From Minisyncoccota bacterium (lineage in GTDB: Bacteria; Patescibacteriota; Minisyncoccia; Phycocordibacterales; GCA-2747955), in contig JAHDDI010000001.1 of the NCBI GenBank assembly GCA_020629435.1, positions 1 to 39,210 on the forward strand: DNA of 39,210 nucleotides, given 5' to 3'. The notes beneath the pieces are model-generated. The model saw only the letters and a list, made by a program, of their open reading frames with translations. It did no database searches and was not told the origin of the DNA. This document shows, in pieces, positions 1 through 39,210 of the stretch. A program made the translations under genes and the position numbers. Numbering within the stretch: the stretch's first letter is position 1; each line of letters begins with the position of its first letter.

Positions 1-3000
1 TGTCTCTGACGGTAGGTTGCACCCAACCAGATTATTCATAAATCTGTTTGTAGTTTTGTATTTGTAGCCTGTGCCTGCTGTCAGCCCCCATGGTTGCAGC
101 ATAGTTTGTCTAAAGGTTTCTTGGAAATTCTTTATCGCAGACCGAATGCCCGAATCGTATCGAGTATTAATCGAACCACTATAGAACCCAAGCTCTGTCA
201 TAAGTATTTTTGTAATACGTACCTCGGCCGAATCAGTGTTCTCTGTAGTACTGTTAAATTCTGTAAAGACAGGACAGGTCAGTTGTCTGTTACACATAAA
301 TGAATTTACCTTGAGTCGAGTTGTAAGAAACACATACCCTGTTGGTTGTTCTAGTCCCCATGGTTCTAGAACTGAGGCACGGTATTTTTCTTGGAATCGT
401 TTGACTGCTGCAAAGTCGTCTTGGTCATATGTGCCGTCTTCTGACAAATTTTCTCCTTGTTTGTCATTGAGAAACGCAATTAATTTATTAACCTCGACTG
501 GGTTGTTTGAACGACCTATAGCAATAGTTTCCTTCAAATATGGTGCGCAGACCGAATCAAGCGTATTGGTATTTGAACTACCACTAGTTTGATTTTCTAT
601 TTCTTTGAGTAGGTCTTTGATTAGGTCAGTTGTTTCTTCTGTTGCAGAGTCGTCGTATTTACACAGTCTATTATCTGTTTTTCCTTTTCTGTTAGAGTAA
701 TTAGTTGCAGAACTGTCGCGACAATAGTAACGGGTACCGCCACCACCTGATGTTGTAGGTGTACTGATTACTACTAGAGACTTGTTAGCCAGACCATTTA
801 TGGTTGTTTGATTCCCCACACTATCTGACTGTGTTACGGTCAATGAAATTACGTCATCTCCTTCGGGAATATCTGTTACATCAAACACCGCTGACCAACT
901 GCCACCAACACAAGTACTGGTTGCAACAGATGACGACGCACTAGGTAGACTAATCGAGACTACTCCGTCACCGTTTGTGCACAACCCAGAGACCGTGTAA
1001 TTTGTTTGATCTGAAGATACAGTAACGTCGTCTAAATTTGTAATGGTTAAATTGGGTGGAGTTATGTCAATGTTTAATGGGTTTGCACTCACTGCATACG
1101 CGTAATTCCCCGCCAAGTCGTGTGCACGATAACATACATAATCTCCGTTATTGTCTTCGTTATTAAATGTAATTACCTGGCCCATGGTAGAGGTAAAATC
1201 GTAGCTATCACTAGCATTACATACCCCGTCCGAACTAAACCCGTATTGTAATGGTGACGATGTTGCCAAATAGTCGTCTGTTGCCATAGCTGAAATAGTT
1301 TCGCTCAATGATGGGCCTGCTGAAATATCAGTCATTATTGTGATAACAGGAAGGGTTGTATCAACAATATACGATGACTGATTTTTACCAACTGCGGCAT
1401 TAGAACTATCAGTTGCATCGACCTGTAAAATTCCCGTATTACTGATACCTTGGACCGTACAGGTCACTATATCGTTATATGGGTCAGTGGTGTCACCTCC
1501 GGCTCCTATACAGTCCAGTGTTGTCCCTACTGACGCAGGTCCTGACAACACAATATTAGTCACTGGTTGATCTGTAGGAGTATCAACGGTAAAGACTACG
1601 TCATTGATAGTTGATGATGCAATAGTAGTTCCAGTGGTAAAGGTAATGATTGGGGGAAATGCTAACTCTATTTGCGAACTGTTTCCCGCCACGTCATACA
1701 CAACCACTGTTACATTATGGACCATCTCATCAGGATCAAGATCTAAAGTAATTATATTTGAAACCGATGTAGTCGAAGTGGTTGCTGTATTTACACCCCC
1801 TGCATTATTGTCTGCTATATATATAAATTCGTAATAACTAATCCCACTTTGTGTATCTGAGGCTGTCACGGTAATCTCTGGATCATCAACCCCACCGACT
1901 GTGTCAATTTGTGCGGAACTGATTGGATCTTGTGTATCAACAAAAACAGATAGCTGAGACGAGGTGGCAAATTGCATGCCTTCTAATACTAATTCTGTAC
2001 TGATCAATGTGGTGCCGCTCACTAGTGCAGTAGGTGGTGTAATGGAATACACTCCTCCCACACAAGTATCATTGTCAACTGAGACAACCCCATTGATAAT
2101 CAAATTAACTGTAGACCCGCTGACACATGTGCCCGTAAATGTTGGATTTGTGATGTTGGTTACATTATCAATATCTAATACTCCTGAATCAGATGTCGTT
2201 GCCAAATCAGGCACTGGAATTTGTTCGTTTGGGTCCCTGAACGAAACAACAGTATCTGCGTCTATATCTAATAGCTCTGTCTGAGGATTCACATATGCAT
2301 CATTTGCATCATACAGTCCCGCGGGAGATGTATCGACACCATCATAATCGTCTAATAGGCCGTCACCATCTGAGTCAGTTCCTGAAGCATCAGAAGTCCT
2401 GTATGTTTCGAATCTGTCTGAAAGACCATCTCCATCTGAATCGGTGGAAACATAATCAGGCAAGTATCCATTTGTAGTTATTGGGTCTGTGATTCCCAAA
2501 ACCCCATATGCACTATCAAGGCCACCATTAGTTGCAGCATCACCAAGTGGTGCAACATAACCACCTGTTGTTTGTGCCTCTATGTTGTCGGGGATACCAT
2601 CATTATCCGAATCAATGTCTTCGCTATCGATAACTCCGTCATTGTCAGTGTCTAGGGGCTCTACTATAACCTCTAGGTTGTCGATAAACGCAAAAGTACC
2701 GTGCGAAGATACTGCTGACCCTCCTATGAATACAATAATTGAAGAGCTACTAGTTATACCATGATCACTTGGCAAAAATTGAAAATATCTTTTCCCCCAT
2801 GTCCCTGCAGTCTCTCCAGAGGTATTAAAGTTTTCCATGGTATCCAATAGTATCCCTGATACTGATGTTGTGGCATTAAGACGGACCTCTACAAATACGT
2901 CTTCCAATATTTGGCCATCATCCATATCGTATTCAGTATAATCCATACGTACCGTAACAGGTTCATTTGCATCTACGACAAACAAAGAATTATAGAATCC

Positions 3001-3459
3001 TTCACTTCTTCGAATAGACATGAATGAACCCCCTGTTGGCGAGGAATCAAAACCAACCAAAGATGTTCTGGTCTGAGCGTCACTATGAAACTGAACAGTG
3101 CTGTCAGTACTTAGGTCTGGGGAATTATATTTTACCCACGGCGCTGGAACCTTGTTTGCATTTTTTTTAGGATTGGCTGTTGGCTCAAAAGGGGTCCCGT
3201 CTGGTTGGTTAAAATCGCCATTGTCTAAAATAGCGTTTGCTTGTGCATACTGATTTTCAATCTCGTCAAGAATTCCATCATTGTCATCATCCGGATCCAC
3301 CGCATCAAGAATTCCATCGTTATCGACGTCTCCCACTACCGCATGTGCGTAATTAACTACAAACCATGCATTATGTGTAGCAACTAAAGACAAAACAACT
3401 GCAAATACAGTATAAGTTAGCAATGAACTACTTTTTTTAAATGTTTGGTAAATATACAT
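1..3459 (-). CDS. Giant secreted/surface protein, C-terminus cut by the window edge (>=1153 aa). It has an N-terminal signal/anchor, thrombospondin-type-3-like Asp-rich Ca-binding repeats, a beta-sandwich-like region, Ig-like repeats and two peptidoglycan-binding-like C-terminal repeats.
   Basis: ATG at 3459..3457. I checked every + strand triplet in frame 1 from 1 to 3471 and found no TTA/CTA/TCA, so there is no minus-strand stop. The upstream in-frame stop is at 3472..3474. N-terminus MYIYQTFKKSSSLLTYTVFAVVLSLVATHNAW. Repeats: GDVDNDGILDAVDPDDDNDGILDE, DTDNDGVIDSEDIDSDNDGIPDN, STDSDGDGLSD, GTDSDGDGLLDD. PG-binding-like segments: NPVEVNKLIAFLNDKQGENLSEDGTYDQDDFAAVKRFQEKY and YDSGIRSAIKNFQETFRQTMLQPWG. 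It is absent from the ORF track because it has no stop inside the window. Confidence 0.8.
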   Translation of the reverse strand, partial: MYIYQTFKKSSSLLTYTVFAVVLSLVATHNAWFVVNYAHAVVGDVDNDGILDAVDPDDDNDGILDEIENQYAQANAILDNGDFNQPDGTPFEPTANPKKNANKVPAPWVKYNSPDLSTDSTVQFHSDAQTRTSLVGFDSSPTGGSFMSIRRSEGFYNSLFVVDANEPVTVRMDYTEYDMDDGQILEDVFVEVRLNATTSVSGILLDTMENFNTSGETAGTWGKRYFQFLPSDHGITSSSSIIVFIGGSAVSSHGTFAFIDNLEVIVEPLDTDNDGVIDSEDIDSDNDGIPDNIEAQTTGGYVAPLGDAATNGGLDSAYGVLGITDPITTNGYLPDYVSTDSDGDGLSDRFETYRTSDASGTDSDGDGLLDDYDGVDTSPAGLYDANDAYVNPQTELLDIDADTVVSFRDPNEQIPVPDLATTSDSGVLDIDNVTNITNPTFTGTCVSGSTVNLIINGVVSVDNDTCVGGVYSITPPTALVSGTTLISTELVLEGMQFATSSQLSVFVDTQDPISSAQIDTVGGVDDPEITVTASDTQSGISYYEFIYIADNNAGGVNTATTSTTSVSNIITLDLDPDEMVHNVTVVVYDVAGNSSQIELAFPPIITFTTGTTIASSTINDVVFTVDTPTDQPVTNIVLSGPASVGTTLDCIGAGGDTTDPYNDIVTCTVQGISNTGILQVDATDSSNAAVGKNQSSYIVDTTLPVITIMTDISAGPSLSETISAMATDDYLATSSPLQYGFSSDGVCNASDSYDFTSTMGQVITFNNEDNNGDYVCYRAHDLAGNYAYAVSANPLNIDITPPNLTITNLDDVTVSSDQTNYTVSGLCTNGDGVVSISLPSASSSVATSTCVGGSWSAVFDVTDIPEGDDVISLTVTQSDSVGNQTTINGLANKSLVVISTPTTSGGGGTRYYCRDSSATNYSNRKGKTDNRLCKYDDSATEETTDLIKDLLKEIENQTSGSSNTNTLDSVCAPYLKETIAIGRSNNPVEVNKLIAFLNDKQGENLSEDGTYDQDDFAAVKRFQEKYRASVLEPWGLEQPTGYVFLTTRLKVNSFMCNRQLTCPVFTEFNSTTENTDSAEVRITKILMTELGFYSGSINTRYDSGIRSAIKNFQETFRQTMLQPWGLTAGTGYKYKTTNRFMNNLVGCNLPSET

Positions 3460-3538
3460 AAAATTTATAATTTACTACTGATGGTTACTATACTCTCTAT
3501 TATTACATGCCACCATATTTTTTTGTACTAGATACACA

Positions 3539-3569
3539 ACACAAAAACCACCAAATAGGTGGTTTTTGT
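3539..3569 (-). terminator. Intrinsic terminator hairpin downstream of the 246-aa secreted protein gene
   Basis: ACACAAAAACCACC-AAATA-GGTGGTTTTTGT. On the minus strand the stem is followed by a TTTTTGTGTTG run. Confidence 0.7.
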
Positions 3570-3623
3570 AAATAGTTTGTGTTTTGTGATTGGTTTATGT
3601 ATTGTCTAAAGACCATCTACAAT

Positions 3624-3653
3624 CCAAGACGAATCAACGACTGTAATCTTACA
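3624..3653 (-). promoter_or_regulatory. ECF-type promoter-like motif C (TGTAAGAT-N14-CGTC) facing the giant surface protein gene
   Basis: Minus-strand read: TGTAAGATTACAGTCGTTGATTCGTCTTGG. The TAA inside the -35-like box is the stop codon of the upstream 246-aa gene. Box spacing matches motifs A, B and D. Confidence 0.55.
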
Positions 3654-4389
3654 GATTTGCGTTTGCTTGAATTTGAGCACTAGCACGTAACTCTGCTGAT
3701 GCCTGAGTCACTGCTTGAACAAATGCGTCTACTCGATTTGAACTAGTAATATTTGATTTGATATTAGATTCTATTTCAGTGTCAGTTTGTGCAGATACCT
3801 CTGAAGATACCACAAATGACCACCATGGTCGCTGCATCATAACTGTTACACTTGATGATTCATCAATAGTTATAACTGCTTTTTTATTCATCTTTGCAGA
3901 AAACAGCCCCATAATTTTTACTGGTGTTTTGTAAGAAACCACAACAGAATTATTAGATGTTTTTACAGATACATTAGCGTCAGATGACTGTTCCACTGCC
4001 GCGGCTGATTGTATTTGTGCGTTTTCTTGAGATCCAAGCCCCATTATTGAAAATGTTGTTTTCGCTGATCCTTGAGATTGTGACGTGGTATTGGTTTGTG
4101 TGTTCTCTACTCGAACACCAGATTGTGCTTCAACTCCAACCTCTGTGTTACTGTTTGTAATTAATTCTACTGGCACTTCAGGGTCCATATCAATTGTTGT
4201 GTTGGTATCTAACGTTGTATCACCTTCTACTTCAGCAGATAGATTTGTAATCTGCATTGTTTTCGTGTTGTTGCCTGTATCGACATTTGTCATTGCATTA
4301 CCTTCTGCGTCTAATTCAATCATTCCGTATGCGGGGACTGCAATGAGTGCTGATGTTGTGAGTAATCCCAGTGTGTGTGTTATTTTCAT
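3649..4389 (-). CDS. Secreted hypothetical protein (246 aa from the ATG; the track's TTG start at 4410 is the alternative)
   Basis: ORF track 3649..4410. The internal ATG gives MKITHTLGLLTTSALIAVPAYG, a signal peptide. The protein is Thr/Ser/Asn-rich with no recognisable domain. Confidence 0.7.
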   Translation of the reverse strand: MKITHTLGLLTTSALIAVPAYGMIELDAEGNAMTNVDTGNNTKTMQITNLSAEVEGDTTLDTNTTIDMDPEVPVELITNSNTEVGVEAQSGVRVENTQTNTTSQSQGSAKTTFSIMGLGSQENAQIQSAAAVEQSSDANVSVKTSNNSVVVSYKTPVKIMGLFSAKMNKKAVITIDESSSVTVMMQRPWWSFVVSSEVSAQTDTEIESNIKSNITSSNRVDAFVQAVTQASAELRASAQIQANANL

Positions 4390-4440
4390 AATATTTTTAT
4401 TTATTAACAATGTAAACCATGTAATTGTGGTACGTATTAT

Positions 4441-4465
4441 TCAAGACGAATCAGTGCGGCCTATC

Positions 4466-4470
<5 letters not shown>
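4441..4470 (-). promoter_or_regulatory. ECF-type promoter-like motif B facing the 246-aa secreted protein gene
   Basis: Minus-strand read: TGTAAGATAGGCCGCACTGATTCGTCTTGA. The TAA inside the box is the stop of the anti-sigma candidate. Confidence 0.6.
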
Positions 4471-5383
<913 letters not shown>

Positions 5384-5388
5384 AGTAA

Positions 5389-5889
5389 TTAATCAAGCAT
5401 TTTTTGTAACTGTTCCCGACCACGAGAAATACGTACCGACGTGTTGGATTCGCTAATGCCCAACATCAGCGCAATATCTTTTACTGACATATCTTCGACC
5501 AAGCGCAGATATATTGCTTCGCGGTATTTTTCATCTAATTGTTTCATGCAATTGATAACCATACCGTACTGCGAATTATTGATACTTGCGTCATAACCAT
5601 AAGTCGATTCTTCAAAATCAAATCCTTCTTCAAGGATTGCATCCAGTGATTGTGTACTGTGTTTACGGTAATGATCGATAATGGTATTTCTGGCGATTTG
5701 ATATAGAAATGATTTTGGATTTTCAGGAAGACCATTGTTTTGTATGTGTGAAAATAATTTAACAAATGTGTCTTGAGTTAAATCCAGTGCGGTATCTCTG
5801 TTGCTAGTTTTGTATAAACACAGCCGAAGAATGGTGTTTGAATATTCGTCATACAGGTCATTAAATTGTTGTGTTATGTGTTCGCTCAT
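5389..5889 (-). CDS. ECF-family RNA polymerase sigma-70 factor (166 aa)
   Basis: Region 2-like DLTQDTFVKLF...YQIARNTIIDHYRK. Region 4 HTH: MSVKDIALMLGISESNTSVRISRGREQLQKML. The size is typical of group IV sigma factors. Confidence 0.9.
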   Translation of the reverse strand: MSEHITQQFNDLYDEYSNTILRLCLYKTSNRDTALDLTQDTFVKLFSHIQNNGLPENPKSFLYQIARNTIIDHYRKHSTQSLDAILEEGFDFEESTYGYDASINNSQYGMVINCMKQLDEKYREAIYLRLVEDMSVKDIALMLGISESNTSVRISRGREQLQKMLD

Positions 5890-5892
5890 ATT

Positions 5893-5922
5893 CCATGACG
5901 TATAAAACGCCTTTATCTTACA
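5893..5922 (-). promoter_or_regulatory. ECF-type promoter-like motif A directly upstream of the sigma gene (autoregulation candidate)
   Basis: Minus-strand read: TGTAAGATAAAGGCGTTTTATACGTCATGG. CGTC ends 7 nt before the sigma ATG (5889), so the transcript would be leaderless or nearly so. Confidence 0.65.
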
Positions 5923-5948
5923 ATAATATCATAGGCAGTTAAACATTT

Positions 5949-5978
5949 TGTAAGAAATTGTTTATTGGCACGTCATGA
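5949..5978 (+). promoter_or_regulatory. ECF-type promoter-like motif D facing the 158-aa secreted protein gene
   Basis: Plus-strand read: TGTAAGAAATTGTTTATTGGCACGTCATGA. It has the same 14-nt spacer and lies back to back with motif A in the divergent intergenic region. Confidence 0.55.
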
Positions 5979-6070
5979 ATTGTAGGAACGAAACGTACAC
6001 ACAGAAACACAATTCCTGGCTCTGAATATCATAACCGATATTGCATCTAATTATTATGGTTCGGAAATTA

Positions 6071-6076
6071 TATATT
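6071..6076 (+). promoter_or_regulatory. -10 hexamer TATATT 6 nt upstream of ATG 6083
   Basis: TATATT-cacaac-ATG, with no SD. Confidence 0.45.
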
Positions 6077-6082
6077 CACAAC

Positions 6083-6559
6083 ATGAAAAAAATTACATCA
6101 TTATTAATTCTTAGTTTATTTTCTGCATCGTTTGCCTTTGCAGCAGAATCAAATCCTCTTAAATCTGTCTCTGTTTCATATAATAAGAATAATGTGCCCA
6201 CTGTATTAGTGCAATCAAATCGTGCTTCGATGACTCCATTTAAAACTGACGGTGTTCAAGAGTCGGCAATTCTTGCCGAACTTGCACTACAGCATGATAT
6301 GTCTATCCGATCGGTAACTAAAATCACTAAATTTTCTTACAGTAAATTAGATCGCAAAGACAGCGCAATTAATGTAAAAGCTGCAAAAATTACAACTACT
6401 GTAAAAAACGGCAAGACCATTATTACAGTTACATACAAAGGTAAAACCGATGACTATTGGTTTAACACTGGTAATTCTTACAAAGCAGCAAAAGAATTCT
6501 CAAAAATATACAGTCTACCTACCGCACAAGTCTGGAAAAATATTAAAATAAATAGATAG
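6083..6559 (+). CDS. Secreted hypothetical protein (158 aa)
   Basis: The ORF track starts at TTG 6041. The in-frame ATG at 6083 gives MKKITSLLILSLFSASFAFA, a signal peptide, and has a -10 box 6 nt upstream. Confidence 0.75.
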   Translation: MKKITSLLILSLFSASFAFAAESNPLKSVSVSYNKNNVPTVLVQSNRASMTPFKTDGVQESAILAELALQHDMSIRSVTKITKFSYSKLDRKDSAINVKAAKITTTVKNGKTIITVTYKGKTDDYWFNTGNSYKAAKEFSKIYSLPTAQVWKNIKINR

Positions 6560-6567
6560 ATAGCGAT

Positions 6568-6599
6568 ACACAAAAACCACCCAAATGGGTGGTTTTTGT
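6568..6599. terminator. Bidirectional intrinsic terminator between convergent genes
   Basis: ACACAAAAACCACC-CAAATG-GGTGGTTTTTGT, with A-run and T-run flanks. Confidence 0.75.
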
Positions 6600-6614
6600 G
6601 TATATAGATTATGC

Positions 6615-7823
6615 TTAGCAAGTATTATCGTCTTGAACATGATAATGTGACCGAAACGCAGCCCATGCCTTGCCAAAAGGCAAAAAGTTAATAAACACAA
6701 CCCAATCTACCAGTCGTCGAAGCATCCAACCAGTACGACCAAAAAAGTTTAATTTTCCGAACTGAGTTCCACTCCAGGCCGGACCCGCTGGGATAGCATA
6801 AATTGGTTCTTTTTGAGAATAAATACGTGCAACAGAATCTGGATTAGTTATTTTTCTTCGTATTGCATTGGCCACAAAAACACCATCATTAATAGCAGTC
6901 TGTGCCATGCCCGACCATTGAGTCGACGCGATGTCTCCCCCGACATATACGTTTTCTAAACCCGGGGCATTCATATACTGGTTTACTTTGATACGACCCA
7001 TTCTGTCCTGTTCTGCACCCAATTGGTCTACAAGTGCGTTTGCTTTGACCCCTGCGGTCCACACGACTGTTGAAGATGATAATGGTTCTCCAGACAAGGT
7101 CACAACGTCATTCTCTAGTGATTCAACGATGCAGCTTGTTCGTACATCGACACCTAATTTTTGTAACCTTTTGGTTATCTTTTTAGAAAGTTTTTGGTGT
7201 AATTTTGGTAAAATTCTGTCCGATCTCTCGACTAGAACAATATTGACAAGATTTGGATCAAGATTTGCATTCGCAATCAGTTGTTTGGCATACCCACCCA
7301 ATTCACCTGCAAGCTCAACACCTGTTGGACCCGCACCGATAATTACAAAGTTCAGCGCCTTGGTTCGTTCTGCATGGTCCTGTGCAGGACACATCTGTAG
7401 TGTTTGAATTACATGCTTTTTTAATTGCAATGCGTCATCAATGGTTTTCATTCCCCATGAATTTTCTTGTAAGCCTGGAATACCAAAATAGTTGGTCTCT
7501 GCCCCTAGGCCTAGTACTAAATCGTCGTAATTATATGTGCTGCCGCTTTCTCCTGTTACATATTGATCTTTGGTATCGATCGCAATCGCCTTGTCTATTA
7601 TTATTTCAACTCGAGATTCATCTAGGATATCTCTCAACGGTAAACATACTTCCATAGGAGATTTCCCGGCAACCAATCGATATAGTGCACCGTGGTATTC
7701 AAAGTTACTTTTATCTGTAATTAGTCGGATTTTGGTGTTATCTAGATTTGCACGAGACAACTCCAGAGCACACTTTACTCCCATAAAACCGCCACCAATA
7801 ATTACAATTCTTCTTTTTTGCAT
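6615..7823 (-). CDS. ndh: Type II NADH dehydrogenase / FAD-dependent pyridine nucleotide-disulfide oxidoreductase (402 aa)
   Basis: Two dinucleotide-binding motifs: IVIIGGGFMGVKCA and FVIIGAGPTGVELAGEL. Length and C-terminal amphipathic tail are typical of NDH-2. Confidence 0.85.
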   Translation of the reverse strand: MQKRRIVIIGGGFMGVKCALELSRANLDNTKIRLITDKSNFEYHGALYRLVAGKSPMEVCLPLRDILDESRVEIIIDKAIAIDTKDQYVTGESGSTYNYDDLVLGLGAETNYFGIPGLQENSWGMKTIDDALQLKKHVIQTLQMCPAQDHAERTKALNFVIIGAGPTGVELAGELGGYAKQLIANANLDPNLVNIVLVERSDRILPKLHQKLSKKITKRLQKLGVDVRTSCIVESLENDVVTLSGEPLSSSTVVWTAGVKANALVDQLGAEQDRMGRIKVNQYMNAPGLENVYVGGDIASTQWSGMAQTAINDGVFVANAIRRKITNPDSVARIYSQKEPIYAIPAGPAWSGTQFGKLNFFGRTGWMLRRLVDWVVFINFLPFGKAWAAFRSHYHVQDDNTC

Positions 7824-7830
7824 ATAATAT

Positions 7831-7836
7831 ATTGTA
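7831..7836 (-). promoter_or_regulatory. -10 hexamer TACAAT 7 nt upstream of the ndh ATG
   Basis: Minus-strand read: TACAAT-atattat-ATG. Confidence 0.4.
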
Positions 7837-7857
7837 TCACGTTTGATTACCTAAGAT

Positions 7858-7884
7858 AAAACACCCGAACAAATCGGGTGTTTT
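7858..7884 (-). terminator. Intrinsic terminator downstream of the 404-aa membrane protein gene
   Basis: AAAACACCCGA-ACAAA-TCGGGTGTTTT hairpin. Confidence 0.7.
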
Positions 7885-7891
7885 ATTTTAT

Positions 7892-9106
7892 CTATATTGT
7901 ATGAGCGTCCTCAGAGTATAGCCAATGCAACAGTATTGCTAGCGCTATAAATGTTGCTGGTAACCAAGGGTGCGTAAAGCATGGATTAGTCACGTACCAA
8001 AGTAATAGTCCGCCTACTGCTGATGCTATTGCAATAATAGTCAGTCTTTGTGCATACTGTGCTGTACCGAATGCTGGTTCTGCATAATATGAAATGGCAA
8101 CCCACACTGCAACCAACCACAACCATATTATCGCTAAGTATACATACCATGACCAGTTGGCTCCAACAGTTGAGCAATTTTTTGTTGCCTCAAGTGCTGA
8201 CCCAATATTTGCTTTCTGTAGAGCAACGGCACCAGCAGCTGCAACACCTGATGTAATCAAAGCTGTGTTATCCTCGCTTGTTGTTGATGACGTAGCATTC
8301 ACCAATATTTCACTTTCCGCAACAAGGTCTGTCTTGTTCTCAATTTTCGCTTTTTCGTTATTTGTAAATAAACCAGACACCCAAGCAAAGAATCCTTTTG
8401 TGTTGTTTTCCTCCCCACCATCTACATTGGTAGTTGTCGTTGTTGCTACATTAACGATTATTTGTGTGTTGTTTTCGTTTTGTGATGTAGTTGTATCACC
8501 AACTGCGACTATGGTTTTTGTCTCAGCAGTAGTGTCGCTGTTATTTGCCGCAGTATTTCCAGAAATAGAAGATGTATTGTTTTGATTTACAGTACTTATT
8601 GTCTGTTTCTCTTGCACTGTGAAAGATGTATATAACAATGAATTACAAGCCCCAACAGTCTGTGACTGTGCCCCCATGGCAACATACACGTTGCCTGTGA
8701 TCGAGTCAGTGTTGACTGCACGTACCTTGAATGAACCGTCAGGCATTTCTGTATATTGAACTGGGTATGATTTTTCATTAATAGTTAACTCCAGACTTGG
8801 AATATATATGTCTGAGTTTGTATAAAACACAAACTCTGGCAACTGAGACTCGTGTGAATTATGAAGTGGAGAATACGACATAATTTGACTGTTGCGGCAC
8901 TCACGCGAACTATCAGTCGCAGACTGGTTGGCCGCATCAATATTATCTAATTCTGTTAGTAATAGCTGTGCTAATAATTCTTGTGCTAATGCATCAGTAA
9001 TATTTTTCTCTTGCCCATGAGCGACCACATTGGTACTCATTATGCTGATGAAAAACATACATAGCGCAAAAGATAATTTAAATGTTTTTGTTATTGTTAT
9101 TGTCAT
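7892..9106 (-). CDS. Hypothetical membrane protein (404 aa): signal peptide, Thr/Asn-rich middle, C-terminal multi-TM region
   Basis: ORF track. N-terminus FKLSFALCMFFISIMSTNVVAHG. The C-terminus is Trp-rich and hydrophobic (WSWYVYLAIIWLWLVAVWVAI...). Confidence 0.7.
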   Translation of the reverse strand: MTITITKTFKLSFALCMFFISIMSTNVVAHGQEKNITDALAQELLAQLLLTELDNIDAANQSATDSSRECRNSQIMSYSPLHNSHESQLPEFVFYTNSDIYIPSLELTINEKSYPVQYTEMPDGSFKVRAVNTDSITGNVYVAMGAQSQTVGACNSLLYTSFTVQEKQTISTVNQNNTSSISGNTAANNSDTTAETKTIVAVGDTTTSQNENNTQIIVNVATTTTTNVDGGEENNTKGFFAWVSGLFTNNEKAKIENKTDLVAESEILVNATSSTTSEDNTALITSGVAAAGAVALQKANIGSALEATKNCSTVGANWSWYVYLAIIWLWLVAVWVAISYYAEPAFGTAQYAQRLTIIAIASAVGGLLLWYVTNPCFTHPWLPATFIALAILLHWLYSEDAHTI

Positions 9107-9231
9107 ATAGTTTATGTATAGTTGAGAAATTATACAGATTTATGTACATAATGGCAAAAGTGTGTTTTTAAACGAAAATGTCCCTTATACGGGATATATA
9201 TCCGTTATTATGCTATTTTTTTGACATAAAA

Positions 9232-9261
9232 ACAAAAACCGGATATAAATCCGGTTTTTGT
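9232..9261 (-). terminator. Intrinsic terminator downstream of tig
   Basis: ACAAAAACCGGA-TATAAA-TCCGGTTTTTGT. Confidence 0.7.
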
Positions 9262-9303
9262 TACTTATCCTTATATTGTCCACAGAAATTGTGTTCTTTG
9301 TGT

Positions 9304-10356
9304 CTATTTTTGTGACTCAAGAAACTGACACACTGCTTCGTTGATGTAAATGTTTTCTACATATAAACGAACATTGTCTTCTGGTGCATCTGGATGCGCC
9401 TGTTTAATTTGTGCAATTTGCGCATCCATTTCTTCTTGGTTTGCAGATATTTTTTCTACTTTTGCGATTTCTTTTAATACCAATTCTGCCCGAGCACGTT
9501 CTGTTGCGTCTTTGGTCATTTCTGAGCGCATTTCTTCTTCGGTCTTTCCAGAGTGTTCTAACCATGCAGAATATTCTAATCCCATTCGAGAAATGTCATC
9601 TTTCATTGCTCCTAACATTTTGTCTTTTTCGGCTTCAATCAGAATTTCAGGTACCTCAAAATCTGACTGTTGTGCAATGTCTAAAATAATCGCTTCTCGA
9701 CGTTTTCCTTTTTCAGATTGTTCTTTTTGCTCTAATAATTGCGATTTCATTTTTTCCTTGAAATCTGCCACATCTTTAAAGTCACCGATTTTTTTAACAA
9801 ATTCATCGTTTAATTCTGGAATTTCGTGGTTATGTTCTGCTGCATCTGCTCCTTCTTCATGTTGGTGTGCTGTGTGTGCGTGCATGTTCATTAACTGTTC
9901 AATATTTTGATCCAGTTCTTCATCCGTAATCTCTACGACTGTTTCTTCTTTGTTATGTTTTGCCGCACTTTTTTTGTAGTCACCTAATTGTATTGTAGGT
10001 AACACTGCGCTTGTGATCAAAAATTCAAGGTCACTTCCATGTGCCAGTTTCGTAAGTGATATTTGTGGGTATCCAACTACTGATAATTTTTTGTCCATAA
10101 CAATCGCAGGGTACACGTCACCGAGTACTCTCTGAGCTGCTTCTTGCATAATTGCCATCTGTCCAATCTTTGCCTCTACTTGATCTTGTGGCGCTTTCCC
10201 TTTTCGGAAACCGTCCAATTCAACATCTGCTGCCATTTTTTCTAGTGTTGTTTGGTAATAAGATTGTAATTTATCCCATGAAACTGAACCTGTGATCGCA
10301 ATTTGTGAATTATCTCCATCTGCAATTTCTATGTTTGAATATAGTGTATCTGTCAT
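9304..10356 (-). CDS. tig: Trigger factor, short form (350 aa) apparently lacking the FKBP-type PPIase domain
   Basis: The N-domain has the ribosome-binding signature GFRKGKAP. The C-domain starts at ELNDEFVKKIGDF. The two are joined by a His/acidic linker of about 23 aa (MNMHAHTAHQHEEGADAAEHNHE). Confidence 0.85.
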   Translation of the reverse strand: MTDTLYSNIEIADGDNSQIAITGSVSWDKLQSYYQTTLEKMAADVELDGFRKGKAPQDQVEAKIGQMAIMQEAAQRVLGDVYPAIVMDKKLSVVGYPQISLTKLAHGSDLEFLITSAVLPTIQLGDYKKSAAKHNKEETVVEITDEELDQNIEQLMNMHAHTAHQHEEGADAAEHNHEIPELNDEFVKKIGDFKDVADFKEKMKSQLLEQKEQSEKGKRREAIILDIAQQSDFEVPEILIEAEKDKMLGAMKDDISRMGLEYSAWLEHSGKTEEEMRSEMTKDATERARAELVLKEIAKVEKISANQEEMDAQIAQIKQAHPDAPEDNVRLYVENIYINEAVCQFLESQK

Positions 10357-10442
10357 ATGTGTTTATTTATTTATAATACAAGTAAAAGAGAACCTGTTGT
10401 GGTTCTCTATTTTACTTGAATTGTGGTTTTTCTCAAATGGGC

Positions 10443-10772
10443 CTATTCAATTTCAAAGTCAATATCTTCTAAGTCATCGAATTCTAACAATTGTGCGTCT
10501 AGGTCATCTAGTAGTGTCAGGTCTAGTTCCAGACTGGCATCCAAGTCTGACTCGATGCTCTCTAAATCTGTCGATGATGATAATTCTACTTCGTCTTCCT
10601 GTTGTGTGTTTGCTTCAAAATATCCATCCGGTACTACTACTGTTGAACCAGCGTCATATTTTAAATCAGCCAACATATTTTTGTAAAAATATAACCCTGC
10701 TATTGCAACAACCCCAAGGATGATTACAACCGCCAGTGCGGGCCCAAACTGCGTTTTTTTTGTGTTATCCAT
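10443..10772 (-). CDS. Small membrane-anchored protein with a strongly acidic tail (109 aa)
   Basis: ORF track. TM segment FGPALAVVIILGVVAIAGLYF. The tail is rich in D, E and L. It starts 7 nt after the upstream gene. Confidence 0.6.
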   Translation of the reverse strand: MDNTKKTQFGPALAVVIILGVVAIAGLYFYKNMLADLKYDAGSTVVVPDGYFEANTQQEDEVELSSSTDLESIESDLDASLELDLTLLDDLDAQLLEFDDLEDIDFEIE

Positions 10773-10779
10773 AAATATA

Positions 10780-11550
10780 TTAATTAGTTACTTCCACGTC
10801 AGTCTCCGAATCAACAGTGGCCTCGGATCGTAATGATTTTAATTCACTGTGCGCTTGTCGTAATGCTGCGTACATGTCTTTAATTGATTGCATTGTTTCT
10901 TTAAAGAATACTTTTGCCTCGCTTAGCGCTGCACGTGCTTGTTCTGTAGTCTCTGCTGATACCGCAATAGCAATTTGTGCTTGTGCGTCAGCTAGGGACG
11001 ATTCCGCGCTCACTTGAGCATCAGCTGCAATAGCAATTTGTGCTGATACTGCACTAGTGTCCAAACCTTGTTGTGCAAAATTTTCGGTTGCGTCTTCTAG
11101 ACGAGACGTAATTTGTTCACCCCTCTCTATTCCTGCCTGCAGTCGTCGAACGATTAGTTCTGCTCGTTCAGCGATAAAATTTTGGGCCTGAGCTTTTCTT
11201 TTTTCTACCATTTCCTTTCGCTCTGCTTGTATTTGTTCTTTTTCTTCTGCTGCTTTGTCTCGTACCGCCTGTTTTTCTTCATCTGTTGTTGCGGCCTGAA
11301 ATTCTGCACGTAATTCTGTTTTTCGTGCATCAGTAGCTGCTTTAAACTCGGTTTTTGCTTCAGCGTTATTGATTCGGAACTGTTCTCTGGTTTCTTGAAT
11401 TTGTTCTTTGGTTTCTTGAGCCTGTGTTCGCACAGCATTACGTGCTTCTTTATCAAAAAGACGTGCGTTACCTTGCACTGAAACTCCTGTTGTTTGTGCA
11501 GATGCAGCAACAGCTGAGAATCCAATTAGTACTAGTAGTGTTTTTTTCAT
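10780..11550 (-). CDS. Secreted coiled-coil hypothetical protein (256 aa)
   Basis: Signal peptide MKKTLLVLIGFSAVAASA, followed by long A/E/K/Q-rich helical sequence. Confidence 0.7.
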   Translation of the reverse strand: MKKTLLVLIGFSAVAASAQTTGVSVQGNARLFDKEARNAVRTQAQETKEQIQETREQFRINNAEAKTEFKAATDARKTELRAEFQAATTDEEKQAVRDKAAEEKEQIQAERKEMVEKRKAQAQNFIAERAELIVRRLQAGIERGEQITSRLEDATENFAQQGLDTSAVSAQIAIAADAQVSAESSLADAQAQIAIAVSAETTEQARAALSEAKVFFKETMQSIKDMYAALRQAHSELKSLRSEATVDSETDVEVTN

Positions 11551-11661
11551 AATATGTTTTTACAATAAATAATAACGGGTGCATCCCATTACTATTTATA
11601 ATACTTGTGACAAAATTAAAAGCAAAATTGACGAATATTCTGACTGTCCACATAATATCGA

Positions 11662-11689
11662 TTGGTTAGTGAGAATATATTGGTATATT
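11662..11689 (+). promoter_or_regulatory. Candidate sigma-70 promoter for HNH-like copy 1
   Basis: TTGGTT-N16-TATATT, with TGG immediately upstream of the -10 (extended -10-like). Confidence 0.35.
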
Positions 11690-11742
11690 AAAGATAAGAG
11701 TTAATTGCAACACTAACAGTACCGACAGAAAGGTAGGTAGTT

Positions 11743-12129
11743 TTCGATAATATTGACCCGCAACTCATCAACCGTCATCATCCCCTACCAAAAAGTAAGG
11801 GTGGGTCTCGGACAATCCCAGTACCAGCATGGCGACACGCATGTCATCACACCATTGCCTCAAATTATCTCTGTGACTTAGCAATTCCTTGTTACAGTTT
11901 TGCACTAATGCATGGTCTCGGCTGGGGTGGACATATCCAAATCAAACGACCTGGTCAATTTTGTTTTCAAAGCCTGCCATTTGATGAAGGTATGCTCAGA
12001 AGCAGGCAGATCACGGTCAAGTTGGCAATCCAAGCGATGTTTGGGCCCAGTCCCCACCCAAGAAAAGTGTGTGCAGAACTAGAGAAAATCTGGTTGCCAC
12101 CTGAAGGAAAGCTTCGTTATATTACATGA
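11743..12129 (+). CDS. Small HNH-like protein, paralog 1; possible pseudogene or non-canonical start (the aligned start codon is TTC)
   Basis: The frame is open from 11737 to TGA 12127..12129. Hand translation: FDNIDPQLINRHHPLPKSKGGSRTIPVPAWRHACHHTIASNYL...KLAIQAMFGPSPHPRKVCAELEKIWLPPEG. The track ORF (11908..) misses the HH..P.S.GG core. The copy shares a 5' leader and SD-like AAAGGTAGG with copy 2. Confidence 0.5.
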   Translation, partial: FDNIDPQLINRHHPLPKSKGGSRTIPVPAWRHACHHTIASNYLCDLAIPCYSFALMHGLGWGGHIQIKRPGQFCFQSLPFDEGMLRSRQITVKLAIQAMFGPSPHPRKVCAELEKIWLPPEGKLRYIT

Positions 12130-12135
12130 CAAAAC

Positions 12136-12192
12136 CAGGCCGCGTAATCGATGCGCGGCCTGCAGAAAATCGAACCGTTTTACGGTTTTTTT
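12136..12192 (+). terminator. Two consecutive hairpins after HNH-like copy 1; the second has a T-run
   Basis: First hairpin: CAGGCCGCG-N9-CGCGGCCTG (12136..12162). Second: AACCG-TTTTA-CGGTT followed by TTTTT (12173..12192). Confidence 0.65.
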
Positions 12193-12203
12193 AATTCATT
12201 AAT

Positions 12204-12232
12204 TTGACAATATACACAATGTTATTAACAAT
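12204..12232 (+). promoter_or_regulatory. Candidate sigma-70 promoter for HNH-like copy 2
   Basis: Consensus TTGACA (12204..12209), a 17-nt spacer, then AACAAT. Confidence 0.4.
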
Positions 12233-12298
12233 AGTTAATACTGCCCCATAACAGGGATGTTATATTTAATTAAACGATAACAAGAAAGGTAGGCTATT

Positions 12299-12796
12299 TT
12301 GACAAAACAACGTTTAAGTTCTCGCGCCAACAAACACCTTCCACGGTCGAGTCCCCACAGGGCTAAACACCCTTCAAGGCAATCCCAGTTGCGACGTTTT
12401 GGGGTCACTGACAAGACGCATATGAATGTCCACCACAAGCGACCACTTTCTGGTGGAGGCGGCTGGTCAGACAACAACATATCGATTGTCTACAAGCGTG
12501 CTCACAAGTTCTGGAATGCCTTGTGTGCGGACAACCAAAACATCAGAAACGTCTCCCGCGTTATTATCTCGCTGATACGTTCGATGACGGGCAAGTGGTC
12601 TTGGCTACTTAAAGTCTGTTCAAGAATTGGTGGTAAAACCGGATGGATTGAGTCCGGCGAATCGTGTGTGCCAAATGACAGACAGGTTCGTGCCTTCACA
12701 AAACTGTTTGCGGGACTGGGCCCATTTGCCGTTGTTCGAGTCGTTAACGACATATGGATAGACTCCCGTTACAGCATTAGCTTGATCAAAGCCTAA
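12299..12796 (+). CDS. Small HNH-like nuclease-fold protein, paralog 2 (165 aa) with a basic N-terminal extension
   Basis: TTG start 5 nt after AAAGGTAGG. Core: NVHHKRPLSGGGGWSDNNISIVYKRAHKFWNAL (H-N-H/N pattern). The C-terminal RQVRAFTKLFAGLGPFAVVRVVNDIWIDSRY aligns with copy 1. Confidence 0.7.
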   Translation: MTKQRLSSRANKHLPRSSPHRAKHPSRQSQLRRFGVTDKTHMNVHHKRPLSGGGGWSDNNISIVYKRAHKFWNALCADNQNIRNVSRVIISLIRSMTGKWSWLLKVCSRIGGKTGWIESGESCVPNDRQVRAFTKLFAGLGPFAVVRVVNDIWIDSRYSISLIKA

Positions 12797-12802
12797 AAAT
12801 GC

Positions 12803-12831
12803 AAAGGTCCCACGTGCGCGTGGGACCTTTT
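12803..12831. terminator. Bidirectional intrinsic terminator shared by HNH-like copy 2 and glyQS
   Basis: AAAGGTCCCACG-TGCG-CGTGGGACCTTTT. Confidence 0.8.
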
Positions 12832-12834
12832 GAA

Positions 12835-14235
12835 TTATGTATATGACTGTTTAATTTGTTCTGTAAAATAATTATCTAATTCTGAAATTGGCATTCGTAC
12901 CTGCTCCATGGAATCTCGTTCTCGGACAGTTACTGTTGCGTCTTCTTTGCTTTCATAATCAACAGTGACGCACCATTTTGTTCCTACTTCGTCTGCGCGT
13001 CTGTATCGTTTTCCCACTGACCCAGATTCGTCATAGGTGCATCGAAATTGCGAATTCAATTCACGATATATATCTAATGCCATTTCCGACAGTCCGTCTT
13101 TTTTCATCAACGGCAGTATTGCTATTTGTACCGGAGAGAGAAAGGGTTTTAATCGCAACACTACACGAACGTCGCTTTTTTCTTCGGTTCCGACTTCTTC
13201 TTCGTCGTACGCTTCGGATAATACCGCCAGGAATAACCGACCCATCCCCATTGATGTCTCGATAATATAGGGAATAAATTTTTCTCCATTGTCATTAAAT
13301 GATAAATCTACCCCACTATGTTTAGTATGTTGAGACAAATCATAGTCCGTTCGGTCATGGACCCCCTCTACTTCGTCATATCCGTATGATGGATAATTGT
13401 ATTCAATATCCCATGCATCTGATGCATAAAACACCAGATTGTCATGTTGTGACCATTGCAGGTTGTCTTTGTTGACTCCTAAATCCAGATACCAATCAAA
13501 TCGTTCCTGGCGGATTTTATCAAAATGGTCCTTGTTGGTTCCAGGTTTAACAAAGTATTGTGTATCTGCCTGTTCAAATTCCCTGGTTCGAAACAAAAAT
13601 TGTCGTGGTGAAATTTCGTTACGAAATGCCTTTCCGATTTGTGCGATTCCGAATGGAATTTTTGGATGCAGAGAATCGACTACGTTTTTGTAGTTCAGAT
13701 ATATCCCCTGGCACGCTTCTCCTGGTAGGTACACCGGGTCAGAACCTTCTGCAGTGAAATCACCTAAATTAGATTTCACTAACAAATTAAACGACCGTGC
13801 TTCAGAAAAATCAGTTGACCCACATTTGTAACATTTTATTTCGTCTCGTTTAGAGTCAAACAAAGTGTTAATTTCTTTGTCAGTCATTTTCTCGTCTGCT
13901 TCGATTCCAACTTTTTCTAATTCTTTGTCTACACGAATCCTGTTTTGACAGACACGGCAGTCGGCCAGGGGGTCAGAAAATCCACTGGTGTGTCCTGACG
14001 CATCCCACACCGCAGGATTTTTAAACATAGCCGAATCTATTTCAAAAAAATCTCTTTTTTCTTGTACTGTTTTTTTTCTGAAATAGTCTTTTAAATTATT
14101 GAGTAGTACTGCTCCATGAGGTCCAAAGTCATATACACCTGCCAACCCATCGTATATTTCTGAACCTTGGTACACAAAACCTTTGCGTTTTGTGTACGCA
14201 ATAATCGTATCCATTGATTTTTCTGAATGATTCAT
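12835..14235 (-). CDS. glyQS: Glycine--tRNA ligase, homodimeric class II type (466 aa)
   Basis: N-terminus IIAYTKRKGFVYQGSEIYDGLAGVYDFGPHG. It has class II motifs, and the length matches GlyQS. Confidence 0.92.
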   Translation of the reverse strand: MNHSEKSMDTIIAYTKRKGFVYQGSEIYDGLAGVYDFGPHGAVLLNNLKDYFRKKTVQEKRDFFEIDSAMFKNPAVWDASGHTSGFSDPLADCRVCQNRIRVDKELEKVGIEADEKMTDKEINTLFDSKRDEIKCYKCGSTDFSEARSFNLLVKSNLGDFTAEGSDPVYLPGEACQGIYLNYKNVVDSLHPKIPFGIAQIGKAFRNEISPRQFLFRTREFEQADTQYFVKPGTNKDHFDKIRQERFDWYLDLGVNKDNLQWSQHDNLVFYASDAWDIEYNYPSYGYDEVEGVHDRTDYDLSQHTKHSGVDLSFNDNGEKFIPYIIETSMGMGRLFLAVLSEAYDEEEVGTEEKSDVRVVLRLKPFLSPVQIAILPLMKKDGLSEMALDIYRELNSQFRCTYDESGSVGKRYRRADEVGTKWCVTVDYESKEDATVTVRERDSMEQVRMPISELDNYFTEQIKQSYT

Positions 14236-14241
14236 GACAGT

Positions 14242-14247
14242 ATTATA
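14242..14247 (-). promoter_or_regulatory. -10 hexamer TATAAT 6 nt upstream of the glyQS ATG
   Basis: Minus-strand read: TATAAT-actgtc-ATG (14235), with no SD. Confidence 0.5.
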
Positions 14248-14273
14248 TCAGAATTGTTATCTGCTGCGATTGG

Positions 14274-16244
14274 TTATTCCTGTACTCGCGCATTAGCGGA
14301 GACAAAATTTGGGTCTTCCCCTAGGCGAGTGGTATGTTCTGAGTCATCCGTAGTGATAGTGATCCCGGTAAACGCATCTGTTGCTTGCAGTGACACATCT
14401 TCGATTAACACCGGTGACTGGTTTACTTGATTCAAAGATGGTTCAAAGCCAATAGTAAAGAAGGCTTCTTTGGTAGGACTAGAGAACCCAACTCCTGGTT
14501 CGATATCACCTGCATTCCACGTTACTGTTCTGGTGCGACTGTCGTACTGGATATTTTCTTCACTAGGAGCAATTTGATTCGCAAAAGAAACATAGGGAGG
14601 TAACTTGGCAGAAAGGGTGGTGTTTTGTATTCCACTTGTTGTGTTTTTTATTTGCCACCGCACCGTATATGTTGTGACTTCTCCGACAGTCGGCGTTGTG
14701 GGACCCACGTTCTGCAGTGGACCTACAGAATACAGCACTGACTGATCCACAAAAGCGTCAGTAGCAAGTGTAATTCTGGTTCGCTTTTGTACTTGAATTT
14801 TCTTTTCTTCACCTCCTTGTTCAAAATTTGTTGCGCGGGCAACCAAATCAATCACTAATTCTGGATTAGTCACCATGCCTGCAAATTCTTCAAAATCTAG
14901 TAGTTGTGTATCAAATTGCAACACTCCTTTTTCTCCCGACTCTATGCCTGCCAGTTGTCCGATCTCTGATGAACTCCAGTTTACGGTATTGTTGTTTGAC
15001 CTATAGTATCCACGTGTACTGGAAACGTCACGCGTGTCATACACCAGACCAACAAGATTTGCAGTAAATTCTACATCAATTAGTTTACTCAGTAATGTGT
15101 TTACATAATTTATATCAAAATTTAAATCCTGACCGGTTCGTGCAACATGTACTGAGCCTGGGTTGTTGTTTACCATAACTGCAATATCAATTGGTGGTTT
15201 AGCAAGTGCCAATACGGATTGGGTTGATACAAATTCTACGCCAATTGTTCCTGGCCGATTTGCATCTTCTGACCCTAAACGATAGCGAAATGTTCGTTGT
15301 TCATTGTCTTGCCCAACAATAGTTCCCGACAATATTATTGATTGTTTTTCTCCTGGATCCAGTGCATCCAACAGGTAGGTTTCTGAATCTATTCCTGGCG
15401 CCGATGAGCTGGCAAAATCAAATCCAAACGGATAATCAATGGACAGCAATAAGTTCGATATGGTTTCTGCGGCATTAGATTGTACGTCAACAACAATCGT
15501 CATCTCGTCTCCTGTTTGGTAATTTCCTTCGTGCTGTGCACTGATTGTTACAGGAGCTGATTCAACCACAATCTGATACAGTCTTTCTTTAAAAAAAATT
15601 CTATCAGAGTCTGGGACTCGATACTGAAACACAATATTAATATCCTTGGTTTCTCCTTCTTTCCCTAACAAAATTGCAGAAAATTTAACCGTGTCTGATA
15701 GACCAGAACGAATCTCGTCTATACTTTTTATATCTTTATCCAGGGGTAAATTTTGACCATCTGCTGTGATAGTTCCTTTGGGGTAATTAATAACTACGTC
15801 AGTCAGGATCATAGATACTGGATTGTTGTTTGCCACAGTGATATCAAAATCTACCTCTTCGCCTCCGGCAACGGAATTTGGACCGAGCACTGACAAATCA
15901 ACCGCATCGTATGACACCTCGTTTTGTCCATAAAAAAATACTAAAAACGCACCCATAACAGAAAAAGCAAAAAATAATCCAGACAGTATAAATAGTTTTG
16001 CAAACAAAGTTATTGGTTTCTTTTTAACTTGTTTTTTCTCGACTAAATCAATTTCTTTTTCTGTTTCTTTTACTGGATCCCAGGACTGAGCCACGTTAGT
16101 GGCGTTTTTACTAAAACCCTTTCTTTTGTAAGGTTTTACTGTGGTATTTTTTGCATACAATTTCTGTTGTATGTCATGTACCCCACCCAGCTGAGGTGGT
16201 TGTTTTTTTTCTTTATCAGTTCCGTATGTGCTTTTGTAAACCAT
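14274..16244 (-). CDS. Large membrane-anchored hypothetical protein with repeated beta-sandwich-like modules (656 aa)
   Basis: ORF track. It has a basic N-terminus, a TM segment (LFAKLFILSGLFFAFSVMGAFLVFF), and a long extracytoplasmic region. Confidence 0.8.
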   Translation of the reverse strand: MVYKSTYGTDKEKKQPPQLGGVHDIQQKLYAKNTTVKPYKRKGFSKNATNVAQSWDPVKETEKEIDLVEKKQVKKKPITLFAKLFILSGLFFAFSVMGAFLVFFYGQNEVSYDAVDLSVLGPNSVAGGEEVDFDITVANNNPVSMILTDVVINYPKGTITADGQNLPLDKDIKSIDEIRSGLSDTVKFSAILLGKEGETKDINIVFQYRVPDSDRIFFKERLYQIVVESAPVTISAQHEGNYQTGDEMTIVVDVQSNAAETISNLLLSIDYPFGFDFASSSAPGIDSETYLLDALDPGEKQSIILSGTIVGQDNEQRTFRYRLGSEDANRPGTIGVEFVSTQSVLALAKPPIDIAVMVNNNPGSVHVARTGQDLNFDINYVNTLLSKLIDVEFTANLVGLVYDTRDVSSTRGYYRSNNNTVNWSSSEIGQLAGIESGEKGVLQFDTQLLDFEEFAGMVTNPELVIDLVARATNFEQGGEEKKIQVQKRTRITLATDAFVDQSVLYSVGPLQNVGPTTPTVGEVTTYTVRWQIKNTTSGIQNTTLSAKLPPYVSFANQIAPSEENIQYDSRTRTVTWNAGDIEPGVGFSSPTKEAFFTIGFEPSLNQVNQSPVLIEDVSLQATDAFTGITITTDDSEHTTRLGEDPNFVSANARVQE

Positions 16245-16291
16245 GTTACATCAGTATAGCAAGAATTATTTCAAGGTACACAAAATAACGG

Positions 16292-16297
16292 TATACT
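16292..16297 (+). promoter_or_regulatory. -10 hexamer TATACT 6 nt upstream of the mutM ATG
   Basis: TATACT-gggaac-ATG (16304). Confidence 0.5.
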
Positions 16298-16303
16298 GGG
16301 AAC

Positions 16304-17260
16304 ATGCCTGAATTACCCGAAGTACAAAATACAGTCGACGGAATCAATTCGTCTGTTATGGGTGAAACCATTACAGACGCATGGTCGGACTACGATAGTC
16401 CTTTTTATTATGGTAAAAATCAGATTAAAGACCCTGTTTATTTTAATTATTTTAAGCAACAGATAATCGGAACAAAAATACTTCGTGCAGAACGCCGGGC
16501 AAAACATATTCTGATTTACTTGGACTCAGGTGCTACTATTGCAGTGCACATGAAAATGACCGGACACTTTTTATATGGTCACTGGGATTGGGACAACGTA
16601 GATAACAAATGGCAACCAGAATCTGGATTTTGGGATACATCTTGGGACATGACTAAAGACGAAGTAAAAAAGACTATGCCTTTTTCTGATCCTTTTAATA
16701 ATTTTATTCATGTTTTATTTCATTTGGGGAACGGCATGCATTTAGCATTTTCTGATATGCGTAAATTTGCTAGCATGACACTATTAGAAAACGAATCTGA
16801 GATTCAGGATTTGTTACATCAATATGGTCCCGAACCGCTTGCTCATGGCATGACGGCACACAAACTATTTCATAAATTAAAAACACGACCCAACAAAAAA
16901 ATTAAAACAGCGCTACTGGACCAGTCATTGGTTGCCGGGTATGGAAATATCTATACCGACGAGGCGTTGTTTGCATCATGTATTCATCCAGAATCTCGGG
17001 TAAGAGCCATCCCTGATGATGCATGGGAAAAATTATTTATAGAAAGCAAGAAAATTTTGCGTAGCGCGATTAAACATGGCGGTGATTCTATGGGCGACTA
17101 CCGACGCATTGATGGAACTGGTGGAACATTTCACAACATGCACACCATGTATCAAAAAGAAAAAACGCCCTGTATACGTTGTGAAGAAATTATTATTAAA
17201 AAACAAATCGACGCACGTGTGGGTCGATTGTGTCCTAACTGTCAGGTGCTGTATATATAA
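16304..17260 (+). CDS. mutM: Formamidopyrimidine-DNA glycosylase (318 aa) with an internal insertion
   Basis: N-terminal MPELPEV catalytic signature. C-terminal zinc finger CIRCEEIIIKKQIDARVGRLCPNC. Confidence 0.9.
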   Translation: MPELPEVQNTVDGINSSVMGETITDAWSDYDSPFYYGKNQIKDPVYFNYFKQQIIGTKILRAERRAKHILIYLDSGATIAVHMKMTGHFLYGHWDWDNVDNKWQPESGFWDTSWDMTKDEVKKTMPFSDPFNNFIHVLFHLGNGMHLAFSDMRKFASMTLLENESEIQDLLHQYGPEPLAHGMTAHKLFHKLKTRPNKKIKTALLDQSLVAGYGNIYTDEALFASCIHPESRVRAIPDDAWEKLFIESKKILRSAIKHGGDSMGDYRRIDGTGGTFHNMHTMYQKEKTPCIRCEEIIIKKQIDARVGRLCPNCQVLYI

Positions 17261-17261
17261 T

Positions 17262-17519
17262 TTATTCTGAACCAGATTCACTGTCTCCTTCTATCTCTTC
17301 TTCGGGGATAGATCCGAATACTTCGTTTTCTCCGTATTGTTCGGGAACACCAGTGACCTCTACAAAAAGACCGTTCTCGCCTGCGGCACGACGAGACTCG
17401 CCTCGTTCAACACCACCAGTTGAACGCCATAATGCGTAGACAATAATAAATATTGCCAAAATAGTAAACTTTGGAAAGTTTTTAAACATGTCACCTATAA
17501 ATGCTCCAAGCTCGTTCAT
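17262..17519 (-). CDS. Small membrane protein with an acidic tail (85 aa)
   Basis: ORF track. TM segment FTILAIFIIVYALW. The call rests on the ORF and topology only. Confidence 0.5.
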   Translation of the reverse strand: MNELGAFIGDMFKNFPKFTILAIFIIVYALWRSTGGVERGESRRAAGENGLFVEVTGVPEQYGENEVFGSIPEEEIEGDSESGSE

Positions 17520-17554
17520 GTTTCTATGATATCAAATAAAACGATTAACAGTAA

Positions 17555-18037
17555 CTATTTATTGAGAATTCGAAACAAAGCAATTCCACAGCTGGTGGAT
17601 ACATTTAAGGATTCTTTTTCACCGGCCATAGGAATATGACAGACCATATCAGCCGCATTCAGCCACTGGTCTGAGACTCCTGTGTTTTCGTTACCAACAA
17701 TTAACGCAAACGGAACCAGTCCATCGGGGACTGGAATCGATTTATAGTCAACTGAACTGTCTGTAATTTCTAGGCAAACCATATCTGTACCTGATTCCTG
17801 TAAATATGTAATTGCATCAACTGTTTCAGGGAATTGTTTCCATGGCACCATGGTTTGTGCACCCACGGCTGATTTAGCCAAGTCAGATCGCTCACGGCCA
17901 AATCGGTCAACAGGTGCTGGAGTAATACCAACCAACACAATTTCGTCTACACCCGCTGCTTCTGCTGTACGAAACATAGCCCCTACGTTGTGCACGGATC
18001 TGATATTGTCTAAAACCAAAATAATTTTATTCTCCAT
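17555..18037 (-). CDS. TrmH/SpoU-family RNA 2'-O-methyltransferase (160 aa)
   Basis: LVLDNIRSVHNVGAMFRTAEAAG and LIVGNENTGVS motifs, plus a C-terminal SLNVSTSCGIALF knot motif. Confidence 0.85.
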   Translation of the reverse strand: MENKIILVLDNIRSVHNVGAMFRTAEAAGVDEIVLVGITPAPVDRFGRERSDLAKSAVGAQTMVPWKQFPETVDAITYLQESGTDMVCLEITDSSVDYKSIPVPDGLVPFALIVGNENTGVSDQWLNAADMVCHIPMAGEKESLNVSTSCGIALFRILNK

Positions 18038-18779
18038 AAAAAATGTCTCTTATGTACTGTACTAATTGTGCTCGAGCTTTTTCTTCAAAATTGTGGTCTC
18101 CGTCTATCTCTGAAAAAATTACCCGATCAAGTTCTTTGATCAGTTCGGGTCGGTTTTCAATCACTGTATCTTGTTTTGCTTGTAGAACGTATAAATCACC
18201 TGTAACTTGTGCGTATTGATCTAATGGAATATAGCTTTGCAATTCAGTAAAAAATGACGCAGCGATATGAGTACGGGCACTATCACTTCTCTCTGCAATG
18301 ATATCTCCGTTGGCCTCAATAAGCGTGCCTGGTTTTTGGGTAAAATATTCTTGCAGTCGCTGAGATACGGGTGTGATAGATGGAGCCAAAAGTATTTTAT
18401 ACCCATCAAATTGACTGAAAACAGATGACGCTACTAACCCACCCAGACTATGGGCAATCAAATGCACCGTCAGTGGTTTATAGTGCGCTTGTACATGTTC
18501 CACAACTGTTGCGATTGTTTTTTGCATTACTTCATACGAACCTATTATTGTGTCCCCATTCTCTAATACCTGTGAATAATCAAAACGAACACAGAGATAG
18601 TCTGGCATTAGTTCCTGTTCGATATCAATGAACATACCTCGGCTGTCTCGCCCCACACCAAATCCATGAGAAAATACTACAACTTCTTTCGCAGTAGCAG
18701 GTCCTGCTACTTCGACTGTTGTAGTGAATTCATCTGTAATTTTTAGTTGATATTGTTTATTCATTTCGTAATATTTCAT
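18027..18779 (-). CDS. Alpha/beta-fold hydrolase (250 aa)
   Basis: Nucleophile elbow AHSLGG. It overlaps the downstream TrmH-family gene by 11 nt. Confidence 0.75.
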   Translation of the reverse strand: MKYYEMNKQYQLKITDEFTTTVEVAGPATAKEVVVFSHGFGVGRDSRGMFIDIEQELMPDYLCVRFDYSQVLENGDTIIGSYEVMQKTIATVVEHVQAHYKPLTVHLIAHSLGGLVASSVFSQFDGYKILLAPSITPVSQRLQEYFTQKPGTLIEANGDIIAERSDSARTHIAASFFTELQSYIPLDQYAQVTGDLYVLQAKQDTVIENRPELIKELDRVIFSEIDGDHNFEEKARAQLVQYIRDIFYGE

Positions 18780-18862
18780 TTAATAATTCTGGAAACTCTT
18801 CGGTACCTAGACTAGTAGATGATTGCATTTTTCATTACTAGAATAATAACACAGACCCACTG

Positions 18863-18891
18863 TTGGCAATTTGTAAAAAAATTGTTACAAT
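18863..18891 (+). promoter_or_regulatory. Sigma-70 promoter for tRNA-Lys
   Basis: TTGGCA-N17-TACAAT with an extended TGn. The -10 ends 17 nt before the tRNA 5' end. Confidence 0.55.
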
Positions 18892-18908
18892 CCCGACACA
18901 ATTTATAT

Positions 18909-18981
18909 CCTCCTGTAGCTCAGTCGGTAGAGCAGCAGCCTTTTAAGCTGACGGTCGTAGGTTCGAACCCTACCGGGAGGA
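18909..18981 (+). tRNA. tRNA-Lys (anticodon UUU)
   Basis: Hand-folded cloverleaf. Acceptor CCTCCTG/CGGGAGG; D arm GCTC-AGTCGGTA-GAGC; anticodon loop CTTTTAA; T arm GTAGG-TTCGAAC-CCTAC. No encoded CCA. Confidence 0.93.
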
Positions 18982-18994
18982 CAAGTTAATGGAG

Positions 18995-19016
18995 ACGCTC
19001 TTGGTGAGTGTTTTTA
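18995..19016 (+). terminator. Candidate terminator after tRNA-Lys
   Basis: ACGCTC-TTGGT-GAGTGT (one G-U pair) followed by TTTTATT. Confidence 0.45.
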
Positions 19017-19952
19017 TTATTTTAATAAAATATTATTTGCTTTCTCAAAAAATATTTTTGTCCGTCTTTGTGATCCCCATAAAAGTATCCTTGTTCTTAA
19101 TTTCAATGTGGGTGATTGCTGAGTTCTGTGTTTAGTTAATTCTGTTTGTCCAGCATTTATCATATTCTTTGTCCAAATCTCTAGCCCTGGTGACTGGGCG
19201 ATGAATTTTTTTATTTTCTTTAAACGCTGCGACATTGAGATGTCTTGTATCTCTTCGAGATCTTTCGCAAGATTGATTATTTCAGTGCCATTACATACAT
19301 ATTCTTTTGGGATATTTATCAAACCTTCGGCAACATCTTCAACAACATCTCTTAATAAATAAAAGTGAAGTCGACCAGCCTTAACTAAAGGCCAAAAAGA
19401 TTCTAATTTCTCATGCGCTTCGCCAAAAATTTCAAATATTAAAGCAAATATACCTTCAAATTCCATTTGGCAAACATATTCTTCTATTTCTTTGTCTGTA
19501 CGCCAAATTAGTTCTCCATTCTGTGCACTAGTGCGTCTTTGCGCATCCTGATAAACACACGTGAAAATATTTATGAACGCCTGTCTAATGATTTGAGTAT
19601 CCCTTCCCAAGGTCTGAGCTATATCGCATATATGCTGCAGTAAATGTTCGTTATCAGTATGAGGTTCTCTGTCTGTTTCTAGAAAATCTAAAATTTCTAA
19701 CAAGTGTCTTTCTCCAACTATACTATCTCCTTCATCCGCAACATCGTCCACTGTACGTACAACTACATAAGCCATTTCATACATACGCATTACCTGTAGT
19801 TTGTCTGTGACCCATGCAACTATCGGAGAAAAACGTAACATCATCAAATCACTCATTGCGGTAAAGGGATATTTAAAAGAATTTACTGAATCATAACAAG
19901 ATTTTCTTTTGGTTGGATAAAAATCCTTTAGAGGTTTTAATTTTGATCTCAT
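19017..19952 (-). CDS. Squalene/phytoene synthase-family (head-to-head prenyl-diphosphate condensing) protein (311 aa)
   Basis: Two Asp-rich motifs typical of the family: YVVVRTVDDVADEGD and LLRDVVEDVAEGLINIPKEY. The call is by motif only. Confidence 0.55.
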   Translation of the reverse strand: MRSKLKPLKDFYPTKRKSCYDSVNSFKYPFTAMSDLMMLRFSPIVAWVTDKLQVMRMYEMAYVVVRTVDDVADEGDSIVGERHLLEILDFLETDREPHTDNEHLLQHICDIAQTLGRDTQIIRQAFINIFTCVYQDAQRRTSAQNGELIWRTDKEIEEYVCQMEFEGIFALIFEIFGEAHEKLESFWPLVKAGRLHFYLLRDVVEDVAEGLINIPKEYVCNGTEIINLAKDLEEIQDISMSQRLKKIKKFIAQSPGLEIWTKNMINAGQTELTKHRTQQSPTLKLRTRILLWGSQRRTKIFFEKANNILLK

Positions 19953-19953
19953 A

Positions 19954-20535
19954 TTACTTATTCATTTGCCAATCTTGGATTGTCTCTGATGGTGCAGTTA
20001 AATTAATGATATTCAGTGTCAGATTATCCCGTACTATATATGCTGTTGCGATTTCAAAAACTAGTACAATCGCAACAGTTACCCATATTTTGTTTTTTTG
20101 CGCCAAGACAAAACCACCAATCATGGCTATGGTATCAGAAATTGAATTAATAATACTGTCACCAGTATATCCCTGCGCCAATGCAGTCTGTCGGTAATGG
20201 TCGATAACCATTGGTGTATTTTCCAACAATTCCCATGATACTTCTAATGCAAGTGCGATAAACAATTTATAAGACACCGATTTTTTTGGAAATAGTAAAC
20301 TCAATATGCCGTAAAAAATAATTCCATGTAGTATGTGTGAAAAGGTATACCAATCAAACAGGTGTTGTGAATTGTCAGAAGAAAAAATATCTCCTGCCCA
20401 TATTTTTATATAACCGCACTCACACAATACAGGTTGTCCAAATAAAAATAAAATCAGAGCTTGGGTCACCAATGCCACAGTTGTAAAAATACATACAAGT
20501 TTCATGTCTTTAGTATAAACCAAAACATCGCACAT
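19954..20535 (-). CDS. DUF2585/UPF0314-like integral membrane protein (193 aa)
   Basis: CECGYIKIWAGDIFSSDNSQHLFDWYTFSHILHGIIFYG resembles the conserved core of UPF0314 proteins. It has multiple TM segments. Confidence 0.55.
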   Translation of the reverse strand: MCDVLVYTKDMKLVCIFTTVALVTQALILFLFGQPVLCECGYIKIWAGDIFSSDNSQHLFDWYTFSHILHGIIFYGILSLLFPKKSVSYKLFIALALEVSWELLENTPMVIDHYRQTALAQGYTGDSIINSISDTIAMIGGFVLAQKNKIWVTVAIVLVFEIATAYIVRDNLTLNIINLTAPSETIQDWQMNK

Positions 20536-20549
20536 GCGATGTTTTGTTA

Positions 20550-23500
20550 TTAGTTTATGGTAAACGATGCGGTCTTCTCTACTCTACTGCCGTCTGTTTT
20601 TTCAATAATTACCTTGACCGTGTTTGTTTGTTTTAAGTCCCGTATAGAGTCTAGGTTTACCCGCACAGAATTTTTCCGATAATTACCAGATTCTATGTAC
20701 GAATTATTTACATAATAATATATAGTTTCTGCTTCTGTTGCGTCACCAGTCAATGAGATTGTGATAAATATTTTCTCGTCTGAACTAGTGATTAGGCCTG
20801 GTTGAGGTGAGGTAATAGAAAATCCAAATGGCTCATCTTCTTTGGGTTGTGGATCATCGTTATCGTCTGTATTACCTTGTGCCTCATCGATTAAATCAAT
20901 TAGTTCGTTTATTGTTGAACTTGAAAATTCTGTAACCCATCCTTGTGCCTGTGTCCATGTCTCTACACCATATTCAAAGTTTTCGTACAATGAATCAGCG
21001 CCTGGATTTGGTGTTCCATTTTGTGGGTTCGATTTATTAACCAAGTGCAATATTGAATGATACACACTTCTTCCAATACGCTGATAGATACCTGCTTCAA
21101 TTTCTTCTTCGGTTGGGTTTGGAATTGTCTCTCCTGTTTCTGGGTCGATATATGTCACACCTCCCTGTTCGTAATTACCCAACAATACTGATGGCCATGA
21201 TGATGTATCTCCAAGAGAATAATTTGGAAACGGTTTTGCCCCATAGGTCTTCAGTGCTGCGTCCATTGCAGAGCGCCATACCGGACCAACAACACTAGAA
21301 GATGGCGCACGCGACATGGGAGTGTTGTCGTTGTTTCCAGCCCACACACCAACAGTGATATCACTTGAATATCCAATAGTCCATACGTCACGGAAATTAT
21401 TAGTTGTTCCTGTTTTAACAGCTACCGGTGTGTTTCCGTAATACAGTCGTGAACTCTGCCCAAACACAGGTCGCTTTGCGTTGTCGTCAGAGAGAATATC
21501 GTTAATCATTGCTGCTACATTTGCAGAGAGAACTTGTTCTTCTTCTTCTGTAAACTCGTCGACAATTTCTCCTGACTGATCAACTACTGACTCCCATGCT
21601 GCTATTTGATGTCGCTTACCGTTGTTTGCAAAAGTACTATATGCGTTAACCATTTCCAACAACTGCACTTCACCACCACCAAGAACCAAGTTTAGTCCAT
21701 AAAAATTTGGTGACCTGGTTAAGCTACTAATACCTAAATCACGAGCCAAAGCCATAGCATCACTAATTCCAGTTAAATACAGTGCTTTCACCGCAGGAAT
21801 ATTAAGTGACCCTGCAAGTGCGCCTCGAATGGTCATGGGACCACGATATGTTTTGTCATAGTTTTGTGGTGAATAACATCTGTCTTTATATTGTGGTAAC
21901 TGTGGGGTTCCGTCGGGATAGCAACTGGTAGAAAACTCTGTAGGGGTGTCCCACAAAATAGTTTCAGGTGTGTACCCCTTTGCAAATGCGCTCGCATATA
22001 CAAATGGTTTGAATGTAGACCCCGGCTGTCGCAGTGCTGTAGCGATGTTAAATTTCCCGTCTATGTCTTCTGCAAAATAATCCTTAGACCCCACCATGGC
22101 TTTAATTTTTCCGGTACTATTTTCTATTGCGACCACTGCCAAGTTAGACGCGCCATACTGTGTTCCCAATCTTTCTGATTCAGTTGCGACTATTTCTTCT
22201 AGCTCTTGTTGTAGTTCCCAATCTAAGGTTGTTTGGATCTGGTATCCACCTAAATTTAGTGCTTCTTCTTCAGTAGATAATTTTTGGTCTAATTGTTCTA
22301 AAACATAAAATACAAAATGGGGGGCCTTAATACCTTTGTCTACTCGTTCTGTGAACACCACATCCTCTGATGCAGCTTGTTGGTATTGTGATTCGGTAAT
22401 ATATCCCAAGCTTCGCATTCGCCCTAAAATAAACTGTTGTCTTCCGTCAAATCGTGCCCTGTTATTTAAATATGTTGTTGGCGCTTTGGGTAGGGCCGCT
22501 AAATATGCAGATTCAGCAATTGACAGATCAATTGCTTTTTTGCCAAACATATTTAAACTCGCTTGTTCAACACCGTAAATAGGACCACCAAAAGCAATTT
22601 CATTGAGGTAAATTTCTAAAATTTGGTCTTTGGTTTTTTGCTTTTCTAATTTTCTTGCCAACACAACTTCTTTTACTTTTCGTTCTATTTTTCGGTCTGC
22701 ATTAAGTAGTGTATTTTTTATCACCTGCTGCGTAATTGTCGAACCACCACCACGGGGGCAGACTCCACCAAATGTGTCCATTTGTACTACCCGCGATATC
22801 TCGTAACATACTCCACGCAAAATGGCCGAAACATCATATCCTCCATGAGAATAAAATTCGTCGTCCTCGGTTGCCAGAATTGCTTTTTGCATGTTTGGCG
22901 AAATTTTATCCAAAGTCACAGTAGTTCGCTTTTCATCTTTAAACACATCGTACAGTAATACTTCCCCGGTAGCGTCGTATATTTTTGTTGATTGAGACCC
23001 CAGCACGTCATCAATATTACTTGCTGGAATTTCTAGTGTCGCCACCCATATAAAAAATATTCCCATGGCAACAAAACCAATTACAAAACCCCCTAAAATG
23101 ATGTTTTTTAACCATCGCCACAACCAAAACGATTGTTGTCGCGAATTATTTTTATTTCTTTTTTTGGGTAGATATTTTTTGATCATAGCTTTTATGTTGG
23201 CATTTCGTGACGGCACAACAATGTTATTTTGTTTTGGAACACGGGGATTTTCTTGTGCACCTGTAGTAATTATTTCTTTTTGTACACTCTGAGAGATATA
23301 TGTTTTTGCATCTGTTGCTAATTTGGCAATATGGGCCATTGGCGCTGCAACAAAAGCAAGCGAAGGTAGTGTTGGCTGCGGAGTATTAACAGTGAAATTG
23401 CATTTTGAAATAGATCGCACGCAAACATGAGCCTGCCTTAATAATACTACAGATGACTGCAAAAATAATTTCGAATATGTTGTTTTAATAACAGTGGCAA

Positions 23501-23891
23501 GACTTGTCTTGGTTGCAGACGACTTTGCTTCTTTGGTTTGTGCATTTTTTGCTACTTCCTGAGTTGTTTTGTTTTTCGGGAATTGCACATGCACATGTGG
23601 CTTTGATGTTTCAGTGGTAGCGGTATTTTTTGTATCAGCCTGTGTTTCAGGGTCTCGTAAATCAAGCACATGGCTAGACCCATTTGATTCAACTGATGAT
23701 AAAGATATATTTTCTGCAACTTGCTTGTGCGCTCGTTTGTTTAATTTGGCCACAGAAGTCACCGATTTTACTTCGTTTACAACAATATTTCCTGTAGTTG
23801 AAATACATAGCCATGCCCAATGAGCCATTCTATCGGTGATTGATTTTCTGTTCTTTATTCGACGTGGTCGCCTGGGTAATTGATGATTCAT
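20550..23891 (-). CDS. Class A penicillin-binding protein (glycosyltransferase GT51 + transpeptidase) with long N- and C-terminal extensions (1113 aa from the ATG; GTG at 23924 is the alternative start)
   Basis: GT51 motifs: EDDEFYSHGGYD, GGSTITQQ, RKVKE. Transpeptidase motifs: STFKPF, SLN, KTGTT. Confidence 0.9.
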   Translation of the reverse strand: MNHQLPRRPRRIKNRKSITDRMAHWAWLCISTTGNIVVNEVKSVTSVAKLNKRAHKQVAENISLSSVESNGSSHVLDLRDPETQADTKNTATTETSKPHVHVQFPKNKTTQEVAKNAQTKEAKSSATKTSLATVIKTTYSKLFLQSSVVLLRQAHVCVRSISKCNFTVNTPQPTLPSLAFVAAPMAHIAKLATDAKTYISQSVQKEIITTGAQENPRVPKQNNIVVPSRNANIKAMIKKYLPKKRNKNNSRQQSFWLWRWLKNIILGGFVIGFVAMGIFFIWVATLEIPASNIDDVLGSQSTKIYDATGEVLLYDVFKDEKRTTVTLDKISPNMQKAILATEDDEFYSHGGYDVSAILRGVCYEISRVVQMDTFGGVCPRGGGSTITQQVIKNTLLNADRKIERKVKEVVLARKLEKQKTKDQILEIYLNEIAFGGPIYGVEQASLNMFGKKAIDLSIAESAYLAALPKAPTTYLNNRARFDGRQQFILGRMRSLGYITESQYQQAASEDVVFTERVDKGIKAPHFVFYVLEQLDQKLSTEEEALNLGGYQIQTTLDWELQQELEEIVATESERLGTQYGASNLAVVAIENSTGKIKAMVGSKDYFAEDIDGKFNIATALRQPGSTFKPFVYASAFAKGYTPETILWDTPTEFSTSCYPDGTPQLPQYKDRCYSPQNYDKTYRGPMTIRGALAGSLNIPAVKALYLTGISDAMALARDLGISSLTRSPNFYGLNLVLGGGEVQLLEMVNAYSTFANNGKRHQIAAWESVVDQSGEIVDEFTEEEEQVLSANVAAMINDILSDDNAKRPVFGQSSRLYYGNTPVAVKTGTTNNFRDVWTIGYSSDITVGVWAGNNDNTPMSRAPSSSVVGPVWRSAMDAALKTYGAKPFPNYSLGDTSSWPSVLLGNYEQGGVTYIDPETGETIPNPTEEEIEAGIYQRIGRSVYHSILHLVNKSNPQNGTPNPGADSLYENFEYGVETWTQAQGWVTEFSSSTINELIDLIDEAQGNTDDNDDPQPKEDEPFGFSITSPQPGLITSSDEKIFITISLTGDATEAETIYYYVNNSYIESGNYRKNSVRVNLDSIRDLKQTNTVKVIIEKTDGSRVEKTASFTIN

Positions 23892-23946
23892 GGCAATAAA
23901 TTTGATATCAGTACTATACAACACAATAGTTATTTTTTCATCAAAA

Positions 23947-23972
23947 TAAAAACCCGTGTAACGGGTTTTTGT
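23947..23972. terminator. Bidirectional hairpin between the acidic repeat protein gene and the PBP promoter region
   Basis: AAAAACCCGT-GTA-ACGGGTTTTTG. Confidence 0.7.
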
Positions 23973-23990
23973 TTGATAATTGAGAATAGA

Positions 23991-24413
23991 TTATTCTTCA
24001 ATTTCTTCTACAACGTCCTCTACAATTTCCACTCCTTCTTCGGCCATTTCGGTTGCTGTTTCTTCTGCTCCTGTCACCATATCCATTGCATCACCGGCCA
24101 TATCTGCAACCGATTCTCCTGCGTCTTGAGCCATATCAACAGCACCTTCAACAACGTCTCCAACGGTGTCTGCAACAGCTTCTGCTCCATCCATAATCAT
24201 GTCTCCTGCTCCTGCTGCTACATCACCAGCCAGGTCTACTGCAGAACCTGCAGCTCCTACTACAGCGCCAGCTGCATCACCGGCCATATCTGCAACCGAT
24301 TCTCCTGCGTCTTGAGCCATATCAACAGCACCTTCAACAACGTCTCCTGCCATATCCATTGCATCACCGGCCATATCTTTAGTTTTTCCGAATAAATCTC
24401 CTAATAACGACAT
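23991..24413 (-). CDS. Acidic low-complexity repeat protein (140 aa from the ATG)
   Basis: MSLLGDLFGKTKDMAGDAMDMAGDVVEGAVDMAQDAGESVADMAGDA... ending in VEDVVEEIEE. The track's upstream extension (to 24485) is an AT-rich, unlikely leader. Confidence 0.6.
   Translation of the reverse strand: MSLLGDLFGKTKDMAGDAMDMAGDVVEGAVDMAQDAGESVADMAGDAAGAVVGAAGSAVDLAGDVAAGAGDMIMDGAEAVADTVGDVVEGAVDMAQDAGESVADMAGDAMDMVTGAEETATEMAEEGVEIVEDVVEEIEE
24087..24347. repeat. Two perfect 75-bp direct repeats (24087..24161 and 24273..24347), 186 bp apart and in frame, plus shorter nested copies
   Basis: TGCATCACCGGCCATATCTGCAACCGATTCTCCTGCGTCTTGAGCCATATCAACAGCACCTTCAACAACGTCTCC reads identically at both positions. CCATATCCATTGCATCACCGGCCATATCT also recurs at 24351..24379. 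Confidence 0.9.
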
Positions 24414-24493
24414 ATAAATATTATTACTTGTATTAATATACAAATTGTAGCACAGATGATTCATCTGTTTTTTCTTTGTACACAATCAAAAAA

Positions 24494-24511
24494 CGGGCAC
24501 CTAGGTGCCCG
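24494..24511 (-). terminator. Intrinsic terminator downstream of the 170-aa ORF
   Basis: CGGGCACCTAGGTGCCCG palindrome, followed by TTTTTT on the minus strand. Confidence 0.7.
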
Positions 24512-24521
24512 CTTTATGTGG

Positions 24522-25034
24522 TCAAGCATATCTTTGATCCAGCCATGCCTCAAAACAGAATATGGCTTTGCCCGAATCCGTATCGATAACAACCGGTAGC
24601 CGCCCTGACGCATAGTGTCTCGCACACACCCAGAACAGGTCAATCGCTGACATGATCAAACATTGGTAGTACCTAATAACATCATCAGGTTTCTGTTCTT
24701 GTAGTGCTGAAACGTCTTGAACCTGAAACTGCATACGAATGTCTGATTTTGAGTAACCATCATTTGCAGGCAGATCTATCTGGGCGCTACCGTATCTCTC
24801 GAACACACCACCTTGGAATTCGTTCTCAGGACCCAAAACTACTACTCCGTAGCACAAATCCATTTCGATTTCACTTTGGAAACCTAGCGCATCGACGATC
24901 ACCTGGGTTGTGGGCAGATCAGTAGGATATTTCAAATAGTCTCTGTGTATCCTCTGGACTCTGGTATGCACAAACGTGGGAAGCGGAATGGACAAGATGA
25001 GTGGATCAACTTGACCAGTGGTTACATCTGACAT
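24522..25034 (-). CDS. Hypothetical cytoplasmic protein (170 aa), GC-rich relative to neighbours, with a strong Shine-Dalgarno
   Basis: ORF track. AAGGAG (25042..25047, minus strand) lies 7 nt upstream of the ATG. No domain recognised. Confidence 0.75.
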   Translation of the reverse strand: MSDVTTGQVDPLILSIPLPTFVHTRVQRIHRDYLKYPTDLPTTQVIVDALGFQSEIEMDLCYGVVVLGPENEFQGGVFERYGSAQIDLPANDGYSKSDIRMQFQVQDVSALQEQKPDDVIRYYQCLIMSAIDLFWVCARHYASGRLPVVIDTDSGKAIFCFEAWLDQRYA

Positions 25035-25075
25035 TATAGTTCTCCTTCTTTGTATTAAGAGTAATGATAAAAAAA

Positions 25076-25576
25076 CTATTTGTCAAGTTTTGGCCGATAA
25101 TGTGCAAAAAATGTCAGTCCGCAGGCAATAGCGTCGTATTCGTCATCCAGTCGTTTGCCGTCGGGAATTTTGATTAAACGCTGTACCATATCAAATACTG
25201 CTCGTTTATCTGCGCGACCATTTCCAGCAACTGCCGACTTGATCTGCAATGGAGTAAATTCCATAATTTGTGCCTCGCTTTTTTGGGCTGCATATATAAT
25301 AATTCCCCGCGCTTGGGCTACTGCCATAGCTGTTTTTTGGTTGTTGGTAAAAAATAGTGTTTCAATTGCTAAATATTCTACGCTATATTCCGTACATAAC
25401 TGTTCGACTCGTTCTCCGACCTGTCGAAGGCGTTCGTTAATAGAATCGGATTTATCAGTGGTGAACGTTTCAGAATGCACCCAAACTTCACCAGTTCGCG
25501 CCCCAGGTGTGTAGTCCCGCTCTATAACAGCAATTCCAACACGATCATATCCAGGATCCACGGCAATTATTTTCAT
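25076..25576 (-). CDS. ruvC: Crossover junction endodeoxyribonuclease RuvC (166 aa)
   Basis: MKIIAVDPGYDRVGIAVIE, with RuvC-like catalytic acidic residues and typical length. Confidence 0.9.
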   Translation of the reverse strand: MKIIAVDPGYDRVGIAVIERDYTPGARTGEVWVHSETFTTDKSDSINERLRQVGERVEQLCTEYSVEYLAIETLFFTNNQKTAMAVAQARGIIIYAAQKSEAQIMEFTPLQIKSAVAGNGRADKRAVFDMVQRLIKIPDGKRLDDEYDAIACGLTFFAHYRPKLDK

Positions 25577-25580
25577 GTCT

Positions 25581-26621
25581 TTATTCTACTATTAGAACTT
25601 CTCGTTCCAAAGTGATTCCAAAATCTTTATGGACACGATTGATTATCATTTTACTGGCATGGTAAATTTCCTTTCCGTATTTGTCTGAAATTTTTGGGTC
25701 ATGTTTCTGGTTGTTTACTAACACTAGTGCGTGTTTTGGATACAAGAATTTTTCCCTAATTTTTTTATCTAATTTAGAATGTTCAATTAACCAACCTGCA
25801 GGGATGATTTTTTGGCCAGTTTGTTTATCAGAAAATACTGGCATTTCTTTGTACTGCTTTGACAGTCGTCTAACCATTTTTTCGTCTACTCGTGGATTTG
25901 CAAAGAATGACCCTGCAGTTCCAACCATATTCCAGTCTGGTAGTTTTGACTGCCGAATAGCGATAATTTCGTTGACAACATCTGTGGCCGTTAGTTCGTT
26001 ATTTTTTTGTAATTTTCTCAGTGGCTCATAGGTTAGTACAGGTGAGAATTGTTTAGATAAACGCAAACAAACTGACGTGACCACATATTGGCCGCGATTT
26101 TTTTTAAATATAGAATTTCTATACTCAAAATCACATTGTTCTCTTGTGTAGTCTGCAAACTGGAGAGTGTCTGCGTTTATAACAGCGACTGATGTAACTG
26201 TCTGTGATATTTCACTGTCGTAAGCACCAATATTTTGCACTACAGCACCACCTACTGTTCCCGGAATTAGTGCCATATTTTCTAATCCGTAGTATCCGTG
26301 CTCTGCACACCACAACACAGTGTCATGCCAAGACTCACCTGCGCCAAATTCAATAACAATTTCTGATTCGTTTTCACTAACAACAGAACGACCAGAAATA
26401 TTATTAGCGATAACCAACCCGTGAAATGTAGCAGTTGGTAGTATGTTTGAACCACCACCTAACACAAAAATATTTTGTGATTGGCCGCGAGCAATTTCCA
26501 AAACATCAACTAATTGTTGCCTATCTGTAACTGAAACAAAAAACTGCGCACGCCACGGCACACCAAAGGTATGCAATTCTCGCAGTTGTTTGTTTTGTTC
26601 TATTTCAAATGCAGGTAACAT
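25581..26621 (-). CDS. murB: UDP-N-acetylenolpyruvoylglucosamine reductase (346 aa)
   Basis: FAD-binding N-terminal FGVPWRAQFF...VLGGGSNIL and a MurB C-terminal domain. Confidence 0.9.
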   Translation of the reverse strand: MLPAFEIEQNKQLRELHTFGVPWRAQFFVSVTDRQQLVDVLEIARGQSQNIFVLGGGSNILPTATFHGLVIANNISGRSVVSENESEIVIEFGAGESWHDTVLWCAEHGYYGLENMALIPGTVGGAVVQNIGAYDSEISQTVTSVAVINADTLQFADYTREQCDFEYRNSIFKKNRGQYVVTSVCLRLSKQFSPVLTYEPLRKLQKNNELTATDVVNEIIAIRQSKLPDWNMVGTAGSFFANPRVDEKMVRRLSKQYKEMPVFSDKQTGQKIIPAGWLIEHSKLDKKIREKFLYPKHALVLVNNQKHDPKISDKYGKEIYHASKMIINRVHKDFGITLEREVLIVE

Positions 26622-26625
26622 ATAT

Positions 26626-27165
26626 TTAGCCTGCGTTTATGTATACATCTGTCACATCATCCAGCTCTTCCAATGCATCCATTAACGCTTCAACCTTGCT
26701 CTCATCGTCTTCAGCTACAGGAATTTCAGTTCCAGGATTTGGTTCCCATTGATCATCAGTATTTTTGGTAAATCCCCAAGAGACAGAACCTGGTACACCC
26801 ATTGCATACCCTGCTTTAGAAAATGCATGTTTGATTTCTTGGGCTGTTCTATTTCGATTATCGGTAATAGCTTCGACCATGTACCCCACACCTCCTGGGC
26901 CATATCCTTCGTACATGACCTGTTCCATGGCGTCTGCATTTTTGTCAGAACCCTTTTTGATTGCTCGTTCAATATTGTCTTTTGGGACATCAAATTTTTT
27001 CGCCTTGTCTACTGCAGCAATCACGTTTGGGTGTGTTGGGTCACCATTTGCTTCTTTTACTGCCACCGAGATAAGTTTCGACATTTTAGTAAAAATTTTT
27101 CCTCGCTTTGCATCAACTGCTGCTTTTTTGTGTTTTATATTTGCCCATTTACTGTGTCCTGCCAT
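26626..27165 (-). CDS. YebC/PmpR-family protein, short form (179 aa)
   Basis: MAGHSKWANIKHKKAAVDAKRGKIFTK..., YEGYGPGGV..., TDNRNRT. It is about 60 aa shorter than typical YebC. Confidence 0.85.
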   Translation of the reverse strand: MAGHSKWANIKHKKAAVDAKRGKIFTKMSKLISVAVKEANGDPTHPNVIAAVDKAKKFDVPKDNIERAIKKGSDKNADAMEQVMYEGYGPGGVGYMVEAITDNRNRTAQEIKHAFSKAGYAMGVPGSVSWGFTKNTDDQWEPNPGTEIPVAEDDESKVEALMDALEELDDVTDVYINAG

Positions 27166-27240
27166 AGTACTGTGTAATTAATTTATATTCCATTTATTAT
27201 ACCAAAATATCTAGCCAACATGATGATATGATAATCAAAT

Positions 27241-27741
27241 ATGGAAAAAATGAATTTAAATGACTTAAAAAGTGAGACGATGGAATCTCTTTCTGTGAAA
27301 GCGGAGGTTTACTCGCCTGGATCATGGAAGAAAATACAGGGAGCAATAATCGAAATTGAAACAATGGAATTTAAAGACAAGGCGTTTAGCGCACAGGAAC
27401 TCCAGGAAGATTTTGAAAACAGGCAAAATGTAAATATTGTATTACGTCATGGAGTAATGGTTATTGGTTTTACATCTACAAGTATTAATGGAAATAACGC
27501 CCACATCAATAATGTCGTCATTCATCCTGATTACCAAGGACGTGGCCTTATTGGAACACTCATGTCTGAGTTAGAGAACACACTCAAGAGCCGTGCTGTG
27601 GTCGAAATTACCATGGATGCAGCTGTTGAAAACGGATATGCGGACAAAGTAAAAAAGTTTTATGGCGACAGGGTTCTGGAAATCGGAACAGACAAAAAAT
27701 CTCCTTGGGGACTACAGCGATTCTTTAGAATCTCTCTTTAG
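27241..27741 (+). CDS. GNAT-family N-acetyltransferase (166 aa)
   Basis: Acetyl-CoA-binding motif VVIHPDYQGRGLIGTLM. Confidence 0.8.
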   Translation: MEKMNLNDLKSETMESLSVKAEVYSPGSWKKIQGAIIEIETMEFKDKAFSAQELQEDFENRQNVNIVLRHGVMVIGFTSTSINGNNAHINNVVIHPDYQGRGLIGTLMSELENTLKSRAVVEITMDAAVENGYADKVKKFYGDRVLEIGTDKKSPWGLQRFFRISL

Positions 27742-28734
27742 TTATTTCGAAATTTGTAAATGCTCGTACGCCGCATCGGTCACTGTTCGTCCCCGTGGTG
27801 TTTTTTGAATTAAACCCATTTGCAACAGATATGGTTCATAGACCTCTTCGATGGTTGATGCGTCTTCTGAAATTGATGCTGCAATAGTAGACAGACCAAC
27901 CGGACCACCACCAAATTTTTCTATCATAGTGCGTAACATTTGTCGGTCAATTTCGTTTAACCCCAATGTGTCGACACCCTGCATGGCCATTGTGCGTTCA
28001 ACCACATCTGCTGTGATCTGTGTCCCATCTAGCTGTGCGGTATCACGACTACGTTTTAATAAATAATTAGCAGTACGGGGGGTCGACCTAGATCGCCGTG
28101 CAATTTCCAGCGCAGCGTCGTCGGTAACTTTCATATCTAATACCAGGGCTGAATTTTTTACAATTTTGGCAATTTCTGTTTCCGAATATAATTCTAATCG
28201 GTGGACCCCCCCTGAAAACCGGCTACGTAATGGTGGTGACATTAAACTGATTCTTGTTGTTGCTGCAACCAGTGTGAACGCTGGCATTTCTATTTGTACG
28301 GTTCGAGCACTCGGGCCCTTGCCGACAATAATATCCAATGTACCGTTTTCCATAGCAGGATATAAAATTTCTTCGATTGATTTATTTAGCCCGTGGATTT
28401 CATCGATAAACAAAACGTCACCATCTGACAGGTTAGACAGAATACTGGCTAGGTCTGACCCTTTTTCAATTGCAGGTCCGCTAGTTATTTTTATCTGCGC
28501 ACCAATTTCTTTGGCTATTAAATATGACAGAGTAGTTTTACCCAAACCAGGTGGTCCATAAAACAGCAAGTGTTCCGGGTTGTGTCCACGTTGTTTTGCA
28601 GCATCTAACAATACGGTCAGATTTTCTTTGATTATTGTCTGCCCAATATATGCATCCCAATTATTAGGACGTAAAATAGTATCTAAGTTTGCTAGATTTC
28701 CGGCGGTTGTTGGTTGGTCGTGTTGGTCAGTCAT
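27742..28734 (-). CDS. ruvB: Holliday junction branch migration ATPase RuvB (330 aa)
   Basis: Walker A GPPGLGKTTL, Walker B LFIDEIH, and a winged-helix C-terminus. I prefer the start at ATG 28734 because TATACT lies 6 nt upstream and a terminator hairpin lies inside the longer track ORF. Confidence 0.92.
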   Translation of the reverse strand: MTDQHDQPTTAGNLANLDTILRPNNWDAYIGQTIIKENLTVLLDAAKQRGHNPEHLLFYGPPGLGKTTLSYLIAKEIGAQIKITSGPAIEKGSDLASILSNLSDGDVLFIDEIHGLNKSIEEILYPAMENGTLDIIVGKGPSARTVQIEMPAFTLVAATTRISLMSPPLRSRFSGGVHRLELYSETEIAKIVKNSALVLDMKVTDDAALEIARRSRSTPRTANYLLKRSRDTAQLDGTQITADVVERTMAMQGVDTLGLNEIDRQMLRTMIEKFGGGPVGLSTIAASISEDASTIEEVYEPYLLQMGLIQKTPRGRTVTDAAYEHLQISK

Positions 28735-28740
28735 ACAAAC

Positions 28741-28746
28741 AGTATA
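28741..28746 (-). promoter_or_regulatory. -10 hexamer TATACT 6 nt upstream of the ruvB ATG
   Basis: Minus-strand read: TATACT-gtttgt-ATG (28734). Confidence 0.5.
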
Positions 28747-28751
28747 GCAAA

Positions 28752-28774
28752 GGCCGCAGACTTCGTCTGCGGCC
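28752..28774 (-). terminator. Hairpin downstream of the pilB-like gene
   Basis: GGCCGCAGAC-TTC-GTCTGCGGCC, a perfect 10-bp stem with only a short T-run on the minus strand. Confidence 0.6.
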
Positions 28775-28807
28775 AAAGCAATGCCGACTTTTCAACATAT
28801 GCAGGTG

Positions 28808-30490
28808 TTAATCCAAATCAACAACCCGTTGTAATTCTGCGAAACTGGTTGTACCTTGGAACACTTTTGCCACCCCATCTTCACGCATGTCTAATACTTC
28901 TTGGTGTCGGGTACCTTTTTTAATATCATGTTCAGACATGGTTGTTTTCAATAACGCCTCTAGTTTTTCATCCATAAAGATTACTTCGAATATTCCCAAG
29001 CGACCTTTGTATCCAGTGTTGTTACATTTTGCGCATCCCCCTGCTTCATATACCACATCTGTTTGTGGAACGTACATGTCACGTTTGGGCATAGTATTTA
29101 GAATTTTGGTTACCATGTTTCGCGTGTATTCTTTGTATTCCATATATGGTTTTTCAACTTTGCAATGTTCACATAGTTTTCGAACCAATCGCTGTGCAAT
29201 TGCAGCGTTAAGTGCCACAGACAATGTGTCTGCAGTTACCCCTAAATCTGCCAATCGTGCAAATGTTCCCGCTGCTGAATTGGTGTGCAAGGTAGAAAAC
29301 ACCAAGTGTCCCGTCAGCGCAGAATTAGCCGCAATTTTTGCAGTGTCTTCGTCTCGGATCTCACCAACCATGATCACGTCAGGGTCTTGTCGTAGTGCCG
29401 CTCGCAAACCAGATAGGAACGTATATCCTTTTTGTACGTCAACTTGGGTTTGTACAATACCATCGATATGATATTCAATAGGGTTTTCAATGGTGATTAT
29501 TTTTACCTGTGGTGAACGAATCGATTTAACAAAAGCAAACAGAGTCGTTGATTTACCTGACCCAGTTGGTCCTGTATTTAAAATGAGTCCATTTGGTCGT
29601 TTAATTTCACGTTCCATGCGCTCTAACAGGTCATCTTGCATTCCCAAACTTTTCAGCGAAACAGAAATTGCCCGTGGGTCCAAGAGACGCATTACAATTG
29701 ACTCGCCATATGCATCAGGTAGTGTTGATGTTCGGATTTCAATATCTGAATCTGCTAATTTAATAGAAAATCGACCGTCTTGAGCATTCTCACGAATATT
29801 TAATTTTAATCCCGCTGTCAGTTTAATTCGTGACAAAATCCGTTGGTATGTACCCAAGTCAAAGTCCGTGATATGGGTCAAAATACCATCTAAACGATAG
29901 CGTAACCCCACATGTGTTTCAGTGGGCTCCACGTGAATATCTGATGCCCCTAATGCATAAGCCGCATATAAAATAATTTCAATTACTTTTGAAACCCGGT
30001 ATACCTGTTTTGACGCCAACGCTTGGTCTAACAACGCTTTTGCTTGATCAATAGATGAGACCTGTAACAACACGTCATTAATATCTGCAGACGAAATATC
30101 AATAACGCCCTCTTCTGTTTTAACCGCATAAGAAATGTCTCCATAACGATCCCATGCTTTATTGAGAGAAACAGACGATGCCATAAATACCGTAGGTTCG
30201 TATTTTTTTTCACGTAGGCGCGTCAGTTCTCGTGCTAGTTCTGGATTATGTGGAGAAATAACTGCAATAGCCAAACGCTTATCGGATAAATTAAATCCGG
30301 CCATTCCTGCCTTTTTTGCGCGATCTTCGGGGATAACTTTTAGTGCGTCAGTGTTGATAGGCACCGACGAGAGATCCACATATCCAACACCATGTTTATT
30401 GGCCATAGCTTTTACTAGTTTTTCTGCCTGTAGTGCCTTGAGTTGTCGCAGGCGCACCATCTGTTTTGATTCCGCAAATTGCAATGTCAT
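28808..30490 (-). CDS. pilB: Type II/IV secretion-family hexameric ATPase, PilB/GspE-like (560 aa)
   Basis: N-terminal GSPII_E_N-like domain, Walker A GPTGSGKST, Walker B MVGEIRD, His box TGHLVFSTLHTN, and a tetracysteine CEHC...CAKC. Confidence 0.85.
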   Translation of the reverse strand: MTLQFAESKQMVRLRQLKALQAEKLVKAMANKHGVGYVDLSSVPINTDALKVIPEDRAKKAGMAGFNLSDKRLAIAVISPHNPELARELTRLREKKYEPTVFMASSVSLNKAWDRYGDISYAVKTEEGVIDISSADINDVLLQVSSIDQAKALLDQALASKQVYRVSKVIEIILYAAYALGASDIHVEPTETHVGLRYRLDGILTHITDFDLGTYQRILSRIKLTAGLKLNIRENAQDGRFSIKLADSDIEIRTSTLPDAYGESIVMRLLDPRAISVSLKSLGMQDDLLERMEREIKRPNGLILNTGPTGSGKSTTLFAFVKSIRSPQVKIITIENPIEYHIDGIVQTQVDVQKGYTFLSGLRAALRQDPDVIMVGEIRDEDTAKIAANSALTGHLVFSTLHTNSAAGTFARLADLGVTADTLSVALNAAIAQRLVRKLCEHCKVEKPYMEYKEYTRNMVTKILNTMPKRDMYVPQTDVVYEAGGCAKCNNTGYKGRLGIFEVIFMDEKLEALLKTTMSEHDIKKGTRHQEVLDMREDGVAKVFQGTTSFAELQRVVDLD

Positions 30491-30496
30491 AGCACC

Positions 30497-30502
30497 AGTA
30501 TA
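30497..30502 (-). promoter_or_regulatory. -10 hexamer TATACT 6 nt upstream of the pilB-like ATG
   Basis: Minus-strand read: TATACT-ggtgct-ATG (30490). Confidence 0.5.
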
Positions 30503-30540
30503 TCAGTTTTGAATACAAAAAATAAACCGTTGTGTTTTGA

Positions 30541-30546
30541 TATACT
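30541..30546 (+). promoter_or_regulatory. -10 hexamer TATACT 6 nt upstream of the tsaE ATG
   Basis: TATACT-tgttgt-ATG (30553). Confidence 0.5.
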
Positions 30547-30552
30547 TGTTGT

Positions 30553-30987
30553 ATGAAAAAAACATGGACTATTAATTCATTGGATGATCTAAATCAATTT
30601 GCATCTCTGCTCGTTGGTGATCTACAGAAACAAGATACATCAGCAGTTATTACCCTCTCTGGTGACTTAGGCGCTGGAAAAACCACACTAACCCAAATGA
30701 TAGGAAAGAATTTTGGCATTACCGAACCCATGGGGTCGCCTACTTTTGTGATTTCAAAATATTATGATTTGAAAAATCAGGCATGGAAGCGACTGGTTCA
30801 TATTGACGCATATAGGTTGGATGGTCAAAATCTAGAACCACTTGATTTCCCGACATTATTTTCAGACCCAAACAACATTGTCATTATTGAATGGCCTGAA
30901 TATATTGCATCCGTATTACCCAAACAACACACCTCTATTTCTATCACCTTGAATGAAAATGATTCACGAACAATTGATATTGTGTAA
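30553..30987 (+). CDS. tsaE: tRNA threonylcarbamoyladenosine biosynthesis ATPase TsaE (144 aa)
   Basis: P-loop LSGDLGAGKTTLTQ, SPTF motif, and typical size. Confidence 0.85.
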   Translation: MKKTWTINSLDDLNQFASLLVGDLQKQDTSAVITLSGDLGAGKTTLTQMIGKNFGITEPMGSPTFVISKYYDLKNQAWKRLVHIDAYRLDGQNLEPLDFPTLFSDPNNIVIIEWPEYIASVLPKQHTSISITLNENDSRTIDIV

Positions 30988-30999
30988 ATAAAAAATCAT

Positions 31000-31028
31000 G
31001 GGAGCAGCCTATCACGCGCTCCCTTTTT
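31000..31028 (+). terminator. Intrinsic terminator after tsaE
   Basis: GGGAGC...GCTCCC stem followed by TTTTT. Confidence 0.65.
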
Positions 31029-31041
31029 CGTTGTCTGAAAA

Positions 31042-31050
31042 TGTTACAAT
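31042..31050 (+). promoter_or_regulatory. Extended -10 TGTTACAAT 6 nt upstream of the polA ATG
   Basis: TGt-TACAAT-ttatct-ATG (31057). Confidence 0.5.
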
Positions 31051-31056
31051 TTATCT

Positions 31057-33435
31057 ATGACTAAATCTGCTTATACTACTCGGACTGTTTTATTAGATGC
31101 ACACGCTATTATTCACCGTGCCTACCACGCTATGCCTGACTTTGCGACACGAGATGGAAAACCAACCGGGGGATTATATGGTGTCTGCACTATGTTGCTG
31201 AAAATCATTGATGAACTGAAGCCTGACTATGTCATTGCTTGTTATGACCTGCCCAAGCCAACATTTCGTCATGTTGCCTATGACAACTACAAAGGCGGCC
31301 GTAAAGAATCTGATGATGATCTGAAAGAACAGCTGCAGACCAGTCGAGAAATTTTTGAAGCATTTAGTATTCCAATTTACGAACTCGAAGGCTATGAAGC
31401 GGACGATATTTTAGGAACTATTGCAGAGCAGCTAAAACCAGACCTAAGTCATGAAATAATTATTGCCTCAGGAGACATGGACACCATGCAATTAATTGAT
31501 GCCGATCAGGTGCAGGTATATACACTGAAAAAAGGAATCACTAATACTATTTTATATGATGAAAACGCAGTAGTGGAACGGTACGGGTTTGGATCTGACT
31601 TAATAGCCGACTATAAAGGTTTGGCAGGGGACTCTTCAGATAACATTAAAGGGGTCAAGGGAATTGGTGCAAAAACTGCCACCAATCTGATACAACAATT
31701 TGGAACGGTAGAACAAATTTACTCAGCATTACACAAAGACGAACAGTTATTATTGGATGCCGGAGTGACTAAACGTATGGTAGGGTTGTTGGCTGAGTCC
31801 GAAGAAGACGCCTTGTTCTCGAAAGAGCTGGCGACTATTAAATGTGATGTTCCGATTACCTACACTATCCCTGATCACAAATTTCATGATGGGATTAATT
31901 TGGCTGATGCGGGGGATTTGTTTCGAAAGTTAGAGTTTCGAACCATGTTGGTTAAATTAAAATCAACCTTGGGTATCAAAGAAGACAAAGTACAGGATTC
32001 ATTATTTGCTGATGAGTCTGACATTGACGCAGTAGATCTAGCACAAGCAAAACTGGCGGTGTGGTTATTAAATCCTGTTATTTCTGAGCCATCACTAGAT
32101 GATGTGTTGCGATATGGTGATGACTTTGAAACAGCATTCAAAGAACTACAAAAAGACATTACCGAACAAGAATTAGATTTTGTATGGAAAGAAATTGAAT
32201 GTGCTGGTATCGATGCAGTCAACACAATGAACGGTAACGGATTTAATATTGACCAAAAACAACTAGAGAAATTATCGAAACAATTCCATAAAAAAATTGA
32301 AGTCTTGGAAAAATCAATCTATGCGCATGCAGGAGAAGAATTTAATATTAAATCTACCCAGCAACTTTCGCGCATACTATTTGAAGTAATGGAGCTTCCA
32401 ACAAAAGGCATCAAAAAAACACCAAAAGGTGTGCTGTCGACCAAAGAGTCTGAATTAGAAAAATTACAGTCACAACATGCAATCATTAATGACATTCTCT
32501 CGTACCGAGAATTAACCAAATTAACGTCAACCTATCTAGACAATATCAAACCCATGATAGACCAAACGACTGGGCGTTTATATGCAACATTTGTACCCAC
32601 AGGAACCACTACTGGTCGCATGTCTTCGCGTGATCCTAATTTACAAAATATTCCTGTCTCAGGACAATACGGTAAAATGATACGAACCATTTTTGTGCCA
32701 TCTGATGGGTACACTTTGGTTGCGTGTGACTACAGCCAAATTGAACTACGTATGGCTGCAGAATTGTCAGGCGATGAAACTTTTATTAATGCATTCATTA
32801 ACGGAGAAGATATCCATGCAAAAGTGGCGGAAGAGTTATTTGGAAACGCTGATGGAGAAAATCGACGCAAAGCAAAAGTAATTAATTTTGGAATTCTTTA
32901 TGGAATGGGTGCTAATGCACTACGTAATAATTTAGGTACTGATGAACATAGTTTAGACGAAGCCCGTAATTATCTGGAACAATATTTTATTCAGTTCCCT
33001 ACACTTGCCGCATATCTGGAAAGCACCAAAGAATTTGCCCGAGAATTTGGATTTACAAAAACATTATTTGGACGGCGCCGTCATTTTAAAGACATTAATA
33101 GTAAGATTCCGTTTCTGCGCGCGAGTGCAGAGCGTATGGCCATTAATGCGCCAATCCAAGGTACCGCAACAGCAGACATTATCAAACTAGCTTTACGTGA
33201 CGTTCATCAATACATTAACGATAACTCATTACAGTCAGAAATTAAAACTTTGGCACAAGTGCATGACGAACTAGTGTTTGAAATACAAGATGCAAATGTT
33301 TCAAAACACAGTGCTGAAATAAAAAAAATTATGGAATCTGTTTTAAAAAAATATGCAAAACAAATTTCAGTGCAAACACAAGTGCCGCTGGTTGTTGAAG
33401 TGAACACAGGCGCTAACTGGGCAGAAACAAAATAA
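31057..33435 (+). CDS. polA: DNA polymerase I (792 aa): 5'-nuclease domain plus family A polymerase domain
   Basis: 5'-nuclease N-terminus LLDAHAIIHRAYHAMP. Pol motif A DYSQIELR, motif B RRKAKVINFGILYGM, motif C QVHDELVFE. Confidence 0.93.
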   Translation: MTKSAYTTRTVLLDAHAIIHRAYHAMPDFATRDGKPTGGLYGVCTMLLKIIDELKPDYVIACYDLPKPTFRHVAYDNYKGGRKESDDDLKEQLQTSREIFEAFSIPIYELEGYEADDILGTIAEQLKPDLSHEIIIASGDMDTMQLIDADQVQVYTLKKGITNTILYDENAVVERYGFGSDLIADYKGLAGDSSDNIKGVKGIGAKTATNLIQQFGTVEQIYSALHKDEQLLLDAGVTKRMVGLLAESEEDALFSKELATIKCDVPITYTIPDHKFHDGINLADAGDLFRKLEFRTMLVKLKSTLGIKEDKVQDSLFADESDIDAVDLAQAKLAVWLLNPVISEPSLDDVLRYGDDFETAFKELQKDITEQELDFVWKEIECAGIDAVNTMNGNGFNIDQKQLEKLSKQFHKKIEVLEKSIYAHAGEEFNIKSTQQLSRILFEVMELPTKGIKKTPKGVLSTKESELEKLQSQHAIINDILSYRELTKLTSTYLDNIKPMIDQTTGRLYATFVPTGTTTGRMSSRDPNLQNIPVSGQYGKMIRTIFVPSDGYTLVACDYSQIELRMAAELSGDETFINAFINGEDIHAKVAEELFGNADGENRRKAKVINFGILYGMGANALRNNLGTDEHSLDEARNYLEQYFIQFPTLAAYLESTKEFAREFGFTKTLFGRRRHFKDINSKIPFLRASAERMAINAPIQGTATADIIKLALRDVHQYINDNSLQSEIKTLAQVHDELVFEIQDANVSKHSAEIKKIMESVLKKYAKQISVQTQVPLVVEVNTGANWAETK

Positions 33436-33440
33436 CAGCA

Positions 33441-33472
33441 AAAAAACCAACCCGGCAAGGGTTGGTTTTTTT
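33441..33472. terminator. Bidirectional intrinsic terminator between polA and the convergent 173-aa gene
   Basis: AAAAAACCAACCC-GGCAA-GGGTTGGTTTTTTT. Confidence 0.75.
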
Positions 33473-33473
33473 A

Positions 33474-33995
33474 TTACCGTAATGAACGTGCGCGGATTTT
33501 ATAAGGAGAATTAGTGGTTGAACCATACACTTGAACCACCTGGTCAATTTCCCATACTGACGGTGGTGATAATTCGTAACGTAATATGTCGCGTAGATCA
33601 ACTTCATATCCTGGCTCTTCTAATGATTTAGAAATATATGCGACCAGGTATTCTCCACGTGAATCTGTTTGTGAACCATAACCAACTAATGTTCCCACCA
33701 CATCTGGTTCCCCTGTTTCAAATGACGCACTGTTGGCCTGTCCACTATCTCCCCCTCCCCCAACAGCAACACCTCGCTTATCAGTTCCATCAAAACGAGC
33801 AACCGGATTACCTGCTGCTGCGTCTCGTGTAGCTTGTAGTGCTGCTAACTCCGCATCTAAATCTGAAGCAACAGCATCTGATTCATCTGCACCTGACGGC
33901 CACATCATATAAATAGCAAAAAGCGTTACTACTCCCAAAACATATAACATTTTTTTACTTTTACCGACTTGTTCCTGTAATGCCTCTTTATCCAT
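33474..33995 (-). CDS. Membrane-anchored hypothetical protein (173 aa)
   Basis: ORF track (TTG start at 33998). ATG 33995 has TATAAT 6 nt upstream. TM segment MLYVLGVVTLFAIYMMW. Confidence 0.65.
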   Translation of the reverse strand: MDKEALQEQVGKSKKMLYVLGVVTLFAIYMMWPSGADESDAVASDLDAELAALQATRDAAAGNPVARFDGTDKRGVAVGGGGDSGQANSASFETGEPDVVGTLVGYGSQTDSRGEYLVAYISKSLEEPGYEVDLRDILRYELSPPSVWEIDQVVQVYGSTTNSPYKIRARSLR

Positions 33996-34001
33996 CAAAA
34001 A

Positions 34002-34007
34002 ATTATA
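34002..34007 (-). promoter_or_regulatory. -10 hexamer TATAAT 6 nt upstream of ATG 33995
   Basis: Minus-strand read: TATAAT-tttttg-ATG. Confidence 0.5.
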
Positions 34008-34044
34008 ACATCATTATTTGTAATCTGCCCCAGTGCTGTTGGTG

Positions 34045-34050
34045 TATAAT
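34045..34050 (+). promoter_or_regulatory. -10 hexamer TATAAT 6 nt upstream of ATG 34057
   Basis: TATAAT-atgtgt-ATG. Confidence 0.5.
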
Positions 34051-34056
34051 ATGTGT

Positions 34057-34758
34057 ATGTTATATATGGCGGTTGGAACAGACTTTACACAAAGAAAAAC
34101 ATACACTCAAAGTGTTCTAGAAAAGATGCAGGCGAAACGACCTGACGCACAAATGGTCATACTAGACAGTGATAGTTTTTCTCCAAATACATGCGAACAA
34201 TTTCTCTCTAGTGTCGGATTATTTGATGAAAAATCAATAATTGTAATCAATTCGGTTTGTGAAACAAAAGAACACAAAGAATACTTATTATCACACCTCC
34301 AAGATATGATAAATTCAGATAACGCCTTTGTGTTGTCCGAGAATAAATTAACCCCAACAGAAATCAAAAAAATTAAAGATATTGGTGTAAATATTTCAAT
34401 GTTTGCAGAAAACACAAAGCCTTCATTTTCAAATATTTTTGTTATGGGAGATTTGTTGCTTCAAAAAAATAAACAAAAATTGTTATTAGATTTATACACA
34501 AACACCAACAATGGAACAAGTATAGAAGAAATAGTTGGGGTGTTGTTGTGGCAATTAAAATCATTGTTGTTATGTCAACAATACAGTGAAGCAGAATCTG
34601 GTCTTAAAAATTATGTATATAAAAAATGTAAACAATGTTCGTGGTCACCAGAAGAAACAATGGAAGTTTACAAAAAAATTATCAACCACTACCACCAATC
34701 AAGGTTGGGTGGTCTTGATTTGTTTACAAGAATAGAATTATCAATTATGGAATTATAA
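34057..34758 (+). CDS. Hypothetical protein (233 aa), possibly a short DNA polymerase III delta (HolA)-like clamp-loader subunit
   Basis: ORF track frame. The N-terminal region (VILDSDSF...FLSSVGLFDEKSIIVIN) loosely resembles the HolA N-domain. It lies next to dnaN. The functional call is weak. Confidence 0.5.
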   Translation: MLYMAVGTDFTQRKTYTQSVLEKMQAKRPDAQMVILDSDSFSPNTCEQFLSSVGLFDEKSIIVINSVCETKEHKEYLLSHLQDMINSDNAFVLSENKLTPTEIKKIKDIGVNISMFAENTKPSFSNIFVMGDLLLQKNKQKLLLDLYTNTNNGTSIEEIVGVLLWQLKSLLLCQQYSEAESGLKNYVYKKCKQCSWSPEETMEVYKKIINHYHQSRLGGLDLFTRIELSIMEL

Positions 34759-34781
34759 AACCACACATTGTGTGGTTTTAT
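34755..34781. terminator. Bidirectional terminator between the HolA-like gene and dnaN
   Basis: ATAAAACCACAC-ATT-GTGTGGTTTTAT. Confidence 0.7.
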
Positions 34782-34783
34782 AA

Positions 34784-35899
34784 TTATTTATTCAATGGCA
34801 TGACTATGTATGTCAGTTTACTGTCAGGCACTGTGTTTATTTTTAATGGTCGACCCGGGTCAGTGAAAGATATCTCTAAGCTATCTGTGGTTACCGATGG
34901 GAGACACTCTGAAATATACCTGTGGTTGAATTTTACAGAAATACTATCTCCTTCTAGTGCGGCAGGAATGTTTGTTTGGTTTGTTCCTGTGGTTTGGTTT
35001 GAACTAGTTAATTCACATAGTTTACTTTTTGGGTCAATATTTAGTAACACTTCGTGAAATTCATTTGAAAAAATATTTGACAGTTGTAGTACTTGGGCTA
35101 AATCTTCTTTTAAGATAACTGCGCTTGTTTCTTTTTCTTTTGGAATCAAACGTTTATAGTCGGGAAAATTACCTGAAACTAGTCGGCAGGTAAAGTAGAT
35201 ATTACCCGCTTGAATTGCTAATTGATTGTCTGTAATAAAGAAATCAATTGTATTTGAATCGTTATTATCGAATACTTTTGCAATAATTGCGGCTGATTTT
35301 ACTGGTAATAAAAGTGAAAAATCATCAGGACCCAAATCTGTTCTGAATATTTTTTCAATCAACCGAAACCCATCTGTACATACGAAATATAGATGACCTG
35401 CTTCATAATTAATAAAAATTGAAGACAGTTCAGGTTTAATATTAGAATGTGATGCCGCAAATGACACTGTTTGTATTCCAACAATAAAATCTTTTATTGG
35501 AAAGTTAAATTGTTTGGTCTCTTCATCGGTCTCTATGTGTGGTATGGCAGGAAATTCGGTGTGTTCTAGAGTACTTACCTTTGTATTGGATAGACTGTTC
35601 GTTATTAACCCTTGTGTGTCTTTCAGTTCAAATTTAAGGGTGTCGTCTTTTTTGTTTGTGTTGGAAATCAACCGTGTTAAAACATCACTAGGAATTGCAG
35701 TGGTGCCTTCAGTCTCTACTTGGGCAGGAATAGTGATTGTTAACGCGTGTTCAATATCAGTTGTTTGTAATAACACTTGATCATTTGTTGTTGTCACTAA
35801 AACACAAGACAGAACAGGTAGGTCGATGTTCTTTGAAACAATCGCATTTGTTTTCTGTAATGCTTTATGTAATTTGTTTTGTACACAATTGAACTTCAT
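34784..35899 (-). CDS. dnaN: DNA polymerase III beta sliding clamp (371 aa)
   Basis: MKFNCVQNKLHKALQKTNAIVSKNIDLPVLSCVLV. Three-domain length. It lies immediately downstream of dnaA. Confidence 0.92.
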   Translation of the reverse strand: MKFNCVQNKLHKALQKTNAIVSKNIDLPVLSCVLVTTTNDQVLLQTTDIEHALTITIPAQVETEGTTAIPSDVLTRLISNTNKKDDTLKFELKDTQGLITNSLSNTKVSTLEHTEFPAIPHIETDEETKQFNFPIKDFIVGIQTVSFAASHSNIKPELSSIFINYEAGHLYFVCTDGFRLIEKIFRTDLGPDDFSLLLPVKSAAIIAKVFDNNDSNTIDFFITDNQLAIQAGNIYFTCRLVSGNFPDYKRLIPKEKETSAVILKEDLAQVLQLSNIFSNEFHEVLLNIDPKSKLCELTSSNQTTGTNQTNIPAALEGDSISVKFNHRYISECLPSVTTDSLEISFTDPGRPLKINTVPDSKLTYIVMPLNK

Positions 35900-35905
35900 A
35901 TATTT

Positions 35906-35911
35906 ATTATA
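35906..35911 (-). promoter_or_regulatory. -10 hexamer TATAAT 6 nt upstream of the dnaN ATG
   Basis: Minus-strand read: TATAAT-aaatat-ATG (35899). Confidence 0.5.
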
Positions 35912-36222
35912 TATTTATTATTAATAATATAAGCTGTGGTTATCTGGATAAGTAGTTTTTTTATTAACCTATATAGCTTTTTTTGTTTATAACTTCTTGA
36001 ATAAAAAACATTTATAACAATAAGTTGTTGACACGTTTTTTTTGAAAAATGGTCTAATATACTACACCACCAGTTACAGTCATGTTGTTATAATTAATTA
36101 ACACGGCCACACACAGACAACTCACGGCTTGTCCCCAGATATACGCAACCATAAAAATTTAAAAGGTCAAAAACTTTACGAAGAAAATAATAACAAGTCT
36201 TAAAATTAGATTCTTCGACCCG

Positions 36223-36281
36223 CTTCGGAAGCGATTGTATTAATTATATTTAAAATATAATTAATACAATCGCTTCCGAAG
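36223..36281. repeat. Perfect inverted repeat: 29-bp arms separated by 1 nt
   Basis: CTTCGGAAGCGATTGTATTAATTATATTT-A-AAATATAATTAATACAATCGCTTCCGAAG, verified base by base. Confidence 0.95.
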
Positions 36282-36339
36282 TCTTAAAAACAAAGGATTC
36301 ATAAAAAGTTTTTAAACACTATTTAAAAATCCTTGTTTT

Positions 36340-37683
36340 TTAGAACATGCTACGAATAGCGTCTAAATCAGTAGTAAGTTGAGGATTATCATCTAATTCA
36401 CCACGAACCTTATCACAAGAGTGCATTACTGTTGTGTGGTCACGTCCACCTAATTTTTCACCAATTGTTGGAAATGATATTTTGAAATCTTCTCGTAGAA
36501 TATACATAATTAACTGTCTTGGTTTTACAAACTCTTTCTTCCTAATCTTTTTGTATACATTCTCTTCATCGATACCATAGTAGTCAGACACAATCTGAAC
36601 CACTTCTTCTACCTTCATTACCTTTTTCTTTTTAACATTGTTCTTCACCAAATCTTTTACTTCATTGAGAGTTAGTTCTCTTCCTCGAACATCTGATTTT
36701 AAGATCACTGAGTTCAGTACACCCTCTAATTCACGAATGTTTCCATTAATTGTTGTAGCCAAATATTCAATTACTTTTTCTGTTAGGGCAAATTGTGATG
36801 AATTTGATTTTTGTCGCAAAATTTCAATCCGTGATTCATAATCAGGTGCTTGAATATCAATAGTCATCCCTGCGTTAAATCGCCCACGTAGTCGGTCTTC
36901 AATATCAGAAATCTGGTTGGGGTGTTTATCAGAAGAAAAGATAATTTGTTTGTTGTTGTCATACATATAGTTAAACAAGTGAAACAATTCCTCTTGGGTT
37001 TTTTCTTTTTTTGCTAAAAATTGAATATCATCAATGATTAAAACATCATATTTTCGATATTTCATTTTAAAATCGTTAGCACGGTTTGATTTACCAATTT
37101 GCTCTACAACCTCCATTTGGAATTTATCAGTCGTTAGGTAGTACACTTTTTTGTGTGGTTGGTTTTTTTTGATGTGGTTACCAATAGATTGAATAAGGTG
37201 TGTTTTTCCAAATCCAGTGTTCCCATAGACAAAGAATGGGTTATAGACCACTTCTTGTTTTTTAATGATTGCCTGCGCTGCTGAATAGGCCACTTCATTA
37301 AAGTCTCCCACAACAAAAGTATCAAAAGTATATTTAGGGTTCAAATTATCATCCTTGTTGATATATAGTGACTCAATAGGAAGACGGTTGTTCATTGATG
37401 GAGACGATCGTTTAACAGGTTCTTTTCTGTCTTCTTTCTTTTCAATAATATATTCTAGTGACCGCAATGTGTCATCAGAATCAATTAAGTGTTTTAAAAT
37501 AGTTTTGTGAAACTTCTCAGAGAGCCAGTTTTTTACAAATTGGTTGGGGGTTGCCAATACAACAGTTCCATCATCAATTTTTGAAATATACGTATCCTTG
37601 AACCACGTATTAAAGTTTGCCTTTGAAATATCGAGTTCAATATTTGAAGATGCTTTTTCCCACACAGTTTGGTAATCACTCAT
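36340..37683 (-). CDS. dnaA: Chromosomal replication initiator protein DnaA (447 aa)
   Basis: AAA+ Walker A GNTGFGKTHL, Walker B LIIDDIQF, and the domain IV signature GGRDHTTVMHSCDKV. Confidence 0.95.
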   Translation of the reverse strand: MSDYQTVWEKASSNIELDISKANFNTWFKDTYISKIDDGTVVLATPNQFVKNWLSEKFHKTILKHLIDSDDTLRSLEYIIEKKEDRKEPVKRSSPSMNNRLPIESLYINKDDNLNPKYTFDTFVVGDFNEVAYSAAQAIIKKQEVVYNPFFVYGNTGFGKTHLIQSIGNHIKKNQPHKKVYYLTTDKFQMEVVEQIGKSNRANDFKMKYRKYDVLIIDDIQFLAKKEKTQEELFHLFNYMYDNNKQIIFSSDKHPNQISDIEDRLRGRFNAGMTIDIQAPDYESRIEILRQKSNSSQFALTEKVIEYLATTINGNIRELEGVLNSVILKSDVRGRELTLNEVKDLVKNNVKKKKVMKVEEVVQIVSDYYGIDEENVYKKIRKKEFVKPRQLIMYILREDFKISFPTIGEKLGGRDHTTVMHSCDKVRGELDDNPQLTTDLDAIRSMF

Positions 37684-37689
37684 AAGACC

Positions 37690-37695
37690 ATTACA
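37690..37695 (-). promoter_or_regulatory. -10-like hexamer TGTAAT 6 nt upstream of the dnaA ATG
   Basis: Minus-strand read: TGTAAT-ggtctt-ATG (37683). Confidence 0.45.
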
Positions 37696-37876
37696 TAATT
37701 ATTATTTCATCGATCCACATGGGTAACGTAATACCACATATGTTTGTGTAGATACAAACACATATAATCATTCACGTCGCCTAAGTTAAGATACGCCTTT
37801 ATTAATGAGTACTATTGTGCGGTATATTTACTTATTATCCAAACAGTGTATATATGGGTATTAAATCTTAATATTA

Positions 37877-37885
37877 TGTGGATAA
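37877..37885. promoter_or_regulatory. Perfect DnaA box (TGTGGATAA = complement of TTATCCACA) in the dnaA-rpmH divergent region
   Basis: Exact 9/9 match. A 1-mismatch box TTATCCAAA lies at 37835..37843. Confidence 0.6.
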
Positions 37886-37951
37886 GTCTATGGTTGGTTT
37901 GTCAAACAATGGTTGCTTTTATGTTTGTTGTTCTGTATACTCGCAAGCATT

Positions 37952-38086
37952 ATGTCACAAACATACCAACCAAAAAATAAAAAACGAAAACGAACTCACG
38001 GATTCTTGGTTCGATTACGTTCTGCTGCGGGGAAACGAGTACTCAAAGCTCGGCGCCAAAAAGGAAGAAAAAAATTATCTGTTTAA
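37952..38086 (+). CDS. rpmH: 50S ribosomal protein L34 (44 aa)
   Basis: Hand translation: [44 protein letters not shown]. It occupies the canonical position upstream of rnpA and is below the ORF-track length cutoff. Confidence 0.93.
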
Positions 38087-38093
38087 TTGATAA

Positions 38094-38121
38094 CAAAAAA
38101 ACTCCTTTGGGAGTTTTTTTG
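38094..38121 (+). terminator. Intrinsic terminator/attenuator after rpmH
   Basis: AAAAAAACTCC-TTTG-GGAGTTTTTTTG. Confidence 0.7.
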
Positions 38122-38173
38122 TTATATGTACCATGGTTTTAAAGGTATTCTTTATCTTTGGTCCTATCTATCT

Positions 38174-38179
38174 TATACT
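38174..38179 (+). promoter_or_regulatory. -10 hexamer TATACT 7 nt upstream of ATG 38187
   Basis: TATACT-aactgat-ATG. Confidence 0.45.
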
Positions 38180-38186
38180 AACTGAT

Positions 38187-38519
38187 ATGTTGGCATCTCA
38201 ATACAAACTAAATTCAGTTGAATTTAGCACTACATTCAAAACAGGTAAAAAAATCCATACTGATAATCTTATGGTGAGCTATACACCAGAACATACAGAA
38301 TTTAAATGCGCGGTGGTTGTGAGCAAAAAACAGGCAAAAACCGCTATTGTGCGTAACTATAAAAGACGCCAGATTTTTAATGTGATTAAAGAATTACACA
38401 TAAATAATGAAAACCAGTTGGAAGGCGTCTGGATGATAGTTACTATCAAGAAAAAATCTTTATCCATAAACCATACACAGATTCAAGAAGAACTTAACAG
38501 TGTCGTGCATAAATTTTGA
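38187..38519 (+). CDS. rnpA: Ribonuclease P protein component (110 aa)
   Basis: Conserved RNR-like motif KTAIVRNYKRRQIFNVIKE. Position after rpmH. I chose the internal ATG over track start 38133 because of the -10 placement. Confidence 0.85.
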   Translation: MLASQYKLNSVEFSTTFKTGKKIHTDNLMVSYTPEHTEFKCAVVVSKKQAKTAIVRNYKRRQIFNVIKELHINNENQLEGVWMIVTIKKKSLSINHTQIQEELNSVVHKF

Positions 38520-38995
38520 TATACATTGTCATAAAAATAACTTTTATTCAAACAGGAGGGACAATTGACAAGGACTACCCCCAATATCTATCAGATCACG
38601 GTTACGCATTTAAAATACAAGAGCCCGCAGTATTAGACACACTCGAGAGAATCAAACCTATGTTTGAGATTGAGATGGTTCGCCATATGCAAAAAGATAG
38701 TCTGGATATTACTGAAGAAGACAAACAGGGTATTTTACAGGTTGTAGAAGAAAACAAGAATAACAAAATTATCATCACCCATGGAACAGACACAATTGGG
38801 CTGACAGCAGAAGTATTATCTGTGGTAAAAAATAAAACAATTGTGCTAACAGGAGCAATGATGCCAGAAAAATTCCGAGAGTACGACGCAGATTTTAATG
38901 TGGGTATGGCTGTTGGTGCGGTACAAAAATTACCCGCAGGTGTGTACGTGGCGCTGCATGGTGAATTAAAAACCGGGCAAGAATTTTTAGGTTAA
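38516..38995 (+). CDS. Asparaginase-family N-terminal-domain-only protein (159 aa)
   Basis: The two catalytic threonine motifs of L-asparaginase/GatD-type enzymes are present: FIQTGGTIDK and ITHGTDT. The TTG start overlaps the rnpA stop (TTGA). Confidence 0.7.
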   Translation: MIYIVIKITFIQTGGTIDKDYPQYLSDHGYAFKIQEPAVLDTLERIKPMFEIEMVRHMQKDSLDITEEDKQGILQVVEENKNNKIIITHGTDTIGLTAEVLSVVKNKTIVLTGAMMPEKFREYDADFNVGMAVGAVQKLPAGVYVALHGELKTGQEFLG

Positions 38996-39061
38996 TTGGA
39001 CCACACGCAGATGTTTTAGTTTCACCGTAAATGTGATATTATTCCGGCATCACATTAATAA

Positions 39062-39089
39062 CGGATGTGGTGTAAGGGCACTACACATG
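39062..39089 (+). pseudogene. tRNA-derived fragment resembling the 5' acceptor half and D arm of the adjacent tRNA-Pro
   Basis: CGGATGTGGTGTAAGGGCACTACACATG versus the tRNA-Pro 5' end CGGGATGTGGTGTAACGGCTAACATG. No anticodon or T arm can be folded. Confidence 0.4.
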
Positions 39090-39133
39090 GACAAATAAAA
39101 TTCTGTGTAACCTTGCAACGTATCTGTATTTAT

Positions 39134-39206
39134 CGGGATGTGGTGTAACGGCTAACATGCTCGCTTTGGGAGCGAGAGACTCCGAGTTCGAATCTCGGCA
39201 TCCCGA
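39134..39206 (+). tRNA. tRNA-Pro (anticodon UGG)
   Basis: Hand-folded. Acceptor CGGGATG/CATCCCG; D arm GTGT-AACGGCTA-ACAT; anticodon stem CTCGC/GCGAG with loop TTTGGGA; T arm CCGAG-TTCGAAT-CTCGG. No encoded CCA. Confidence 0.92.
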
Positions 39207-39210
39207 CAAA

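What the first reader, a model, noticed from the sequence alone, without database searches (positions are those of the whole stretch)
11662..12831. GC-rich 1.2-kb island with two tandem, diverged small HNH-like genes, each with its own promoter-like leader and terminator
The segment between a coiled-coil secreted protein gene and glyQS contrasts with host DNA in composition. Hand counts give 31/60 G+C for 12301..12360, against 20/60 for 10381..10440 and 21/60 for 36361..36420. It carries two paralogous cassettes. Both share the leader TTAATT..AAC..AACA..AGAAAGGTAGG plus 5 nt before the start position. Both have an HH-x-x-P-x-S-x-GG core (RHHPLPKSKGGS and VHHKRPLSGGGG). Both have a C-terminal RQ(I/V)..A...(M/L)F(G/A)...P......(I/V)W(L/I) block. 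Copy 2 retains a full H-N-H/N pattern (HH...DNNISIV...AHKFWN) and adds a basic 45-aa N-terminal extension. Stand-alone small HNH proteins are typical of mobile or selfish DNA and of nuclease-based conflict systems. The composition, the SD-like leader (host genes here mostly lack SD) and the tandem duplication all point to a horizontally acquired module of unknown role.
Basis: partly seen in the sequence, partly recalled or inferred. Interest (0 to 1): 0.65.

Follow-up and report, generated by a model that had tools for sequence, protein, structure and literature searches.

The report
Two divergent mini-HNH nuclease genes
The GC-rich stretch holds two real but very different genes for small HNH-type nucleases of an unannotated family found only in Patescibacteria; one is an old resident of this spot and the other is a recently inserted, self-contained gene cassette.

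Summary
Window 11662-12831 has the highest G+C of any 1.17-kb stretch of the window (0.451 against 0.389). It carries two monocistronic units on the + strand, each with a promoter, a purine-rich leader and a terminator.

Copy 2 (12299-12796, 165 aa) is a divergent full-length member of a family of about 125-aa proteins. The family has at least 130 clusters, all "hypothetical", with no Pfam or NCBIfam model, and all named sources are Patescibacteria. Its model (pLDDT 84) has a beta-beta-alpha-metal core. It keeps H-H...N...H...N at colicin-like spacing.

Copy 1 (open frame 11737-12129) is a still more divergent branch of the same family (hhalign 94.9%, E 4.6e-8). It is not a pseudogene. Orthologues lie in the same slot in two other metagenomes, with substitutions 29/15/69 by codon position. 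It has no canonical start codon.

The pair is not a recent tandem duplication. Both relatives lack copy 2. In its place, one of them (L136) has the core of an AT-rich terminator hairpin. Copy 2 is therefore a 629-bp promoter-to-terminator insertion, and its codon usage is foreign (GC3 z = +5.4).

The biochemical role is inferred to be a metal-dependent nuclease. This is a new variant of a known kind, of moderate interest.

The parts
11628..11656 (+). Sigma-70-like promoter of copy 1: TTGACG, 17 nt, CATAAT
   Evidence: Found by the consensus scan. Both hexamers are identical in the orthologous locus L136, although the surrounding DNA is about 71% identical.
11681..11689 (+). Host-type extended -10 element (GGTATATT) in the copy 1 upstream region; alternative promoter
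   Evidence: A G.TATATT block is conserved in all four aligned leaders: copy 1 of the window, L136, L137 and copy 2. It resembles the G.TATA.T boxes upstream of host genes.
11723..11738 (+). Conserved leader block CGACAGAAAGGTAGGT. It contains the SD-like AGAAAGG and the in-frame TAG at 11734-11736.
   Evidence: The 16 nt are identical in L136, although synonymous sites between the two genes are saturated. The 11-mer is repeated before copy 2.
11737..12129 (+). Copy 1: open frame of 130 codons plus TGA, a divergent 'copy-1-type' mini-HNH gene. The start codon is unresolved. The ATT at 11752 is the best candidate.
   Evidence: Translation. Orthologues are P0122/L136 (75% aa identity, same 130 codons, no indels) and P0128/L137 (48%). 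Differences by codon position are 29/15/69, with pN 0.152 and pS 0.765. hhalign against the family gives 94.9%, E 4.6e-8, 103 columns.
11767..11856 (+). HNH-like core of copy 1 (INRHHPLPKSKGGSRTIPVPAWRHACHHTI). It keeps H14, H15, H34 and H38. The Asn loop is 4 residues shorter and has no Asn.
   Evidence: Alignments. All of these residues are invariant in the three orthologues.
12135..12192 (+). Two terminator hairpins of copy 1: 12135-12162, then 12172-12188 followed by a T run
   Evidence: Scan. Both hairpins are kept in L136, with a G-C to G-U change in the first and a different stem and loop in the second.
12199..12827 (+). Copy 2 cassette, 629 bp from promoter to terminator. It is absent from L136 and L137.
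   Evidence: L136 375-1037 aligns with window 11536-12198, and L136 1062-1196 aligns with window 12828-12962. In L136 about 24 nt stand in its place, the core of a long AT-rich hairpin. L137 has 68 nt between the copy-1-type stop and the glyQS stop.
12191..12198 (.). Left outer arm (TTAATTCA) of the ancestral terminator hairpin, now the left flank of the cassette
   Evidence: Comparison with the L136 hairpin TTAATTCAAAAACCACATA-ATTT-GTATGTGGTTTTTGAATTAA.
12204..12266 (+). Promoter region of copy 2: TTGACA (12204-12209), 17 nt, AACAAT (12227-12232), and a host-type -10, GTTATATT (12259-12266)
12283..12293 (+). SD-like leader block AGAAAGGTAGG of copy 2, 5 nt before the TTG
   Evidence: AGAAAGG is a 7-nt match to the complement of the canonical 16S 3' tail. 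That complementarity rests on established knowledge. The host's own 16S was not seen.
12299..12796 (+). Copy 2 ORF, 165 aa, pI 11.4. It has a basic N-terminal tail (about residues 1-40), an HNH core, and the family-specific C-terminal module.
   Evidence: ORF. An HMM built without the window sequences gives E 2e-19 and 68.9 bits over residues 38-163. AF2 with 97 sequences gives pLDDT 84.1 and pTM 0.74. GC3 is 0.536 (z +5.4) and synonymous codon log-odds z is -5.35. The tail has 11 K/R and 1 D/E in 40 residues.
12422..12526 (+). Beta-beta-alpha-metal core of copy 2 (residues 42-76), with H45, H46, N60, H69 and N73
   Evidence: Strands 42-46 and 61-65 and helix 66-76. The family profile aligns to the colicin E7 HNH motif. 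Local Foldseek matches to HNH proteins.
12803..12830 (.). GC-rich perfect hairpin (12-bp stem). It terminates copy 2 and, on the other strand, glyQS.
   Evidence: I13. It stands where L136 has an AT-rich hairpin of unrelated sequence.
12831..12837 (.). Right outer arm (TGAATTA) of the ancestral hairpin, now the right flank of the cassette

Best explanation
The island holds two independent, monocistronic protein-coding genes. They are very divergent members of one undescribed family of mini-HNH nucleases restricted to Patescibacteria. A typical member is about 125 aa. It has an N-terminal beta-beta-alpha-metal motif, HHRRPRSLGG..NISYV....H..WH, followed by a family-specific alpha/beta module that ends in AW..LF and IN..WLDPSYH.

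Copy 1 is a resident gene of this small Paceibacteria clade. It has been inherited vertically in the slot downstream of glyQS (between glyQS and the coiled-coil gene in the window and L136) and kept under purifying selection. It retains the four histidines but has lost the structural Asn and most C-terminal signature residues.

Copy 2 is a later gain. A 629-bp cassette running from promoter to terminator replaced the core of the bidirectional terminator hairpin between copy 1 and glyQS. It came from a donor with higher G+C, and its own GC-rich hairpin now also terminates glyQS.

Inferred mechanism for copy 2: it is a one-metal-ion nuclease. H46 acts as general base, H45, H69 and N73 hold the metal, and N60 braces the loop. 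The basic disordered tail and the C-terminal module hold the nucleic-acid substrate.

The cellular role is not shown. I consider a host-serving role in DNA metabolism or restriction of foreign DNA somewhat more likely than a purely selfish homing role. My reasons are that family members are single-copy, compositionally host-like and strongly conserved.
For: Coding and family membership:
- Exhaustive phmmer with copy 2 finds 9 weak hits, 8 of them small proteins.
- Their profile finds 130 clusters, all unnamed and without Pfam, and every source name given is a Patescibacteria lineage.
- An HMM built without the window sequences scores copy 2 at E 2e-19 over its full length.
- The copy-1-type profile against the family profile gives 94.9%, E 4.6e-8, 103 columns.
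- A copy-1-type HMM retrieves only family ORFs among about 20,000 six-frame ORFs.

HNH:
- The family profile hits the colicin E7/E9 HNH motif with E 1.3e-3.
- Sub-threshold PF01844 matches occur in 19 of 97 members.
- The AF2 model has pLDDT 84 and a beta-beta-alpha core.
- Local Foldseek matches to HNH proteins have rmsd 1.2-2.6 A over 33-47 columns.
- hhalign to a T4-like phage HNH homing endonuclease gives E 7.8e-6.

Copy 1 is functional and resident:
- Orthologues lie in L136 and L137 beside glyQS.
- Differences by codon position are 29/15/69, with pN 0.152 against pS 0.765. The other two frames show pN above pS.

Copy 2 was gained:
- It is absent from L136 and from the more distant L137.
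- An intact perfect hairpin stands at the empty site.
- GC3 z is +5.4 and codon usage z is -5.35 against 33 host ORFs.

Assembly is sound, with a single copy in the sample.
Against: - There are no expression data; no RNA run holds the stretch.
- Every link to known HNH proteins is weak by E-value (1e-3 to 1e-2) and covers only about 35-70 residues. No member reaches a Pfam gathering score.
- The AF2 model rests on an alignment in which copy 2 is an outlier.
- Copy 1 has no canonical start codon, and neither does its L137 orthologue, so how it is translated is unknown.
- The empty site rests on two short contigs. L136 is 1.2 kb and has an N run inside the coiled-coil gene.
- The leader of copy 2 resembles that of its neighbour copy 1 more than a foreign origin predicts.
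- No nuclease activity, substrate or biological role was tested.
Confidence: 0.72

Rival explanations
1. Copy 2, and perhaps the whole family, is a free-standing homing-endonuclease-like selfish gene. The nuclease cuts the empty intergenic site, the terminator hairpin between copy 1 and glyQS, in genomes that lack it. Repair from a cassette-bearing donor then copies the cassette in.
For: - There is a precise promoter-to-terminator presence/absence polymorphism in an intergenic hairpin between convergent genes.
- Copy 2 has foreign codon usage.
- The family occurs in 41 different contexts with no conserved neighbour.
- Small GIY-YIG genes lie next to members in L088 and L094.
- The closest annotated phage relatives are free-standing HNH homing endonucleases.
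- The same slot holds a different gene, a PIN-PhoH protein, in L011.
Against: - Typical members are compositionally host-like and highly conserved, keeping a median of 42 of 44 near-invariant residues.
- There is one copy per locus, none among the 80 GlyQS loci covering 1.25 Mb, and none confirmed on viral contigs.
- Copy 1 has stayed in one slot across organisms whose GlyQS is only 69-76% identical.
- No known sequence-specific DNA-binding module was detected.
- No second copy and no empty-site variant was found in the sample.
Confidence: 0.2
2. The pair is an old in-situ tandem duplication. The common ancestor had both copies, and L136 and L137 each lost copy 2.
For: - The two units share promoter and leader architecture and the exact 11-mer AGAAAGGTAGG at the same distance from the start position.
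- Both products belong to one family.
Against: - It needs two independent, clean deletions.
- One of those deletions would have to leave a perfect 19-bp AT-rich hairpin.
- Copy 2 has the most deviant GC3 and codon usage of 35 ORFs. An old resident should have converged on host composition, as copy 1 partly has.
- The proteins are under 20% identical.
Confidence: 0.08
3. Copy 1 is a catalytically dead or untranslated remnant. Only copy 2 is a working gene.
For: - Copy 1 has no ATG, GTG or TTG before codon 58.
- The Asn of the HNH motif and the RR, W and DP.Y signature residues are lost. It keeps 18 of 44 near-invariant positions.
- A direct family HMM gives only 10.6 bits.
Against: - The 130-codon frame has no indels in the L136 orthologue (L137 differs by a few short gaps), and third-position substitutions dominate: 29/15/69 by codon position, pN/pS about 0.2.
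- 55 residues are invariant across three orthologues, including all four His.
- Promoter, leader and terminators are conserved.
- Loss of catalysis cannot be excluded. Loss of coding function can.
Confidence: 0.1
4. The two genes form a nuclease toxin and immunity (or antitoxin) pair. The degenerate copy 1 neutralises copy 2.
For: - The genes are adjacent.
- One partner looks catalytically impaired.
- The HNH motif is closest to that of colicin DNases.
Against: - Copy 1 exists alone in L136 and L137.
- Family members never have a conserved neighbour.
- The two genes are separately transcribed, with terminators between them.
- There are no PADLOC matches.
Confidence: 0.04
5. The island encodes structured non-coding RNAs, not proteins.
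For: - It is a GC-rich intergenic-looking stretch in an AT-rich genome with its own promoters and terminators.
- The leader block is conserved.
Against: - There is no Rfam match, even at E up to 10.
- Folding z-scores are -2.3 and -0.5 and are mostly explained by the terminators.
- The substitution pattern follows codon positions.
- There are protein homologues and a confident fold.
Confidence: 0.01

Closest known systems
HNH motif of colicin E7/E9 DNase domains (PDB 3zfk, 1m08, 1bxi and others)
   Same: They are the best sequence match among solved structures (E 1.3e-3). The aligned string is HH.(K/R)P.S..GG....NIS.V....H...H. By my reading of that alignment, the spacing is the same to within one residue: general-base His to Asn is +14/15, Asn to His is +9, and His to His/Asn is +4.
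   Different: Only about 35 residues align. The colicin domain is the C-terminal part of a large secreted toxin with a dedicated immunity gene. Here the protein is 125-165 aa and cytoplasmic-looking, has no conserved neighbour, and carries an unrelated C-terminal module.
Free-standing HNH homing endonucleases of T4-like phages (for example QBA85069.1, 204 aa, Klebsiella phage vB_KpnM_GF, between endonuclease II and RNA ligase)
   Same: They are the closest annotated relatives in the phage collection: tblastn E 3e-4 to 3e-3, hhalign 83.9%, E 7.8e-6, 72 columns, 33% identity. Like copy 2, they are self-contained genes inserted between conserved genes.
   Different: Similarity fades after the HNH core. 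The phage proteins are longer. No family member was confirmed on a viral contig, and copy 2 itself has no phage hit. Homing was not tested.
Minimal stand-alone HNH nucleases such as the Gme HNH nicking endonuclease (PDB 4h9d) and small phage HNHc proteins (BFVD)
   Same: The local structural superposition of the beta-beta-alpha core is good. Against 4h9d the rmsd is 1.2 A over 33 columns. Against BFVD HNHc proteins it is 1.6-1.9 A over 44-47 columns, with about 30% identity and probability 1.0.
   Different: Those proteins are essentially the core alone (70-100 aa). Here about 90 further residues form a conserved alpha/beta module with no structural match in the PDB or BFVD.

Membership tests
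HNH / beta-beta-alpha-metal nuclease superfamily | Two antiparallel strands followed by a helix that together form the metal site | tested here: met
   Copy 2 model (pLDDT 84): strands 42-46 and 61-65, helix 66-76. Local Foldseek matches are almost all to HNH proteins. Copy 1 was not modelled.
HNH / beta-beta-alpha-metal nuclease superfamily | General-base His, structural Asn, and metal-ligand His/Asn residues at the canonical spacing | tested here: met
   Copy 2 has H45, H46, N60, H69 and N73. The family consensus has H at the last position.
HNH / beta-beta-alpha-metal nuclease superfamily | The same catalytic residues in copy 1 | tested here: inconclusive
   H14, H15, H34 and H38 are present and invariant in three orthologues. 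The loop is 4 residues shorter and has no Asn.
Pfam HNH (PF01844) and HNH_5 (PF14279) as curated families | Score at or above the gathering threshold | tested here: not met
   Neither window protein has any hit, even at E up to 10. Among family members there are only weak matches, best E 1.1e-3, in 19 of 97 (PF01844) and 6 of 97 (PF14279).
Patescibacterial mini-HNH family (defined here, alignments A3 and A8) | Full-length match to a family HMM built without the window sequences | tested here: met
   Copy 2 scores E 2e-19 and 68.9 bits, covering profile positions 5-125 of 139. Copy 1 reaches only 10.6 bits directly, but its three-orthologue profile matches the family profile at 94.9%, E 4.6e-8.
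Patescibacterial mini-HNH family (defined here, alignments A3 and A8) | C-terminal signature AW..LF ... IN..WLDP.Y | tested here: inconclusive
   Copy 2 has AFTKLF ... VNDIWIDSRY, so most of it is kept. Copy 1 has AIQAMF ... LEKIWLPPEG, which is degenerate. They keep 25 and 18 of 44 near-invariant columns, against a family median of 42.
Free-standing homing endonuclease | Presence/absence polymorphism of the gene at one intergenic site between related genomes | tested here: met
   The copy 2 cassette is absent from L136 and L137 at the same site.
Free-standing homing endonuclease | The enzyme cleaves the cognate empty site and the gene spreads by repair | not testable with these tools
   This needs an in vitro cleavage assay on the L136-type sequence.
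Free-standing homing endonuclease | Patchy, phylogeny-incongruent distribution, often on phages or other mobile DNA | tested here: inconclusive
   Contexts are variable. Against that, there is one copy per locus, composition is host-like, no viral contig carried a member, and copy 1 is stable at one locus.
Nuclease toxin with immunity or antitoxin partner (colicin E-type, toxin-antitoxin) | A conserved adjacent partner gene | tested here: not met
   No neighbour family recurs beyond local synteny in 41 distinct loci. Copy 1 occurs without copy 2. There are no significant PADLOC hits (none for either window protein).
Recent in-situ tandem duplicate | The copies are more alike than orthologues are, or both are present in sister genomes | tested here: not met
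   Copy 1 and copy 2 are 14-19% identical. Copy 1 orthologues are 75% and 48% identical. Copy 2 is missing from both relatives.

The most novel reading that the evidence does not exclude
The mini-HNH genes of Paceibacteria are autonomous promoter-to-terminator nuclease cassettes that invade intergenic terminator hairpins of cellular genomes. That would be a cellular counterpart of the free-standing homing endonucleases of phages. Some copies, such as copy 1, then become domesticated and are translated from a non-canonical start (AUU, or the TTC that replaces the cassette's TTG), in a host that otherwise uses leaderless, SD-free mRNAs.
Probability: 0.15. Interest if true: 0.65.

Novelty: new variant of a known kind. 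Interest (0 to 1): 0.42.

Why it matters
It defines a protein family that annotation pipelines now leave blank. The family has at least 130 clusters, with no Pfam, NCBIfam or informative PHROG model. It joins a recognisable HNH active site to a C-terminal module that has no structural relative.

Patescibacteria have tiny genomes with few recognisable DNA repair and defence genes. A conserved small nuclease is therefore a reasonable candidate for a missing function.

The locus also offers a clean natural experiment. An empty site, an old resident copy and a fresh cassette insertion can all be compared at base-pair resolution. This makes the question of homing nuclease versus cellular nuclease directly testable in vitro.

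The lack of a canonical start codon in a gene under purifying selection, in a host that looks leaderless, is a separate small puzzle about translation initiation in these bacteria.

Tried and rejected
- Non-coding RNA: Rfam found only two tRNAs elsewhere in the window at gathering score, and nothing credible in the island at E up to 10. RNA folding z-scores are unremarkable. Rejected.
- Direct family scans of the two proteins: Pfam and NCBIfam gave nothing, and PHROGs gave two weak hits to families of unknown function. PADLOC gave nothing for either window protein.
- Word-indexed search with copy 2 found nothing.
- Scans of genome, viral and metagenome contigs with copy 2 alone found nothing.
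- An exact look-up of GlyQS found nothing.
- tblastn of both copies against 80 GlyQS loci gave only noise.
- Single-sequence AF2 of copy 2 was useless (pLDDT 44).
- Whole-chain Foldseek against the PDB gave no significant match, only local HNH hits.
- Assembly chimera was rejected: contigs are continuous and depth is even.
- A second copy or an empty-site variant in the same sample was not found at 80% likeness or more.
- No RNA-seq run holds the stretch.
- The leader 11-mer as a family hallmark was rejected. Its other occurrences in the loci fit chance, and one lies at the 3' end of an unrelated member's ORF.
- A programmed frameshift from the conserved +1-frame TTG at 11753 was considered. 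It was dropped because no conserved slippery site exists and the alternative frames show pN above pS.
- Weak uS10 matches in the PDB profile search are not backed by Foldseek and are treated as chance.
- The apparent ORF-free 3 kb at the left end of the window is a long minus-strand ORF that runs off the window.
Full report
**What is in the sequence**

Window 11662-12831 lies between a minus-strand gene for a secreted coiled-coil protein (10780-11550) and minus-strand glyQS (12835-14235). The island is 0.451 G+C against 0.389 for the window. No non-overlapping 1170-nt window reaches that value. The excess is only about 2 sd, and tetranucleotide usage is unremarkable.

Logan contigs from three runs of one 'algae metagenome' sample span 10500-14500 without a break at even depth. 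The island is therefore not an assembly artefact.

**The two units**

Copy 2 is a clean ORF at 12299-12796, with a TTG start, 165 aa.

Copy 1 is an open frame of 130 codons (11737-12129) that begins right after an in-frame TAG. It has no ATG, GTG or TTG before codon 58. At the position that matches copy 2's TTG it has TTC.

Both units have sigma-70-like promoters. A pair of hairpins follows copy 1. A perfect 12-bp GC-rich hairpin follows copy 2 and also serves glyQS on the other strand. The 11-mer AGAAAGGTAGG occurs only twice in the window, 5 nt before each start position.

**Not RNA genes**

Rfam finds nothing in the island, even at E up to 10. Folding energies are near those of shuffles.

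**A protein family emerges**

Pfam and NCBIfam give nothing for either product, and PHROGs gives only two weak hits to families of unknown function. The word-indexed search with copy 2 also finds nothing. An exhaustive phmmer search of 1.84 billion representatives with copy 2 finds nine weak hits, with E from 3e-6 to 1e-3. Eight of them are small proteins. They share two motifs:

- HHRxPxSxGG..NISxV....H.AW..LF near the N terminus
- AW..LF.......INxIWLDPxY at the C terminus

A profile of these finds 130 clusters. All are unnamed or 'hypothetical' and have no Pfam domain. Wherever a source names the organism it is a Patescibacteria lineage (Paceibacterota, Nomurabacteria). Typical length is 122-138 aa.

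An HMM built without the window sequences scores copy 2 at E 2e-19 over its whole length. Copy 2 keeps 25 of 44 near-invariant positions, against a median of 42 for members. It is a real but outlying member. It also carries a basic tail of about 33-35 extra residues, and its pI is 11.4.

**HNH**

Several lines point the same way, though each is weak:

- The family profile's best matches among solved structures are colicin E7/E9 DNases (E 1.3e-3). They align exactly over the HNH motif.
- By my reading of that alignment, copy 2 has H45, H46, N60, H69 and N73 at the colicin spacing. The family consensus has His at the last position.
- PF01844 gives sub-threshold matches in 19 of 97 members, none at gathering level.
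- AlphaFold2 with the 97-sequence alignment gives pLDDT 84.1 and pTM 0.74, with strand 42-46, strand 61-65 and helix 66-76.
- Foldseek finds no global match in the PDB. It does find local matches to HNH domains: Cas8f-HNH at 2.6 A over 44 columns, and Gme HNH at 1.2 A over 33 columns.
- In BFVD the top hits are mostly phage HNHc/HNH proteins, at 1.6-1.9 A over 44-47 columns, about 30% identity, probability 1.0.
- A typical member also hits the free-standing HNH homing endonuclease of T4-like Klebsiella phages. hhalign with the family profile gives E 7.8e-6 over 72 columns.

The roughly 90 residues after the core have no structural relative.

**Copy 1 is a real, old gene**

Copy 1 scores only 10.6 bits against the family HMM, in two colinear pieces. 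By chance, the protein set fetched earlier contained P0122, which turned out to be its orthologue. A last profile search added P0128.

Locus L136 is a 1.2-kb ENA scaffold. It carries, in order, the coiled-coil gene, the copy 1 orthologue and the 3' end of glyQS. Locus L137 carries an unidentified partial ORF on the minus strand (not matched to the coiled-coil protein), a copy-1-type gene, glyQS (69% identical to the window's GlyQS) and the next conserved gene.

Window and L136 each have exactly 130 codons from TAG to stop, with no indels and 75% amino-acid identity. Differences by codon position are 29/15/69. pN is 0.152 and pS is 0.765, which is saturated. The other two frames show pN above pS. 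That is purifying selection on this frame.

Further support that copy 1 belongs to the family:

- 55 residues, including all four His, are invariant in the three orthologues.
- The three-orthologue profile matches the family profile at 94.9%, E 4.6e-8, over 103 columns that span both motifs.
- An HMM of it retrieves only family ORFs from about 20,000 six-frame ORFs.

Copy 1 is thus a strongly diverged branch of the same family. It lacks the structural Asn, because the loop is 4 residues shorter, and it lacks most C-terminal signature residues.

**Copy 2 is an insertion**

L136 aligns with window 11536-12198 and then resumes at 12828-12962. Window 12199-12827 has no counterpart. That stretch runs from 5 nt before the TTGACA of copy 2's promoter into its GC-rich hairpin.

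In its place L136 has about 24 nt. They are the core of a long perfect AT-rich hairpin, TTAATTCAAAAACCACATA-ATTT-GTATGTGGTTTTTGAATTAA. Its outer arms, TTAATTCA and TGAATTA, flank the cassette in the window. L137 also lacks copy 2: only 68 nt with one hairpin separate the copy-1-type stop from the glyQS stop.

One gain in the window's lineage is more parsimonious than two clean losses. Composition agrees. Against 33 host ORFs (GC3 0.310 +/- 0.042):

| ORF | GC3 | GC3 z | Synonymous codon-usage z |
|---|---|---|---|
| Copy 2 | 0.536 | +5.4 | -5.35 (most deviant ORF in the window) |
| Copy 1 | 0.382 | +1.7 | -2.4 |

No second copy and no empty-site variant is seen in the sample. In a more distant relative with the same gene order (L011), the slot holds a 469-aa ORF that I read from its sequence as a PIN-PhoH-type protein (not run against Pfam).

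**The wider family**

In 41 distinct loci there is always one family gene, usually followed by its own terminator. No neighbour recurs beyond local synteny. Neighbours include dprA and topA, Pif1, small GIY-YIG genes (twice) and SWIB. Typical members have host-like GC3. None was confirmed on viral contigs. None lies in the 1.25 Mb around glyQS of 80 other Patescibacteria. I found no paper describing the family.

**Translation signals**

Only 1 of 33 host ORFs has an SD core. Many have a G.TATA.T -10 box 6-8 nt before the ATG, which suggests leaderless mRNAs. Published work reports that the anti-SD motif is missing from about half of Parcubacteria 16S sequences (PMC9297842).

Both island genes instead have a leader with AGAAAGG. 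The four leaders (copy 1 in three genomes, plus copy 2) share a -10-like G.TATATT, the purine block and TTT(C/G). All three copy-1-type genes have TTC where copy 2 has TTG. An ATT six codons after the TAG (window 11752; fourteen codons after the TAG in L137) is conserved in all three and is my best guess for the start. This is unresolved.

Copy 2's leader is closer to the neighbouring copy 1 leader than the L137 orthologue's leader is, despite under 20% protein identity. This hints at gene conversion or a shared regulator. That is inference only.

**Mechanism and role**

Shown:

- Both are protein-coding.
- Both belong to one family.
- Copy 2 has the HNH fold and residues.
- Copy 1 is resident and under purifying selection.
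- Copy 2 is a cassette gain.

Inferred:

- Copy 2 is an active one-metal nuclease. Its basic tail and C-terminal module bind the substrate.
- The biological role is open. I put about 0.2 on a homing-type selfish cassette. I give somewhat more to a host-serving nuclease in DNA metabolism or defence, because members are single-copy, compositionally host-like and conserved. I give little to a toxin-immunity pair.

**Verdict**

This is a new variant of a known kind: the HNH superfamily, as an undescribed Patescibacteria-specific family with a new C-terminal module. Interest is moderate.

Noticed in passing
window, all 33 long ORFs (for example upstream of 14235, 16244, 16304, 30490, 30553): Host genes almost never have a Shine-Dalgarno core (1 of 33). 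Many have a G.TATA.T -10 box ending 6-8 nt before the ATG, as expected for leaderless mRNAs. A paper reports loss of the anti-SD motif in about half of Parcubacteria (PMC9297842).
   Followed up: partly
window 12042-12054 and 12712-12724: A perfect 13-nt inverted repeat (TGGGCCCAGTCCC / GGGACTGGGCCCA) lies at roughly homologous codons of copy 1 and copy 2. It is not conserved in the L136 orthologue. It may be chance (expected about 0.02 in this region) or a recombination or pairing site.
   Followed up: partly
L011 9776-11185: In the one distant relative with the same glyQS / coiled-coil gene / trigger factor order, the slot holds a 469-aa ORF, judged by eye to be a PIN-PhoH-type protein (no family scan run), on the strand convergent with glyQS. 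The slot is therefore variable.
   Followed up: partly
L088 4419-4652 and L094 4697-4945: Small stand-alone GIY-YIG genes (77-82 aa, PF01541) lie directly beside mini-HNH family members in two unrelated loci.
   Followed up: no
L084-L087 5105-8739: In Nomurabacteria genomes a family member (P0097) sits tightly between dprA and topA on the same strand. This is an apparently stable core-gene context found in at least 20 contigs.
   Followed up: no
L133 6091-6414: A minimal 107-aa family member has a C-terminal CxxC tail. It lies in a high-GC contig next to a 245-aa ORF that I did not identify. Its ORF happens to end in AGAAAGGTAG.
   Followed up: no
window 1-3470, minus strand: The apparent 3-kb gap in the ORF list is a single open frame of at least 1157 aa that runs off the left end of the window, with what looks by eye like a hydrophobic N-terminal stretch. 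It includes three of the ten most tetranucleotide-deviant 1170-nt windows, among them the most deviant.
   Followed up: partly
P0003 (hit): A 3084-aa protein made of near-identical repeats of about 130 aa scored E 2e-5 against copy 2, with no aligned stretch reported. This is probably a repeat or composition artefact.
   Followed up: no
family profile A2, positions 30-130: There are weak matches (E 0.02-1) to ribosomal protein uS10 chains in the PDB sequence search. Foldseek does not reproduce them, so they are treated as chance.
   Followed up: partly
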